From the IMG/VR virus record IMGVR_UViG_3300001685_000001: DNA of 64,000 nt; one strand, written 5' to 3'. The notes below the pieces were generated by a model, which was not told the DNA's origin, did no database searches, and was given only the letters and a program-made list of their open reading frames with translations. The DNA comes from a virus. The position numbers and the translations under genes were made by a program. Positions 1 to 64,000 of the stretch are shown one piece after another. Each line of letters opens with the position of its first letter. Within the stretch, counting starts at the first letter, position 1.

Positions 1-1216
1 TAATTGGCACTTGCGAAATATCAATTGATTTCTTGAATACTTTACCACTACCTAATGTAGTTGGTGATTGTTCGATAAATGCTATAGTTCCAATTTCAGA
101 TGTAACATCTAATTCAAGTGGTTTATCCATGCCATGATTGATAAAGCTTTGTTCTGATTGGGATGATATTGTAGTTAATTTTGAAGATATACTTTCATAC
201 ATTTCTATTTCTGCAATTCTTAAATAAGTTCCACCTTTTACATCAGACACATCTAATTTGTAGCTTGTAAAAGAATTATTGTATTTATAATCAACAATAA
301 ATTCATTGGGACTACCATACACCCATCCAGTAGTTACATTACTTCTAACATCTAGGTCAGTCCAATTTATACCATCGTTTGAACCACGCAAAATCCAATC
401 TGTTGGAGACCAAGTAGCAGGGTTTTGAACTGGGAATATTGAATACTTTTTAATTTTCTTCCCTACTGGAAAAGTATAAGAAATGAATCCTGTTTTTAAA
501 TATTTACCTTCTATCCATACATCAGTTTTATTTCCATTAAAAGCTTTCCATGCTTCATTTCCACTCAACTCATTACTGGCACTAGCTATACCAGAAGGTG
601 AATTATTGCTTGTCATAACAGGTATTAAATTATCTGTATACCCACCTTTTTTAATACTTAACGCTTCTCCATTTGAAGATGAAATCAAGATTTTATTGAA
701 TCCTTCATATAATCTAAACCCTTGAGGAATATTATATTTAAATGGGGTTGCACCAAAATTAGCGGTTGCTTTACCAATAGCACCTCCACTAGTTATTGAA
801 GGAAAAACTTTACCCATAGTTTTAATATCAGAAAAGGCAATACCTTGACTAATCCCATTTTTATAGAATTCTAATTTGCCATTATCTAAATCTAAAGCTA
901 CACCAATAACATCTCCAACTGTATATGTAGCACCATATGTTGAAGTAGGATAATATCTGTTGCCATTTTGAGAATAATAATATCTTGAATTTAAGGTATC
1001 AAAAGTTCTCGAATCAAGTCCTGCATCTTTATTTATTATTCCTATTAAAAAATACCCACCAGAGACAATATTTATCTCCCAATACCATTTACCACTTTCT
1101 CTGCCAATTGTAGTCCTTGCTGTAGTTGTATTTGATGATATTTCGGTTGTCAGATTCCCATTTGACAACACTACGTTTACCCCTTTATTGATAGCATCCC
1201 ATGTAACCAATGTCAT
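1..1216 (-). CDS. SPRY/ConA + discoidin (F5/8C-like) tail fibre/receptor-binding paralogue; 3' end runs off the window
   Basis: Not in the ORF track. Translated by hand from ATG at 1216 (RBS AGGAGAG): MTLVTWDAINKG...GKWYWEI...GVALDLDNGKLEFYKNG...NLIPVMTSN...QSEQSFINHGM...TLGSGKVFKKSID. Open to position 2; paralogous to 1256-2530. Confidence 0.8.
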   Translation of the reverse strand, partial: MTLVTWDAINKGVNVVLSNGNLTTEISSNTTTARTTIGRESGKWYWEINIVSGGYFLIGIINKDAGLDSRTFDTLNSRYYYSQNGNRYYPTSTYGATYTVGDVIGVALDLDNGKLEFYKNGISQGIAFSDIKTMGKVFPSITSGGAIGKATANFGATPFKYNIPQGFRLYEGFNKILISSSNGEALSIKKGGYTDNLIPVMTSNNSPSGIASASNELSGNEAWKAFNGNKTDVWIEGKYLKTGFISYTFPVGKKIKKYSIFPVQNPATWSPTDWILRGSNDGINWTDLDVRSNVTTGWVYGSPNEFIVDYKYNNSFTSYKLDVSDVKGGTYLRIAEIEMYESISSKLTTISSQSEQSFINHGMDKPLELDVTSEIGTIAFIEQSPTTLGSGKVFKKSIDISQVPI

Positions 1217-1255
1217 TCTCTCACTCTCCTATCTTTATAAAACTAAATAAAATAC

Positions 1256-2530
1256 TCACTTTAATGAGATTTTCTTTAATACTTTATTAACATCTAATGT
1301 ATGTTCAAATACTTTTCCAGTTCCTAATATAGTAGATGTATCTTGAATGTAATGTTTTTCTGTGAAGTCCACATACATATCTACAGATGCTAAGTCTGAT
1401 TGAGACATTCCATGATTGAGAAATGCTTGTTCTGATTGAGATGGGATTTTGATGATTGTATTAATATTTTCGTACATCTCTAATTCCTGTATTGCTAAAT
1501 AACTTGCGTCCCCACTATTTACTGTCACATTAATTCTGTATTTTAAATAGTTTTTATTATTTCTAAATACGAAAGTTTTCTTTACATTATCAGACCACCC
1601 TGTAATTCCTACCTGTGTGTCTAATATTTCCCATAAAGATGTAGTACTATTCCATCCCTCGAATGTCCAGTTTTTAGGACTTCTCAATAGGTATCCCACT
1701 TGTGGATAAATGGAATAAGAAAGTATGGATTTAGGTGATGGAAAATCATATTGTAACCATCCACTAGTAACTCCATTAGTAGACCATGCATTTACCGAAA
1801 CTGCTATATTTCCATCAAAAGCCTTAAAAACTGGTGTCGTAGAATAAAAACTACTTGCACTAGCTGTCCCATTGGGTAAAATGTTAGATGTCATAATAGG
1901 AATTAAATTGTTTGAGTATCTAATGGGTATCTTTCTAAATTCATTATTTCCAGACGAAAGTAGGATTTTATTTACAATGCCATCATCATTATATGAAAGA
2001 TAACCACTTGGAATTGGATATGCAAAAGGTGTCGCTCCAAAATTAAATGTTAAAGTTAGTGTATTTATGTTGCCACTTTTAAAAAAAGGAAACACTTCAC
2101 CTAAAACACTTAAATCAGTATGTGAAACACCCATGCTAATACCGTTTTTGTAAAACTCTAATTTTCCATTGTCTAAATCTACACCTACACCAATAATATT
2201 ACCAACAACTACAGATGTTCCATATGTTGTGTTTTCTGGAAATTTATTACCACTATTACCTTGATATAACCTTAGATTTTGTGAATCGCCACTTACTCCA
2301 CTAAAACCTGTAGCTGTAATTGGGTATAGTTTATTTGCAATACCAATAAAGAACGTGGTTGCTCCACTATCAAATTTTACCTCCCAATACCATTTACCCT
2401 TCGTTTTACCATGTGTTGCACGAATATTACCACTAGTACTTACTGTAGAAGTTAATGTTAAATTTCCATTGGTTAGTGCTATTGCTCCATTCATATCACT
2501 TGAATTGAGGGTTACAAGTTGTTTACCCAT
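1256..2530 (-). CDS. SPRY + discoidin tail fibre/receptor-binding paralogue
   Basis: SPRY motifs GKWYWEV and GVDLDNGKLEFYKNG; discoidin motifs GWLQYDF and SPKNWTFEG. Start moved to ATG 2530 after RBS AAGGAGA. Confidence 0.8.
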   Translation of the reverse strand: MGKQLVTLNSSDMNGAIALTNGNLTLTSTVSTSGNIRATHGKTKGKWYWEVKFDSGATTFFIGIANKLYPITATGFSGVSGDSQNLRLYQGNSGNKFPENTTYGTSVVVGNIIGVGVDLDNGKLEFYKNGISMGVSHTDLSVLGEVFPFFKSGNINTLTLTFNFGATPFAYPIPSGYLSYNDDGIVNKILLSSGNNEFRKIPIRYSNNLIPIMTSNILPNGTASASSFYSTTPVFKAFDGNIAVSVNAWSTNGVTSGWLQYDFPSPKSILSYSIYPQVGYLLRSPKNWTFEGWNSTTSLWEILDTQVGITGWSDNVKKTFVFRNNKNYLKYRINVTVNSGDASYLAIQELEMYENINTIIKIPSQSEQAFLNHGMSQSDLASVDMYVDFTEKHYIQDTSTILGTGKVFEHTLDVNKVLKKISLK

Positions 2531-2584
2531 AAATCCATCTCCTTCCTTTATGAAACTAAATAAAGTTCCCATTTTATTTCCATT

Positions 2585-2613
2585 AAAAAAGAAGTAGCCA
2601 TATAGACTACTTC
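2585..2613 (-). terminator. Intrinsic terminator
   Basis: GAAGTAG-N9-CTACTTC followed by T6 on the minus strand. Confidence 0.7.
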
Positions 2614-3971
2614 ACTTCTAGTTTTCTTAAATCAAATATCTTCTTCAAATCTACTGATGATTTGTATACTTTACCTGCACCTAATACTTCACTAGTCATA
2701 CCTTTTGGACTTTCTAATACCTTTTGAACTTTACGGTCAAAGATAGATAAGTCATCCATACCTTCTGTTTGGAATTGAGGTAAAGTTGGAAGAGTAGGTG
2801 ATACTGTTTTGAATGATGGAGGTATTGCAGGAGTTGGAGTTTCGAACATTGATAGTTCTCCTATCGCTAAATATGAACCACCGTTATGCAATGACACGTT
2901 TATTCTATAGTATAAATATGTTTTTACATTATTAATATCAAATGTCTTAGTTTGAGAAAGTATCCATCCTGTAATATTCGATTGTGTATCTAAAACATCA
3001 AATAAAATTCCGTCATTTGAACCTTCGAATGTCCAAGACTTAGGATACATGGTTTCTGTTCCTGCTATTGTAGAGCTAGAAACTGAATATTTTACAATCT
3101 TTTTAGGTAATGTAAATTGATACATTAGCCAACCAACAATACCTACTGGTTGCCAAATCGTATCATAACTACCATCAAACGCTTTATACATGCCATATAG
3201 CTCACTACGCTCCGTTGAAGCTGTTACAGTTCCACTAGGGGTAGTTTTACTTGTCATCACTGGTATTGCACTATTGGTGATTGCAGGACTTCCTTGACTC
3301 AACTTCTTATACCCATCACTCAATAAAATGAACGATTTATTTAGTAGTGTGAATAGAGATTCTATTTCTAAAACTGGTCTGAAAGCTCTAGTTGCGTCTG
3401 ACGTTACCACATTACTAGACGAGGTGCTTGTTGAACCTCTAATAATTCGTTTTGTAGAATCTGTTGAAAGTGTCGTACTTGTCCATGAATATATTCCAAA
3501 GTTCCATACATTATTATCTCCTGCTGTAATCGTTCCACCAAGAGTAGAGCCAACAATATATTTATCCCATTCATTATCTTTGTCTGTTGAAACTGTTCCA
3601 CCTGTTAATAGGCGAGTAGCAAATGTATGTTTCAATCCTGTACCATCACTAATTTCGGGTAACATATTTGGTAGTCCACTACCACTTGCGATTCCACGAC
3701 TATTCAGAACATCCAAACTTAAACTGTGTTGGATATTTCTGTCAGCTAAAAGTATCTTCTTACCATTCCAATCTTCAACCATAATGAATCTGAAATATCC
3801 ATTAGGAGTGGCACTTGATGCTACTGGAATCACAGGAATTGCTTCTGCATCAGTCTTAGTTGCTATATCTGAAAATACACCAACTGTGTTAGCTGTTGCA
3901 ACTGTATATTTACACCAAAAGTAATCTCCAACTTTTAGTTTAGATAGATTATTATTTAAAGTTAAAGCCAT
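2607..3971 (-). CDS. Tail fibre paralogue: CLec-like N-domain + discoidin + shared C-terminal motif
   Basis: N-half (RLLTGG...NEWDKY...WT...FRPVLE) is homologous to 4040-4675; has a discoidin domain; C-terminal LGAGKVYK motif is shared with neighbours. Confidence 0.75.
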   Translation of the reverse strand: MALTLNNNLSKLKVGDYFWCKYTVATANTVGVFSDIATKTDAEAIPVIPVASSATPNGYFRFIMVEDWNGKKILLADRNIQHSLSLDVLNSRGIASGSGLPNMLPEISDGTGLKHTFATRLLTGGTVSTDKDNEWDKYIVGSTLGGTITAGDNNVWNFGIYSWTSTTLSTDSTKRIIRGSTSTSSSNVVTSDATRAFRPVLEIESLFTLLNKSFILLSDGYKKLSQGSPAITNSAIPVMTSKTTPSGTVTASTERSELYGMYKAFDGSYDTIWQPVGIVGWLMYQFTLPKKIVKYSVSSSTIAGTETMYPKSWTFEGSNDGILFDVLDTQSNITGWILSQTKTFDINNVKTYLYYRINVSLHNGGSYLAIGELSMFETPTPAIPPSFKTVSPTLPTLPQFQTEGMDDLSIFDRKVQKVLESPKGMTSEVLGAGKVYKSSVDLKKIFDLRKLEVK

Positions 3972-4039
3972 TAAAACATCTCCTTTCTTTTGAATCTATA
4001 GTCAATAAATTTGACATTTTATCTTTATTTAATTATTAT

Positions 4040-4675
4040 TTATGCTTCTTGATATTCGAAGACTGGACGAAATCCATAAGCTCCACTAGTAGTACTTGAT
4101 AATGCAAAAGCTATTTTACCAGTAGTACTAGTTCTTACCCTTTGCGTACTTGGTGCTAAAGCTAAATTAGGGGTATCTTGTGTCCAAGTGCCACTGTTAG
4201 TATAATGAAACACATCGTCTACTGTCTTCCCACTCTGAATCTTATCAGCAGGGAATTTAACAATATATTTATCCCATTCATTATTAGTAGGAAATGCACC
4301 AAATCCTAAATCTGTAGTTGAACTATTTCCATTAGCATCTACATAGGCTACTCCACCTGTAAGGGAACGTAAGCTTCCAACAATACTATCTATTGTTTTT
4401 GGTGTTCCTTGAATTAATTTATTGGTATTCAAGGTGTCCCAAGTTACTGTATGAACCGCTACCCTGTCAGACATCAACAATCCTTTATCTACTTTGATAA
4501 AATAGAAATAATTGTTAGCTGAACCATTTGCAACTCCTGTCAATGGAAATTCAGTAAGACCATTAACTCCTATAACAAACGTCAATCCTGCTTGATATGA
4601 ACAAGCTATATAATCTCCAATTTGCATATCTGCAATCTTCGTTCTTAAAACTCCTGTTGTTGCAGGAACTCCCAT
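4040..4675 (-). CDS. Virion accessory protein, C-type-lectin-like fold candidate
   Basis: SLTGG...NEWDKYI...WTQDT...GFRPVFE; homologous to the N-domain of 2607-3971. Confidence 0.65.
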   Translation of the reverse strand: MGVPATTGVLRTKIADMQIGDYIACSYQAGLTFVIGVNGLTEFPLTGVANGSANNYFYFIKVDKGLLMSDRVAVHTVTWDTLNTNKLIQGTPKTIDSIVGSLRSLTGGVAYVDANGNSSTTDLGFGAFPTNNEWDKYIVKFPADKIQSGKTVDDVFHYTNSGTWTQDTPNLALAPSTQRVRTSTTGKIAFALSSTTSGAYGFRPVFEYQEA

Positions 4676-4779
4676 ATTTATTCCTCCTTATGATAAATAT
4701 TTGATGATTAACAACCAAATTAACTTATATTTATCAAATTATTATCATTAAAACCAAATAAAATCTATATATTATTGGT

Positions 4780-4929
4780 TTATTTAACTTCGTATTTTGC
4801 TTTCATCACATTTGTTTTGGTATTTGATTCTTCATCGTTATTGCGCTTATTAAATAAGTGTTTCACATATCCAGAGATAGCACGAAACCTAAATAAGCTT
4901 CCACCATTCCTACTTTTGAATAAGCTCAT
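4780..4929 (-). CDS. Hypothetical 49-aa protein
   Basis: Hand-translated MSLFKSRNGGSLFRFRAISGY...KYEVK; starts 1 nt after the upstream stop. Confidence 0.5.
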   Translation of the reverse strand: MSLFKSRNGGSLFRFRAISGYVKHLFNKRNNDEESNTKTNVMKAKYEVK

Positions 4930-4930
4930 A

Positions 4931-5200
4931 TTAATATTCTCCTAAGTACGTATACTGAACATTAGGTGTTACAATAATAAAACTTTTTATTCCACCTTTG
5001 TTATAGTCAAATCCTTGTTCTGTATCTAAAAAGATTGCATCACTGCCATTGATTTTAACGATACAAGGCATCTTATTAATGAAACTAAATTGTTTAAAAG
5101 TGTATCTCTCATCAGTCCAAATAGAAGGGGTTAATGGGATAACCTCATGGTTAGCCTTTGATGTCTCTATTGTTTCCGAGCCTTTAAATCTACCTGACAT
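4931..5200 (-). CDS. Hypothetical virion-associated protein
   Basis: ORF in tail operon with RBS GGAG. Confidence 0.65.
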   Translation of the reverse strand: MSGRFKGSETIETSKANHEVIPLTPSIWTDERYTFKQFSFINKMPCIVKINGSDAIFLDTEQGFDYNKGGIKSFIIVTPNVQYTYLGEY

Positions 5201-5211
5201 TCTATCGTCTC

Positions 5212-5799
5212 CTAATTAATATTTATTTTGTCTAGTCTTAGCCATTCGGCTCTTGTAATAGGCTTTCTGAATAAGTATCCTTCACTAGTCCAAGCCATGT
5301 CTCTATTCATCATCATTTTATAATCACGCTTTAGCTTTAAAGTTCCACCTGAAGTTTCAATGTTATATGAATTGTTAAATAACGCTGAATCGGAAGGATT
5401 ATTGAAATCTGAAAGTGTGAAATTGGTTAATTCATATCCTGCATAGAATATAATTTTAATTTGGATGTATCTTTTTGTTTCTGATTGGATATTTCCTGTT
5501 TCTGTAGTAGAAATATATTCGTCAAATCTAATCCCATCATCAGATGTTCGAGTAAAAACTCCTATTGTATCTGATTTAGTTTGAACCTTGGATAAAACAA
5601 CTCTGTCAAAGTCTTGGAACTTATCAACCAAGTCAATCACTTTCGATTCCCAATATCCTTCATCTGCGTAGATAGACTCTCCTAAATCTGTGATTGCTGT
5701 TTTAGTCAGTTTAATAGCACCATCAACATACTCGGAGTTAGAATATGTTCCTAACCCAATTCCCAGTGCAATACCTATTTCTTTTGTTTCTGTAGCCAT
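5212..5799 (-). CDS. Virion structural protein (tail/baseplate)
   Basis: Operon context; C-terminus resembles that of the fibre paralogues. Confidence 0.65.
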   Translation of the reverse strand: MATETKEIGIALGIGLGTYSNSEYVDGAIKLTKTAITDLGESIYADEGYWESKVIDLVDKFQDFDRVVLSKVQTKSDTIGVFTRTSDDGIRFDEYISTTETGNIQSETKRYIQIKIIFYAGYELTNFTLSDFNNPSDSALFNNSYNIETSGGTLKLKRDYKMMMNRDMAWTSEGYLFRKPITRAEWLRLDKININ

Positions 5800-5810
5800 T
5801 TAGTCACCAC

Positions 5811-6419
5811 CTAATATTTAATTGTCCAATTGATTTGTCCTGATAAGCTTTGTACCAAAGGAGTTTGGAAACGTTCGACTTCTTTGCCTTTACAATAGAA
5901 TACTAGTTCACCATCTATTGATTTGTTAGATGTTAATTTAATTTCAATAAAAGCAGAGTCAGTAAATGGCAACGACACCACTGGTTGAAAATTTAGTATT
6001 AAATCATCTTTAATATAGACTGTTTTATATCCAAAGTTTATAGAAGTTGTATTTGTACGTTGCAACCCTTGTTTGTTACTAAAGTCTGTGTGAGCTTCTT
6101 TATATGTGATAATATCTTTTTGATTTGGATTATTAGTTAAATTATGAATTTGACCATCTTTTTCGTGGAACATGATTTCTAATCTTTTTCCATTTAAGAA
6201 GAAGGAACCATCAATTGCCTCATAAAAAAATTTCATGTTCTGACCGAATAGTCCAAATCTGATAGTGTTTGCTTGATTAATTGAATAAAATTTATTTTCC
6301 TTGTGTGTTTGTAAATCATATTCACTTAAAAAATTCCCATCAAAATAATCAGCTACCCAATTAAACGGTAACTTTATAGATTTTGGTAATATTAATTGAT
6401 TAAAAAACATAGTGTACAC
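5811..6419 (-). CDS. Conserved phage tail-region protein
   Basis: ORF with RBS GAGGTG in tail operon. Confidence 0.65.
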   Translation of the reverse strand: MYTMFFNQLILPKSIKLPFNWVADYFDGNFLSEYDLQTHKENKFYSINQANTIRFGLFGQNMKFFYEAIDGSFFLNGKRLEIMFHEKDGQIHNLTNNPNQKDIITYKEAHTDFSNKQGLQRTNTTSINFGYKTVYIKDDLILNFQPVVSLPFTDSAFIEIKLTSNKSIDGELVFYCKGKEVERFQTPLVQSLSGQINWTIKY

Positions 6420-6444
6420 CTCATTGTATTGAGTATTTTAATAT

Positions 6445-6474
6445 AAAAAAGAGCAGTCAAAATAATGACTACTC
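6445..6474 (-). terminator. Intrinsic terminator
   Basis: GAGTAGTCA-N6-TGACTGCTC followed by T6. Confidence 0.65.
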
Positions 6475-6496
6475 CTAATTGTTGTTTATCTAGTTA

Positions 6497-7216
6497 TTAA
6501 ACGTAGCGGAAAGAAACACGTTGTAGCAATAGGTTTTTACCTGAACTAGCATCAATTGGAACATCTGCAAATACTGTTAGTTTTACAAAGTTTCCACCTG
6601 AGTTAGCTGCATTTGCGCCAGTGTCTAATACGCTGTTTGCTACACCAAGAATTTCTTGTGCAGCAGGTTTTTTATTAATTGTGATTGCAGTGTATTGCAC
6701 TGTACCATCTGTTACAACGTTTCCTTCAGTTGTTGAAGACGGGGCTGTTGCACCAGTAGTTCCTGCAAATGTAACCTTATAAATCATACCGTTGTCTACT
6801 ACAGGTTTTACATAGTCTCCAACCACATAGGGTACACCAGAAGCCCAAGTAGAGGCTGTTGCTGCTTTCGGATTAATTGTTGTTCCATTTGTTCCTACAG
6901 GTTTTACAGCGACTTTACCTACAGGAGTGAAAGCTGATTCATTTAATGAGTCCACACGAACTTGGAACCAGTTGTTTTTTACTGCCTCAACAATGTTTGG
7001 TTGTGTATCTCCTGTACCGCCAGCTCTATCACGAGTCGTGAATGTTACTTCTTCCATTTTAGAAACATCTTCTAAACTATTGCGGTTGTTCCAAATGTAG
7101 AATGTCTTTTGAGGAGATTCTGTATCGGCATCTACACGACCATAGTCCACCGTACCTTTTACTTCACTTGCTTTTGCGTTATTACCTTCATACCAACTTA
7201 CCAATGGTTCTGCCAT
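6497..7216 (-). CDS. Tail protein with carbohydrate-binding (CBM5/12-like) insert
   Basis: WASGVPYVVGDYV...YKVTFAGTTG...DGTVQY motif. Confidence 0.65.
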   Translation of the reverse strand: MAEPLVSWYEGNNAKASEVKGTVDYGRVDADTESPQKTFYIWNNRNSLEDVSKMEEVTFTTRDRAGGTGDTQPNIVEAVKNNWFQVRVDSLNESAFTPVGKVAVKPVGTNGTTINPKAATASTWASGVPYVVGDYVKPVVDNGMIYKVTFAGTTGATAPSSTTEGNVVTDGTVQYTAITINKKPAAQEILGVANSVLDTGANAANSGGNFVKLTVFADVPIDASSGKNLLLQRVSFRYV

Positions 7217-7232
7217 TATTAAATTCCTCCAA

Positions 7233-8375
7233 TTATATTAATTTAATTTTGATGCTTAATGTCAGATTGGAAACATCTCCTGAGAAGGGGACGTACAATC
7301 TAAAAATGTCACCTGCTAAAACCGACTTATCGGAAATAACATGTGACATATTATCGAAATATTCATTTGTATTTATTTGAACTGGAACTGAAGTAATAGC
7401 CCTCCAGTCAACCATATTGTTACTTTTTTCAACTCTTATGCTAGTGGGGGATGAACCTCCAATAGAGACAAAAGCTTTTATATCTTCTATTTCACCATCA
7501 AATGGAAATGCAACGTGTGGATTTTGAATACCAGAAAGAACTTCTTCTGGAATTACAAATACAATTGCACGAGTGTCCACGTTATTAGTTATGGCATCCA
7601 ACTTAGTGAATAATTCTTTAGATAGTAGACCATCAATTACTTTACTTGCTAGTGGAATATTACCACCAAAAGCATCAATTGGAATCCAATCTTGACCATT
7701 GAATCTATATCTAACTCCTGTATCAAACACTTGAACAGTCCATCCGACTAGCGGATACGGATAAGTAGTTCTCACATCTTCTTCAGTCATTACAAAAGGT
7801 TGATAGGTTAAGACTGTAGTTTTATAAGCATCTTGCACTAACTCTGTAGCTGTATTTGCTTTTTGAGCTGCTATGACCGCTCTATCAGATGCTTCGTTTG
7901 TAATGTTTGTCGCAATAACCATTCTTGCCATTACTTCTTCAAAATCTTCAGTTTCATCTATTAAATGAATAATTTGTATTTTTGTTTTTTCAATTAAATC
8001 GTGAAGCGTTTCTGCTGGGTTAGTGCCATCAGAATGCACTATGCGAGACGTAGGGTATAATATTAAGCCCCTACCTTTATATACTATTGAAATAGTTAGA
8101 GCCTCTTTAGATATATTAAAATAAACAAATCCATTCGAGTAATCTACATAGTATTCATCTGTAGCTAGGTTGCTTTTAATAAATTTTTCATAGTTTATTT
8201 CTTGCATGTTAGCAATTCTAACTCTGTATAATTCGTCTGGTATTTCTAATAGGGCAATTCTTTGATTAACTACTTTTGTAATATCCAACCTATCTACAAA
8301 AGGGTCATCAGCAGTACCTTTCCTCCAGATAATTTGGATGGGATTGTTAAATTCCAAATACGTGTTTTGTGACAT
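7233..8375 (-). CDS. Tail fibre/baseplate structural protein
   Basis: Operon context; helical middle; YP.P..GWTVQV...YRF.G..W motif. Confidence 0.6.
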   Translation of the reverse strand: MSQNTYLEFNNPIQIIWRKGTADDPFVDRLDITKVVNQRIALLEIPDELYRVRIANMQEINYEKFIKSNLATDEYYVDYSNGFVYFNISKEALTISIVYKGRGLILYPTSRIVHSDGTNPAETLHDLIEKTKIQIIHLIDETEDFEEVMARMVIATNITNEASDRAVIAAQKANTATELVQDAYKTTVLTYQPFVMTEEDVRTTYPYPLVGWTVQVFDTGVRYRFNGQDWIPIDAFGGNIPLASKVIDGLLSKELFTKLDAITNNVDTRAIVFVIPEEVLSGIQNPHVAFPFDGEIEDIKAFVSIGGSSPTSIRVEKSNNMVDWRAITSVPVQINTNEYFDNMSHVISDKSVLAGDIFRLYVPFSGDVSNLTLSIKIKLI

Positions 8376-8392
8376 CTTTTCACCTCGATTCT

Positions 8393-8872
8393 TTAACTAA
8401 TGTTAACTGTAGTGCTCAATCCACCACTTACGGTGGAAGATGTTCCTGCATGTGTTGTAACACTACCACCAGAAAGAACAGCTAGTTTACCATTCACAAA
8501 TACATTTTTTGTATTTCCAACTATTACACTTCCACTTGCGCTACTGTGAGCGCCACTAACATATTTACCACCGCTAGGAAGAGAATAGGTGTCAGTTTCA
8601 GTTGTTTTATCACCAACAACGATGGGTGATTTTCCTTGAATCTTTACATTGGTGACAGTTGCTGCTATTGTTCCGTTGATGGTGGCGCTAGTTGTGTAGG
8701 GTACGTCCTGTCTAATAGGATTTCCACCTCCCCAACTATTGCAATATCCATCATCATCCCACCCATTGCAATATTCTGGAGTGTATCCAACTATCTCATT
8801 TACTGTGTAATTAATGTGATTGGACGCAGAAGTTTGTGAAATTGTTGCCCCTGATAATGCTATTTTTGCCAT
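8393..8872 (-). CDS. PAAR-like spike-tip protein
   Basis: NVKIQGKSPIVVGD and NVFVNGKLAVLSGGSVTTH repeats; lies directly after a gp5-like C-terminus. Confidence 0.6.
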   Translation of the reverse strand: MAKIALSGATISQTSASNHINYTVNEIVGYTPEYCNGWDDDGYCNSWGGGNPIRQDVPYTTSATINGTIAATVTNVKIQGKSPIVVGDKTTETDTYSLPSGGKYVSGAHSSASGSVIVGNTKNVFVNGKLAVLSGGSVTTHAGTSSTVSGGLSTTVNIS

Positions 8873-8882
8873 TTTCTCACCT

Positions 8883-11800
8883 CTAATTTAAGTTGATTGC
8901 AGTACCCTTAATTGTTACTCCTGATGAGCTTAGTTCAATGTAGTTGTTGGCATCAACTTCTATTCTAACTACTTTACCCTTAGTGCGAATATCATGTGGT
9001 GTTTCTAGTAAAATTGAATCTTTAATAGAATCGTTCATGGCAATTTTTCTAGTGTTACCATCAATTCCTTTATACTCAAAAGAAAAAGTATCTCCTGTTT
9101 TATATAAGAATCCTTTATCATTTCCATTTGCATCTCCAGCGCCCCATGTTGAATGAGGGTAAGAAGATTCTCCTGTTCCTTTTAAAGTTAATTCAAACTT
9201 GGTTCTTGCTGTATTGTCTGCGAATCCAGTATTTAACTGAATAAAATTATCTTTAATGAAAACATGGTCTTGGGGAACATTTGAGTTTAGGGTTCTTAAT
9301 TTATTTACGGTTAAGTCAGAGATATAGCTACCAGTAACTTCATCAAGTATTGCTTCATCAAAGTCTTCATTTAGAACTATTAGTCTTCTAGCATAAAGCA
9401 TTCCATCTGTTCCTAGCCACATTCTGTTTTCACCATTCACATCGATTGCAATACCTTCATTAGCGTTCAATCTAATCTGTTCGCCTTTATTACCGTTAAT
9501 TGTAATACCTGTATTTTGGTCGAGTATTATTTTTTCTCCTAATTCTCCATTTACAATTTTCAAGTTGTGTGTGACTAAATCTTGCGCATATAAGCTGCCA
9601 TCTGTGTCTACTTTAAATTTATTAACACAATCCACATCTATTGCAAAACCTCTATTTTTTGTCATGTAAATTAAAGAGTTATTAGTTCCTTTTAATATTG
9701 TTCCAAAATCAGTAGAAGGGGAGCACATTGGGACTGAACCATATGGAATGTAACCTAACCACATTACAGGATTTGCACCATCAGATACAGTTCCCTTATT
9801 TCCTTCAAATTTGAAATATCCATCATCGTCAATTGCAGTTAAGTTCTTGGCTGTGAAATCTTCTACCCAGAATTCTCCATCTAAATTGGCATACATTTTC
9901 TTAACCCATTCAGAGCCAACTTTTTTCTCAATCATAAATCCATCGCAAGAAGTTGCGTGTACTCTATGTCTCCCATTATCAAGAAGCATTCCAAAGCATT
10001 CGCCTTTAGGGTCATCTGTAACTAGCCCCAATCTCATTTGCTCTTTTCCAGCTCTATCATAGATAGTTGTGCGAGAGCCACGAGTAATCCAAACTCCACT
10101 TGCATCCTCAATAGCAAGATTAACTCCAGAAATTATTTTTCCGTAAATTCTTTCCCCAACTATTCCTTCAGAAGTGATTGCATGTTTCCAAGAATTTCCT
10201 GAATCATTAGTTATTGCTAACATACCATTTTGAATTACTAACCAAGTGTTCGGGTCTTCTAATGAACGCACAATAATTCCACGCTCGCTCATTTCAATTT
10301 GTTGCTCATAACCAGCAATCACTGAGTTTTTAATGGCATCCCACTTATTGTTGATTATATCGTTTATCATGCCATTGTTCTCTTCAGCTAAGTTCCATTT
10401 GTATTTATCCATATTAACAACTGTGGATGTGTTCCCAGCATTATATAATAAATCCATCAGTTTTTTAGCATTATCTTTAATTTCTTTTTCATTGGCAATA
10501 GTTAAAGATATCTCTTTTGACTCAAAGCTGTAATTGATTTCAATTATCTTTGCCTGTATGTCAATATCCATTCTATTGTGTTTACCAACTACTGTGTCTC
10601 CTAGTACCAATTTACCCCAATCATTTTGTGCTTCAACAATTGATAAAAAATTAATAATATTCAACGTCATAGAAATTTTAGGCTCTCTAAATTCTTTGAA
10701 TACTTCGTATCCTTCGTCCAATAAGTCCTGCTCATCTACAATTGCATCATTAGTGTATTCTTTCTCTATGATGAAATCATTTAATTCTAACAGTTGACTA
10801 GGCGATAGATTGTTTTCTGTTGCTACTAAGCTGTTTAGGATTGAAATTTGATTAATGATATTTCTTTCTTGAGCATCCAAACTAGAAATGAATATCATTT
10901 TAGCGTCTATTTCTTTATTTTTTTCATTCATTCTTAATATGACTGCTTGATGTGCAGGAGTTCCATCTAGGAACTGAGAGTTTAAGATATCTCTCTCATC
11001 AAGAATTTTTACTAGCTCTGTTTGCAAGACACTCAACTTTTGCTCTTCCTGTTGAATTTCATCTTGTTTTAGGGTTAGATTTTTAGTTAGGGTGTCAAAC
11101 TCACCTTGTTTAGAACTTAGAAGAGCTTTATAATTTTCTAAGGCAATACACAATTCATTGCTCATATAATCAGACTCGCTGGTTACTGTTCCATTTTTAT
11201 CACGCTTAAAAGGGAACATATAATACGAAAAATCCTCAATATAATTAGAGCCAGTTGCAGAAAGATTCCTAATTGTCAATCCATCTTTACCATAAAGCTT
11301 TAAGCGTGTAATGGTTTCATTGGAATCCGAGCTAACAGTCATGCTATCAAGATATTTTCCTTTTTTAAATCTTAAGCCTTTGTTTGTTCCAACATTTTCT
11401 GGGCGATAGAAGTTAATTTTTAAATTGACCGTATCCCATTTAATAACAGCATTGAACTTTTCAGCTAATTCATAGGTTGCTTGCAATGCAGTCTGCGAAG
11501 CTATTTCATGACTTCGATATTTTAAATCGAAAGCAGAGTCAACATATCCAACTTTCCACTTTGAAAATTTCAAAATATCATTCATCATATATGAAAGATT
11601 CTTACTTTCTACAGACCATGCTCGAATATTTTTATCTGCAAGCTGTGTTCCTAATGAGAGGGCTTTATACTCAACATATTCATCATTTGAAACACCCTTA
11701 CTTCTCTCATTAAACTGAAAATACTCAATAGTACTTCCATATATTAATTTAAACAAATATCTATGTTTAATGTCCTTGATATTGGGATTGGTAATTGGAA

Positions 11801-11990
11801 CCCTATCTTTTTCTATCATTGTTGGAATCTTGAAGCTTATTTCATTTAGTGAACCCAACTTAGTAGAATAGTTTACTTCATGTGCTTCTGTGAGCTTAGC
11901 AATTGTTTTCTTATCTGGCTTGCATAAGAACAAACTGGCTTCAATTGGTTTTAGGTTTGGATTTATTTCTCCTAATTTCAATATTTTCAT
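8883..11990 (-). CDS. Tail-associated lysin/hub (Tal, prophage tail endopeptidase family) with coiled coil and gp5/VgrG-like beta-helical tip
   Basis: Follows Dit; ETITRLKLYGKDGL; ends IELSSSGVTIKGTAINLN. Confidence 0.75.
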   Translation of the reverse strand: MKILKLGEINPNLKPIEASLFLCKPDKKTIAKLTEAHEVNYSTKLGSLNEISFKIPTMIEKDRVPITNPNIKDIKHRYLFKLIYGSTIEYFQFNERSKGVSNDEYVEYKALSLGTQLADKNIRAWSVESKNLSYMMNDILKFSKWKVGYVDSAFDLKYRSHEIASQTALQATYELAEKFNAVIKWDTVNLKINFYRPENVGTNKGLRFKKGKYLDSMTVSSDSNETITRLKLYGKDGLTIRNLSATGSNYIEDFSYYMFPFKRDKNGTVTSESDYMSNELCIALENYKALLSSKQGEFDTLTKNLTLKQDEIQQEEQKLSVLQTELVKILDERDILNSQFLDGTPAHQAVILRMNEKNKEIDAKMIFISSLDAQERNIINQISILNSLVATENNLSPSQLLELNDFIIEKEYTNDAIVDEQDLLDEGYEVFKEFREPKISMTLNIINFLSIVEAQNDWGKLVLGDTVVGKHNRMDIDIQAKIIEINYSFESKEISLTIANEKEIKDNAKKLMDLLYNAGNTSTVVNMDKYKWNLAEENNGMINDIINNKWDAIKNSVIAGYEQQIEMSERGIIVRSLEDPNTWLVIQNGMLAITNDSGNSWKHAITSEGIVGERIYGKIISGVNLAIEDASGVWITRGSRTTIYDRAGKEQMRLGLVTDDPKGECFGMLLDNGRHRVHATSCDGFMIEKKVGSEWVKKMYANLDGEFWVEDFTAKNLTAIDDDGYFKFEGNKGTVSDGANPVMWLGYIPYGSVPMCSPSTDFGTILKGTNNSLIYMTKNRGFAIDVDCVNKFKVDTDGSLYAQDLVTHNLKIVNGELGEKIILDQNTGITINGNKGEQIRLNANEGIAIDVNGENRMWLGTDGMLYARRLIVLNEDFDEAILDEVTGSYISDLTVNKLRTLNSNVPQDHVFIKDNFIQLNTGFADNTARTKFELTLKGTGESSYPHSTWGAGDANGNDKGFLYKTGDTFSFEYKGIDGNTRKIAMNDSIKDSILLETPHDIRTKGKVVRIEVDANNYIELSSSGVTIKGTAINLN

Positions 11991-11995
11991 CCTTT

Positions 11996-12637
11996 CTATT
12001 CTTGTAGTAGCTTACCTTGATAGCGGATATCCATATCAAAATCTCCAGTTGTTTTTATATATGTTTCTCCAACATCTAGTTCCAACCATTCATTATTGTG
12101 ATTGTCATATCTATAGACTCCTAAACTCTGCAAAGAAGAAACTATGTCCTCGCTCTCACAATCGATAAACACTTCCTCCTTATTTTGCAATGCAGTTAAA
12201 GACATTTTTTGTCCTGTCATGTAATTAGTTATAGAAATATCCCCATCACCATCTACTTTCCTAATCCACAACTTGGGTTTTAAAGGAAGGTCAGCGATAT
12301 TTTCAAAAAACACATATGGAGCAAAAGATATTTTAATTAATTGTAAGAATGGCTTATTAGTGGGGGAGATGGATGCAAAAATTACTTTGTATCTAAAGTA
12401 AAGCTGAGTTAGATTGTGTGAGCTTAAAAAATCTGTAGATTGCTTAAAGAATGGAGACCATTCAGTCCAATTGATATTATCATTGGACACTGAGTAGTAG
12501 AAATCCATTCGTTGATTATTAATATTAATATCAGTTATATTTATAGAAACTATATATCTATCAAGATTATTTGAAATGTTGAATACTTGAGAAATATAGG
12601 TTCCATATGGCTTTGTGACTTCTGACCAAATTGGCAT
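11996..12637 (-). CDS. Distal tail protein, C-terminal part
   Basis: PKLWI...GDISITN...EEVFIDCE...RYDNHNNEWLELDVG resembles the C-half of SPbeta YomH-type Dit. Confidence 0.6.
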   Translation of the reverse strand: MPIWSEVTKPYGTYISQVFNISNNLDRYIVSINITDININNQRMDFYYSVSNDNINWTEWSPFFKQSTDFLSSHNLTQLYFRYKVIFASISPTNKPFLQLIKISFAPYVFFENIADLPLKPKLWIRKVDGDGDISITNYMTGQKMSLTALQNKEEVFIDCESEDIVSSLQSLGVYRYDNHNNEWLELDVGETYIKTTGDFDMDIRYQGKLLQE

Positions 12638-12649
12638 TTACATCACATC

Positions 12650-13306
12650 CTATTCAATTTTCCCAAAAGGTCTAAAGTTACTAGCTGATGCAACTTGCTT
12701 CCATTTGATTGCTTTTTCTTTTCTCCACACAACAGAGCCGTCAATATGTGTAATACCTTCGTTAACAGTATCCCATTTTGGTTCAACGATATCTGATAGA
12801 CCTGAAGTTTCACAAATGTAATAGTAAACTTTTGTTCCATCTGTAGAGAAAACAACATCATCAACTTCATAGTTGTAATTAGCCATCCATTGATTTCCTA
12901 TTGCATCATAAAACTCTATATTCTTATTTGTGAGAAAAGTTGGTGTTTTATTCATGGAGCGTCCACCAACTACACATTGGTAAGCATTTCCATTATCTGT
13001 GGTTGGTCGAACATAATCTCCAACCGTATATTTCTTTAGTGGTTCCCATTTAGGAGCATAAACTCCCTCACGAACATTCACAAAGCCAATATGCTCACCA
13101 ATGGTAGGGGAGTTGTCCCACAGCCTAGCTCCATATGAATAAAGCTGACCAATTTTTAGTTCTTCTGGATTTCCAGTGGAATCAGCAATAATCTTGTCAA
13201 TGATGCCAAAGTTTTTTCCATATTCTAACCAAGTTTCCTTAACATCGTCTTCAGACCAAGAACTTGGAGTTGTAATTTTTAATCCTAAATTGGCGGTATT
13301 TTCCAT
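12650..13306 (-). CDS. Baseplate carbohydrate-binding protein (two CBM5/12-like repeats)
   Basis: WEPLKKYTVGDYV and WMANYNYEVDDVV repeats. Confidence 0.6.
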   Translation of the reverse strand: MENTANLGLKITTPSSWSEDDVKETWLEYGKNFGIIDKIIADSTGNPEELKIGQLYSYGARLWDNSPTIGEHIGFVNVREGVYAPKWEPLKKYTVGDYVRPTTDNGNAYQCVVGGRSMNKTPTFLTNKNIEFYDAIGNQWMANYNYEVDDVVFSTDGTKVYYYICETSGLSDIVEPKWDTVNEGITHIDGSVVWRKEKAIKWKQVASASNFRPFGKIE

Positions 13307-13905
13307 TAATCTAATTCACCCCATTTTTTATATAGTTCATAAAATCTTTCCAAGCTCATTACAGGGTTGTCAATCGTTAATCCATTGTCTGCTGTAATAG
13401 TATTATCATGAATCCCATTGTCAAATGATTTTATATCGTCTGAAACGATTGTACCGACATTTGAACTCCTGTTTTTAATATTGTTTAATGAATGTTCTGA
13501 TGTGTATCCGTATGGAGAATCGCACCTTACATTAAATTCTATATATCCTTCTTTTCCACCGTTATGAATCAAAGTGGAATCTCCTTCAAACATTGCGTAA
13601 AATATTCTATTGGGATTAGAATCAAATGTTAAAGGCTTGTAATAGTCTTGAAAAAGCCATCTTGCTATTTTTCTAAGAGTCATGTTATCTTCCCATTTGT
13701 CTATAAAAATACTCATAGAAAAAGAGAGTGGTTTATGTTCCACTCCCTGTAGATAAGGCTTCTCTCTATTAGCAATCGTTTTTTCATTTATGGTTCTATC
13801 TGGGAGGAAGGACTCTTCAAAAAGACCTTTTTTAGTGGAGGCTATTGCAACCCCCATGTCCTTAGAGCTTTTCCCATCATACATAAAATGAATGGATTGT
13901 TTCAT
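13306..13905 (-). CDS. Distal tail protein (Dit), N-terminal part
   Basis: Directly after tape measure; FMYDGKSSKDMGV...RIFYAMFEG...FNVRCDSPYGY. Confidence 0.75.
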   Translation of the reverse strand: MKQSIHFMYDGKSSKDMGVAIASTKKGLFEESFLPDRTINEKTIANREKPYLQGVEHKPLSFSMSIFIDKWEDNMTLRKIARWLFQDYYKPLTFDSNPNRIFYAMFEGDSTLIHNGGKEGYIEFNVRCDSPYGYTSEHSLNNIKNRSSNVGTIVSDDIKSFDNGIHDNTITADNGLTIDNPVMSLERFYELYKKWGELD

Positions 13906-16900
13906 TTAGTAACCTCTCTCTCTTTTTAGTCCAGTCATGATATCGTTGACAAAGTTTTTGGCTTCCTCTTTAGTAGCATTCATATTCTCTACTATGAAAT
14001 CAATTTTAATAGGACTGTTATTATTGTTGCTTGTATTGCCTATAAGAGATGGTTGCACTATATTTGGCATTAACAGAGGGCTAATCATGTTATTCAGTGT
14101 CTCTAGAATAGGAGCGTATTTAAAGAAGTCTTTCGTTTCTTTTTTATTTAATACCACTTCTTCTTCATGAAGCATTGTTAATCCATCTGATTTTGTATAC
14201 CCTCCAGTTTTTAAGCCAACTGCACTATATTCTAATCTCTTACCATATTCAGTGATATAGTCTTGAAGATAGTCGGTGGAAACAGTTTTAAAACCTTGGT
14301 TCTGCAAGTACTGTCCAAACTTAACTTTATCTTCATTAGACATTTTTGATAAAATCTCATCCAACCCTTGGTTGCTTTTTATTGTAGATTTTTCTGCACG
14401 ACCTTCAGCAGCCAATGCGTAAGCTTTGTCTCTTATATATGTCTGTCTTACTGCTGATTTTTCCTTTGTAATAAGAGTTTCCGCAAGATATTTGCCAGTC
14501 AGAACTTTTAAATCCGCATTAGAAAGACCAATATTTCCTTTTTCTCCATCAAAATGAGCACCTTCGCCTATTCCTTTAGAGCTGTCGCTATCGGTTTTAA
14601 TAACTTTATCTAACATATCTAGTGCTTTTTGAAGGTTGTCTATCACATTTTCACGAATAGATTTTCCGACACCCTTAAGTGTTCCATCAAATTTGCTTAA
14701 GAAGTTCGGCATGGTATCTTCCATTTCTTTAATGTAAGTTTGAAACTCACCACTAAGGTTTTTAAAGTTTCCAGCTACAATATCTTCCTTCATTTTTGCG
14801 AAGTATCTCTCATCATTTAATTGGTCTTCATAGAATTTATCCCAATATTTTTTTAAGTCTTCTAATCTTTCAATTTCATTTTCATATTTTATATCTTCTA
14901 GCTCTTCTAGCTCTTCATATTTTTCTTTTTCCTTTTCAAGAAGGTCGTTTAAGTTTTCTTTTCTAAGGTCAATTTCTCTGTCATGTCTTTTATCAGCGAT
15001 ACTTTCGTCAATTGCGTCCAATTCCTCTTGCAGTTTCTTTCTTTCTGCTTTGGACTCAAAAGAATCATCCATTGATAAAAGGTTGATTTTATTTGATATT
15101 TTATTTCTTTCTTCTTCAAGTTTGTCAATGTCTTTATCATAGTTATTTTCAGACTCTTCTCTATCAATTTCCTTTAATTTGGCTTGTACTATTCTTTCAA
15201 AAGCACCATATTCATCTTCATAGTTTTTCATTACTTTTTTGTGGCGCTCTTCTTCTGCATCAATTTCTTTATCCAGTGATTCCATGTGCATCTCTTGCTT
15301 CTCACTGAGATACTCTTTGTAAGCATCAATAAGTGCATCAGCAGCTTCGGAGGCATTTTTTGTTGAGGAGTCTTTTATGGTTTCATTAAGAGTCTTAATT
15401 GAACCATCAAATCCCCAAATTTCAAGAGTTAAATCTTCTATTTCTTCAGTTAGGTTTTTATAGTCTTCAGATAACAAATCGTGCAATACAAGAGAGCGCT
15501 GAAGAGATTCTCTATATGCAATGTTTTGCTCTTTAAGCTTCTTATAAGTTTCTACTTGACTGTTAAGTTCGGCTACGTATTCAGGAGAACTTTCTTCTAA
15601 AGTTGCCATAATAGCTTGTGAACGTTGCAACTCGAAATTAGTATCATCTATTTCTTCAGAAAATCTTCGCATAGTTGCTTGTATTCTCTCAAAGGTCAAT
15701 TCTTTCATATTAATTTCAAGGTCTACTATTGATAAAGAAAGCTCTTTCACTTTTTCAGTGAGTTCAGCTTTTGCTTTTGCAGTTAGATTTCCTGATTTTA
15801 TTACACCATTTAAGTAGCTGACTTCAGATTTGTAACTTTGAGCTTGCACACCTTTTAATCGAATTTCATTTTTTATTGAATCGTGATATCTCTTAGTAAT
15901 AGAATCTAACTTACTTCTTTTTTGAACCTCATCATCAATGTTATGCTGGGCATTTTTACGGGCATGTTCAAAAGCGGCAACATCTGCACTAATTAGTTCC
16001 ATTTTTAAGTTTTCAATATACTCTTCTACTGCGGCAATATCTGAGTTCATCTTTAATAATTCAGACTTGGCAGCATCTATAGCAGCCATAGCATTGGCAG
16101 CATCTTTTGATGCATCTGAAGCAGATGGGACAGTTTTCTTAGCTGTGGCTAAGTAGCTGCTTGGGTTTATTGCTTTGCCATTTTCGTTAATCTGATAATG
16201 CAAATGATTTCCAGTGGAATTACCAGTGGAACCAATATTACCAATTTGTTGACCTACTGCTACGGTTTCTCCAACCTTAGCTATAACCTTATCCAAATGA
16301 GCATAAAAGTGTTTTAGTCCATCTGCTGTTTCTACTGCAACGTAATTACCGAAACCAGACATAGAGCCTGTTCCTTTACCAGCGTAAGTAACCTTACCAC
16401 TTACGTTAGCATCTAGTCTGTCTCCTTTATTACCAGCAATATCAATGCCGTTGTGGTCAGTATATTTACCAGTTATTGGATGGACTCGCTTACCAAAGCC
16501 AGATGTTATAGTTCCTCCCCAACCGCTAATTTGCTTACCAGAGGTAATATTACTTCCACCGCTTGCTTCAAAATCAGCCATAATTTTGTTAGCGTAGTTT
16601 TTAGCACCTGTCCAATAATTTGCTGAACTTTCAACAATCTTAGTTACATTTCCTGCGCCAGCGTTATAAGCATAAAGAGCTTTTTTAATATCTCCACTAA
16701 ATTTTGCAATTTGCTGGGCAATATATTTAGTACCACCCATGATATTTTGCTGTGCATCGAAAGCATTTTTTACTCCCAGTTCCTTAGCAGTAGCTGGCAT
16801 TAATTGCATTAATCCTTGAGCGCCTTTGGATGATTTAGCATCTTTATTAAAACTAGATTCTGCTTTAATGATGGCTGCGATTAAGTGAGCATCAACTCCG

Positions 16901-19900
16901 TAAGTGGAGGATGCTTTATTAATCTCCGTTGCGTATTTTCCTGTGTATGCTGAGCTACCACTAGTATTAGAAGAGCCTGTAACTACTCCAGTTTGAAGAA
17001 TTTTTCCAGATTTAATCTGTTTCTCCAGTTCTTTGCTCTGGTCTGATAAAAGAAGTTTCTTCTTGTTTTGAAGGGCTAATTCATCTTGTAGAGATTTTTT
17101 ATATTGGGCGCTATAGTCTGGGAAATTACTTTGTATTCTGTTTTGTTCTTCAATTTTAGCGTTCACTTCATCAATAGCCATACCATATTTATCAGCTATA
17201 TATGTTGATTTCTCCATTGCTTCAGCACTGTCTTTTGTAGCTGATGTGTTATCTTTTGTGGAATTTGCTAAAACATCTAGAGAACCAGATAAAGCACTTG
17301 TATATTTACCATGAGACTTTGTTAAAGTTGCTAACTCTGCTTGTTTGCTTGTTAATTTCTCAGTTTCTCTTGCACCTAATGATGTATATCTCATCAAGGC
17401 TCTAGCAGCGCTATCAATATCTTCCTGTACTCCTGATGCAACTGCTGCGTCATATGCTTTTTGAGCCGTATTCGATATTGAATTATATGCGGCAACTAGC
17501 TTATCAAGGGCTGCAATCTCAGTGTTAATATTAGTTATGCGAGCATTTGTTTCAATTAAGTGACCGACAGTAGCATCTTCTTCAGCATTTAGCTGTCCAT
17601 CTTTGGAGGCTTCAACAGCTCTTAATAAGATATCTTGAGCATCTCTCTCTTTGATGATGTCATTTATTCTTATTCCACTCTCACTAGAAAGGTGAGGATA
17701 GATTTTTGCTAGTGTTGCCTGAGTTTCAGTTAAAAGGTCTGTTTGCTCTGCTGTTCGGTTTGTTTGCTTAGATAGAGATTGATAAATGTAAATTAAATCT
17801 TCAACTTCATCAACTTGTTTTTGGGATACCCCTGCAAGCTTCTCGGATGCAGAGTTTAGTTTTTGCATCTCTGCTACTAGTTCGGCAATACCATTAGAAG
17901 ATTCATTGATAGCAGAATCCAAATCTCCCATTCCATCTCCTAATGAATTCGCTTCCGCTAATAGTGCAATCATTTCTTCTTTTGTTTTACCATACTTCTT
18001 GGCTAAATCTTCTACAGACATGGAATATTGTTGAAGAGATGGGTTCATTGCATCAAAAGAAGCTTTTAACTCGGCATATTCAGTTGTTCCTTTTTTGATT
18101 CCTGCCGCAGTAGCAATAGCAAGGAATTCTTTTTCTATTATTCCTTTTTGCTTAATTACTTCGTCTGAATATATCTTTAAGTCCTCTGTAGAAAGACCTT
18201 CGGATTGTTTCTCCTTTAGTGTGTCGAATGCCTTTCCGAAATCTTCTAAGCCTTTGACTGCTGTTGGGTTTTCAAGAGTACTATAAAGGTCTTCGAATAC
18301 ATTAGTTAACTTTCCAGTGTCTTTTATTGTGTAGGCAGCGTTTGTTGCGAAGGCATCGACTGCTGATTTAGCAGATGAATTAATCCCTTTGTTTGCAGAT
18401 AAAATCGTGTCCATTCTCTTCAGAGATGCATTTAACAATTGACCGTTTGCGTTTTCCTGACCTGTTACTAGATTGTTATAAGATGTTAATTGTTCGGTAT
18501 ACTTTGCAATTTCTCCATCAATAATATCGATTCTTAATTTGTTTCCCTTTGCATCCTCAGAGGAAAGGGTCTGCTTGCGAGTTGTTAGCTCTTCAATTGC
18601 TGCCATAAGAGTATTGATATCTTTAACTTCATTTTCAACAGAAGTATCTGGATTTGATTTGTTACTTCCTTTATCCCAAGTTATTGAAGGGTTGGTTACA
18701 AATTTAAATTTATCTAATTCTTTCTGAGCAGCTTTGCTTGATTCTATTGCTGTTTCATATGTTTCTTTTTGTTTTTGATGGTCTTCTGCTTTGTTTACTC
18801 GTTCTTGTGCCTCTGCTTGTAATTTAAGCATTTCTATCTTTCTTTCAATTACCGTAGCACTGCCTAGAATTGCATTTCCATATTCATCCTCACCTCTGCT
18901 AAGAGATGGGATAAGCTCAGCTAATTCATTTTGAACAGATAAATACTCTTGTGCATCTTCATTATTGTATTCTGGTGAGCCTATCTCTTGCATACTTCCT
19001 TGTAACTCTGAATATCTCTGTGCCAGTATGCCAATTCTATCTGCATTAGATGTGTAAGAATCTGCTAAAAGTTGGTTTTGGGCAGTTATTTCCTCTTGTA
19101 TTTCTCTTTGTTTTTGCATCTTACTCATAAATGCTTCGGTTATTGCTCCGATTGCTAAAAACGCTACCCCAATTCCACCTAGAGACAGAATCATTGTTCT
19201 ATTAGCTGTCCAGAATGCCTTGGCTGAAGCCATAGCTGATAGGGCAGAAGCTTTTAATCCTTTAGATAACTGTGCTGTAGATACTGTAGCGACTGTTGTA
19301 CTAGCAGCTAAAGTTCTGGTTGCATTTGATGTAACGGCAGTTGCCGCAGACATGGTTCCAAAACCAAATGTCGCTCTCACTGTCGAAGCTGATAGTGCGT
19401 TAATAGCTTTGGTTTGAGCAATAATAGGGGGAGTAGGCTTGAGCATACTTTTTGTGGCACTGACTCCCAATTGAACAAACTGCGCTGAAGTTTTCGCTAT
19501 TCCAGTTCCCATGCTAACCATTAATCCTCTAAAACGTGTTGATACTAAAGCTAGAGCTACTGAAGCCGTTCCAAGAACGAATGGTAGTCCACCAATTCCC
19601 TCAATTACCTTTGTAATAGCTCCTAAGAAATTTCCGAACAGTTGTATACTCTGTATCATACCTTCAGTTAAGAATGCATTACCAAGAGCCAATGCTAATT
19701 TTTCTACCTCAACTCTTGCTAAGTTTAATCTAGCTTGAAGAGATTCCATGTAGCGTTTGTTTTCTTCCATTGCAGAACCAGTAGAATTAACTGAAGAGTC
19801 ATACATACTTTTATACATTGAGTCGGCAGAACCTAAGTCATCTAGGAATGCTTGCATTCTAGAGATGTGGTATTTACCTGCTAAACCTTCAACTGCAAGT

Positions 19901-21753
19901 ATTCTCTCTTCATCTGATACACCTTTTAAAGCTTGTGCAACTTCAGTGTAAACTTGAACTACATCTCTCATGTTTTCATTTTCATCGAATAGTGAAATTC
20001 CTAAGCTTGATAAAACACCTTGTGATTTGTCGCTTACTAACTTAGGTAAGACATTTTTCAAAAAGTTACCAATCTCATTCCCTGATTGCTTGGTTGATGC
20101 TGTTACTGTACCTATGATTGCATTCACTTGGTCGAAGTCTAATCCCATAGCTCTTGCTGTTGCACCAGCTCTTGCCTGTCCTTGTGCTAGTTTTTCTGTT
20201 GTCGTTGCATAGTTATTAGAAATCTCATTCCAAGAGTCAATGATACTCATAGAATCTTTGGCATCTTTCTTCCATTGTATTAGAGAAGCTGTCATGTATT
20301 CAGACGATTTCTGAGCTGTCATATCTCCAACATTCGCTGCAACTAATCCTGAATCTGCTAGTGTTCCGAGTTCATCGCCCTTATACCCTTGTCTTGCAAA
20401 CTCAGCGTAAGAATCCATTACTTGACTAATAGATTGACCAAATTTCTCGGCAGATTGTGTAGCTCTTTCAAATAATGCTTCAAAATCAGTATCTTCAGAC
20501 ATAACTTTTGCAAGCTCAGTCATTTTGGTATCTATGTCAATTATAATTGTCATAAATTCCCTAGCTGTCCTAATTGTTCCATAAAATGCTGTAGAGGCTG
20601 CCATCCAAATCGGGAAACGCTCCATTGCTATCTTGAATGAATCCATAATCGTTAATGACTCACGAGATGCTTGAGTTGCATTGGCAATGTATTTTTTCAT
20701 CTCATTGTTTAAACGTCTAACTGCATCTTCTCCAGCTTTTGCAGAGGTAACAGTAGAAGGGTCAAACTTGATTGATTTATAGCTAGTTTTTAAGTTGCTT
20801 AAGCCTTCTTGGTCAATATGTTTTGAGTATTTTTTGGAAGCAGCAGTCAATCTAGAAAGAGCATCTTCTCTCATGTGAAAGAGTTTTGTTCCTCTATCTA
20901 ACTCATTGTTTGAAAGTTGAGTATTTGTAGTTATATCTTTAAATTCTTTATTTAATTTATCAAGATGGCTATTCTGAGTTATCTTTGCTAATGATTTGTT
21001 CATTTTATCGAACTGTTCTGTAGTTATAGTTCCAGCATCTCTAGCATTAAGAAGCTCTCTTCTTGTTTTAGAAACGTTGTCAGATAAGCTTTTCATCTCA
21101 GTGTTGACAACTTTTATTTCTGATTCCATCCAGCCACCAATTTTATAATTGGAGTTGTTTGCCATTCCTGCTGAGAAAGGTTCAAATTTAATTTGTCTTA
21201 TTTTATTAGCTGACTCTTGTACTTTAACTACAACCGCTTCAATTGCTCTAGTATCAGCATTAACTTTTTGCTCAATGGTATAGCCTAATTTTCTCTTTTT
21301 CAAATCGGCTTCTATTTCATTGATACCAAAAGCAAATTGTTTCTTAGCGTCATTCATTTGTTTTTTAATTTGAGCTTTTATTGATGCAGCATTACCTTCA
21401 AAAACACCTAAATCATTTCCAATTGCACGTATTTCTTTACTTGCTTTTTTTGCTCCTGTGGCACTTTCACCTAAAGCTTTGTTTACACCTTCTCCAGCTT
21501 TTTTAGCTTTAGAAGATAAAGCATCTAAATCTTTAGTGTCTGCTGTTACTTTTATTGCAACAGGTGTTAAATTTAAACCTGCTTGAACCTTAGTCTTTAG
21601 GTCTTGAATATTTTTATTTGTAATGTTTAATTCAATTGCAACAGGGTGTAGCTTTTTCTTCAAAGATGTTAATTTCTTTTGAAAATTAACATGTTCGCTT
21701 TCGGAAATATCAAGTCCAATTAATATTTCAAATGGGTTAGTCAATATAATCAT
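13906..21753 (-). CDS. Tail tape measure protein with lytic transglycosylase (SLT) and M23 peptidase (SPbeta CwlP/YomI architecture)
   Basis: 2615 aa; TP901-type TMP core; SLT AIIKAESSF...GLMQLMP...AYNAG (~16.6-16.9 kb); M23 HNGID...YAHL...HLHY (~16.2-16.5 kb); true start may be the TTG at 21744. Confidence 0.92.
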   Translation of the reverse strand: MIILTNPFEILIGLDISESEHVNFQKKLTSLKKKLHPVAIELNITNKNIQDLKTKVQAGLNLTPVAIKVTADTKDLDALSSKAKKAGEGVNKALGESATGAKKASKEIRAIGNDLGVFEGNAASIKAQIKKQMNDAKKQFAFGINEIEADLKKRKLGYTIEQKVNADTRAIEAVVVKVQESANKIRQIKFEPFSAGMANNSNYKIGGWMESEIKVVNTEMKSLSDNVSKTRRELLNARDAGTITTEQFDKMNKSLAKITQNSHLDKLNKEFKDITTNTQLSNNELDRGTKLFHMREDALSRLTAASKKYSKHIDQEGLSNLKTSYKSIKFDPSTVTSAKAGEDAVRRLNNEMKKYIANATQASRESLTIMDSFKIAMERFPIWMAASTAFYGTIRTAREFMTIIIDIDTKMTELAKVMSEDTDFEALFERATQSAEKFGQSISQVMDSYAEFARQGYKGDELGTLADSGLVAANVGDMTAQKSSEYMTASLIQWKKDAKDSMSIIDSWNEISNNYATTTEKLAQGQARAGATARAMGLDFDQVNAIIGTVTASTKQSGNEIGNFLKNVLPKLVSDKSQGVLSSLGISLFDENENMRDVVQVYTEVAQALKGVSDEERILAVEGLAGKYHISRMQAFLDDLGSADSMYKSMYDSSVNSTGSAMEENKRYMESLQARLNLARVEVEKLALALGNAFLTEGMIQSIQLFGNFLGAITKVIEGIGGLPFVLGTASVALALVSTRFRGLMVSMGTGIAKTSAQFVQLGVSATKSMLKPTPPIIAQTKAINALSASTVRATFGFGTMSAATAVTSNATRTLAASTTVATVSTAQLSKGLKASALSAMASAKAFWTANRTMILSLGGIGVAFLAIGAITEAFMSKMQKQREIQEEITAQNQLLADSYTSNADRIGILAQRYSELQGSMQEIGSPEYNNEDAQEYLSVQNELAELIPSLSRGEDEYGNAILGSATVIERKIEMLKLQAEAQERVNKAEDHQKQKETYETAIESSKAAQKELDKFKFVTNPSITWDKGSNKSNPDTSVENEVKDINTLMAAIEELTTRKQTLSSEDAKGNKLRIDIIDGEIAKYTEQLTSYNNLVTGQENANGQLLNASLKRMDTILSANKGINSSAKSAVDAFATNAAYTIKDTGKLTNVFEDLYSTLENPTAVKGLEDFGKAFDTLKEKQSEGLSTEDLKIYSDEVIKQKGIIEKEFLAIATAAGIKKGTTEYAELKASFDAMNPSLQQYSMSVEDLAKKYGKTKEEMIALLAEANSLGDGMGDLDSAINESSNGIAELVAEMQKLNSASEKLAGVSQKQVDEVEDLIYIYQSLSKQTNRTAEQTDLLTETQATLAKIYPHLSSESGIRINDIIKERDAQDILLRAVEASKDGQLNAEEDATVGHLIETNARITNINTEIAALDKLVAAYNSISNTAQKAYDAAVASGVQEDIDSAARALMRYTSLGARETEKLTSKQAELATLTKSHGKYTSALSGSLDVLANSTKDNTSATKDSAEAMEKSTYIADKYGMAIDEVNAKIEEQNRIQSNFPDYSAQYKKSLQDELALQNKKKLLLSDQSKELEKQIKSGKILQTGVVTGSSNTSGSSAYTGKYATEINKASSTYGVDAHLIAAIIKAESSFNKDAKSSKGAQGLMQLMPATAKELGVKNAFDAQQNIMGGTKYIAQQIAKFSGDIKKALYAYNAGAGNVTKIVESSANYWTGAKNYANKIMADFEASGGSNITSGKQISGWGGTITSGFGKRVHPITGKYTDHNGIDIAGNKGDRLDANVSGKVTYAGKGTGSMSGFGNYVAVETADGLKHFYAHLDKVIAKVGETVAVGQQIGNIGSTGNSTGNHLHYQINENGKAINPSSYLATAKKTVPSASDASKDAANAMAAIDAAKSELLKMNSDIAAVEEYIENLKMELISADVAAFEHARKNAQHNIDDEVQKRSKLDSITKRYHDSIKNEIRLKGVQAQSYKSEVSYLNGVIKSGNLTAKAKAELTEKVKELSLSIVDLEINMKELTFERIQATMRRFSEEIDDTNFELQRSQAIMATLEESSPEYVAELNSQVETYKKLKEQNIAYRESLQRSLVLHDLLSEDYKNLTEEIEDLTLEIWGFDGSIKTLNETIKDSSTKNASEAADALIDAYKEYLSEKQEMHMESLDKEIDAEEERHKKVMKNYEDEYGAFERIVQAKLKEIDREESENNYDKDIDKLEEERNKISNKINLLSMDDSFESKAERKKLQEELDAIDESIADKRHDREIDLRKENLNDLLEKEKEKYEELEELEDIKYENEIERLEDLKKYWDKFYEDQLNDERYFAKMKEDIVAGNFKNLSGEFQTYIKEMEDTMPNFLSKFDGTLKGVGKSIRENVIDNLQKALDMLDKVIKTDSDSSKGIGEGAHFDGEKGNIGLSNADLKVLTGKYLAETLITKEKSAVRQTYIRDKAYALAAEGRAEKSTIKSNQGLDEILSKMSNEDKVKFGQYLQNQGFKTVSTDYLQDYITEYGKRLEYSAVGLKTGGYTKSDGLTMLHEEEVVLNKKETKDFFKYAPILETLNNMISPLLMPNIVQPSLIGNTSNNNNSPIKIDFIVENMNATKEEAKNFVNDIMTGLKRERGY

Positions 21754-21791
21754 CCTCTCATTCTATGGAAATCCTTTTATTCTTAGTGGAT

Positions 21792-21864
21792 GATTGTCTT
21801 TAAGGCATTCAAGTAGCCCTCTAATAATCTATTAGAGGGTCAATTCAGTGTCTTAAAGACAATC
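21792..21864. repeat. 73-bp nested inverted repeat between recombinase and tape measure
   Basis: GATTGTCTTTAAGGCA / TGTCTTAAAGACAATC (15 of 16) enclosing CCCTCTAATA-ATC-TATTAGAGGG. Confidence 0.85.
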
Positions 21865-22828
21865 AATCGAACGCTTCATCTAATGAAGTGTCGTCTTTAC
21901 GAATTACATACATCTCACTTGTTTCCGAACTCTCATGTCCAAGTATCGATTGAACCGACTTAATATCCTTGCCATCTTCTACAACCATATGGGTCGCTCT
22001 AGTTCGTCTAAAGTTATGGGGAGTTACACGTAAACCAAGAATGTCTGTGAATTTAGTTGCGCACCAGTTGTTAAAAGCCTCTGGTTGTAATGGGGTTGTT
22101 TTACCCAGCTTAGTTTTCTTGACGAATAAAGAATCACATTCATCTTCTCCACGCTGTTCTAGCCACTCAACTATTGCATCTCTAGCACTGTCATCATAAG
22201 AAAGCTTTCTAATTTTCCCAGCTTTTCCTCGACCTTTTGTGCGAATGTCTCCTGTTTTGTAGTAATTTTTACCTTCAACTTTAGGATAGTTGACCATCTC
22301 TTTTTTCATTTGAGCAATTTCGGCACGTCTTGCGCCAGTAGAATAAGACAACTTAATATAAGCAATCATCTGTAATTCATTTTGATTTTTAAGGGTTGTT
22401 AAGAGTGTTTCCATCTCTTCTTTTGTAAGTGGTTTTTTCTCATAGACTGCTTGTTTAGCAGGGGAGGCTATAGCTTTGTTAAAAATATTTCTGAAGAGAG
22501 GGAAGTCGTCTCCATAATAAAGTTCAATGTAATTACAAAGAGTAGATACAATTGAGCGTTTAAATTTAACAGCGCTTGGAGATAAACCTATTTGTAGAAG
22601 ATAGTTTTGGTACTTTAAAGCGTCACGAGGTTTCAATTCGTGAAAAGGTTTGTTCATTGCGGTTTCTTTTATGAATCTAGCAAAAATTCTCGCCCCTGAT
22701 TCATATTGTTTCAAAGTTTGGTCGGATAAATGCTGTTGTTGTAAAAACTCATCAATTATCATTTTGTTCCAATCGTTACAAAGTTCCCATTCTTCGGGAC
22801 TTACAGCTTTAATCTTTTGATTTGCCAT
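21863..22828 (-). CDS. Tyrosine recombinase (XerC/D-like; SPbeta YomM-like position)
   Basis: Catalytic R (GARRAEI), K (TKG), HxxR (HNFR), H (LGH) and Y (EMY) all present. Confidence 0.9.
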   Translation of the reverse strand: MANQKIKAVSPEEWELCNDWNKMIIDEFLQQQHLSDQTLKQYESGARIFARFIKETAMNKPFHELKPRDALKYQNYLLQIGLSPSAVKFKRSIVSTLCNYIELYYGDDFPLFRNIFNKAIASPAKQAVYEKKPLTKEEMETLLTTLKNQNELQMIAYIKLSYSTGARRAEIAQMKKEMVNYPKVEGKNYYKTGDIRTKGRGKAGKIRKLSYDDSARDAIVEWLEQRGEDECDSLFVKKTKLGKTTPLQPEAFNNWCATKFTDILGLRVTPHNFRRTRATHMVVEDGKDIKSVQSILGHESSETSEMYVIRKDDTSLDEAFD

Positions 22829-22885
22829 ATTCTCATTCCTTCATAAAATTCGTATTTTATTAATATTTAATTAAATAGTTTTTAA

Positions 22886-23410
22886 TTAATATTCTGTTCC
22901 TTTATTCTTAATTTTAAATCCAGCATTCTTAAATGATTGGGCAATAATATCATGCAGCTCTGTTGGATTTTGTCTTATTTGCTCCATAAGTTTTCCCATG
23001 AAAGGACGAGGCTTTAACCAAGGAGCCTCACGACCTTCAATATCATTTGAACCAAACATCCAATAAACATTTGAGTCACTTGCTATTGAACCATATTCAA
23101 TAATCTTAGAAATCTCTTTTCCACTATTCCAAGCACCTGTGGTCAAATTCTCTGCTTTAATGTGAACACGCTCTCCATCTAAGTCAATGCTAGTTATCTT
23201 AATGTTTTTTCTATCGGATAAACCGCCTTTTCCACCTCTGCGAACATATTCCTTTGGCTCATAGACATCATAAACATTTTCCTCAACGGAGCGACTAATT
23301 TCCCACTTGAGAAAGTCTTCAAGCATTGAACCTAAGTTGGATGCCAAAACAACTTTCATTTCTTTTAGGATTCCAGCTTTAAGCAGTTCAAAGTTTTTAT
23401 ACTGTGCCAT
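22886..23410 (-). CDS. Neck/tail completion protein (HK97 gp10-like)
   Basis: ENVYDVYEP..Y.RRG...GL and PRPFM motifs. Confidence 0.65.
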   Translation of the reverse strand: MAQYKNFELLKAGILKEMKVVLASNLGSMLEDFLKWEISRSVEENVYDVYEPKEYVRRGGKGGLSDRKNIKITSIDLDGERVHIKAENLTTGAWNSGKEISKIIEYGSIASDSNVYWMFGSNDIEGREAPWLKPRPFMGKLMEQIRQNPTELHDIIAQSFKNAGFKIKNKGTEY

Positions 23411-23921
23411 CTAACCCAACTCTTTTTCTCATTTCTGGACTTTTTACCTTTTTAGATAGATTTAGTTTGTGTTGTTGCTCAATTGCATCAAGTTTTTCAA
23501 CTGCCTCGATTGTATCAGCTACCATATCAAATACTTTTTGCACTTCTTCTTGAGGGATTACATCTTTAATAATTAATTCAAACAAACCTATGGAGACCAT
23601 TTTTTCCATTTGGATAATTTGTGTTTCCAAATCATCTGAAATAATATCTTTAAAATGCGTAAAGTGTTTAATAATTAGAAAGTACATATAGTTGAAGAAT
23701 TCATGGTCATTCACTAGGAATCCTAAGTTGTTTTCCTGTGAAAATTTTACTTTGTCAAAAAGTTCATTCTTTAAATCTTCAATAACCTTTGAATCAAACT
23801 GTGGATTAAACTTAATCACAGAGTTGGCTTCATCATTGAGCGAATACGTCTCGTATGTGTTTACTCTTTTAAATTGTTTTTCTATGTCTTTTAAGCTAAG
23901 TGGTTTCTGTCTTTTTGCCAT
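23397..23921 (-). CDS. Probable tail assembly chaperone
   Basis: Position after tail tube; helical, charged. Confidence 0.5.
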   Translation of the reverse strand: MAKRQKPLSLKDIEKQFKRVNTYETYSLNDEANSVIKFNPQFDSKVIEDLKNELFDKVKFSQENNLGFLVNDHEFFNYMYFLIIKHFTHFKDIISDDLETQIIQMEKMVSIGLFELIIKDVIPQEEVQKVFDMVADTIEAVEKLDAIEQQHKLNLSKKVKSPEMRKRVGLDGTV

Positions 23922-24011
23922 TTTATTTCCTCCTTGTATTCATTTCTAATAGAGATTTATATCTCTAAAAGTATGTATGTAAGGGGACGAATCCCCTTAT
24001 TTTAAAATCAA

Positions 24012-24743
24012 TTATGCACGTTTAACTTCAACAATACGTCCAAATACATCGGAGTTTTGTGGGTTAAGAACCATAAAGTTAATCTCAGGTGTATAAGCCG
24101 AACCATTCTCTAATGAAAGGTCGAATGCACCAGAAGGTACAACCTCATCAAAGATGAAGTAGATATCAGCGATAACTTTTTGAGTGTCCAAATCATATTC
24201 AATTGTGCGGTACTCTACGCTATATTTCTCAGCGAACTTAGTAGAGTCCATCTCAACCACACGTCCTGTTACATCTTCAACATATGAAACTGTTAAGATG
24301 TCTCCATCAGTTGCAGTAGAGCCGATAGGTAACGTTGCTTTACCAGCAGCTACATCAAGCTCTACTTGAGTACCGTCTGCATCATGAAGGATAGCTTTAC
24401 CATTTACTGGTGTTCCTTTAATTGTTACTTCTAAATCACCTAAAACTCCAGCAACCGTTACTTGCTCAAACTTAGTGATTTTTGCAGTTCCAGACTCTTC
24501 TACTGCAACACCTTGTGTCATAGCAAGATATTCTAAATCGAATGTTGCTGAACGCATAGCAAGGTTAACCTCTTTGTCTGTGCGAATTAAGAAAAGGTTT
24601 TTATTACCAATTCCACCTTTTAAGAACTCTTCACTTACTGTTTGAGCGATTGAAGCTAATTGTGCGTGTGCATTTAATACTGTGTGACCGTCAGATTTAC
24701 GTTTTACTACGATGTCTGCTGTATCATGGATAACTGTTTTCAT
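24012..24743 (-). CDS. Major tail tube protein
   Basis: Size, position, host-like codon usage; SPbeta YomU-like. Confidence 0.7.
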   Translation of the reverse strand: MKTVIHDTADIVVKRKSDGHTVLNAHAQLASIAQTVSEEFLKGGIGNKNLFLIRTDKEVNLAMRSATFDLEYLAMTQGVAVEESGTAKITKFEQVTVAGVLGDLEVTIKGTPVNGKAILHDADGTQVELDVAAGKATLPIGSTATDGDILTVSYVEDVTGRVVEMDSTKFAEKYSVEYRTIEYDLDTQKVIADIYFIFDEVVPSGAFDLSLENGSAYTPEINFMVLNPQNSDVFGRIVEVKRA

Positions 24744-24788
24744 TAATATTTTCCTCCTAGTTTTTAAATCAATTAAAAAAAGCCTATT

Positions 24789-25517
24789 CTATCCGAATAG
24801 GTTTCCATATGTTTTAGCAAATGATTTTTTGTCAATACCTGATTTTTTATCCTCAAATAAATCAATGTGTTTATTCCAATCTTCAATGTTCACTTTTTCA
24901 GCAACAGTTGAATATAGAACAGTTGTGTCATAATTTTTCATTTGACCAATTCGGTAGTAAGTAGCATAAACCTGAAGTACAGTCATGTTGCAGACCTCTT
25001 CATATGATTTAAACGAACCTACGACTACCGATGAAATTAAATCTGTAAAAGATTGCTTTTCACCAGTTCCTCTTGCTGAATTACCATTATTGATGAACAT
25101 TTGAATCTCAGGATTTGAGCTTACTTCTTCTTCTTTGAGCATGTTCATTTGCATGATTATTTCTCTACACTCATCGAATGCTTTTTCTTCTTCAAAGATT
25201 GCGTCTGGTATGCTTTCGGATTCAAAAAGAAGTCTAAACACCTCTAAATAAGATTTTTTAAACATCTCATTTTCTTTAACAAGATTATAAAGTGACTCTT
25301 CTTTTATTCCTTCAACCAGTTGAATAAACTTTTTATCTCTTGATTCATCTGCATGTTTTTTATACATGTAGTAAATATGAAGAACATTCATAGATATAGT
25401 AGACAGATTTGAAATTTGACTAATATATTCATAGTAAGTGAGAAAGCGTACATTGCCATAAGGTGTTAGAATTGGCTTTCCTGTTATGAACAAGTCTTTA
25501 TTGAGACCTAACTCCAT
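24789..25517 (-). CDS. Tail/neck protein (YomV-like)
   Basis: Synteny. Confidence 0.55.
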   Translation of the reverse strand: MELGLNKDLFITGKPILTPYGNVRFLTYYEYISQISNLSTISMNVLHIYYMYKKHADESRDKKFIQLVEGIKEESLYNLVKENEMFKKSYLEVFRLLFESESIPDAIFEEEKAFDECREIIMQMNMLKEEEVSSNPEIQMFINNGNSARGTGEKQSFTDLISSVVVGSFKSYEEVCNMTVLQVYATYYRIGQMKNYDTTVLYSTVAEKVNIEDWNKHIDLFEDKKSGIDKKSFAKTYGNLFG

Positions 25518-25522
25518 TTAAA

Positions 25523-26032
25523 TCAATCCTTTTTCGTGCTGAAGCGATAGCGATGCTCATATGAAACGTATTCTTTAGGTGCATCTCTTGGGTCGCCACC
25601 TGCATACTCCAACTTCCCAATACCAGCGACTGGTTCTAATGCTAATAGCTCAGCAATTTTATCTGAAATCCACAATAGTCTTAAATCTTTGTCATATTCT
25701 TCATGAACAAAAACATAGATATAAACTTCTTGTGTTACTAGTAAATGATTCTTGTAATCTGGTCTTCTACTTCCAGTGAACATATAGATACGACACAATT
25801 TTTTGTCTTCTATGTTGTTTATCTTTTCAGTTAATAAGACTCTTTCTTGAACTATTTCCCAGTATGTTTCAGACTCATTGTCAACTAAGTTAGGTAGGGA
25901 ACTGTCTAGTGGGTCGGGTGTAGTAGAGCTTTGAGGATAGTAGTAAAGTAAACGAATAAGTTCTTCATCATTAATTAGCTTTTGGTATATGTTGTTGATG
26001 GAATTTCTCATTGAGCCTATTTGTATAGCCAT
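25523..26032 (-). CDS. Tail terminator-like protein
   Basis: Synteny; upstream of tail tube. Confidence 0.55.
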   Translation of the reverse strand: MAIQIGSMRNSINNIYQKLINDEELIRLLYYYPQSSTTPDPLDSSLPNLVDNESETYWEIVQERVLLTEKINNIEDKKLCRIYMFTGSRRPDYKNHLLVTQEVYIYVFVHEEYDKDLRLLWISDKIAELLALEPVAGIGKLEYAGGDPRDAPKEYVSYEHRYRFSTKKD

Positions 26033-26700
26033 TATTCGCTCACCTGTCTTTCTAAGCGGATATCGATATATCCAACTTCTCCAATTACATTTTCATGGGA
26101 CACAGTAGTAACCTTATATGTATCTCCACGTACAACAATTTCATAGTTTACTTTTACCTCAATCAAAGGATTGTAAGGTATTAAGATATTTAATGAGCCT
26201 TCTGGTAGGGAGATAGGGGAGTTGTCTATCATGCTATATGCTTTTGTAGTTAGGACACAGGGAACATTTTCAATTGTCTGTACATTTTTTGTAATAGGTC
26301 TATTAAAATCATCTCTACCAATTGTTTTCTTTTCAGAGCCTGTCAGGAGTGGGAATTCTGCATTACACAATTCACAAACCAATTCAGGGAAAAAATCATC
26401 CTCAATAATTTCTGTAGAAAGGTAAAATTTACCCTTATGATGCACGTAAAAACCTAGTCCTACGTCACTGAAAGGTTTTAATAAAAACCGTCTTTTACTG
26501 AAATTTCCTTCGGTTTTAACTCTAGAAACAATTGCATTAGTTAATTCTTCAGAGCGATTAATTTGAACTTTTGAAAGGGTGCGTGAATTCATGAAAGCTT
26601 TTTCAACTTGCAGCGCTGTTCTGTTGGAAGTTATCTCAGTAGGAGTTAGTCCACCACTATTAACTCTGTCAATGTAATGTTGATATTTACTCATGTTCAC
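26032..26700 (-). CDS. Head closure/neck protein
   Basis: Synteny. Confidence 0.55.
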   Translation of the reverse strand: MNMSKYQHYIDRVNSGGLTPTEITSNRTALQVEKAFMNSRTLSKVQINRSEELTNAIVSRVKTEGNFSKRRFLLKPFSDVGLGFYVHHKGKFYLSTEIIEDDFFPELVCELCNAEFPLLTGSEKKTIGRDDFNRPITKNVQTIENVPCVLTTKAYSMIDNSPISLPEGSLNILIPYNPLIEVKVNYEIVVRGDTYKVTTVSHENVIGEVGYIDIRLERQVSE

Positions 26701-27023
26701 AGTCCTTTCAAATGTTCTAATTCTTTGTCGATTAAATTGACCATTTTTAATACTTCTTTTCTTGTTTTCTTAAAATTATCTGGACTATAAGGCTCCAACT
26801 CTAACTTTTTAAGTGTATTTAAAACTCTTACATACCAACTACCATGAGGTAAATCTACGATGTAGGTTCCCATTCCAAAAATTTCACCACTAATTGTTTC
26901 AATATAACCATCAATATGTTCGTTCCCAACTTCATAAAGAGGGATTATTTTCCATATTTGGCTTTTGTAATCGATTAATGCCTTTTTATATATTCTTATA
27001 TCTAGATTTTTATTATTTGTCAT
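26697..27023 (-). CDS. Hypothetical morphogenesis protein
   Basis: Overlapping start/stop with neighbours. Confidence 0.6.
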   Translation of the reverse strand: MTNNKNLDIRIYKKALIDYKSQIWKIIPLYEVGNEHIDGYIETISGEIFGMGTYIVDLPHGSWYVRVLNTLKKLELEPYSPDNFKKTRKEVLKMVNLIDKELEHLKGL

Positions 27024-27460
27024 TTTTTGTTGACCTCTTTAAAGTTCTCTAGGCTATAAGATAAGCGACTAATCATTGCACTAATATCTTTTTCAATAGT
27101 ATCTTTTAGTTTAATTAGAGCCTCAATTTTCTTAGCTGGGCTGTAACTAGAATAGTCTTTGGAACTTAGTCCTTCTTTAAGTGATTCTCCTGTTATTGTG
27201 TTGGCTTTAAGATATTCTATTAGCATCATTAGAGCGAGAATTTCTTGCTCATTATAGGGAAGGGACTCGTTAAATAATTGTAAAACTCTATCAAAGTTTT
27301 GGACTCTAGTTCTATTTCCTATTGTAGAAAATCTACTTATTCCAGAAAGCAACCATTTTTCCATATTTAGTTCAAGAGCTTCTTCTTCCATTCCAGCTAA
27401 TTCGTTATCTGTGATTTTAGAAAGGAACAAAAAATATACATCGCTAAAAGGTGTTGCCAT
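27020..27460 (-). CDS. Head-tail adaptor
   Basis: MATPFSDVY..FL.KITD motif; synteny. Confidence 0.6.
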   Translation of the reverse strand: MATPFSDVYFLFLSKITDNELAGMEEEALELNMEKWLLSGISRFSTIGNRTRVQNFDRVLQLFNESLPYNEQEILALMMLIEYLKANTITGESLKEGLSSKDYSSYSPAKKIEALIKLKDTIEKDISAMISRLSYSLENFKEVNKK

Positions 27461-27476
27461 CTAAATCACACCCTTC

Positions 27477-28070
27477 TTACTTAATGAATAATTGAAGGTC
27501 TACACCAAGTTTTTCTTCAATCAATTTGATTTTGTTTCGAGTATCAAGGATATCTTCTTCTACTAATTTTCTTGCTACTGTTCCAATAGAAGACTTTAAT
27601 GCTTTAGGTAGTTTCGGTAGAATTTCAGCAAGCTCTTTATTCGGTGTTTCTAGAATGAAGTCTTCCAAGTTTTCTAATCCAACCATCTCATCATAGATTT
27701 TAGTTAATCCAAGTGCTTCGGCAGCTTGCTCATCATCAACTACTAAGTGACAATCAGTTAAATATTTGCCTTGTGAGCCTTTCATATCTTGCAATTCACC
27801 CATGTCCATTTGCAATTCTGAGCCGTAACCTTCCCAAATGTACTTAGCTTTTGTGCGATGAGAAATGTAAATTAAATCTCCGTCAGCAGTACTTCTAGTG
27901 GTAATCATTTCATTTCTATTAATTTCAATTTTCTTTGCACGAGCTGGTGCTGGAGCCTCTACGACAGGTTCTACCACTTTAACTTCGTCAATCTTTGCTT
28001 TTGTATCATTTGTTTTTTTAATTGAAGCTGCTGCTTTACTTGCAGTTGTTTTTGTATTTGTATTTGCCAT
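27477..28070 (-). CDS. Head-associated protein (YonA-like)
   Basis: Follows major capsid; Y.W..YG...MD..EL motif. Confidence 0.55.
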   Translation of the reverse strand: MANTNTKTTASKAAASIKKTNDTKAKIDEVKVVEPVVEAPAPARAKKIEINRNEMITTRSTADGDLIYISHRTKAKYIWEGYGSELQMDMGELQDMKGSQGKYLTDCHLVVDDEQAAEALGLTKIYDEMVGLENLEDFILETPNKELAEILPKLPKALKSSIGTVARKLVEEDILDTRNKIKLIEEKLGVDLQLFIK

Positions 28071-28145
28071 TTTAAAAATCTCCTTTTTTTCCCAAATAAT
28101 ATAATAGAGACACTCTGAGTTAATCAGAATGCCTCAGCTTTTAAA

Positions 28146-29156
28146 TTAAATTAATGAGTAGCTTCCGAACAAGTTGCTAAGAACTACAGCAGTACCGAAG
28201 TGAGTAATGAATTTATATTCAAGAGACATATCGTTGTTTGCAGTCATTTCAGTAACTTGTTTGATGTAATCTTCGCCTTCAAATACCAATTTAATGAATT
28301 TGTTTTCAGCAGAAGGTAAAACTAGAATTTGATTATCGTCATAAGCGAAATCGAATGAGTTTGGTTTGAATACTGCTGGTAATTGAACAAGTGTCATACC
28401 GTTAAAGTTAGCAATACGTCCAGTTGAGTTTAACTCAGCTTTCATAGCTTCAGTGTAAAGAGCAATGTTTGCACCTTCAGTGATTTTAGAAAGACCTTTG
28501 CGAGTACCAAGTACAATCGGAGTGCTTCCTGTAGCAGCTTCTACTTTAGACACTAGGTCTAACATTGAATCTCCGTCATAAGCACCATTCTTTTTGAATG
28601 CAGCAGGTAATTGGGCAGTTGCAGATGCAAAAGCAGCAGCTACTTCTTGATAGATTTTAGTTTGAATACCTTGTCCAACTTTTTGGATTAGACGAGAGAA
28701 GTTCAAGCGACCAGTCATAAATAATTCAAAGTCACCGTAAACAGCAGCAGCGAATGATTTAGTTTGGATTGAGAATGTTTTACCGCCTTCTAATTTCTGG
28801 CGAGTGATGTTCCAGTGATTACCTGAGTGTTCAGATACTACTAAAACTCCATCGTCTTCTGTGTAAAATTCTTGAGTATCGCCAAGTGCCAAGTTGCGAA
28901 CATCAGCAAATTGCATGAAGAACTCATCTTCGTTAACTCCAGTAAGATAAGTTTCAGTTAAAACTTCTTCTAAGATTTCATAGATTGTAACTTCATGTTT
29001 GCGAAGTTCTTTCTTAGTAGGGTTTTCTACTCCGATTGCTTCTGCGAATTTCGCACGAATGCGGTCATCCACGTTCTTTCCATTTGAAAATTGTTGTACT
29101 TGCGTAGGGTTCTTAAGAACGTCTACACATAATGTTACTAATTCAGTATTTGCCAT
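28146..29156 (-). CDS. Major capsid protein
   Basis: 336 aa, strongly biased codons, follows scaffold and decoration genes (YonB-like). Confidence 0.85.
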   Translation of the reverse strand: MANTELVTLCVDVLKNPTQVQQFSNGKNVDDRIRAKFAEAIGVENPTKKELRKHEVTIYEILEEVLTETYLTGVNEDEFFMQFADVRNLALGDTQEFYTEDDGVLVVSEHSGNHWNITRQKLEGGKTFSIQTKSFAAAVYGDFELFMTGRLNFSRLIQKVGQGIQTKIYQEVAAAFASATAQLPAAFKKNGAYDGDSMLDLVSKVEAATGSTPIVLGTRKGLSKITEGANIALYTEAMKAELNSTGRIANFNGMTLVQLPAVFKPNSFDFAYDDNQILVLPSAENKFIKLVFEGEDYIKQVTEMTANNDMSLEYKFITHFGTAVVLSNLFGSYSLI

Positions 29157-29211
29157 TATTTATTCCTCCGATTATTATCATAATTTATTTTTGTATAACT
29201 AGTTTTTAAAA

Positions 29212-29721
29212 TTAGTTTTGTACTACTTCTACAACCACATAAACAACAGGTGTTTGAGTTGTATTGATTGTAAGCATTCCACCAACAGCATCTTCACGTA
29301 CTACTTTAGCTGCAAAACCTTTAGCTGGTAATGTAGCAGAAGGGGCTAGTTTATGACCTGCGCCAGCTACTAAATATTCTCCAATTACTGCCGTACCGTT
29401 AATTCCTTCTTTAGATACACCGAACACAAATGTTGGACGTGGGTTGTATGAACGTACCACTTTACCAGCTTCCATGAAGTAATTAACTTCTAAACCTGAA
29501 CCTTGGCGACCATTATCATAGATAATTGCTGGATTAGCGATTAATACTAAGCTATCTTCTGCAACTGGTGTCTCCAATGCACGAACATCTGCGTTACCTT
29601 CTTCAATTTCACCTAACTTACCTACAAAACCATTTTCTAACTCCACTTCTGCACGTACTGAAAACGTATCTGCATTTGGGAAACGTGCATCATCTAAACG
29701 AACTACTGACTTATTTGCCAT
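29212..29721 (-). CDS. Head decoration/cement protein
   Basis: ELENG.VG motif; between scaffold and capsid. Confidence 0.65.
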   Translation of the reverse strand: MANKSVVRLDDARFPNADTFSVRAEVELENGFVGKLGEIEEGNADVRALETPVAEDSLVLIANPAIIYDNGRQGSGLEVNYFMEAGKVVRSYNPRPTFVFGVSKEGINGTAVIGEYLVAGAGHKLAPSATLPAKGFAAKVVREDAVGGMLTINTTQTPVVYVVVEVVQN

Positions 29722-29762
29722 TATTTATTCCTCCATTTTTCTTTTTAATTAAATAATTTTTA

Positions 29763-31019
29763 TTATTCAAAGATATTGCCATAAGGATTATATTCCTTAC
29801 TTTCTTCTTGTGAGAATTTTAATTTATTGTTTGGTGCTTCTTGCTTAGTTGTAATTGAGAAGTTTTTCTTGCCATACATAGCAAATAATTTATCCTCTAC
29901 ATCTTGAATTTCAGCATCTTTCATCGCTTCAAAGACTTGAGAGAACTCATCTTCTGTTATTTTGTCAGCAAATTTTTCTTTTACATCAGCTTCTTCACGT
30001 TGACGCTTATAAGATTTTAATTCGTCTAATTGTGTTTGAAGTTTTGTAAACTCACCTGATAAATCATTGTATTTAGCTTCGAAATCTTCTTTAACATCTT
30101 CTACAGCATCTTCTTTTTCAGTTTCCGTCTCAGTTTTATCAACTGTAACTTCCTCTTGCAAATCTTCCTCTGTAGTAGCATCTTTGACCTCGGCAGTCTC
30201 ATTCACTACAGTAGTAGCGGTATCTTCTGTAAACTCAGCAGTCTCATCAGCATTTGTAATTTCAATATTTTCTGCGGTGATTTTGACCCCATTTTCGTTA
30301 AGCTCTATCGAGCTATTAACATTCTCTTCTTTAATTATCTCTGTCATATCTTTACCTCCTTTATCAAGACTAAATTTCAATTCATCTATCATTTGATTAA
30401 ATTGAGCTGTAAAGTCCTCTTTATTTAATGAGTAAGTCGTAATACTAGCACTTTCAAAAGCTGGTTCTACATGACCTTCACCATTCTTATTAATGCCTAA
30501 AATACAAAAAGCGGAAAAATTAAAATCTTCAATTTTAAACGTTTCTACACCATCAATAACAGCATAATTTCCGTTTACAACATTTACTTCCATACTTTGA
30601 TTAAAAGTACTATCTAACAATGTCTGAAGCTCTTCGTATCTTCCAGTCCATAGATAAGCACCATCAACAACTAAATACTCATTTACAGTTCCATCACTTT
30701 CAGCGATGTCTTCCCAATAAACTTGAGCAGATTCAGGGATAACCCCATATGGCTTTGTGTGTTGAACGAATTTTACTTCGTCATTTTTCACTTCAACAGC
30801 CATTCCATGTCCACCAAAATTATCAGATTCTTCAAGGTATTCTCCAACAATCGGTATATTAAATATAGTGTGTATATTTCTCATTACATCTTCTTTATCA
30901 AAATAACTACCATTACGATTATGACCTTTATATAAAACTCTAATTTTTGCTTTTGAGAAGAGGGGATTAATCTTTTCTACGTTCTGTATAATTGAGTTAA
31001 AACGTAAATCCTTTTCCAT
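29763..31019 (-). CDS. Prohead protease/scaffold fusion
   Basis: N-terminal protease-like region (NRNGS...QSMEV...FSAFCILG) plus acidic coiled-coil C-half. Confidence 0.75.
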   Translation of the reverse strand: MEKDLRFNSIIQNVEKINPLFSKAKIRVLYKGHNRNGSYFDKEDVMRNIHTIFNIPIVGEYLEESDNFGGHGMAVEVKNDEVKFVQHTKPYGVIPESAQVYWEDIAESDGTVNEYLVVDGAYLWTGRYEELQTLLDSTFNQSMEVNVVNGNYAVIDGVETFKIEDFNFSAFCILGINKNGEGHVEPAFESASITTYSLNKEDFTAQFNQMIDELKFSLDKGGKDMTEIIKEENVNSSIELNENGVKITAENIEITNADETAEFTEDTATTVVNETAEVKDATTEEDLQEEVTVDKTETETEKEDAVEDVKEDFEAKYNDLSGEFTKLQTQLDELKSYKRQREEADVKEKFADKITEDEFSQVFEAMKDAEIQDVEDKLFAMYGKKNFSITTKQEAPNNKLKFSQEESKEYNPYGNIFE

Positions 31020-31054
31020 TTATAAATCTCACCCCCTTTAATGGATTAAATTAA

Positions 31055-32548
31055 CTATCCTTGTTTTTTACGATTGTCTGAATCTTTGTCTCTGCTAGTT
31101 TGACCACTATCGCTAATGGCATCATCAGACTTCTTAGGTCTTCCTGTAGAGGCTTCATCTCCTGTTTGGGTATGAGAAGTAGCCAATGGAATTAGAGCAT
31201 CCTGAAGCTTAAATATGTCATTTTCAAGAGCAACTTTATTCACAAAATCAACAGGTGTAATACCATAGGTAGCACCCAATTCAAATTTAACTGGCAACCC
31301 ATTTTGTGCTGCGGTTAAATAAGATTTTTGAACTTCATCACGATTGAAAACTGTTACATCTAGCATCTTAACTTTGAACTTATATTGTCCATTCATTTTC
31401 TTCAGCTTGCGATTAATCCATCTTTCAACCTGTCTTAACATAGAGAACAATATTTGCTCATCTGATAAGATTGATTTTGCTAAACCAATTGAAGTGTTTT
31501 TATCTGAGTTGAATATAAACTGAGAGACCCCAGCTTCATTAAATGCTTCACGATATGCATCATTAACATAGTCACTATCAGAGCGACTTTTTTCAGTTTT
31601 AATAGCTTCAATAGACATTGGCGATGTTATCATCTGTACACCATCTGGAAGGCTATCAGAAGCCATGTTGTGGAATGTCATAGCCAAATCCAAGTCAATA
31701 AGAAACTTGTTGATATCAGGATTTTTTTCGTCCATTGGAATTTTTTGAACCATTGCCATAAAGTTGTCGTTCTTAGCTCTAGCTTTTTTAATCTTCTTGT
31801 ACTCGTCTAGGTCAAAAATTGACTCAAACATAGAGGAGAAGGGAGGTAACTCATATTGGAAATCTAGATTTACTTTGAAACAAACAGTTTTATCAGAATC
31901 TAATTCAATCCAACTGTCTTTACCAGTTTTATAAATTGCGTATTTTATTCGAAACTCTTCGGGATAGTTTAATAAATCTTCCTTATGTGAGTCGAAGTGT
32001 GCAAAGTTAAATTGGAAGTTGTAAACTCCATCTTCCTCAGAAGAAATACGACAATTGTTTCCATCTAAGTGTTGAATGAAAAATGAATCCTTCGACTCAT
32101 GCTCATATCCAAAGAAAACATCTTCACGAAATGCTACTAACATTGCTTTTATCATTTCATGAGGTAAATTTAATTTATCTACAAATTGACCTGTTTTCAT
32201 AAATTGTTTTTTATATTTTGCAACGTCTAATTTATCTGGTATGTCTACAGGATTAATAACATAAGCGTAAGTTGGCATTAAAGCCATGTAGCGAATTATT
32301 AGTCGATATAAAGCAGACACATTGTAGAAGTAATTAGAAATGTTGCGCAATTGTTTCTCGAAAAGAACAGGATTTTGCATCCACTTAGAGAGCATAGAGA
32401 TGTCATATTTATAGATAGATGTTGATGTTTTTTTCTTTACATCGTATTTCATTCTATTAACAGCAGACTTATATGCTGACAATTTTCGTTCGTAATCTTC
32501 CTTTTCAGAAATGGGATTGCGAAGGTAGTATTTTTTTGTGTTGGTCAT
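31055..32548 (-). CDS. Portal protein
   Basis: 497 aa immediately after TerL; YonE-like. Confidence 0.85.
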   Translation of the reverse strand: MTNTKKYYLRNPISEKEDYERKLSAYKSAVNRMKYDVKKKTSTSIYKYDISMLSKWMQNPVLFEKQLRNISNYFYNVSALYRLIIRYMALMPTYAYVINPVDIPDKLDVAKYKKQFMKTGQFVDKLNLPHEMIKAMLVAFREDVFFGYEHESKDSFFIQHLDGNNCRISSEEDGVYNFQFNFAHFDSHKEDLLNYPEEFRIKYAIYKTGKDSWIELDSDKTVCFKVNLDFQYELPPFSSMFESIFDLDEYKKIKKARAKNDNFMAMVQKIPMDEKNPDINKFLIDLDLAMTFHNMASDSLPDGVQMITSPMSIEAIKTEKSRSDSDYVNDAYREAFNEAGVSQFIFNSDKNTSIGLAKSILSDEQILFSMLRQVERWINRKLKKMNGQYKFKVKMLDVTVFNRDEVQKSYLTAAQNGLPVKFELGATYGITPVDFVNKVALENDIFKLQDALIPLATSHTQTGDEASTGRPKKSDDAISDSGQTSRDKDSDNRKKQG

Positions 32549-32590
32549 ATATAGGAATTCCTCCTTTCTTTTTTTAATGTCAATAGATAG

Positions 32591-34399
32591 TTAATAATCA
32601 TAGTTATTTCTTGCTTTCTTAATCATCATCAGCTTAGAAGGGTCTATGTCTTGTCTGCGCTTACGATTCTTAATTCCTAGTTCGTTAGCTAGTAGAGAAA
32701 GGTAACTGATACTTGAGTATCTATCCTTACGTGCCTTACCAATTTCTTTAAGCTTAATCAAGCCAGTATCTGTGATTTCTGATTCCAAGTTTAAAACTTC
32801 ATTAATCATTAGTGATGTTTGAATATACGGTAAGCGGAATTTAACTTTTAACTCTTCAGGTAATTTATCGTATCCTTTTATAGTCTTTAAGAAATCTTCT
32901 GCTTCGTTTTCTGGAATAGGCAATTTAATTTTTCCTTGTCTTAGTGAGTCTCTAAACACCGAAGCAATCTCAGAGTTTAATTGGGCTGATGCTCTAACTG
33001 AATAAACTACTTTGGGAGCATTTGGATAAACACATCTTTTTGCCAGCTCTTCATTGTTCATACAAGAAAGAGGCTCATATTCAATTCCTCTAGTGGTGTC
33101 AATTTGAGTTAGTGTTAGTGCATCAAATATACCAATACCTGCGTTAAACGTATCTAGTACAATGTAATCTGCATTAAAGTCAGCATATAGCTGTCGAATG
33201 CGCATTGCTTGGTGGGCTGTATGTCCACCTTCAATAGATTCAATATACACAATTTGTGTTTCGTATCCACTATCAGAAGGGATTAACCTAGCTAATGTAT
33301 ATGCGGAAGCATCATTTTGTGCGCCAGCCATTGTTGCAATATCGGCTGAAACAATTCTTAATTCTCCAGCTACTTTTTTCGGATAGCCTATGTTTTTGTC
33401 ATTGACTAATTCGGCAACCTCTTGTGGATAAAATACTTTACCAACCTTTCTATTCTTCTGTAAATCATCGAAGGAGAAGAAGGCTTTATCAGATATTCCG
33501 TAGAATAAAGATTCCATTTCTATCATCCATGAAACGGGGTCGAAAGATTTTTCGGACATCTCATCTTTTACTTGGTCTTCCATTAGTAAGCCTTCTTTTA
33601 TAGCTATCTGATAGGGAAGAGAGCAAACAAAATAAGATTTTCCGTCTGTCATTGATTCTGTATAGGTAGTAACCTTTTCCCAAGAGTGATGGGACTTGTA
33701 CCATGCGGAACTTAAATAAATCTCTTTGTTACGTTCTTTTAAATCTTCTCTATCTTTATATTCTGGTTTGTTTAAAAACTTAGGCTGTCTTGGAGCTGTT
33801 TGGAATTTACGAAGAACCGAGTTAATTACATTTAAATCAACCATACGGAACTCATCAACAATCAATAGATTACTACGTTTTCCACGAGCACCATCATTTG
33901 AAGCAACAGTTTTTATCCAACTGCCATTGTGAAAATCAACCTTTGCATCGTTGACGCTAGTTTTTAAATCTTCAATTTCTCTTTGCAGGTTGGGACTGTT
34001 CTTTCTTAATTCTTCAATCTTTTCTATTACTTCTCTGGACTGAGACTTTAATCCAGCAGCAACAATAATCTTTGTTTCTGGATAGAGTATCGAGCGAGTT
34101 ATACAGAAAATAGCAGTAAGCCAAGTCTTTCCTTGACCACGACTCGCAATATATACGAAGAAGTAATTATGCATCATAGCATATAAAAGGATTTGCTGAA
34201 AAAGCTTTAAGTCAATTCCTAAATAATCTTTTACAAATCTATGTGGATTTGCACGATAAAAAGATGTCCAGATGTCAACTCCATCTAAAAGTCTCTCAGA
34301 TTTTGTTTGACCCTTTCTAATCTTTTTGCCTTTTTCAAAAACATTTGTACCTTTTGATTTCTTATTTCTATTAACTTGAAAATTAGCAAAAGAGGCTAT
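32591..34399 (-). CDS. terL: Terminase large subunit, probably initiating at ATA (602 aa)
   Basis: Walker A SRGQGKT, Walker B LIVDE, nuclease SADIA...KDRYSS. Frame open 74 codons upstream of the track ATG, to ATA at 34399. Confidence 0.9.
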
Positions 34400-34400
34400 T

Positions 34401-35285
34401 TTAATTCACATCCTCTTCAGGAACATCATCAGTTTCATTTACGTCTTTGTTGACTGTATACTGACTGATTACCTCGTCATATTCATCTTGGAATTTATTT
34501 TCTTTTCCAAGCATTCTAGCCATGTGACCCAAGAAGAAGGTTCTGAGATATTTTCCTATTCCATCTACATCTGCCCAAGTAGGGTCAGGCTCTGATATAG
34601 GTCTTTCATTTTCAATTCTTCTGATGAAAGTGCCGTATGTCTCTTGGTCAATTGAATCAGCGCCAGTCTCTTGAACAGGCTTTAGGTTAGCAGCAGTTAG
34701 CAAGTCGTTGTAAGCCTTAAGCTCATTTTTAACATCTTTTTTCTGTGCTCTGTTGTTTCTTATGTCTAGTTGAACCAAACAAATTTCACGAATTAGGTTT
34801 TCAAGAGTTTTTGAATCCACTTCATATCTATCAAGAAAATCTACATATTCTGAATTCAAATAGATATATTCAGTTTCTTCTAATCCTCTACCCCAGAAAT
34901 CTTCAGCCTCTGCCATTTCAATTTCTGATAACTCTGTTGGCTTAGAGCGTTTGAAGACCTCTAAAGCCTTTGGTTCATTAAACATTGTAGAGTCGTTGTA
35001 AGTAAGTGTTCTATATTGTGGAAGGCTATTAACGTTCTTTATGTATGCATAATAGTCACCCTTAAACAAGTCTTGTAGTATAGGTTTATTAATTAGTCTC
35101 ATCAGTGTTTGGAATCCTTCAAAACCTTTTTCATCGATAATCTCTGCACAGCATGTTTTACATATAGGAATTTTTTTATCACTAAAGAAGTCTACGTCAG
35201 CACTGTTATAAAAGTTATCTGTAACTTGTGGTGGCTTAGGACATCTTAAGCATTTCTTTTTTACTGTTTGTTTTTTCGTTATCAT
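34401..35285 (-). CDS. Terminase small subunit candidate with Cys4 zinc finger (YonG-like)
   Basis: Directly upstream of TerL; CLRC...ICKTC; start after RBS AAAGGAG. Confidence 0.65.
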
Positions 35286-35592
35286 TTTCATTTCTCCTTT
35301 CATTTCTATGAATACGAAAAGAGCCGCAAGCGGATTATTAGTCCACTTGCAGCTCAATATTTAGCTCTTTTAATCGAAAGCTCTCCGCAGAAAGCTCTCT
35401 ATAAAAGACTAATTTAATCTCTGTCTTTAATTTTCTTGTCTTGTTTGTAAATTAATTTTTCGATTTTATCTTTATAAATTTCACTTTTAATTAGCCATAT
35501 TACGTAAATCCTGAGTTTAATGTCTAAGTAAGATGCATAAAGACTTTTTATTTTTTTAATTTTAAACACCTCTTAATGTCATTAACTAGTTT

Positions 35593-36780
35593 TTAAGTAA
35601 ATTTTATATAGAACGTTGCTTTTCTACCGTTTTCATCTAGCCATAAAAGTTTTTGATGTGCTTTAGATGTTAGCCGAGCGTCCTTAGCGTAATCATCAGT
35701 GCCACCAAATGAGCCGTTCATGATTAAATCAACATTGTGAATTTCGTTTTCATAGTTCTTGTGGTAATGTCCAATAAAAACAGCAGTAGGGAAGCGTTTA
35801 GTCATCATTGTTAAGTCTTGTACAACCTTACCTAAGCCATCTAAATGACCATGTACAGCAAAGTAATCACGACCAAGAATATTAGCTACTATCATCTCAC
35901 TGTCAATATCATTATTATAGAAAATAACATTTTCATGTTTCTCTAGTCTCATTGCCATGTACCAAACAATAAAACTGTGGAAGCTTTCAGTTTTCACTTC
36001 TTCTTCTTTTCTTGCAGCTACTCTATCGTGATTTCCTTTTACATTGTAGTAGTGAACTTTTTCAAATGTGTTGGCTAATACTGATACCAATTCAGATAAC
36101 GCTTCGGCAACTTTTTGAGTTGACTTAACTGCATCTTCAGTTTCAGTTAGCTTGGTCATGCGATGAATAACACCACTGATTGCATCTCCAAGCTCAAATA
36201 CATGAATCTCTTTTGTATTTGTTACTTTTTGATATTCTAATACTTCTAGTGTTAGTTGGCTTAATCTCTCATAGAATACATCATTATTATATTTGTTCCA
36301 GTGGTTATCAGTTACCATACCCATGTGCAAATCACTTAGTAATAGTGTTAAAACACCTTTGGAATCTTCTCTTAGAATTGGTTTAATCCATTCAAGAGGT
36401 TTCTTAGTATTCATGTCTTCCTTTATAGAAGCAAGCATTTCTTGTAGTAAATGGTCTAATCTACCTTCATGGCGAAGATATGATTTATATTCACGCTTCT
36501 GGTCTTGCATTTGTATTTTAGCTATTTCTAATTTCTTGCGTTCTTCTTTTAGCTCTAGTAATATTTCATCTGTTTCTGCTTGGTTTTCACTAGCATATTC
36601 TAATCCGTCTGCAAAGTTTTGGAACCATTTGCGGTATGCAGATTCACCAAAGTTTTGACCTGTTTCTTCATTAATAAGCTCTGCAACTTGAATCCAAGTG
36701 AGATTCAGTAGAGCCTTATTGGAACAAATTCTAATCTTATAATCCGTTAGCGACTCATCTGAAAGACGTTTTGTATTCAT
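35593..36780 (-). CDS. Calcineurin-like metallophosphoesterase with N-terminal HTH/coiled coil (YonJ-like)
   Basis: SDLH, GDAISG, GNHD, HGH and GHYH motifs. Confidence 0.85.
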   Translation of the reverse strand: MNTKRLSDESLTDYKIRICSNKALLNLTWIQVAELINEETGQNFGESAYRKWFQNFADGLEYASENQAETDEILLELKEERKKLEIAKIQMQDQKREYKSYLRHEGRLDHLLQEMLASIKEDMNTKKPLEWIKPILREDSKGVLTLLLSDLHMGMVTDNHWNKYNNDVFYERLSQLTLEVLEYQKVTNTKEIHVFELGDAISGVIHRMTKLTETEDAVKSTQKVAEALSELVSVLANTFEKVHYYNVKGNHDRVAARKEEEVKTESFHSFIVWYMAMRLEKHENVIFYNNDIDSEMIVANILGRDYFAVHGHLDGLGKVVQDLTMMTKRFPTAVFIGHYHKNYENEIHNVDLIMNGSFGGTDDYAKDARLTSKAHQKLLWLDENGRKATFYIKFT

Positions 36781-36784
36781 ATAA

Positions 36785-37012
36785 TCAATCCTCAAACTCT
36801 TCATCTACAGGAACTTCTAACGGGAGTGGTTCTAATTCAGATGCTTCATTAATGGTAAAGTTAACTAGTTTATCTTCACCTTCAAATTGCTTAAAGGTAT
36901 CAGATAAAACGTATGTTCCAACCAATTCGCCTTTTTTATATTCTCTTATTAAGTTTTCTTCCCATGAGATTTGACAGTCTTTAAATGCGTAATTCAATGT
37001 TTGTTTTGCCAT
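36785..37012 (-). CDS. YonK-like small protein
   Basis: Size, synteny and resemblance to SPbeta YonK (recalled). Confidence 0.6.
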   Translation of the reverse strand: MAKQTLNYAFKDCQISWEENLIREYKKGELVGTYVLSDTFKQFEGEDKLVNFTINEASELEPLPLEVPVDEEFED

Positions 37013-37088
37013 TCTTTTATCTTCTCCTTTTATTCAACGTTAATGTTGCCATTAACTAATTTTAATAAAACCTTACTTTTATGTATAT

Positions 37089-37182
37089 GAGAGTCCTAAA
37101 AAGAACTCTCTAAGCACTAACAAGGGGAGGTGCTATGCTTATGACCTTTGAGAAGGAAGGTGGAGATAACTCCATAGTATTA
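37089..37182 (-). ncRNA. Candidate C-rich (anti-Shine-Dalgarno-like) small RNA in the tRNA trailer, ending in a hairpin
   Basis: CTCCACCTTCCTTCTC and loop CACCTCCCCTT, then GAGAGTTC-N6-GGACTCTC. Confidence 0.4.
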
Positions 37183-37258
37183 TGGTGACTCAGGAAAGAC
37201 TTGAACTTCCGACACCCTGAGCTTCAATCAGGTGCTCTACCAACTGAGCTACTAAGTC
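37183..37258 (-). tRNA. tRNA-Phe(GAA), unusual G37 C38
   Basis: 76-nt cloverleaf, CCTGA-TTGAAGC-TCAGG, encoded CCA. Confidence 0.92.
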
Positions 37259-37262
37259 ATTT

Positions 37263-37345
37263 TGGTCAGGAATGTTAATTTCGAGTTAACGACCCCCAGC
37301 TTCTGATTTGTTATGCTGGTGCTCTGCCATCTGAGCTAATTCCTG
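37263..37345 (-). tRNA. tRNA-Pro-bodied tRNA-like RNA with a 14-nt anticodon loop
   Basis: Acceptor CAGGAAT/ATTCCTG, A73 and CCA are identical to the tRNA-Pro; stem CCAGC/GCTGG encloses ATAACAAATCAGAA. Confidence 0.8.
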
Positions 37346-37349
37346 TTGT

Positions 37350-37434
37350 TGGCACGAGTTGAAGGAGTTTAACCTCTTGAAAACGGGTTTGGAATCCGTC
37401 AGCATGTACACACGCTTTTAATTCTCTAACTCGC
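37350..37434 (-). tRNA. Degenerate tRNA-Trp(CCA)-like gene
   Basis: ACGGA-TTCCAAA-CCCGT, G73, CCA; ~9-nt insertion before the D arm; T loop TTAAACT. Confidence 0.6.
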
Positions 37435-37439
37435 ATAAT

Positions 37440-37513
37440 TGATACCCCATAGGAGTTTCGAACTCCTGATTTCGCATAGAAAGTGCGATGTCTTACCACT
37501 TGACCAATGGGGC
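37440..37513 (-). tRNA. tRNA-Glu(TTC), unusual T37 A38; 3' end reads ATCA (no encoded CCA)
   Basis: TCGCA-CTTTCTA-TGCGA; T arm AGGAG-TTCGAAA-CTCCT. Confidence 0.88.
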
Positions 37514-37516
37514 ATA

Positions 37517-37593
37517 TGGTCAGGAATGTTGAACTCGAATCAACGACCCCTAGCATCCAAAGCTAGTGCTCTACCAAACTGAGCTAATTCCTG
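37517..37593 (-). tRNA. tRNA-Pro(TGG), unusual A37
   Basis: C1-G72, A73, CTAGC-TTTGGAT-GCTAG, CCA. Confidence 0.92.
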
Positions 37594-37601
37594 TAATAAA
37601 T

Positions 37602-38129
37602 TTATGAAGAATATCTCCATTTAAATCCACCTGCTGTCTTTCGGGTGTCGCCTCTCCAGTCAATACCTCTTACAGCATATAAGATAGTGCTAGGAGATTT
37701 TATATTATTCTTTTTTGATGCTTCAGCCATAGATGGATAGGAAGACATATAGTTGCCATCTAAATCCAATTTATCTACGCTTCTTTGGTTCGATTTTTTA
37801 CCAAGTAAGCCATTCTCTTTTTGATGTTTTAAGTTTTCTGCCTGTGTAATAGCCTCTAAATTACTTATCTTGTTATTTAGTTTATTTCCATCAATATGAT
37901 TTATTTGCATTCCAATACACTTGCTTCCAAAATAAATCACACCTAAAACTTGATGCACTTGTAAGAGTTTCTTTTTAACTTTCACTCGTAAGTATCCAGT
38001 TGAACTACAAATAGTACCATTTGTTCCTTTTGGAGTAGTGATAATACCTTCAATAATGTCATAATTGATATTTTCAAGGTTACTACTTATAAAATTGTAC
38101 ATATCAATAGACATTCCAGCATTACTCAT
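37602..38129 (-). CDS. Free-standing HNH homing endonuclease (HNH_3 + NUMOD1-like)
   Basis: VHQVLG...INHIDGNKLNNKISNLE; C-terminal DLDGN...YPSMAEASK. Confidence 0.85.
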   Translation of the reverse strand: MSNAGMSIDMYNFISSNLENINYDIIEGIITTPKGTNGTICSSTGYLRVKVKKKLLQVHQVLGVIYFGSKCIGMQINHIDGNKLNNKISNLEAITQAENLKHQKENGLLGKKSNQRSVDKLDLDGNYMSSYPSMAEASKKNNIKSPSTILYAVRGIDWRGDTRKTAGGFKWRYSS

Positions 38130-38182
38130 AATTCCATCTCCTGTTATGTGTCAATAAATAGTTTTTAATAGAATATAAAGTG

Positions 38183-38502
38183 TTGTTAGCTAACCAGCCA
38201 AGAGGCATCCAATAGAGTCAATAAACAACCACTCATAAGCCTTTAATCTTGGATTTAATCGAAGTTTTATTCTTAAAAACTAAACGTTGAGTTCATAAGA
38301 ACTTTGAACCTTAACCTTTGAATCTTAAACTTTGAAATTTGAGCTTTTATCCCATATACGCTCTCTGAGTGTAATATAAAGTACATTCGCTTATCCTTAT
38401 TTGGATTCAAATTTTCATCTGTTAGATGTAAAGTTAATTTGGAGAGCTTTACCCTGCTCTCCGATAGGGTGTTTAGTCCATTAGATTTCGATTAACTAAC
38501 AA
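38183..38502 (-). ncRNA. Candidate ~320-nt structured ncRNA (closing helix, pseudoknot, heptamer-repeat domain)
   Basis: 13-bp end-to-end helix, nested 8-bp and 6-bp helices, H-type pseudoknot, no ORF. Confidence 0.75.
38262..38348 (-). repeat. Tandem 7-nt repeats (consensus YAARGTT), 7 + 4 units
   Basis: AAAAGCT CAAATTT CAAAGTT TAAGATT CAAAGGT TAAGGTT CAAAGTT [10 nt] CAACGTT TAGTTTT TAAGAAT AAAACTT. Confidence 0.85.
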
Positions 38503-38519
38503 TGTTATTTAACTAATTA

Positions 38520-39143
38520 TTAATCTTCAATTGTAATTCTTGTAATCGTGTTGCTCTCTGAAAGCGTGAAATCCACTTCCATGTTGAAGTCCTCGATACT
38601 CTTAACCAACTCATTAATCTGTTTCTCCAAGTTAATTGGGTCAATGAAAGTAGCCTCGTTGTCTGCTTTAAAAGCCTTCACAATGTCTTCATGTGACTGA
38701 GCATTAACTTTACCTTCTTTACCGAACAGCGTTTCCAAGTGAGAGTCTAAACGAGCTTTCATCTCATTGTTAATACGGTCAACATGATTTACCACCTGAG
38801 TATAAGTTGAGCGCATTTTACTTAGTAATTGCTCTTCATAAGAAATAGAAGTCTTTCTCTCAATTGCTTCAGCTACCGTCATTTTAACTCCTGCTACCTC
38901 AACAACAGTTGTTGCATTGGAAAGTACAATTGCAGATTTAATTGCGTTTCTGCGTTTTAACAAATCTTTTACTGATTGATAATCTGATTTGGCACGTTTT
39001 TCAACATCTTCTACTGAGCTATATCCAGTAGGCAATTTCTTACCAACTGAGTTACTTCCTAGAACAGCCTCATTGATTGAACGATTAATGCGTGAGTCTA
39101 ATAGCTTTAATTCTGCTAAGCCTCTTGTAATAGTCATTTCCAT
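38520..39143 (-). CDS. Coiled-coil protein resembling the DIP1984 (septicolysin-like) family
   Basis: MTITRGLAELK...IVLSNATT...MTVAEAIERK...VDFTLSESN; matches the recalled LAEAL/N..T/D..L...N pattern. Confidence 0.6.
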   Translation of the reverse strand: MEMTITRGLAELKLLDSRINRSINEAVLGSNSVGKKLPTGYSSVEDVEKRAKSDYQSVKDLLKRRNAIKSAIVLSNATTVVEVAGVKMTVAEAIERKTSISYEEQLLSKMRSTYTQVVNHVDRINNEMKARLDSHLETLFGKEGKVNAQSHEDIVKAFKADNEATFIDPINLEKQINELVKSIEDFNMEVDFTLSESNTITRITIED

Positions 39144-39381
39144 GTGATATCAATCTCCTTTTATTCGCTGATTGCCTAAATGACAACCACATTCCTTACT
39201 GGATATGTACGTGTAATAGTTAGGCATCTTGCAATGATGATTAGCTATTACACTATTTAATTATATGTGATTAAGTAGTTAAACGTAAACCTGTTTTTCC
39301 CTTTTTGGAAATATTAGTGAGGCAAGGGAGAGGAACCTCACTAACTATATTTTGCTTATGTGACTTACATTGTTAACTTTA

Positions 39382-39702
39382 TTATTCTGCTAGTGGTGCT
39401 GCTTTAAGTGCATCTTTAACTGTTTTAGAAATTGCTACTTTAGCTGCATAGTGAGCTGGTACTGTAGTTGGTGTTGGTAGAACCGCTGGGTCTTCACCTT
39501 GAATTCCTGCATAAGTGCGTTCTGCTTTTACATCAACTTTTAAGTTTCCTAATGCTCCAAGTGGTACTCCTACTTGCTGTTCTGTAACTACACGAACGAT
39601 AGTTCCGATTACTGTATCGAAAATTTCCTTAGCGTTTACTTGAGTTGTTCCTAAATCTGTTGCTACCTCTTTAATTAAATCTTTTGTTGTAATTTTTGAC
39701 AT
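39382..39702 (-). CDS. hup: HU/IHF-like DNA-binding protein (YonN/TF1-like)
   Basis: TKDLIKEVA...GNLKV...AERT...PAHYAAKV.ISKTVKD. Confidence 0.85.
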   Translation of the reverse strand: MSKITTKDLIKEVATDLGTTQVNAKEIFDTVIGTIVRVVTEQQVGVPLGALGNLKVDVKAERTYAGIQGEDPAVLPTPTTVPAHYAAKVAISKTVKDALKAAPLAE

Positions 39703-39847
39703 TTTATTATGTCTCCTTTTCCTTATATTCGTGCAATTTTTGTGAAAAATATGCCAAAAACTATAGTTTTTATATGTTTTTTAATGAATTTCGAAGGTTT
39801 TTAAAGAAAACCAACAAAATTAAATTTAATATTAGTTTAAATAGTTA

Positions 39848-40198
39848 TTAATTGTAATCATTGTCATCTACATCTGCAATCCCAATAGCTGTTTGGTTAT
39901 CAATGCTTAGAGATGAGAAGGTTGAATGTCTTTTAGAACCTTTATCCATCTCTTTTTGTTTCTTATGGGAAAGGATATCTAATTCTTTTTCTTCTTTAGT
40001 GAGATAGTAAGCTATCATATCCATGAGAGTTTTTGTGTAATCTTTGTTCCAAGTGTATCTAAAGTACTCTTCAACTGTCATTACTTCTTCATGAAACTCA
40101 ATGCTATCTATTAGTATCATATCAACAACAACTTTTCTTTCTTCTATAGGGATACTCATATCCATATCATATGATTTATGTGGTAAATGTAATTTCAT
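39848..40198 (-). CDS. Hypothetical protein
   Basis: ORF; start after GAGGAG. Confidence 0.7.
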   Translation of the reverse strand: MKLHLPHKSYDMDMSIPIEERKVVVDMILIDSIEFHEEVMTVEEYFRYTWNKDYTKTLMDMIAYYLTKEEKELDILSHKKQKEMDKGSKRHSTFSSLSIDNQTAIGIADVDDNDYN

Positions 40199-40285
40199 TA
40201 TTATTCTCCTCATTTATGAGAAAAGTACCCTATATAGTTTAAGGCGGTTACAAGGCACTTTTCTGGGGTGTTTCTGACGTAATGG

Positions 40286-40816
40286 TTATCTACATGTTTT
40301 ACAGATGCTGTGTAATCCACTTTTATTCCGCAAATCATCGGAATAAAATTCATTTGTTGCTGGTAAATCCTTTTTGCATCTAATACAATTTTTAGTTTTT
40401 AAATCTAACATATGAACATAAGTAGTTTTTCTCCAATTTCGTTCATTGGCATTTGCAATGTCTCTGATAATCTTGTTTAAACGCTGTCTAATACTTGTTT
40501 CATCTATTAGACCTAAACTGTCTGCTATTTCTTTCATTGTGTAACCTTGCTCAATCATTTCTAGTATTTTCATTTGTTCTTTATTAAAGTTGCATTCAGC
40601 GATTAATATATCTAGGGAAGCATACGTGGCAACAACTTCCTGATTTAAATCAGCGATTTCGCCAGCTTCTAAATAGAAGTTGTTTGTATTGAATCCAGAG
40701 TACTTATCGTACTTATATCTATATTCTACTAATAGTTGAACAACATCAATGTCTGAAAGAGTTAGGTCTTTGTAAAACATTTCTTTACTATGCAAATCTA
40801 CTTTTACGCTTCCCAT
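40286..40816 (-). CDS. Sigma region-4-like HTH + Cys4 zinc finger; candidate late regulator
   Basis: QMKILEMIEQGYTMKEIADSLG...IRQRL; CIRC...ICKTC. Confidence 0.65.
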   Translation of the reverse strand: MGSVKVDLHSKEMFYKDLTLSDIDVVQLLVEYRYKYDKYSGFNTNNFYLEAGEIADLNQEVVATYASLDILIAECNFNKEQMKILEMIEQGYTMKEIADSLGLIDETSIRQRLNKIIRDIANANERNWRKTTYVHMLDLKTKNCIRCKKDLPATNEFYSDDLRNKSGLHSICKTCR

Positions 40817-40984
40817 AAAACCCCTCTACTTCTCATCTGTATTCTTTTTGCTGCTTTTCCTTACTATTTAATTATAAGGAAAGAGACTGTAAAATGAACC
40901 CTGTTTTGGAAATATTTTTAATTTATTTTAAAACAGGATTCTAGCAAGAAGAATAGGAGAATAAAAATAAATTTAAATTAAAGG

Positions 40985-41043
40985 TTGCTTTTATGTATTT
41001 GTCAATATATAATTAAAAGGGTAAGTGAAAAGTAACCTTTGAG
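40985..41043 (+). promoter_or_regulatory. sigmaA-type promoter (TTGCTT-17-TATAAT) with a downstream GTGAAAAGTAACCTTTGAG box
   Basis: Direct reading; a divergent TTGACA-17-TTTAAT overlaps on the minus strand. Confidence 0.7.
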
Positions 41044-41060
41044 AATTGGAGAGAAGTAAA

Positions 41061-43481
41061 ATGGCAAAAGAGTATAGCATGAAAGTAAAGGTAACAAAGG
41101 TAATGTTCTATGACAATGATAGTATGTACGGTATATTTGGTTGCACCCCAGTTGAATATACACCAGACATTGAAAAGAACAAGTATGGTAATTTCAGTCT
41201 AAAAGGTAACTGTCGTAGACTGAGTGAGGGAGAAGAGTACACTATTGAGTTTGAGGGTTCGTTCCCAGATGCTAAATTTGGCAACTACTACAATCTAATT
41301 AAGGTGGAACAGGAGAAGCTAGATACATTAGAAGCTCAGCACAAGTTTCTAAAGGCAATTGTAACACCATATCAGTTTGATTCACTGGTAAATGCATATC
41401 CAAATGATATGATTATTGATTTAATTACAAACGATGAAGTGGATGTAAACATGACAAAGGGAATTAAATCTTATTCATTGGCACAAATTAAAAACAATAT
41501 AATTAAAAATAAAGAAATAGAAGAACTGATTGTTGAATTAGAATCTATTAATATCACAGCTAAAGCAATCAAAAAGATAGTGGCTCATTATGGAACAGCA
41601 GAGAAGGCTCTACACGCTGTGCGAACGAATATCTACTCCCTGTGCGATGTGTCGGGATTTGGATTCAAGAAGGTAGATGGTTTTGCTTTAGAACGTGGAG
41701 AAGACCCAAAGGGATACAAGCGTACTTTCTATGCTTTGAAATATGTATTGGAGAATGCTGGTCAACAAGGTCACACTTGGATATTTGAAGAAGAGGCTTT
41801 CCAAAATGTAAATGGACTCCTAGACTTATATAGTCCAGTATTGCGTGAGATAATAACCAAGGTGTATCAAGATGAAGAGTTCTATGTTATTAAAGATAAG
41901 GTGTCACTGCGTAAGTATTTTAAGCAAGAGGCTGGAATACTAATCCACTTAATGCGCATACGTGATAGCTATGAAGCTCCTTATGAGTTAGATATTGACA
42001 ATGAAATAAAGAACCAAGAGAGTTTGAATAATATTACTTATTCAGATGAACAGAAAATAGCTATTAAAGAGGCAATAGAGAATGGAGTATATATTTTGAA
42101 TGGTAAGGGTGGGGTTGGTAAAACAACTATTATACAAGCAATATTGGGTATCCTATCACACCAATCACATGCTGCTTGTGCACTATCAGGCAAAGCTTCA
42201 AACATATTAACCAACAAAGGTCTAAATGGCATGACAATGCATCGCCTATTGGGAACAAGTAAAGTGACTAGAGGCTTTGCACATACAGAGTTCTTCCCAC
42301 TACCTGAGAAAATAATTGTTCTAGATGAAGCATCAATGGTTAACGTGGGACTTGCTTATAGTTTAATTCAGGCAATTGCTAATGGCTCTAAGCTTATTAT
42401 TGTTGGAGATAGTGGTCAATTAAGTGGAATAGGACAAGGAGATATGTTAAGAGACCTTCTGGCTACTAATTTCTTCGCTAAGAGAGAGCTAGTACATGTT
42501 CATAGACAAGCTAAAGATAGCGGAATACTTGATATTGCTAACCGCATTCGTGAGGGTGAACAAGTTACTACTTTCAATGGTTCAGGTAAAAGCGCACATG
42601 GCATTAAAAAAGACCAGTTGGTTATTACTTATAAGGATAGAACAGACCTTGCAAATGATATCCGTCATATTATTGATAGTTATAAAAATAAAATGAACTC
42701 AGCAGAAGACATCATGAATTTTCAAATACTTGTAGCAAACAAGGATAAAGGAGACATATCTACAACTGCTATTAACAAGTATGCTCAATCTGTTTTCAAT
42801 AAATCTATTAAGCAGGGATTAAAGTATGGAGCATTAGAGTTTAAAGAAACAGACAAAGTAATGGCTAAAGGAAACGTTTATGAAATTACAGTATTTAGAG
42901 ACCTAGAAGCATACAAGGAGAAAAATGTTTATTGGGGTCTCATGAAGAAGTTTAAGGACTTAAGAGAACAAAAAAACACCTGTGAACTATATGAGCAAGA
43001 AATGGCTAGAGAAGATATAGAGGAGCTACTTAGTGTTGAAAAAGAGTTGGAGAGATTCAGAGGTAGCATTTACACTGAAGACCTATTCAATGGAACGCTG
43101 GGAATAGTTAAGCAAGTCGTAACGGAAGAGAAAGAGCTTCTAATTGAATTTGAAAATATAAAAGGGTTGGTCGCCATTTCTCAAAATGGTTTAGACATAA
43201 TCGACTTGGCATATTGCATGACGATTCACAAGAGTCAAGGGTCAACGATTAAAACGGTTATCGTAGCTATTGACTTTGTTGCATTCAAGCTGTTGACACG
43301 TCAATTAATATACACAGGTATTACTCGTGCAAGTGATAAGTGCATCCTACTAGCTGAGAACAATGCTCTGCATCAAGCAATAGATACAGATAATAGTGGT
43401 AACAGACAAACATTCTTAGCTGGTTTAATCAGAGGATATCAGCAGAAATTGGAGAATGAAGCGAGACAGCTAGAAGCTTAA
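41061..43481 (+). CDS. recD: RecD2-like SF1B helicase
   Basis: GKGGVGKT, DEASMV, GDSGQL, AYCMTIHKSQGS, YTGITRA. Confidence 0.92.
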   Translation: MAKEYSMKVKVTKVMFYDNDSMYGIFGCTPVEYTPDIEKNKYGNFSLKGNCRRLSEGEEYTIEFEGSFPDAKFGNYYNLIKVEQEKLDTLEAQHKFLKAIVTPYQFDSLVNAYPNDMIIDLITNDEVDVNMTKGIKSYSLAQIKNNIIKNKEIEELIVELESINITAKAIKKIVAHYGTAEKALHAVRTNIYSLCDVSGFGFKKVDGFALERGEDPKGYKRTFYALKYVLENAGQQGHTWIFEEEAFQNVNGLLDLYSPVLREIITKVYQDEEFYVIKDKVSLRKYFKQEAGILIHLMRIRDSYEAPYELDIDNEIKNQESLNNITYSDEQKIAIKEAIENGVYILNGKGGVGKTTIIQAILGILSHQSHAACALSGKASNILTNKGLNGMTMHRLLGTSKVTRGFAHTEFFPLPEKIIVLDEASMVNVGLAYSLIQAIANGSKLIIVGDSGQLSGIGQGDMLRDLLATNFFAKRELVHVHRQAKDSGILDIANRIREGEQVTTFNGSGKSAHGIKKDQLVITYKDRTDLANDIRHIIDSYKNKMNSAEDIMNFQILVANKDKGDISTTAINKYAQSVFNKSIKQGLKYGALEFKETDKVMAKGNVYEITVFRDLEAYKEKNVYWGLMKKFKDLREQKNTCELYEQEMAREDIEELLSVEKELERFRGSIYTEDLFNGTLGIVKQVVTEEKELLIEFENIKGLVAISQNGLDIIDLAYCMTIHKSQGSTIKTVIVAIDFVAFKLLTRQLIYTGITRASDKCILLAENNALHQAIDTDNSGNRQTFLAGLIRGYQQKLENEARQLEA

Positions 43482-43484
43482 ATT

Positions 43485-43608
43485 CTCAAAGGTTACTTTT
43501 CACATAGGCTATCACTTTATATATATAATTAATATAGATTAATATAATAATATATATATATATATATAAATAATAAAGTGAATATAGGGGTCAGAAGTAA
43601 CCTTTGAG
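43485..43608. repeat. Origin-like unit A: 35-bp inverted arms around a 54-bp AT tract
   Basis: Arms share CTCAAAGGTTACTT and TCACTTTA; spacer contains (TA)9. Confidence 0.8.
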
Positions 43609-43675
43609 ATTTCTATTGAAAATAAAGGTTAAAAACATAGGGATTAATGGTGGTTTAGCTAGTAGGAGGATAAGC

Positions 43676-44452
43676 ATGAAGGCAACAAAGCTATTTGAAA
43701 AAGATAATATTATGTCAGGTGTTAATGTTGACATTCATCTTTTTAGTGAAATAGAAGAAATGGTAAAAGAGAATGTGATTAAGCATGATAATCACAGAGG
43801 ATACGTATATAGTTACTTGTGGTTAAACAGTTACCTGTGGAGGCACTTTAAATATTTTAGTGAAACTGTAACCATTAAAACAATGAAAGAGACATTGGGA
43901 AGGAACCCCCTAGATAAAAAGGTAGACTACTTAACCAAGAAAAATGGAATATTGGATAGTAAGGGTTATACAGAATACACAAATGACTTTCCAATTGATG
44001 CAGTAATAAGCACTGAATTCAAATTTGTTTATCTATCTGACCTAGACATAGACACAGCTAAGTCGATTAAATCCATTAAGCCTAGAGGATATAATATGAA
44101 AAAGCCTTTACATGGATATGGCAGAGGTAATAAGGATGGTCTATATTTTTCAAAGGATGATGTAGTCCACATAACATTAGAAGAGTTCCTATTGTGCATG
44201 TCAAATGACAATGTTGGTGTTGATAGCTTTTATTTATATTCATGGATAAAGATGAGAGGCAAACTATTAAAACAAGATGAGATAACAATACTATACAGAG
44301 AGATGACAAATGCATTAGGATACGGTACAGACAAACTAAGAATGCTACTAAGTCATCTTGAAGAAGTGGAATTAATAGAATCAGAAAGCGTTGTTAGCAT
44401 TAGTAAGCAGGACAATTCATTTATTACACGAAAACAATATAAGCTAATATGA
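43676..44452 (+). CDS. Putative replication initiator (tandem winged-helix-like)
   Basis: Start after AGGAGG; flanked by origin-like units; C-terminal HTH-like YREMTNALGYGTDKLRMLLSHL. Confidence 0.5.
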   Translation: MKATKLFEKDNIMSGVNVDIHLFSEIEEMVKENVIKHDNHRGYVYSYLWLNSYLWRHFKYFSETVTIKTMKETLGRNPLDKKVDYLTKKNGILDSKGYTEYTNDFPIDAVISTEFKFVYLSDLDIDTAKSIKSIKPRGYNMKKPLHGYGRGNKDGLYFSKDDVVHITLEEFLLCMSNDNVGVDSFYLYSWIKMRGKLLKQDEITILYREMTNALGYGTDKLRMLLSHLEEVELIESESVVSISKQDNSFITRKQYKLI

Positions 44453-44484
44453 CAGTGAATAGGGGATATAAATGTGGTCATAAT

Positions 44485-44595
44485 CTCAAAGGTTATCACT
44501 CACCTATATAGTCACTTTAAATATATTTAATTAATATAATATATATAATAATATAAATAATAAAGTGAATAGGTAGGTGAAAAGTAACCTTCGAC
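44485..44595. repeat. Origin-like unit B: 35-bp inverted arms around a 41-bp pure A/T tract
   Basis: Copy of unit A exactly 1000 bp downstream. Confidence 0.8.
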
Positions 44596-44689
44596 CTTTT
44601 AGAGCTATTTTATGGGTGTTCTGCACAAAAGCTTAACTGCATACGCAGTACGCATTTGCACAGGCTGTCGCCTAACATTTTTTATTAGG

Positions 44690-44718
44690 TTGCTTTTAAC
44701 TAGTTAATTGCATATAAT
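44690..44718 (+). promoter_or_regulatory. sigmaA-type promoter TTGCTT-17-TATAAT
   Basis: Same -35 variant as the recD promoter. Confidence 0.65.
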
Positions 44719-44762
44719 TATATTAAGTAGACGAAATAATTAAAAAGAGGTGAAAGGAAAAC

Positions 44763-45176
44763 ATGGACATAAAAACAGAGGATAGAATAAGGTATGATTG
44801 GCTATTTGGATTGCTGTTCTACGGTGAGAAAGTATCTAGGAATCAATTGAATAAAGTCCCAACGCAACATTCAAGTGTCACACAGATAATTAAATATGCA
44901 AATGGAATTGAAACATTATTGGATGAGATGACAGAAGATGAATGGGACAACATTGGTTCAGAGAGGATAAGAGTAATCCTATTGGCAATGGGATATATGA
45001 GAAATTCTATTAGGATGAATGCCAAGATGTACTATAGCATAATGCAGCAACAAGGGTTAAAGATGGAGCTACACGAGCATATTGGTGAATTTAGTGAATG
45101 GCTAAAAGTAGGAAACGAAGGAATAGGATTGGATAAATATAATGACATTGAGTTTATAATGCCAGAGATGCTATAA
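44763..45176 (+). CDS. Hypothetical helical protein
   Basis: Strong RBS and own promoter. Confidence 0.75.
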   Translation: MDIKTEDRIRYDWLFGLLFYGEKVSRNQLNKVPTQHSSVTQIIKYANGIETLLDEMTEDEWDNIGSERIRVILLAMGYMRNSIRMNAKMYYSIMQQQGLKMELHEHIGEFSEWLKVGNEGIGLDKYNDIEFIMPEML

Positions 45177-45231
45177 GGAAGAACACCACATGAAAAATAG
45201 AAGATACAATAAAACTAAATAAACTAAACTA

Positions 45232-45267
45232 AGGGATGTCTGCAATTATGTGGATGTTCCTTTTTTT
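45232..45267 (+). terminator. Intrinsic terminator
   Basis: AGGGATGTC...GATGTTCCT followed by a T run. Confidence 0.6.
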
Positions 45268-46452
45268 ATTACTGAAAATAAAAGCTATATAAATACATAT
45301 ATATGTCTAATTGTCATTTTAAGATACCTTAGAGAAGAGATAAGAGTGAGTGGAAGTATTTGTCATGGGAAGTGTTAAGAGGTCTTAGAAGAGCTTCTAG
45401 ATATGTTTAAATTGATTCTGAATGGATTGGATAATATTTTTTACATCCGTATGAAAATGAAGGGTTAAATTAGAGAAAGTCATGAGCAGAAATAGTATGT
45501 AAAAGTGGACATCAATTTTAAAGGTGTTTTCAATGCGTTTAATAGGTGTTAAAGAAAAGATGAAGACTTATACCAGAGAGGTAAAACAGAGGTACTCACA
45601 GCTCTAAAAATGATGTCTAATTACGTAAAGGAGGTTACTCTTATCCTGAGACTGTGAGTTAGAAGAATTATAGCATATGTAAAATTGAATGAAAAGAAAT
45701 ATGAATCGATACCATTAATTTTAGTCACCGAGACCGAAAATGAAAATGGGGTAAATGATGATACATACATTAGGATAAGATGGAGTGTACATACAGTTTT
45801 TTATTATTTCTGGAAGAGTAAATATAAAATTAGGCAAACAGGTATCGATAGAACATGGGATATATAGGAGTATAAAACTGCAAATGAGAGATTTTATATA
45901 TTATATTGGAAAATGACGGGGGTCTAATGATAATAATAACAGGATAAAATGGTAGGCTGACGATGGCGAATTCGATAGGAGAAAATGGCTTATATGAGGG
46001 TTGACAATAGAAATGATAAAAATATGATATTTATGATAACGAATGGTAATATTAAATGAGCAGAGGTGAGAGAGGATGAAACTAGGATGGAAATAGGATT
46101 AAATTGAAAAATATGATGCTGTGTAGATAGGGGAGCTCAATAATATGTATTATAAAAGAAGAGGTAAAAATTGGAAAATACCCCCGTCTATCTCCTAAAA
46201 TTATACAATTAATCTGTGCTATAAGAGGCATTATAAGAAGGTAGAATTATAGGAAGGTAGGAAAAGTTATATTTTGCCCAAAATTAAATAAACTGAATAT
46301 TATATTTTATAAATGAGATGAAAAATAGGAAAATGAGATTCCATAAAAGTTTAATTTGATTAAACATTATTCGATATATAACAGGCAAAAAATTTTCAAC
46401 TTATACGTTTCATGTAATTGTAATTGTAATTGTAATTGAAATATATAAATAG

Positions 46453-46490
46453 TTATCCACAACCTATAAGTTATCCACAGGTTATCCACA
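46453..46490 (+). promoter_or_regulatory. Three perfect DnaA boxes
   Basis: TTATCCACA at 46453, 46471 and 46482. Confidence 0.8.
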
Positions 46491-46607
46491 AGTGTTAGTA
46501 ACTATCATATATAATTATTCTTGTCAAGTTTTATATAGTTTATATAGTTTTGCTCAACTCTATCAATCCTATCAACTCTATCAACTCTATTAATATTAGA
46601 CAAATAA

Positions 46608-46641
46608 AAAAAGTGTAAAGTGAAAATACTTTACACTTTTT
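46608..46641. repeat. 14-6-14 perfect palindrome (terminator or protein-binding site)
   Basis: AAAAAGTGTAAAGT-GAAAAT-ACTTTACACTTTTT. Confidence 0.75.
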
Positions 46642-46720
46642 AGATTCTATTTTTCAGATTCCGTTTTCTATATTCCAGATTTCATTTTCCATCTATTAAA
46701 ACTGCCTATGCCTCTAATAA

Positions 46721-47020
46721 TCATTTAAAGACATCATACAAGGCTTTTAAATTTTCTTCCATGTTCATGTGTAAAACTTTTTCCCCGTCCTTATAGAACC
46801 TCTCTATCTTACATAATGTATTGATTATTGTTTCATATAATATATAGTCTTCATCGCTTGTATTGTCGTCATGTGGATTGAATTCTATCTCCAATAGTCT
46901 ATGCATTATATTAAAAGTCCTGTCAGATTCTTGACTTATATTGTCGTCTCCTTGACTGATATTATAAGCGCATACATATTCAGTATAAGCATTTATGAAC
47001 TCTAAAGTTATACCTCTCAT
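46721..47020 (-). CDS. Early hypothetical protein
   Basis: ORF track; ATGA overlap. Confidence 0.7.
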   Translation of the reverse strand: MRGITLEFINAYTEYVCAYNISQGDDNISQESDRTFNIMHRLLEIEFNPHDDNTSDEDYILYETIINTLCKIERFYKDGEKVLHMNMEENLKALYDVFK

Positions 47021-47418
47021 AACTTATTAGATTCCTCACTTTCTTTTATTAGTTCTTCTTCTGTTATAATCTCTAATAATTCCCATTGGTATGTTTCATC
47101 AAACAAGCCTATCATTCTATTCCCATGTTCCAATTCATTATAGTCTATATTCCATTCCTTTAATGATTGATAATCAACAAATATAACGTTCTCATGTTCT
47201 GCGCTAGGTTCTAGCCAATATGTCCCGTTATCATTCCCATACATAAAGTATATTTCAATGGGTTGTAATATCTCATATCCATTGTTTCTAGCTTCCTGTA
47301 TTTCCTGTTCTTCCTGTTCTTCTAATAAGTTTCTTTCAAGTTGTTCAACGCTTACACTGTCCATTCCTAGTCCATTCATTAGCATTAACATTACACCTAT
47401 TAAAGTTGTATTAAACAT
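47017..47418 (-). CDS. Early hypothetical protein, hydrophobic N-terminus
   Basis: ORF track. Confidence 0.7.
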   Translation of the reverse strand: MFNTTLIGVMLMLMNGLGMDSVSVEQLERNLLEEQEEQEIQEARNNGYEILQPIEIYFMYGNDNGTYWLEPSAEHENVIFVDYQSLKEWNIDYNELEHGNRMIGLFDETYQWELLEIITEEELIKESEESNKL

Positions 47419-47720
47419 TATCTAGCACCTACTAACATGCAATACATTTCATCATCTGTTAACCAATACAATTGAATAATACTACCATAGCTATTATCAT
47501 ACATCTGTTTTATTTGTTCCGTATCAAACCCATTATAATATAAGTCATCTAATAAACTTTCTAAATTAACATCACACTTTACTATTCCACCAAAATTATA
47601 TGATTCCTGTTCTTCTTCTATTTCTTGTAAAGTCTTATAATCCTTGTTTATTCTCTCTCTAACATACTCTAAAAAATCATAGGCTTTTTGTTCTTCTTCA
47701 TTCATGTTATAAGGTTTCAT
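47418..47720 (-). CDS. Early acidic hypothetical protein
   Basis: ORF with repeated leader. Confidence 0.7.
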   Translation of the reverse strand: MKPYNMNEEEQKAYDFLEYVRERINKDYKTLQEIEEEQESYNFGGIVKCDVNLESLLDDLYYNGFDTEQIKQMYDNSYGSIIQLYWLTDDEMYCMLVGAR

Positions 47721-47761
47721 ATCATTATCAATCCCATTCTATTTATATTTGTATTGCTATA

Positions 47762-47980
47762 TCAATCTAAAATTGTGTAATGTTCATTCTCTAATACTTC
47801 TATTAGCGTTTCGTTTAATATATCAACGCTTGTTGACTCATACTCTAAATCATCGTTTAAAGGTATCATATCAACGTATACAAGCATATTGTTACTGGTT
47901 CTATCCTTGTCAATTACGACTGTGTATAAGTCTCCTTGACTGTTCATAATCTTTAAAATTCCATCTGGTAACTTTTTCAT
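47762..47980 (-). CDS. Early hypothetical protein
   Basis: ORF with repeated leader. Confidence 0.65.
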   Translation of the reverse strand: MKKLPDGILKIMNSQGDLYTVVIDKDRTSNNMLVYVDMIPLNDDLEYESTSVDILNETLIEVLENEHYTILD

Positions 47981-48073
47981 AATATTATCAATTCCTTTTC
48001 TATTTAAATTTTGGTATCAATGATACATTAGACAACAACTTTAATTCTAATGTATCCATCATACTAAAATTTA

Positions 48074-48286
48074 TTAAGATACTTTTTTATGATATTTTTT
48101 AGGTAGTAGGATAGTTTTAAATTTATATCCATTTCCATACGCTAAACTATATTCACTTAATAAAAAATTCTTTTCTTCCTTGTCTTCAGCATAGTCACAA
48201 TGTTCATACTCTCTATTGCAAGAGTCCCATAGTAATATTTGATACTGTTGTCCCTGTTGTGGTTCATATGCTTTAGGCATTGTCAT
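48074..48286 (-). CDS. Early hypothetical protein
   Basis: ORF with repeated leader. Confidence 0.7.
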   Translation of the reverse strand: MTMPKAYEPQQGQQYQILLWDSCNREYEHCDYAEDKEEKNFLLSEYSLAYGNGYKFKTILLPKKYHKKVS

Positions 48287-48378
48287 AATTAATCATATCC
48301 ATTCTATTTATATTTTTATATCAATTGCAAGGCATATTGTTTCATACTAGAATATGCCTTGCTATCATAATTGTAACT

Positions 48379-48555
48379 TTATTCTACTACAATTTTAAAG
48401 CTATCATAATTAAACACGTCTCTCATGCCTGTGTTATCCTGTGTTATTTCGCATTCACCAAAAACTTTTTTGACGAATTTTTTAGCATTTCCCCACGTTC
48501 CAAATTGCATAATTTCCGTCTTTTTACCATTTTCTACTTTATATACTTTTTTCAT
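48379..48555 (-). CDS. Early hypothetical 58-aa protein
   Basis: Hand-translated MKKVYKVENGKK...KIVVE; repeated leader. Confidence 0.65.
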   Translation of the reverse strand: MKKVYKVENGKKTEIMQFGTWGNAKKFVKKVFGECEITQDNTGMRDVFNYDSFKIVVE

Positions 48556-48637
48556 TATTAATCAATCCATTCTATTTTATATTTTAGTTTATCTAATTAA
48601 TAGCGTTTATTCTAATTCTTTGACACTTGTAAGCGTT

Positions 48638-48730
48638 CTAAACGGTTATACCTATCATAACTATTCCAGTAAACAACAAGACGGTAAACAACATCATATA
48701 CGAGTATTTATTCCATAGCGTTTTAATCAT
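48638..48730 (-). CDS. 30-aa membrane peptide
   Basis: MIKTLWNKYSYMMLFTVLLFTGIVMIGITV; ATGA-coupled to the upstream gene. Confidence 0.5.
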   Translation of the reverse strand: MIKTLWNKYSYMMLFTVLLFTGIVMIGITV

Positions 48731-49029
48731 GCACTTATAACCTTTGTTAGTACTCGTTCAAAATCTTGAAGGTTACTTGTATTCATGGGAACATCTTTCA
48801 CAACTTCAATGTAAGTCGAACCAAAATCATATGTTAACATAGCTAACAACTTGTTTTGTATAGTGCTAGTGGATTGACTATATTTTGTCATATTGACGAT
48901 TATGCAACCATCATCATATTGAGCTAAAACAGTACTATAATTTACTAAAAAGTTACCGTCACTTTTTAGATTTTTTGTTTTGCCTGATAAACGATTAGAA
49001 AACATTTCAATTACATCAACATTTTTCAT
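48727..49029 (-). CDS. Early conserved phage protein
   Basis: LVNYSTVLA...N.TKYSQSTSTIQ motif. Confidence 0.7.
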   Translation of the reverse strand: MKNVDVIEMFSNRLSGKTKNLKSDGNFLVNYSTVLAQYDDGCIIVNMTKYSQSTSTIQNKLLAMLTYDFGSTYIEVVKDVPMNTSNLQDFERVLTKVISA

Positions 49030-49391
49030 AGTGATAAGCCTCCGATAATTTCATTTATATTTGTTGTAGCATCGATAAACATCATACAGTTATTTATTTC
49101 TAAACTAATACACCACTGGTTCAATTCTAAACAAATATATTTTGCATATTCTACCAAAGTATAAAGGTTGTCACTGTTTAACACTTCAGCGAACGCATAT
49201 ACAAGCGTATTTTCTTCAGTATGTAAATTTCCATTGTCGTCAATCCATGCACCGTTTTGGGCGATAGATGAACAACCACCAAACAATGAAGACAACTTAA
49301 TCATTGCTTGTTTTACGTTGATAATATTATCGAACGTTTTACCCTCTTTCGATTGAGTAGGAATAATAATCGCAACTTTATTTTTTAACAT
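49026..49391 (-). CDS. SAM lyase/SAMase-like protein (T3 gp0.3/PII-like fold candidate)
   Basis: LFGG....NGAW...HTEENT...AKYICLELNQWC vs T3 LYGS....TGCY...PTEEKT...ARLACNEWEQDC (recalled). Confidence 0.55.
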   Translation of the reverse strand: MLKNKVAIIIPTQSKEGKTFDNIINVKQAMIKLSSLFGGCSSIAQNGAWIDDNGNLHTEENTLVYAFAEVLNSDNLYTLVEYAKYICLELNQWCISLEINNCMMFIDATTNINEIIGGLSL

Positions 49392-49436
49392 TTTTCATCA
49401 AGTCCATTCTATTTATATTTTTTGTTTTGCTCTTTT

Positions 49437-49582
49437 CTATAATCTTATTATAGCACCCTTTAAATTATCTTGTCAATAACTATTTTTTAACTTTTATTAT
49501 TTTTTGAAACAAGTCCTTTTCTATTTTTTGTTTTCCTTTTTCCTATACCCATATTATAGCACGAAAGAAAAAATAGTGTCAA
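49437..49582 (-). promoter_or_regulatory. Two tandem leftward sigmaA promoters (TTGACA-18-TATAAT) with the operator palindrome
   Basis: -35 at 49471-49476 and 49577-49582; CTATAATCTTATTATAG at 49437. Confidence 0.8.
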
Positions 49583-50978
49583 TACTTATTTTTAATTAAA
49601 TAGTTTTTATTTATCAATCTTTATAAATACAGTGGTAGCAAGGGATAGACTATATAAATTCGTGTTTCTTCCTATTAAATAGAGAAATAAAATTAGTCGA
49701 GTATGAAAAGGAAATAAAAAGCTACTTTTATTATCACATTATTATATATTTGTCAATACGTCGTTAAAAGCGTTTTAAGGGTGTTTTAAGCGACTTTAAT
49801 AAATTTGCGGTAGTTTTATATTCAGAAACCATTTAGACAAAAAGCATACAATTTTTAAAAGTGCAATAGTTATTTTTAACTATTTTAAAAATCACAATTA
49901 ATTATATTTGTCAAGGTTTATTTTTTGAAGCTTCTGAGTGGGAGGTGTAAAGGATTTTTACTACATTTTAGGTTAAAAGTCTTGTAAAGTATTTCACCTT
50001 TACAACAGTGTAAAGTAAATTTACTTGATAGGTAAATAGTCCCGATAAAATGGATCTGGAGAAAAGTGACTAAAGTTCTGTAAAGTAAAATACCTTGACA
50101 ACTTTAATTCTCTATTACTTTACTACACTAGTGCATCATCACTCTAATGCTTCAGCACTTCAGTACTTCAACTCTCTAAATCGTTTTATTTTATTTTTTT
50201 TTTGGGTGGAGGCTCGGTCACGTTTCCATATCTATATATCTAACAGAAAACGAAAAATGGAGCTGAGGGTTTTTGATAAATTTTTCAAAATCACATATCT
50301 AACAGAAATCATTTTTTAGAGCTGAGACTTTTATATATTTATGTATTTTATATTTCAATTTAATTTATATATAATTATATTATATCCTAATCCAACAAAA
50401 GAGGCAATGGAGGTCGCCACCACAACGTTTTGCAGATGAGTCGAGTTTAATTAATATTAGTTTCTTCCTATTATATATGCCAATACAATTAAAGGACTAG
50501 GAGAACAACATACACGACTTATAAAGAGCAATCGACTTATTATCCACTTTATGTAAGTTATCTATTGACAAAAGACTAATCATATGGTAAGATATAAATA
50601 GTTAAACAAATGAAAACATTCTAATACTTAGAAAAGAAGGAATACCACTAGCACTAGCACCAACAATAGCAATTTAAAAAGGTTTTAATCCTTCATTAGC
50701 TTTCCATTGATATCTATTGATAATAGAGAATGGATTTCGATGAGAGCATAAATGAAGAGAGGGCATGAGAGGGCAACAACATGCACTATAGTAAGTAGAG
50801 TAGAAAGATTTAATTAAACTGCATAGCTAATCAATTCAACTCAATGCTTATAAATTAATATAAACAATATAAATCCCAACAATCACAAACAACTTTATAT
50901 TAATAATTAAGTATTGACAAACTTGACGGGATGTGCTACAATTAACTTACAGTAAACAAACAGAAGGAGTTAATTGAA

Positions 50979-51254
50979 ATGAACACACAAACTGAACAGG
51001 CTATAGAGTTTGAACAAATGATTACAGACTTTGAATTCATCTTTAATAAACACTACAGAGCCTCTAATATAACTTTTAATGGAGAAGAAAGTAACACATC
51101 TGTGCTGATATTTGAAGATGAGTCACGCAAGATACTGCTTAATGAGGTAGAAGGTAACGAGTTAGTAAATATCATTTCATACCATAAAGCTAACAATAGC
51201 TTTGAGAAGGTTTATATTGAATCATTGAACAACATGAGCAATCTGCTATCATAA
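50979..51254 (+). CDS. Early hypothetical protein
   Basis: Own promoter and RBS. Confidence 0.75.
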   Translation: MNTQTEQAIEFEQMITDFEFIFNKHYRASNITFNGEESNTSVLIFEDESRKILLNEVEGNELVNIISYHKANNSFEKVYIESLNNMSNLLS

Positions 51255-51348
51255 CTATCATAATTATTATTTATAGGGATGGAGAGGATTAATTCTCTCC
51301 ATCTGTCATACATAGAACAACTGAATACTTAATGAACAGGGGATTACA

Positions 51349-51663
51349 ATGGAATACTACATAGAAGATACACAGGAGCATTTAAACGCTTTACAAGGTA
51401 AGCTAATGGAAAGTGAGACGTACTTTCATCTATTACAATCGGTTAATGCTCTAAACGAATTAAATGGATTTGAAGTCTTTAATATGAAACGATTAAAGAT
51501 AGAATACAAGAAATTTAAAAAACAAAAAACAAATGTCAAATACATAAATCAAAAATCAAATTTGGAATATCAAAATTCAAATATTAAAAATGAAACACCA
51601 AAAAACAAATATGAAATATCAAATTCGGAATACCAAAAAGCATATATGAAGTTGCTTTCTTAA
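51349..51663 (+). CDS. Early hypothetical protein
   Basis: ORF track. Confidence 0.65.
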   Translation: MEYYIEDTQEHLNALQGKLMESETYFHLLQSVNALNELNGFEVFNMKRLKIEYKKFKKQKTNVKYINQKSNLEYQNSNIKNETPKNKYEISNSEYQKAYMKLLS

Positions 51664-51751
51664 AAAACAAATTGAAAATTAGTTATTGACATTTAAGTTG
51701 TGGTGTGCTATAATCATATTATAGAAAGATAAGGAAAGAGGATGATACATA

Positions 51752-51949
51752 ATGAATCAAACAATGAAGCGTTCAATAATGGAAGAGTCAGTTAGAATCA
51801 GAGGACTAATTGGAACACTTGAACTAACTCGAAAATTGAATCCTAGCTTGAAGCTATTTTCAATCAGTGGGGGTTGGGTAGAAGATAAGGACATTAACAT
51901 AGTTAAATTTAAAGGTGAAAAAGGCGACTTAATAATAGAGCTAGTATAA
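51752..51949 (+). CDS. Early hypothetical protein
   Basis: Own promoter and RBS. Confidence 0.7.
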   Translation: MNQTMKRSIMEESVRIRGLIGTLELTRKLNPSLKLFSISGGWVEDKDINIVKFKGEKGDLIIELV

Positions 51950-51975
51950 TTCAGATTAGAATGGGAGAGGTTAAA

Positions 51976-52158
51976 ATGGAAATTAGAGACAAAGCGATAG
52001 CACTAGGAGGCGCTCACACATTCACAAGGGGAGAAGAGATAGAATTTTTAGGAACAAATAATAAAATGATATATTCCAAATATAATACCATTTACGACTT
52101 TAAAGATAAAGATGGCATCACTCAGCATTTAACAGAAGATGAGTTTAAGGCTATATAA
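51976..52158 (+). CDS. Early hypothetical protein
   Basis: Start after GGGAGAGG. Confidence 0.65.
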   Translation: MEIRDKAIALGGAHTFTRGEEIEFLGTNNKMIYSKYNTIYDFKDKDGITQHLTEDEFKAI

Positions 52159-52172
52159 AAGGAGAGATTAAT

Positions 52173-52427
52173 ATGAAATTATTCGGTTATGGAAATGCAA
52201 TTGAATTAAAAGATACTAAGCATGGATTTACAAAAGTAACATTGGAAGATGGTCAATCGATGTTTGTTAGTGCTACAGTGGTTTCAGAAGTGTCAACTAA
52301 CTATCAAGATACTGTAAAGGTAGGTAATTGTATATCCGACTTAATGAAATCAGTTGATAGAAAAGTTAGCTTTGAAGAAGTGAAGGAACAACTAGAACAG
52401 GAATTCGGATTGGTACAATTTAATTAA
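52173..52427 (+). CDS. Early hypothetical protein
   Basis: RBS AAGGAG. Confidence 0.7.
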   Translation: MKLFGYGNAIELKDTKHGFTKVTLEDGQSMFVSATVVSEVSTNYQDTVKVGNCISDLMKSVDRKVSFEEVKEQLEQEFGLVQFN

Positions 52428-52587
52428 TAATATGACACTTTTATTGGGAAAAGAGGATTCTAAAACATCGGTTCTATGGGACTTTAGAAAACTCTTCCCA
52501 ATTATTCAAAAAATACATATTGACAAACACAGTCTATTGTGCTATAATTAAGTTATAAGTAAGAAACAACAAATCGGAGGAATAAAA

Positions 52588-52905
52588 ATGAACATTAAAC
52601 AGTTTAAAGAATTTGAACAGGAATTTGTTTTTCAAGGTATTTTAGAAGAACGTGCATTACTAAAAAAAGTGAAAAACCATACCTTCTTAAACTATGTAGT
52701 AAGCACATGTGATACCATCGAAAAACGATTAACAAATAGCAGTAGAAATAAGCATGATAAAAACGGAATTATTTTCTTTTCTTATGTTTTGTATCTTTGC
52801 AACTTTACAAGTGGCATGAATAACAATTTTGACAAGATTCTTCAATGGTTGAATAAAGATATTAACACATATGTTAATGAAATAACTATTAAAGAAATAC
52901 TTTGA
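52588..52905 (+). CDS. Early hypothetical protein
   Basis: Own promoter, RBS GGAGG. Confidence 0.75.
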   Translation: MNIKQFKEFEQEFVFQGILEERALLKKVKNHTFLNYVVSTCDTIEKRLTNSSRNKHDKNGIIFFSYVLYLCNFTSGMNNNFDKILQWLNKDINTYVNEITIKEIL

Positions 52906-52980
52906 ATTATATATTGACATATAGTTATAAGTGTGCTATAATTAAGTTATAAGTAAGAAACACATAAAAAAGGGGGCGTG

Positions 52981-53286
52981 ATGGATTTGAAAATCAACGC
53001 AGAATTACATGTAATTACAGAGGAAAGAATGATTTACAAAATTGAAAGCGTAAGACAACTTGACTCAAAACAATATGGTTTGCTTTATAATTTAGAATTA
53101 GTTGCTGGTTATGACTATGTTAATCCAGATTTAAGTGATGCACAGGGATTTGTAAATGCTGATAATTTCATAGATGATGTGCAACTACACTCATTTACAC
53201 TATATCCAATGGAAGAAACTTTAGAGGAAAGATTAGAAGAAGAAGGTTTTAAAGTAATAGATATTAAAAATTACAATATCAACTGA
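52981..53286 (+). CDS. Early acidic hypothetical protein
   Basis: Own promoter and RBS. Confidence 0.75.
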   Translation: MDLKINAELHVITEERMIYKIESVRQLDSKQYGLLYNLELVAGYDYVNPDLSDAQGFVNADNFIDDVQLHSFTLYPMEETLEERLEEEGFKVIDIKNYNIN

Positions 53287-53342
53287 AGGTGAGGGGAGAG
53301 TCCCCTTCACTTTTAAACACACAATTCTAAGGGGATAGGAAA

Positions 53343-53588
53343 ATGAAAACTCATAAAATGATATATCCATACGGAGACTTTATAGCAATTTGCTTCAAAA
53401 AGGAAACGGATTGGAGAAATAGCAATCATTCACGCATTTATTCGCATGATGTACATATCTATAGAAACAACGGAACACATTTCACTATAGTAGGAAAACA
53501 AGAAGGATTTGAGCTATTGAATGCCACAATCCACTATGTAATTAAATCTATAATCGATTCGTTTTCATCAAAAATTATTTTAAATTAG
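53343..53588 (+). CDS. Early hypothetical protein
   Basis: RBS present. Confidence 0.65.
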   Translation: MKTHKMIYPYGDFIAICFKKETDWRNSNHSRIYSHDVHIYRNNGTHFTIVGKQEGFELLNATIHYVIKSIIDSFSSKIILN

Positions 53589-53671
53589 TTATTGACATTC
53601 ATATTTGTTTGTGCTATAATTTATTTATAGGAAAGAAAGAAATAGCATAAACAATTTGGAGGCGAAGAAAA

Positions 53672-53923
53672 ATGAAATACGAAGAAGCTAAAAAACAAAA
53701 AGCGCTATTAAATGAACAAAACGAAATATTATCAGTCAAACTAAAATCGTTCCCTACAATCGAAATGGGATTAGTATCTGATGATGTAAGAAAATCAGTA
53801 GAATACATTAAAGCGAAAAGGGAATTTGATAAATCGTTTAATGAATTGCGAGAGTTTAATAGTTGGTTTATTAAAAGCTTTAAAAAAGAATACAATGAAG
53901 AGAGAAGAAACAGATTTAAATAA
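53672..53923 (+). CDS. Early helical hypothetical protein
   Basis: Own promoter, RBS GGAGG. Confidence 0.75.
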   Translation: MKYEEAKKQKALLNEQNEILSVKLKSFPTIEMGLVSDDVRKSVEYIKAKREFDKSFNELREFNSWFIKSFKKEYNEERRNRFK

Positions 53924-54018
53924 AAATTTAAACTAGTTATTGACATATCTTACGTTTTGTGCTATAATTTACTTATAGCACAAATACATAATATAACTCT
54001 AGAAAAGAGGAAAAGTAC

Positions 54019-54756
54019 ATGATTAAATGGAATGATTACACAATCAAGAAAGTTGAAATGACAAAAGAGCAAAGGTCAGAACTTTATAATAGAGGTTGCA
54101 ATTCTCATGGTATGTCAGATGCGCCAGAAGTAATTGCTAATCTTGAACAGGGTTCTTATTTAATTGAAGAAACAGGTCAATTCTTTGAGGTCGAAAATTA
54201 TGTAATAAAAGAGTATAAAATTCATGTTCATAATTTGGACTTTGGAATTGGTAAAGAAAATGTGTTAAAAGACTATCTTAATAAAGTCTCAGAAAGAAAA
54301 GAAGAGGAACAACTAGGTGATGTTTTATCTGAAATTATAGTATTTAATAATGATTTGCATACCGAATTAGTTTTTGCTGATGATGTAGCAACAATGAAAC
54401 CTTACTACAATAAACAAATAACAGTTAAAAGAGTATTGGAAAAATATTCACTTCCTGTATGGTCAGAATCATTTGTCCCAAAAGTTATAGGACATGAAGA
54501 AATGGAATCTTTTGCGTATACTTTGTTTCTAGGTGATAAAAATGAAATTGAAATCTTCTACAATGAAGAAATGAAGAAGTATTCGGCTTATGATGGAATT
54601 GATGGTTATGGTTGGTATGATACAATCAAAGAAGCTGTAAAGTCTTATATGGATAGTGAATATAGATATAACACTGATGAAGAGTATTATGAGTCTAATT
54701 GTTCAAATTGTCGTGACGGTGGTTGTCTTTACTGTGAACCTCACAGATTTTTGTAA
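54019..54756 (+). CDS. Early acidic protein with C-terminal CxxC...CxxC
   Basis: Own promoter; ends CSNCRDGGCLYCEPH. Confidence 0.75.
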   Translation: MIKWNDYTIKKVEMTKEQRSELYNRGCNSHGMSDAPEVIANLEQGSYLIEETGQFFEVENYVIKEYKIHVHNLDFGIGKENVLKDYLNKVSERKEEEQLGDVLSEIIVFNNDLHTELVFADDVATMKPYYNKQITVKRVLEKYSLPVWSESFVPKVIGHEEMESFAYTLFLGDKNEIEIFYNEEMKKYSAYDGIDGYGWYDTIKEAVKSYMDSEYRYNTDEEYYESNCSNCRDGGCLYCEPHRFL

Positions 54757-54777
54757 TGTGAGAAGGAGGAACTAGAA

Positions 54778-54921
54778 ATGAAAAAGAAGAAAGCGTGTAT
54801 GATTTGTGGGAACGAAAATGCAAAAGAATTAGAACTAGAAACACTATATTCTGATGAAGAAGGAAACGATTCGGAAGTAAATGAGTATATTTGCAAAGAG
54901 GGAAAAGGTTGCTCACAATAA
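54778..54921 (+). CDS. 47-aa zinc-finger-like peptide
   Basis: Hand-translated MKKKKACMICG...YICKEGKGCSQ; RBS AAGGAGG. Confidence 0.65.
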   Translation: MKKKKACMICGNENAKELELETLYSDEEGNDSEVNEYICKEGKGCSQ

Positions 54922-55013
54922 TGTAGGTGAGCAACTATATAAAATAGATATTGACAATTACCTATAAGTGTGCTATAATTTACTCATAGGTAAATACATA
55001 GGAGGTCATTCAA

Positions 55014-55307
55014 ATGACAAAGTTAATAACAAAAACTGATTTATTAAAAAAGCTGAAAGAATATAAAAAAGATGGGAAAAAAATTCTTAGTATTGCAGTT
55101 ACTATTACAGATTTTGAAACAGAAATTGGTTATGATGTAAATATAACTGTATACTTTATGGATAGATTCAACATTTCTGATTTAGAGGCTTTTGCAATCG
55201 CTGAAGAACTAGAAGAAAAAGAAGCAGAAAAAGTTGGAAGACAAATAACAAATTATCTTGAAAATAAAGGCTACAAAGCTACATATGAAGGGGATGAAAT
55301 GGCATAA
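55014..55307 (+). CDS. Early hypothetical protein
   Basis: Own promoter, RBS GGAGG. Confidence 0.75.
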   Translation: MTKLITKTDLLKKLKEYKKDGKKILSIAVTITDFETEIGYDVNITVYFMDRFNISDLEAFAIAEELEEKEAEKVGRQITNYLENKGYKATYEGDEMA

Positions 55308-55374
55308 ATACAATTGATATTTCATTCTGAAGAATTAAGTAAAAGGATGTTTTTATTAAGATTGGAGAGTGTTC

Positions 55375-56259
55375 ATGATGGTCTTTAATGACTATGTTAT
55401 GGGGTTATTGTACGGAGACGGAAGTTTTACCATGAAAGAGAATAGAGAGTTTTATCTGTTTTCTAGTGTACATAAGGAATTAGCAGACAAAATTGAGATT
55501 GCTCTTCAATCTAATGATATCAGATACAGTCGTTTTGCAAGAGTACACGATGCAGAAGGTGAAACATCCAATTATGAAACATTAGAATTAGTGGAAATAT
55601 ATGATAATCGATTCTTAGACTTTATAGTTAATAGTGGCTTTAAGTCTGAGTCAGTGGAAGACTATTTCAAAACTACTGGGGATTTTCTTAGAGGCTACTT
55701 AGAAACAAAAGGCACTCTATTTCAGTCTAATAGTAGAGGTAACATATTTTGGAGAATTTCTTTTAGTGGAAGTGAAGAGGAAATAAAGTTTTTGAAATCA
55801 TTTCTAGAAAAAACATTAGACATAGCAGTGAGCAACATTGTTCAAAGAAATGAAAGACAGGAACAGGGAATTATAAGTAAGTCCTTTAGAATAAGCATTC
55901 AGAATAGATTGGGTGTAGCAAAGTTAGTTGAGTATACTGATGGAGAAGAGGTCTCAGCTTACTTAAAAGAGCGTGTGGATGGCTTTAAACTATTTGATAA
56001 GACTAATCCATTTAATATGAAAAGGAAAGTCTATAAGCATTATAAATATGCAGTTGGATTCATGGCAAGAGAAATGCAATTAGATATTAAAGGGATAAGA
56101 GGAATAAGCATTAAAGATAGACAGAAGCCTCTATTTCTATTTGAGGATGAAGAGATTAAACAGTGCTTTAGAAACTGGGAATCTACTTACTATTGGATAT
56201 GTGAAGAGTACAAATCAAAAACAGGTAAGAATCCTCCTAAAGTTGAATCCTTAAAATAA
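55375..56259 (+). CDS. Two-motif LAGLIDADG protein; second motif degenerate
   Basis: VMGLLYGDG and LRGYLETKG. Confidence 0.75.
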   Translation: MMVFNDYVMGLLYGDGSFTMKENREFYLFSSVHKELADKIEIALQSNDIRYSRFARVHDAEGETSNYETLELVEIYDNRFLDFIVNSGFKSESVEDYFKTTGDFLRGYLETKGTLFQSNSRGNIFWRISFSGSEEEIKFLKSFLEKTLDIAVSNIVQRNERQEQGIISKSFRISIQNRLGVAKLVEYTDGEEVSAYLKERVDGFKLFDKTNPFNMKRKVYKHYKYAVGFMAREMQLDIKGIRGISIKDRQKPLFLFEDEEIKQCFRNWESTYYWICEEYKSKTGKNPPKVESLK

Positions 56260-56345
56260 TAAGGATTGAATTATAAAATAGTTATTGACAAACAAATGAA
56301 ATTGTGCTATAATTAAGTTATAAATAAGAGATGGAGATGGTTTAA

Positions 56346-56978
56346 ATGTCAGATTACATTATCGAAACGATTGAAACAGAAAATTACAAATTGGAAATTT
56401 CTTATGACCAATGTGTAGAATCCCCTAGAGAGTGGAGCAATCTTGGTACAATTACGGCTTGGCATAGTAATTATAATTTATCTGATGATGGTGCTGATTT
56501 CAGAGACTATAGAAGTTTCCTTGAATATCATACCGACAAACATTTCAAGACACAGGAAGGCTTAGAAAATGCATCGGATGAGCGTTTAAAAGAGCTGATG
56601 GGAAAAGACTATATTGTTTTAACTGTTCATATGTATGAGCATGGTCAAGTAGCTCTAAGTACATCTTCATTCATGGGTAGGGCAATACATGCTGAGTGGG
56701 ATAGTGGAAGAGTAGGATTCATTTATGTTAGCAAAGAGAAAGTTAAACAAGAATACGGTGGCAAAGTTATCAACAAAAAGTTACGTGAAAGAGTAGAAGG
56801 ATATCTTACTGGGGAAATTGAAATATATAGCAACTATGTTAATGGTGATGTTGTTAGCTATACTCTATTCGACAAAGATGGAGAAGAAGAGGACAGTTGT
56901 GGTGGATTCTTTGGATATGATTATAAAGTAAATGGGATAGCTGATTATGTTCCACAGGAAGTTGTAATGGCTTTATAA
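56346..56978 (+). CDS. Conserved phage/ICE early protein (YEHG / WDSG.VG motifs)
   Basis: SPREW.NLG, MYEHG, WDSGRVG, DSCGGFFG. Confidence 0.75.
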   Translation: MSDYIIETIETENYKLEISYDQCVESPREWSNLGTITAWHSNYNLSDDGADFRDYRSFLEYHTDKHFKTQEGLENASDERLKELMGKDYIVLTVHMYEHGQVALSTSSFMGRAIHAEWDSGRVGFIYVSKEKVKQEYGGKVINKKLRERVEGYLTGEIEIYSNYVNGDVVSYTLFDKDGEEEDSCGGFFGYDYKVNGIADYVPQEVVMAL

Positions 56979-57073
56979 GATAGTTAATTAAATATAACTC
57001 TTTACATTGGAAGGGATATATGTTAAGTTTAATATTATAAATATAAAAACAAATATGAATTGGAGATGTTAAT

Positions 57074-57274
57074 ATGATTTACAAAAAAGAAAAAGTATCA
57101 GATAAAGTGGTTGAAGTGGTAGCAGTATCTAATGGGGAGTCATTAGTAGTAGGAACGATTCATGAAACAAATGGTTTATTTGCAACTGGAAATGGAAAGT
57201 TTCATGATACATTAGACGAAGCTTATACAAAAATTGTAACTGATTACGAAGTTAAAAAGTCAATCATGAAATAA
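57074..57274 (+). CDS. Early hypothetical protein
   Basis: RBS GGAG. Confidence 0.7.
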   Translation: MIYKKEKVSDKVVEVVAVSNGESLVVGTIHETNGLFATGNGKFHDTLDEAYTKIVTDYEVKKSIMK

Positions 57275-57319
57275 AATTCGTGGGGTAGAAATACCCCAAT
57301 TACATAAAGGAGGCTCATC

Positions 57320-57460
57320 ATGGTCAAGAAATTGAACAGCTACTTTTTATCCGATGTTGAAGATGAAATAGATGTAGTCGATTATATTTGGTTTTATGGT
57401 AGCTATGGAACAGTCATTACAGTAGCAACGTTGACATTTTTATCTTTCTTTAATAAATAG
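57320..57460 (+). CDS. 46-aa membrane peptide
   Basis: Hand-translated; RBS AAAGGAGG; hydrophobic C-half. Confidence 0.6.
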   Translation: MVKKLNSYFLSDVEDEIDVVDYIWFYGSYGTVITVATLTFLSFFNK

Positions 57461-57521
57461 ATATTGACAAAGTGTTATAATTATGTTATACTTAACAAAT
57501 AAGAAATGGAGAGTGGATTAA

Positions 57522-58046
57522 ATGTTAGAATTAAAACAGTATAATTTATTAGAAGAAATTGATGGGTACGGTGAAGAAGACATCATAGAAGAAATGTCAA
57601 ATTATGATGGCAGCACTTATGTTTGTGATGCAATTTCAGAAATAGCAGATAGCAATATCCCAATTTACAATAATGACATTTGGAAGAATGTACAGGACAT
57701 TCAAGAATACATTGAACAAGCGATTTCAAGTGGAATCGTAGATACTAGTCACAATGGTATTGATTTAATTAAAGTGTTTCAAGGTGGCTATTATGAATAC
57801 AATACACAATTGTTATATGCGAACCTTGATAGTGTAGCTTTCAATATGGTTGCTGATAAGCTAAATGAATATTTCAATACACTAACAGAAGAACAACTAA
57901 CAAGTCTAGATTTAACAGAAATCGAAGAAGAGTTAGAATCCAAAACAGAGCATTTTGATAATAATAACTATCTTAGCGTGATTGATGATATTTTTGAAGA
58001 GTTGAAGGAAGAAATAGAAGAAGGCTTTGAAGATTCATCTGAGTAA
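57522..58046 (+). CDS. Ocr-like DNA-mimic anti-restriction protein
   Basis: DAISEIADSNIPIYNNDIW vs T7 Ocr DAIHMAADNAVPHYYADIF (recalled); DLIKVFQ..YYE; strongly acidic. Confidence 0.7.
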   Translation: MLELKQYNLLEEIDGYGEEDIIEEMSNYDGSTYVCDAISEIADSNIPIYNNDIWKNVQDIQEYIEQAISSGIVDTSHNGIDLIKVFQGGYYEYNTQLLYANLDSVAFNMVADKLNEYFNTLTEEQLTSLDLTEIEEELESKTEHFDNNNYLSVIDDIFEELKEEIEEGFEDSSE

Positions 58047-58163
58047 TAGCTTAAGAGGAAGATTTATTTCTTCCTCTTATAAAATACATATTGACAAATG
58101 AATTATGGTGTGCTATAATTTACTTATAAGCAAGTATAATAATAAGAGGGGAAATGATAAATA

Positions 58164-58394
58164 ATGAACGTTAAACTTTATGAGGATTTAAAAGAACAGT
58201 TTACAATTATCGACATTGATTTCTATGATGAAGGGGATAAGACATATTTCTTATTTTATGCCAATGAAATCACAGAAAAAAAAGCTAATGAACTGTATGA
58301 TGATTATGATGAGAAGTATGGTGATGAAGAATTTCATGGCGCTTTTGAAGACTACTTACAGGAACTAGAAATTAAATACTATATCTTAAATTAA
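58164..58394 (+). CDS. Early acidic hypothetical protein
   Basis: Own promoter and RBS. Confidence 0.75.
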   Translation: MNVKLYEDLKEQFTIIDIDFYDEGDKTYFLFYANEITEKKANELYDDYDEKYGDEEFHGAFEDYLQELEIKYYILN

Positions 58395-58415
58395 AAGAGA
58401 AATGGGGGAGTTGCA

Positions 58416-58586
58416 GTGGACAACGACAAAATTATCGAGTATGCAATCGCATGGCTTGAAACCACAATAGAAAAGCATGAAAACTTTATTAATAACTTTG
58501 AAGGCGACAAAGATAGTTTAGCTCAAAATTTAATGGTTGAACGGTATAAATCAGAATTAAAGCAATTGGAACATATGAGAAATTAA
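58416..58586 (+). CDS. 56-aa hypothetical protein
   Basis: GTG start after GGGGGAG; hand-translated. Confidence 0.6.
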   Translation: MDNDKIIEYAIAWLETTIEKHENFINNFEGDKDSLAQNLMVERYKSELKQLEHMRN

Positions 58587-58629
58587 TAATAACAGTATTT
58601 TATCAAAAAACGAAATGGAGAGATATGGA

Positions 58630-58908
58630 ATGAGAACAAAGACAATAAAAGACGCAAAGTTAATAGTTAAAGTAGAAGGTTACAAAGATACTAAGAAAAT
58701 AAAAACAGTTTCGATTTTTGATAATCGTAGTCAAAAGTATTTGACAGATGAATTTATTCAGGAGCGTAATGTTAGACACTTTTTAGATTTGAACGATATG
58801 AAAGAAACATTAAACTGGAATTTGAACGGGGACAGCTCAAAATATCAGTTCAAATGGGGACAAAGTGGGAAAACTCATTCAGAAGGATTATGTTATATCT
58901 TTGAATAA
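58630..58908 (+). CDS. Early hypothetical protein
   Basis: RBS GGAG. Confidence 0.65.
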   Translation: MRTKTIKDAKLIVKVEGYKDTKKIKTVSIFDNRSQKYLTDEFIQERNVRHFLDLNDMKETLNWNLNGDSSKYQFKWGQSGKTHSEGLCYIFE

Positions 58909-59006
58909 AAAGTAAATATTATTAAAAGATATATATTGACAAATCAAATAAAATGTGCTATAATTAATTTATAGTACAGAATACATAGTAACTAGGAGGA
59001 TAAGAA

Positions 59007-59350
59007 ATGAATAGAGAGCAATTAATTAAGGCGATTGAAGGCAACTACATAGTTATCTTTTCATTGGATGGTGATAGAAATATTCAAAGTGTTAATGCTA
59101 GACGATATTTTGATAGAAAAAATATTACAATATTGGAACTTCCATTCAAATTCCCAATCATAGATATGATTGTTCAATCGTTGATATGTTTATATCTGAA
59201 AAAAATAAAACTCTATTTATAGCATTAAAAGAAATTTGTAACTGTGATAAACTTTATGATTGTTGTGACTGTGGTTGTGAAGATGGCGATGGTTGTGGTT
59301 GTGCTTATTGTTGGTCTTGCAATGCCTGTGAAGACTGTTTAAGCGAATAA
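59007..59350 (+). pseudogene. Frameshifted gene with metallothionein-like Cys-rich tail
   Basis: -1 shift at A6 (59117-59122) joins the N-terminus to a frame ending CNCDKLYDCCDCGCEDGDGCGCAYCWSCNACEDCLSE. Confidence 0.6.
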
Positions 59351-59375
59351 TAATTAACTACTATTAAACTGGAGC

Positions 59376-59597
59376 GTGAAACAATTGAAAATTAAATTTA
59401 TTGGTGAAGGTTTTAGCTTTAATGATGAAGTAAGATATGATGAGCTAATAGTGGATTTAAGTGGCGACTTCTTCCTAAGTTCAACGGAAGAAAAGAGTGA
59501 TGACAGATTAAAAGAAAATGATGCATTGCACATAGAAAGTAGCAACGGTGGACTATTTGTGAAAAAAGGTACTGTTAAAATTGAAGTATTAAAATAA
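59376..59597 (+). CDS. Early hypothetical protein
   Basis: GTG start with RBS. Confidence 0.6.
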   Translation: MKQLKIKFIGEGFSFNDEVRYDELIVDLSGDFFLSSTEEKSDDRLKENDALHIESSNGGLFVKKGTVKIEVLK

Positions 59598-59611
59598 GAA
59601 GGGGTGTTATC

Positions 59612-59881
59612 ATGAAATCAGAAGAATTAAAACACATATCAGAAGAAGCAGATGTTAGAAACGCAAAAACTTTTTGGGATGGCTTCAAAGATGAACTTTT
59701 TCAAAGAATGAAACGCAATGCAGAAACGGGTTGTCGAGAATTTAGAGTGGATGATTCAGATGATAGTCTTAATAAACATGGGTGGTTAAAAGCTAGTAAT
59801 CTCTATAAAAAAGCAATTGCTGAGTTGGAGCAATTGGGATATACAGTCAATCATTCTAATGATGTAAAAGATGGCACTTAA
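59612..59881 (+). CDS. Early hypothetical protein
   Basis: RBS AAGGGG. Confidence 0.7.
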   Translation: MKSEELKHISEEADVRNAKTFWDGFKDELFQRMKRNAETGCREFRVDDSDDSLNKHGWLKASNLYKKAIAELEQLGYTVNHSNDVKDGT

Positions 59882-59925
59882 ATTATAATTAGATGGTAAA
59901 GGAATATTAATAAGGAGGCTTTACG

Positions 59926-60303
59926 ATGAGAGAAAAGTGGATTGGCGAAGAAAATGACACCAGTGGTACATATGTTAAAACTACATGTAGCGAACTATCT
60001 TTAAGAAGAGGAGGAAAGATAAACGCAAAGAAACTATACAGATTTAAAAGTAGATTTGGAGGAGAGTATAATATCACTGATGAAGAGGCTATTTCAAATA
60101 TAGAAGAATTATTACCTAAAGGAGAAGAGGAAAATTCAGTTAAGTTATATGAATACCTATACGGATTAGTTATAGAGCAATTTGGAATGATTGAATTTAT
60201 TGTAAACATTGGACATCATGTTGCAAAAGAGCGTGATGATGGCTATGTACGGGGCAAAAAACAAATGCAAAAGGAAATGAGAAATTTACTGGGGATAAGA
60301 TAA
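59926..60303 (+). CDS. Early hypothetical protein
   Basis: RBS AAGGAGG. Confidence 0.75.
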   Translation: MREKWIGEENDTSGTYVKTTCSELSLRRGGKINAKKLYRFKSRFGGEYNITDEEAISNIEELLPKGEEENSVKLYEYLYGLVIEQFGMIEFIVNIGHHVAKERDDGYVRGKKQMQKEMRNLLGIR

Positions 60304-60344
60304 ATCAGTAAAAGTTTACTTTTATGAAGGAGGTAAGAATTATT

Positions 60345-60626
60345 ATGAAAACATTCAGTAAATTAAGACAAGAATATTTAAATAAAGGTTTAAATTTAGC
60401 ATATATAAGAAGTGGTAAAAAATATTCAATATCAATCGTTAATGTGCCATTTGTAGTAGAAGGGATTGAACATGAAACAGGCACTTGCCAACTAACAGGA
60501 TACTATAATATCTATGACAAGGCGCAATTGCAAGATGTGGATATGATGTTTGAAAGAGTTATTAATTCATACAAAGAGCAATATGCAACCAATGAAACTA
60601 TGTTATCTTATGTAGATAATATTTAA
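60345..60626 (+). CDS. Early hypothetical protein
   Basis: RBS AAGGAGGT. Confidence 0.7.
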   Translation: MKTFSKLRQEYLNKGLNLAYIRSGKKYSISIVNVPFVVEGIEHETGTCQLTGYYNIYDKAQLQDVDMMFERVINSYKEQYATNETMLSYVDNI

Positions 60627-60717
60627 TAAAAACTGAACTTTATTAAATTAGTTATTGACAAATGATATATCGTGTGCTATAATTAACTTATAAGATAAGA
60701 AAAGGAGAATGATAAAT

Positions 60718-61548
60718 ATGATAGCAATTAACTTTGAACAGACGGTTAAAAATTTCTTGGAAGGTATTACTGATTATGAAACTCTAGATTTATCAGAAAT
60801 AGAAGTGGATGTTTTAATTCAACATGTTGCAAACGAACTAGAAGGATATGAAGATATTGAGCAGAGCAATGTGGAACGTGAGATAAACATCTATCTTCAA
60901 AATACAGGATTCACTTATGACGATGAGGCAGAAGCGTGGGAATTGGCAGAGAAAGTAGATTATCCTCACTATAAAGAAATGTACGTTTTAAAATATAACA
61001 TGAAAGAACTTGCTTTTGACACGATAGAAAAGGCAGAGGCTTACATTAAGGAAAATGATGTTGCATACCCCGAAGTAACTCTAAGCGATGTTAAATATAC
61101 AAACAGACATAGCTTTGAAATTATACAGGACAATGAAACATTTGAATATGAAAAAGGAAAGTTAGAAAAAGTGGAAGATATGAAATGTAACATTTGTGAA
61201 ACTGGGGAAATGGAACATAAACAACTGAAAAAAACTCATGTGTATATCTGTGTAGAGTGTCCTAATGTTCAACTAGAATATTCTTTCTATGAAGATATCG
61301 AAAACTTGTCAGCTTACTTGCGTGGGGAATTAGAGCCTTTGACGGAAGAAGAGCAAATGGAATATATTTTAGCAGAGTTTCTTGGTTTCCATAGTTACGA
61401 TGGAAACAGTGAAAAGCTATCTCATGAAGTTAAATTATTAATTAACAACAATGAAGAGATACATGCAAATGTTTCTGAAACCTACCGATTAAATGGTAAA
61501 CAAGACGAGCTAATGGAAAAAGTAATCGACTCTCTTCTAATTCGATAA
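60718..61548 (+). CDS. Acidic multidomain early protein with central Cys4 zinc ribbon
   Basis: Own promoter; CNIC...CVEC. Confidence 0.75.
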   Translation: MIAINFEQTVKNFLEGITDYETLDLSEIEVDVLIQHVANELEGYEDIEQSNVEREINIYLQNTGFTYDDEAEAWELAEKVDYPHYKEMYVLKYNMKELAFDTIEKAEAYIKENDVAYPEVTLSDVKYTNRHSFEIIQDNETFEYEKGKLEKVEDMKCNICETGEMEHKQLKKTHVYICVECPNVQLEYSFYEDIENLSAYLRGELEPLTEEEQMEYILAEFLGFHSYDGNSEKLSHEVKLLINNNEEIHANVSETYRLNGKQDELMEKVIDSLLIR

Positions 61549-61640
61549 TAAAAGTTGAATATTATTAAGAAATACTTATTGACATATTCTGTTTAGTATG
61601 CTATAATTAGTTATAAGCTTAAGGAAGAGGTTGATAGCAA

Positions 61641-61886
61641 ATGAAATTTAAAACAGTATATCTTGATAAATGGGACAATGACTTACAGGATTCACCCAAT
61701 CGCATTAAAGGGGTGAATGAGGTTATAGAGGTTGTAAGGCAAGAGGGAGGTTGTGAGGTCTCTTTTGATTACGAAGGAAGAACAAGGCATATGTCAGCAT
61801 CTGAAAACTTTGCGAAAATGCTACCTGAAGACTTCAATTACAATATTGGCTATAATTACGAGTTTACGATTACTCTTAAGAAATAA
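61641..61886 (+). CDS. Early hypothetical protein
   Basis: Own promoter and RBS. Confidence 0.75.
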   Translation: MKFKTVYLDKWDNDLQDSPNRIKGVNEVIEVVRQEGGCEVSFDYEGRTRHMSASENFAKMLPEDFNYNIGYNYEFTITLKK

Positions 61887-61944
61887 GGATGGTGGAAGTA
61901 GATTAATTCTACTTCCTAATTCCATACATAATGGAGGTAACACA

Positions 61945-62154
61945 GTGGGCAGAATAAACTATTCTTTAGGACACAAATACATAAATCAGTTTGATAAGAG
62001 AAAACAGGCAGAAATTATTATTGATATTGTTAATGCACTAGTTGAGATTGACCATGTGGATGATTTGCAGAGCTATTTAAATGATGCACTTGATAGTAGA
62101 CTGGGAGACTTAATCGATTTAATAGACATAGAAAAACACATGATAGAGAATTAA
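61945..62154 (+). CDS. Early hypothetical protein
   Basis: GTG after GGAGGT (track ORF 61753 over-extended). Confidence 0.65.
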   Translation: MGRINYSLGHKYINQFDKRKQAEIIIDIVNALVEIDHVDDLQSYLNDALDSRLGDLIDLIDIEKHMIEN

Positions 62155-62248
62155 TTTTAAACTATCTATTGACAAATAAAATATAGTGTGTTATAATTAT
62201 ATTATAGTAAAGAAGAGGAAAACAAAACAATCAGAATGGAGCTTACAT

Positions 62249-63181
62249 ATGAAAATAGATGACTTGAAAGCCAAAGTATTAAAAGCAGAAGAAAAGGTTG
62301 AAAAATGTAAGAAGACGATTGAAAGACACGAAAAGCAAAAGATTAAAAAAATTGATGCACTTGTGAAAAAAGGAATTAATCTTGTAGGATTAAATAAAGA
62401 GGATGTAGAAGAAATTCAATTTGAACATCGTGGAACAGATGAATCATGGGAGATATCTGAAGTGAAGTTCAAACTGGAAGACATTAAAGGTGCTACAAGA
62501 AAACTATCCGATGCAGAGACAATCCTAAACAACTGGAAGAATAAGCTTGATGCCGAAATAGAAAAAGATAACTTCATTAACAATAGTGTTCCACAGGTTA
62601 TCAAAGACTTCCTAGAAGAGTGGAAAAACAATGCTTATGAGTGGCACTTAAGAAAATATGATGCATATGTAGAGTTCCTTGAAAAGCTAAAGACCGATAA
62701 GCTTGAAGCCATCATTGAGTGTGTTAAAACGTTTGAGGTGTATTCTCATCTATTAAATGAAGATGGAGAAGTTAAAAATACAGATGAGTATTCTTTAATA
62801 AACGTTCGACCAAGTGGCACTGTGAAAAACTTCTTAGAAGAAAAGAAATTAGATTATAGAAGTATTGACCAAAGAAAGAAAAACTTTGGTGGAGCTATTA
62901 TTCAAAAGATGCATGAAATTAGAAGCAAAGAAGAGAGAGAGCAATGGATTAACAATCAATTGGAAAATGAAAAGAAATCAAAAATGATTGACTTAATCAC
63001 TCGTATTAACGGTATTGTAGGTACTATTACGGATGCTTCAGAGTTGCGTATAAGCGTTAAAGGGAATTTAGATGGATTCATTACTGGAACAGACGGAAAA
63101 GCTAAAATTGAAACAGTGGGCGCAGGTGGTTACAATATTCAATTATTTCACTTTAGAACATTGGTACATGAAGTGAAATAA
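62249..63181 (+). CDS. Conserved phage coiled-coil protein (AGGYNIQ..H.R C-terminus)
   Basis: Own promoter; start after GGAG. Confidence 0.75.
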   Translation: MKIDDLKAKVLKAEEKVEKCKKTIERHEKQKIKKIDALVKKGINLVGLNKEDVEEIQFEHRGTDESWEISEVKFKLEDIKGATRKLSDAETILNNWKNKLDAEIEKDNFINNSVPQVIKDFLEEWKNNAYEWHLRKYDAYVEFLEKLKTDKLEAIIECVKTFEVYSHLLNEDGEVKNTDEYSLINVRPSGTVKNFLEEKKLDYRSIDQRKKNFGGAIIQKMHEIRSKEEREQWINNQLENEKKSKMIDLITRINGIVGTITDASELRISVKGNLDGFITGTDGKAKIETVGAGGYNIQLFHFRTLVHEVK

Positions 63182-63322
63182 TAATCAAAGGTGACACTCT
63201 TAACAGGGTGTCACACATAAAATATATTTATAAATAGTTATTGACAAATACATAGTAATGTGCTATAATTAAGTTATAAGTAAGAAGAAAACAAATGACA
63301 AGCAATGAAGGAGGAAGGTATA

Positions 63323-63616
63323 ATGGAATTTACAATTGATTCAAGTTTAAAAATCATAAAAGATGTTGAAGGGGCAAGAAAAGTAATAGAAAGAATTACA
63401 GAAGATAACACTCTAAGAATAGAAATTGAGAGTGGGGAGATTGCAGAATTTGCATATAGCAAAGAATCTCAAAGCACATTTTCAAGTGGAATAGGTATCA
63501 CCTATTTAAATAGCAGCTCTACCCCTTTCAATACTATTCCAAACCTATATGACAAGGAAACTGCAAGTAGATTGCTCTATGCTAACAGAAGAGCCTACAA
63601 CAAGAAATTTAAATAA
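63323..63616 (+). CDS. Early hypothetical protein
   Basis: Own promoter, RBS GGAGG. Confidence 0.7.
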   Translation: MEFTIDSSLKIIKDVEGARKVIERITEDNTLRIEIESGEIAEFAYSKESQSTFSSGIGITYLNSSSTPFNTIPNLYDKETASRLLYANRRAYNKKFK

Positions 63617-63630
63617 TAGGAGAGATTAAA

Positions 63631-63816
63631 GTGAATAAAATCAAAGCGATAGATGTATTTAATTGTAATAATGTATTCCCAAAACCATTTCATGAGTGTG
63701 TGGAGATTGCTAAAAGTGTGGGATATTCGTATATGTCTTTTAACACTATGGTGGTTAGTGTGGATGCTAATAGCACATCAGATTATATTTGTTTAGAAAA
63801 AGACTTAGCAGTATAA
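63631..63816 (+). CDS. Early hypothetical protein
   Basis: GTG start, RBS AGGAG. Confidence 0.65.
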   Translation: MNKIKAIDVFNCNNVFPKPFHECVEIAKSVGYSYMSFNTMVVSVDANSTSDYICLEKDLAV

Positions 63817-63853
63817 TACGTGTCTTTTATTAAAAGAATGGAGGAACAATGAT

Positions 63854-64000
63854 ATGGAAGAAATCAAAATCATAGGTTACTTTGTTGATAAGGATGGAGA
63901 CAAATCAATACCCAGTGACGTATTCGTTGCGATTGATGAAGTGGCAGATTTTAAAGGCAATTTGACAATTTATTGCACAATTGGTCAACATGGTAGTGCT
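63854..64000 (+). CDS. Hypothetical protein, runs off the right edge
   Basis: MEEIKIIGYF...CTIGQHGS; RBS GGAGG. Confidence 0.6.
   Translation, partial: MEEIKIIGYFVDKDGDKSIPSDVFVAIDEVADFKGNLTIYCTIGQHGSA

What the first reader, a model, noticed from the sequence alone, without database searches (positions are those of the whole stretch)
38262..38348. Eleven 7-nt units (YAARGTT) held in the RNA's central loop
Seven contiguous heptamers, a 10-nt break, then four more degenerate ones. The units are A-rich and poorly self-pairing, so probably single-stranded. They vary around a consensus rather than being perfect slippage copies, and a period of 7 is not codon-based. Inference: an iterated protein-binding ruler. 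A speculative alternative is an array of anticodon-loop-sized (7 nt) decoy substrates, or a template.
Basis: partly seen in the sequence, partly recalled or inferred. Interest (0 to 1): 0.7.

Follow-up and report, generated by a model that had tools for sequence, protein, structure and literature searches.

The report
Heptad-repeat tract in phage RNA
The eleven 7-base units are real and form the register-conserved core of an uncatalogued folded RNA that follows one small helical-protein gene in phages from Bacillus and Clostridium viruses to model phage T5, and they most likely act as evenly spaced docking sites for a multi-subunit partner.

Summary
Observation confirmed. On the minus strand, 38349-38263 holds 7 heptamers, a 10-nt break and 4 more heptamers. 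The tract sits inside a 320-nt pseudoknotted ncRNA (38502-38183) just downstream of a 207-aa DIP1984-like gene and upstream of a tRNA cluster.

The tract is conserved in homologues:
- In 37 non-redundant homologues, including T5, phage G and Clostridium phage D-1873, the best period is 7 in 34.
- The tract is 85-88 nt long in 26 of the 37.
- The conserved core is U-Y-A-A plus 3 variable bases, rather than YAARGTT.
- All 11 slots are kept in register.
- Units of one RNA resemble each other more than chance allows. One clade changed A5 to U5 in all slots.
- No base pair within the tract is shared among homologues.

RNA and protein are almost always linked: 86 of 91 protein-anchored loci with enough downstream sequence, and 27 of 28 RNA-anchored loci. 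In 7 of 28 lineages, but not this window, the same units abut the protein gene's ribosome-binding site.

Best reading (0.5): a multivalent ruler for cooperative or oligomeric binding, probably by the co-encoded protein. It works like HutP, TRAP or gp32 operators but is a member of none. Function is unknown. This scan has noted the same gene-RNA pair in at least seven other genomes. Their RAGATH-27 link was not reproduced here.

The parts
38301..38349 (-). Heptamer slots 1-7 (T-first register): TAAAAGC TCAAATT TCAAAGT TTAAGAT TCAAAGG TTAAGGT TCAAAGT
   Evidence: The family matrix scores this array at 46.5 bits against a shuffle maximum of 12.9. Slots 2-4 have invariant U1 and A3 in 26 homologues.
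38291..38300 (-). Break (slot 8): TCTTATGAAC. It is 8-11 nt in homologues and usually starts UCUU. It is one of two places where other lineages carry inserted hairpins.
   Evidence: Insertions at the break occur in L105, L042 and L069.
38263..38290 (-). Heptamer slots 9-12: TCAACGT TTAGTTT TTAAGAA TAAAACT
   Evidence: A3 carries 1.6-2.0 bits in each slot across 26 homologues.
38251..38262 (-). Most conserved motif of the RNA, UCGAUUAAAUCC. It ends the tract, and its last bases begin the CCAAG/CUUGG helix.
   Evidence: Alignments. The helix covaries.
38183..38502 (-). Whole ~320-nt ncRNA. The elements are closing helix P1 (38502-38490 with 38195-38183), P2 (38486-38480 with 38213-38207), a pseudoknot (38475-38470 with 38227-38222), a 5' H-type pseudoknot (38469-38441) and the 3' domain helices.
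   Evidence: 88.9% of cells are paired against 29-49% when partners are slid, and 21 pairs show compensatory change. One search gives the RNAalifold consensus.
38520..39143 (-). 207-aa helical protein gene (phrog_1491, annotated 'tail fiber' in T5-like records, probably a misnomer). Its fold is DIP1984-like. It is the candidate partner of the tract.
   Evidence: Linkage to the RNA is shown.
37602..38129 (-). HNH endonuclease ORF filling the space between the RNA and tRNA-Pro. It is probably a mobile insertion.
   Evidence: In the relative L045, tRNA-Pro starts 57 nt after the end of the RNA's nhmmer match, with no ORF between them.
37183..37593 (-). tRNA-Pro, tRNA-Glu and tRNA-Phe, on the same strand and downstream of the module.

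Best explanation
The tract is a multivalent, evenly spaced array of single-stranded recognition sites. There are about 12 slots of 7 nt. In each, U-Y-A-A is read and three bases are largely free. The slots form two blocks (7 and 4) joined by a short linker, and the covarying closing helices and pseudoknots of a ~320-nt phage ncRNA hold the tract as a loop.

The tract most likely recruits many copies of one partner, either a ring or a cooperative filament. The number of slots would then set the stoichiometry. The most likely partner is the DIP1984-like protein encoded immediately upstream. In some lineages the same units abut that gene's Shine-Dalgarno sequence, so the protein may also repress its own translation while the RNA tract serves as the main, high-valency site.

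Shown here: the periodicity, slot conservation, concerted change of units, lack of conserved pairing, enclosure by helices, protein-RNA linkage and tRNA neighbourhood.

Inferred: that a protein binds, which protein it is, the ring or filament geometry, and the biological role, which possibly concerns the phage tRNA cluster.
For: - Period 7 is the best lag in 34 of 37 non-redundant homologues, and the tract is 85-88 nt in 26 of 37.
- The logo is U 93%, Y 81%, A 96%, A/G 96%, then variable, and every slot is conserved in register.
- Units within one RNA share positions 5 and 6 beyond expectation (z = 15.6 and 9.1).
- The monophyletic L008/L051/L052 clade changed A5 to U5 in essentially all slots.
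- No base pair in the tract is shared, while the flanking helices covary strongly.
- Inserted hairpins occur only at the break or between slots 11 and 12.
- The RNA is present in 86 of 102 protein-anchored loci, and 11 of the 16 misses lack downstream sequence.
- Of 28 RNAs found by an RNA-only pattern, 27 have the protein gene directly upstream.
- In 7 of 28 lineages (T5, L009, L010, L011, L087, L088, L007) a 3-unit array sits 9-32 nt before the protein's start codon, where about 1.4 lineages would be expected.
- Precedent: HutP reads UAG-N4-UAG-N4-UAG, also period 7, in two blocks joined by a linker, on the two faces of a hexamer (PMC2425495).
Against: - No binding data exist.
- The protein has no recognised RNA-binding fold. 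Its best match is a protein of unknown function, 3KDQ, and it has no Pfam or NCBIfam hit.
- The window and its closest relatives have no unit array in the protein's leader.
- In the clade where all units changed, no otherwise-invariant protein residue changed. Only T/S4L, R7K, A164Y and S195Q differ, and this is a single evolutionary event.
- Concerted change could also come from repeat homogenisation.
- Three or more protein-bearing loci lack the RNA.
Confidence: 0.5

Rival explanations
1. The array binds many copies of a different factor, not the upstream protein. Candidates are a universally conserved host protein (such as ribosomal protein S1, a cold-shock or KH protein, or the ribosome) or another phage protein such as a gp32-like single-strand binder with a 7-nt footprint. 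The RNA would then act as a sponge or assembly platform.
For: - The periodicity, slot conservation and concerted change demand a repeated reader but do not name it.
- The upstream protein has no known RNA-binding fold.
- No conserved protein residue co-varies with the unit flavour.
- From my own knowledge, not checked here: T4 gp32 covers about 7 nt and nucleates on a pseudoknot next to unstructured UUAAA repeats. Its autoregulation through a pseudoknot is mentioned in PMC10690425.
Against: - Hosts range from E. coli to Clostridium, Lactococcus and Sericytochromatia bins, so a host reader would need to be nearly universal.
- The near-obligate adjacency of RNA and this one gene and the unit arrays on that gene's ribosome-binding site point to the co-encoded protein.
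Confidence: 0.2
2. The tract has an RNA-only role. The repeated U-N-R (U-turn-like) units would build a regular tertiary or quaternary architecture, for example a homo-oligomeric assembly like the phage-associated ROOL and GOLLD RNAs. The protein would act only as a chaperone or be unrelated.
For: - U1-N2-A3 matches the UNR U-turn signature (the link to the U-turn motif is inference).
- The context resembles that of ROOL and GOLLD: a phage RNA next to tRNA genes. Those RNAs form RNA-only cages (10.1101/2024.12.08.627333, listed).
- No protein function is known.
Against: - No covarying pair involves the tract.
- Concerted change of position 5 in all slots has no RNA partner that changed with it.
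- There is no Rfam match to ROOL or GOLLD.
- The strict linkage to the protein is left unexplained.
Confidence: 0.15
3. The tract is a decoy array. Read in the register UUCAAAG, each unit imitates a 7-nt tRNA loop (T-loop U54-U55-C56-A57-A58, or the anticodon loop Y32-U33-[YAA]-R37). The RNA would soak up a host tRNA-cutting or tRNA-modifying enzyme to protect the neighbouring phage tRNAs.
For: - The module sits in or beside tRNA clusters in 23 of 43 loci, always on the same strand. In seven loci a tRNA begins within about 20 nt of the end of the RNA's nhmmer match.
- The consensus unit in one register equals a T-loop sequence.
- An earlier scan note (e1-5665010) proposed tRNA decoys for a relative.
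Against: - The units have no closing stems.
- Only three positions are really conserved, so the resemblance is weak.
- C56 and U54 equivalents are only 47% and 43%.
- In the CAAUG clade the R37-equivalent becomes U.
- No known anticodon nuclease targets tRNA-Leu(YAA) across such a host range (own knowledge).
Confidence: 0.07
4. The periodicity has no RNA function. It would be a DNA-level element (iterons, bent DNA or a promoter UP element) or a neutral remnant of slippage.
For: The tract is A/T-rich and intergenic. Within this window alone the statistics are modest.
Against: - The tract always has the same orientation as the gene and the tRNAs and is embedded between covarying RNA helices.
- Slot-by-slot conservation of U1, A3 and A4, with free positions 5-7, holds across phages whose proteins are only 26-70% identical.
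- Length is fixed at 85-88 nt, which slippage would not preserve.
Confidence: 0.03

Closest known systems
HutP and the hut terminator RNA of Bacillus subtilis (PMC2425495)
   Same: Both have a period of exactly 7 nt, with a short recognised core and sequence-independent spacers. Both have two blocks of repeats joined by a linker. In HutP the RNA is single-stranded and wraps an oligomer, here a hexamer with two faces.
   Different: The HutP core is UAG with 4 spacer bases, in 3+3 repeats, and it is a cis-acting antiterminator in a leader. Here the core is U-Y-A-A with 3 free bases, in 7+4 (about 12) slots, on a stand-alone pseudoknotted RNA downstream of the gene. The neighbouring protein is a helical DIP1984-like fold, not HutP.
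TRAP and the trp leader (11 (G/U)AG triplets around an 11-mer ring) - own knowledge
   Same: The number of repeats matches the number of subunits, about 11. The RNA wraps a ring. Related arrays overlap the Shine-Dalgarno sequences of other genes, much as units abut the ribosome-binding site in T5, L010, L011 and L088.
   Different: TRAP repeats have a period of 5-6 nt and a GAG/UAG core, and the protein is a beta-sheet ring. No TRAP-like protein is present here.
T4 gene 32 translational operator (pseudoknot plus unstructured UUAAA/UAAA repeats; gp32 footprint about 7 nt) - own knowledge; autoregulation noted in PMC10690425
   Same: Both combine a pseudoknot with an unstructured A/U-rich tract carrying UYAA(A) repeats. 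A 7-nt footprint would suit cooperative coating. Both allow possible autogenous control.
   Different: The T4 operator lies in the 5' leader of the regulator's own gene and has irregular spacing. Here the spacing is strict and the tract sits in a closed loop of a separate RNA. The adjacent protein is not an OB-fold single-strand-binding protein.
CsrB/RsmZ-type protein-sponge RNAs - own knowledge
   Same: Both carry many copies of a short motif on one ncRNA, which could titrate a protein that also binds ribosome-binding sites.
   Different: The Csr motifs are GGA in hairpin loops at irregular spacing. Here there are no hairpins, the period is strict and the slot number is fixed.
ROOL and GOLLD RNAs (10.1101/2024.12.08.627333)
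   Same: All are large, ornate phage-borne ncRNAs found next to tRNA genes, with unknown function.
   Different: There is no sequence or structure match (Rfam searches). ROOL and GOLLD are RNA-only cages with no dedicated protein gene and no heptad tract.
RAGATH-27 motif (Rfam RF03100), named in earlier scan notes as covering the first 86 nt of relatives
   Same: According to those notes, it may correspond to the 5' domain of some members of this RNA family.
   Different: It was not reproduced here. There is no RF03100 hit at E<=10 in 36800-39400, none at gathering score in 32 related loci, and none at the RNA in the records of T5, L008, L051 or L052. In any case it would not cover the heptamer tract.

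Membership tests
HutP-binding RNA | UAG (XAG) triplets with 4-nt spacers, in 3+3 repeats | tested here: not met
   The period of 7 is shared, but the conserved core is U-Y-A-A. G at position 6 is only 58%, and there are 11-12 slots.
HutP-binding RNA | A HutP protein encoded with or acting on it | tested here: not met
   The adjacent protein has no Pfam hit and a helical DIP1984-like model.
TRAP-binding RNA | 9-11 (G/U)AG triplets with 2-3-nt spacers | tested here: not met
   The best lag is 7 in 34 of 37 homologues, and lags 5 and 6 sit at background.
Csr/Rsm sponge RNA | Multiple GGA motifs presented in hairpin loops | tested here: not met
   GGA is not conserved in the logo, and the tract has no conserved hairpins.
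T4 gene 32-type operator | Pseudoknot followed by an unstructured A/U-rich tract with UUAAA-like repeats, in the 5' leader of an SSB gene | tested here: inconclusive
   Pseudoknots and UYAA repeats are present. However, the tract lies 3' of the gene inside a closed RNA, and the protein is not SSB-like. Leader arrays occur only in 7 of 28 lineages.
RAGATH-27 (RF03100) | Match to the Rfam covariance model | tested here: not met
   Searches gave no match at the RNA, in the window or in the tested relatives.
GOLLD / ROOL / other Rfam families | Match to an Rfam covariance model | tested here: not met
   Only tRNAs reached gathering score in the window. Nothing relevant appeared at E<=10.
tRNA-loop mimic (anticodon or T loop) | 7-nt loop closed by a stem, with Y32-U33-NNN-R37 or U54-U55-C56-R57-A58 | tested here: inconclusive
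   There are no stems. In the register pos7,1-6 the U33/U55, A57 and A58 equivalents are conserved, but the C56 equivalent is 47%, the U54 equivalent 43% and the R37 equivalent 69%.
Type III antitoxin RNA (ToxI-like) | Tandem 34-45-nt repeats next to an endoribonuclease toxin gene | tested here: not met
   The units are 7 nt. The neighbouring gene shows no toxin family hit.
Replication iterons (DNA) | Direct DNA repeats of about 17-22 bp near an initiator gene, functioning independently of strand | tested here: not met
   The units are 7 nt, strand-locked to the gene and tRNAs, and lie inside covarying RNA helices.

The most novel reading that the evidence does not exclude
The heptad tract is a molecular ruler that fixes the copy number (about 12) of the DIP1984-like protein in a previously unrecognised phage ribonucleoprotein. 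This particle is present in model phage T5 and hundreds of other phages, is released from tRNA operon transcripts by tRNA processing, and acts on tRNA or translation, for example by organising or shielding phage tRNAs. It would be a new class of RNP with a new RNA-recognition code: UYAA every 7 nt.
Probability: 0.25. Interest if true: 0.85.

Novelty: categorically new. Interest (0 to 1): 0.75.

Why it matters
A 7-nt register kept over about 86 nt in phages of Proteobacteria, Bacillota and other hosts implies a strong, shared constraint that no described RNA family explains.

The element is present in phage T5, in the unannotated gap at NC_005859 43142-43504, directly downstream of T5.085. The hypothesis is therefore directly testable in a classic laboratory system.

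If the tract counts protein subunits, it would add a new RNA-protein recognition mode. It would also give a function to a widespread protein that is annotated 'tail fiber' or hypothetical. It could further bear on why phages carry tRNA clusters together with large ncRNAs.

Tried and rejected
- **Rfam.** No family matched, at gathering score or at E<=10. RF03100, suggested by earlier notes, was searched specifically and gave no match at the RNA.
- **Group I intron.** I considered this because of the HNH ORF. I rejected it because there is no Rfam hit and the flanks are a complete gene and a tRNA.
- **Close relatives by DNA search.** The phage collection gave only D-1873, matching over the tract itself. 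Megablast of 20 kb gave only tRNA hits.
- **Own genome.** None is held.
- **Single-strandedness from thermodynamics.** This was not supported: paired probability is 0.59 in the tract against 0.60 elsewhere. I replaced it with the test for conserved pairs.
- **Hairpin across the break (AGTTC/GAACT in the window).** It is not conserved in L005 or L006, and mean pair probability is at most 0.08.
- **Reading positions 5-7 as codon-like triplets.** The triplets are too alike within one RNA.
- **Protein identity.** Pfam, NCBIfam and PDB sequence searches gave nothing. The fold search gave only 3KDQ, of unknown function, plus generic helical bundles. The Atlas gave hypothetical proteins, with DUF6847 as a weak lead.
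- **Protein residues co-varying with unit flavour.** None were found at conserved columns. Four clade-specific changes exist, but they reflect one evolutionary event and carry no statistical weight.
- **Literature.** Searches on T5 ncRNA, heptanucleotide repeats, T5.085, DIP1984 and GOLLD/ROOL found no description of this RNA.

Full report
**What is there**

Only 3 of the 11 fit YAARGTT exactly. Tandem Repeats Finder sees only a 14-nt period x2.6 at 38300-38336.

The tract lies in the 390-nt gap between two minus-strand genes. Upstream is a 207-aa gene (38520-39143; phrog_1491, labelled 'tail fiber'). Downstream is an HNH endonuclease ORF (37602-38129), followed by tRNA-Pro, tRNA-Glu and tRNA-Phe. 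No Rfam family matches the gap, even at E<=10.

**Is it more than chance?**

In the window alone the evidence is moderate.
- Lag-7 identity is 0.49 over 87 nt.
- Over the 49-nt core it is 0.62 at lag 7 and 0.77 at lag 14.
- Shuffles of the intergenic region reach the observed value 27 times in 5000.
- It is the fifth-best lag-7 place in the window.

The decisive evidence is comparative. A DNA search hit Clostridium phage D-1873 exactly over the tract. There it also follows a homologue of the 207-aa protein, at 43% identity.

I anchored on the protein in viral, genome and metagenome collections and in GenBank phages. A profile of the RNA's 3' half found the RNA in 86 of 102 protein-anchored loci. 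It was always on the gene's strand and just downstream. Of the 16 misses, 11 have less than 160 nt of downstream sequence. Three loci truly lack the RNA and two look degenerate.

Members include phage T5 (unannotated gap at NC_005859 43142-43504, downstream of T5.085), Bacillus phages BCP8-2 and G, Brevibacillus phage Jenst, a Pseudomonas phage, an unnamed viral contig pair (L038/L039) and many uncultured phages.

**Properties of the tract across 37 RNAs that are less than 90% identical**
- The best lag is 7 in 34 of 37. Mean identity is 0.50, 0.47 and 0.42 at lags 7, 14 and 21, against about 0.2-0.25 out of phase.
- The distance from the first unit to the invariant motif UCGAUWAAAUCC is 85-88 nt in 26 of 37. 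The rest carry hairpin insertions, either at the break or between slots 11 and 12.
- In a T-first register the logo is U 93%, C/U 81%, A 96%, A 79%/G 17%, then three variable bases (G 58% at position 6). The unit is therefore better written UYAA-NNN.
- Each of the 11 slots is conserved individually, including the four 'degenerate' ones.
- The break usually begins UCUU.
- With this matrix the window's seven-unit core scores 46.5 bits, against a maximum of 12.9 in shuffles.
- Units of one RNA are more alike at positions 5 and 6 than the slot columns predict (z = 15.6 and 9.1). Lineages have their own flavours: CAAAG for most, CAGAG in L010, UAUAG in phage G and L038, and CAAUG in L008/L050-52. 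The CAAUG group is one clade in the protein tree and changed A5 to U5 in essentially every slot.

**The setting in the RNA**

An alignment of 11 Bacillaceae-type relatives supports a 13-bp closing helix, a second long-range helix, a pseudoknot to the 3' domain and three 3'-domain helices.
- 88.9% of cells are paired, against 29-49% when the partners are slid.
- 21 pairs show compensatory change.
- 0 of 500 shuffles reach the observed covariation.

RNAalifold leaves the whole tract unpaired. Single-sequence thermodynamics does not make the tract less paired than the rest (0.59 against 0.60). However, the predicted pairs differ from one RNA to the next: no position pair exceeds a mean probability of 0.08 across 26 homologues. 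So 'held in a closed loop without conserved pairing' is supported, while 'poorly self-pairing' as a thermodynamic statement is not.

**Linkage and context**

A scan with an RNA-only pattern gave 118 candidates. Of these, 28 are true RNAs by the profile, and 27 have the protein gene directly upstream. The remaining one has too little upstream sequence to tell.

tRNA genes lie within the fetched flanks in 23 of 43 loci, always on the same strand. In L008, L220, L071, L088, L172, L105 and L163 a tRNA begins within about 20 nt of the end of the RNA's nhmmer match, so RNase P processing would define that end. Elsewhere an intrinsic terminator follows the RNA (by eye). In the window I found no terminator between the gene and the RNA.

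In the window the HNH ORF exactly fills the space between the RNA and tRNA-Pro. In the relative L045, tRNA-Pro starts 57 nt after the RNA match ends, with no ORF between them.

**The protein**

The model is confident (pLDDT 90): a helical bundle with a small beta-sheet. Its only distinctive structural match is 3KDQ, a Corynebacterium diphtheriae protein of unknown function (Foldseek E = 4e-3; VIA Z = 9.7 over 151 of 152 residues). Pfam, NCBIfam, PDB sequence search and the Atlas give no function.

**A link between protein and units**

In 7 of 28 lineages the 60 nt before the protein's start codon hold a 3-unit array that ranks in the top 5% of control windows, where about 1.4 lineages would be expected. 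In T5, L010, L011 and L088 these arrays directly abut or overlap the Shine-Dalgarno sequence. The window and its nearest relatives have no such array.

**Mechanism**

The simplest account of a strict 7-nt register is a partner present in many identical copies, each reading about 4 bases and spanning 7. This fits four conserved and three free bases per slot, a fixed number of slots, concerted change of all slots, tolerance of looped-out hairpins at two points, and no conserved pairing.

The closest documented precedent is HutP. It reads UAG-N4-UAG-N4-UAG in two blocks joined by a linker, on the two faces of a hexamer (PMC2425495). TRAP (11 triplets on an 11-mer) and the T4 gene 32 operator (pseudoknot plus UUAAA repeats, 7-nt footprint) are further analogies from my own knowledge.

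The near-obligate gene-RNA pairing and the leader arrays make the co-encoded protein the most likely reader. I put this at 0.5. The evidence against it:
- The protein has no known RNA-binding fold.
- No conserved protein residue changed in the CAAUG clade. Only T/S4L, R7K, A164Y and S195Q differ, from a single event.
- Leader arrays are absent in this window.

The rivals are a different reader (0.2), an RNA-only architecture built on the U-N-R signature (0.15), tRNA-loop decoys (0.07) and a DNA-level or neutral origin (0.03).

**Relation to known families**

The tract works like the HutP, TRAP and gp32 operator arrays but meets the defining features of none (see the membership table). It is not in Rfam.

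Earlier notes of this scan report the same gene-RNA pair in at least seven other genomes and link its first 86 nt to RAGATH-27 (RF03100). I could not reproduce that link for this window, for 32 related loci, or for the records of T5, L008, L051 and L052. It would not cover the tract in any case.

**Verdict**

The 'iterated binding ruler' reading is the best available but remains unproven. The template and decoy alternatives are weak. The element belongs to an undescribed, widespread phage RNA-protein module.

Noticed in passing
window 51549-51640 (+), inside the 104-aa ORF 51349-51663: This is the second-best array of UYAA-type heptamers in the window (TCAAAAA TCAAATT TGGAATA TCAAAAT TCAAATA TTAAAAA TGAAACA ...). 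It scores 20 bits against a shuffle maximum of 12.9, with lag-7 identity 0.66. It lies in the K/N/Q-rich tail of a small early ORF, so it may only reflect a 21-nt coding repeat and local A-richness.
   Followed up: partly
window 37602-38129 (-): The HNH endonuclease ORF exactly fills the gap between the ncRNA and tRNA-Pro. In the relative L045, tRNA-Pro starts 57 nt after the RNA's nhmmer match ends, with no ORF, which suggests a homing-endonuclease insertion.
   Followed up: partly
L034 (phage T5) 2940-2990; also L010, L011, L087, L088, L009: Three to five heptamer units of the same type sit directly before or over the Shine-Dalgarno sequence of the protein gene (for example T5: TCAAATC TTAAACT TCATATA AGGAAG). 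They may form an autoregulatory operator. The window has none.
   Followed up: partly
L071 2328-2580 and 2847-3092: This locus has two tandem copies of the RNA's 3' half with tract. The first is followed by tRNA-Met after 8 nt, the second by another tRNA-Met about 130 nt downstream. Both copies carry a long insertion between slots 11 and 12.
   Followed up: no
L011 2645-2732; L100 925-1284: Other ncRNAs lie just upstream of the protein gene in relatives: a skipping-rope RNA (RF02924, 63 bits) in L011 and a tmRNA (RF00023, 104 bits) in L100.
   Followed up: no
L001 (Clostridium phage D-1873) 4190-4450: The unannotated 1.2-kb gap after the RNA contains T-arm-like sequences (GGTTACTGATTCAAATCC, GGTGAGTGATTCGATCCCC). 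They suggest degenerate or tRNA-like genes that are not annotated.
   Followed up: no
NC_005859 43505-44143 (T5.085) and many T5-like records: The annotation 'tail fiber protein' for this family (phrog_1491) is not supported by the model, which is a 207-aa helical bundle with a DIP1984-like fold. The label looks like a propagated misnomer.
   Followed up: partly
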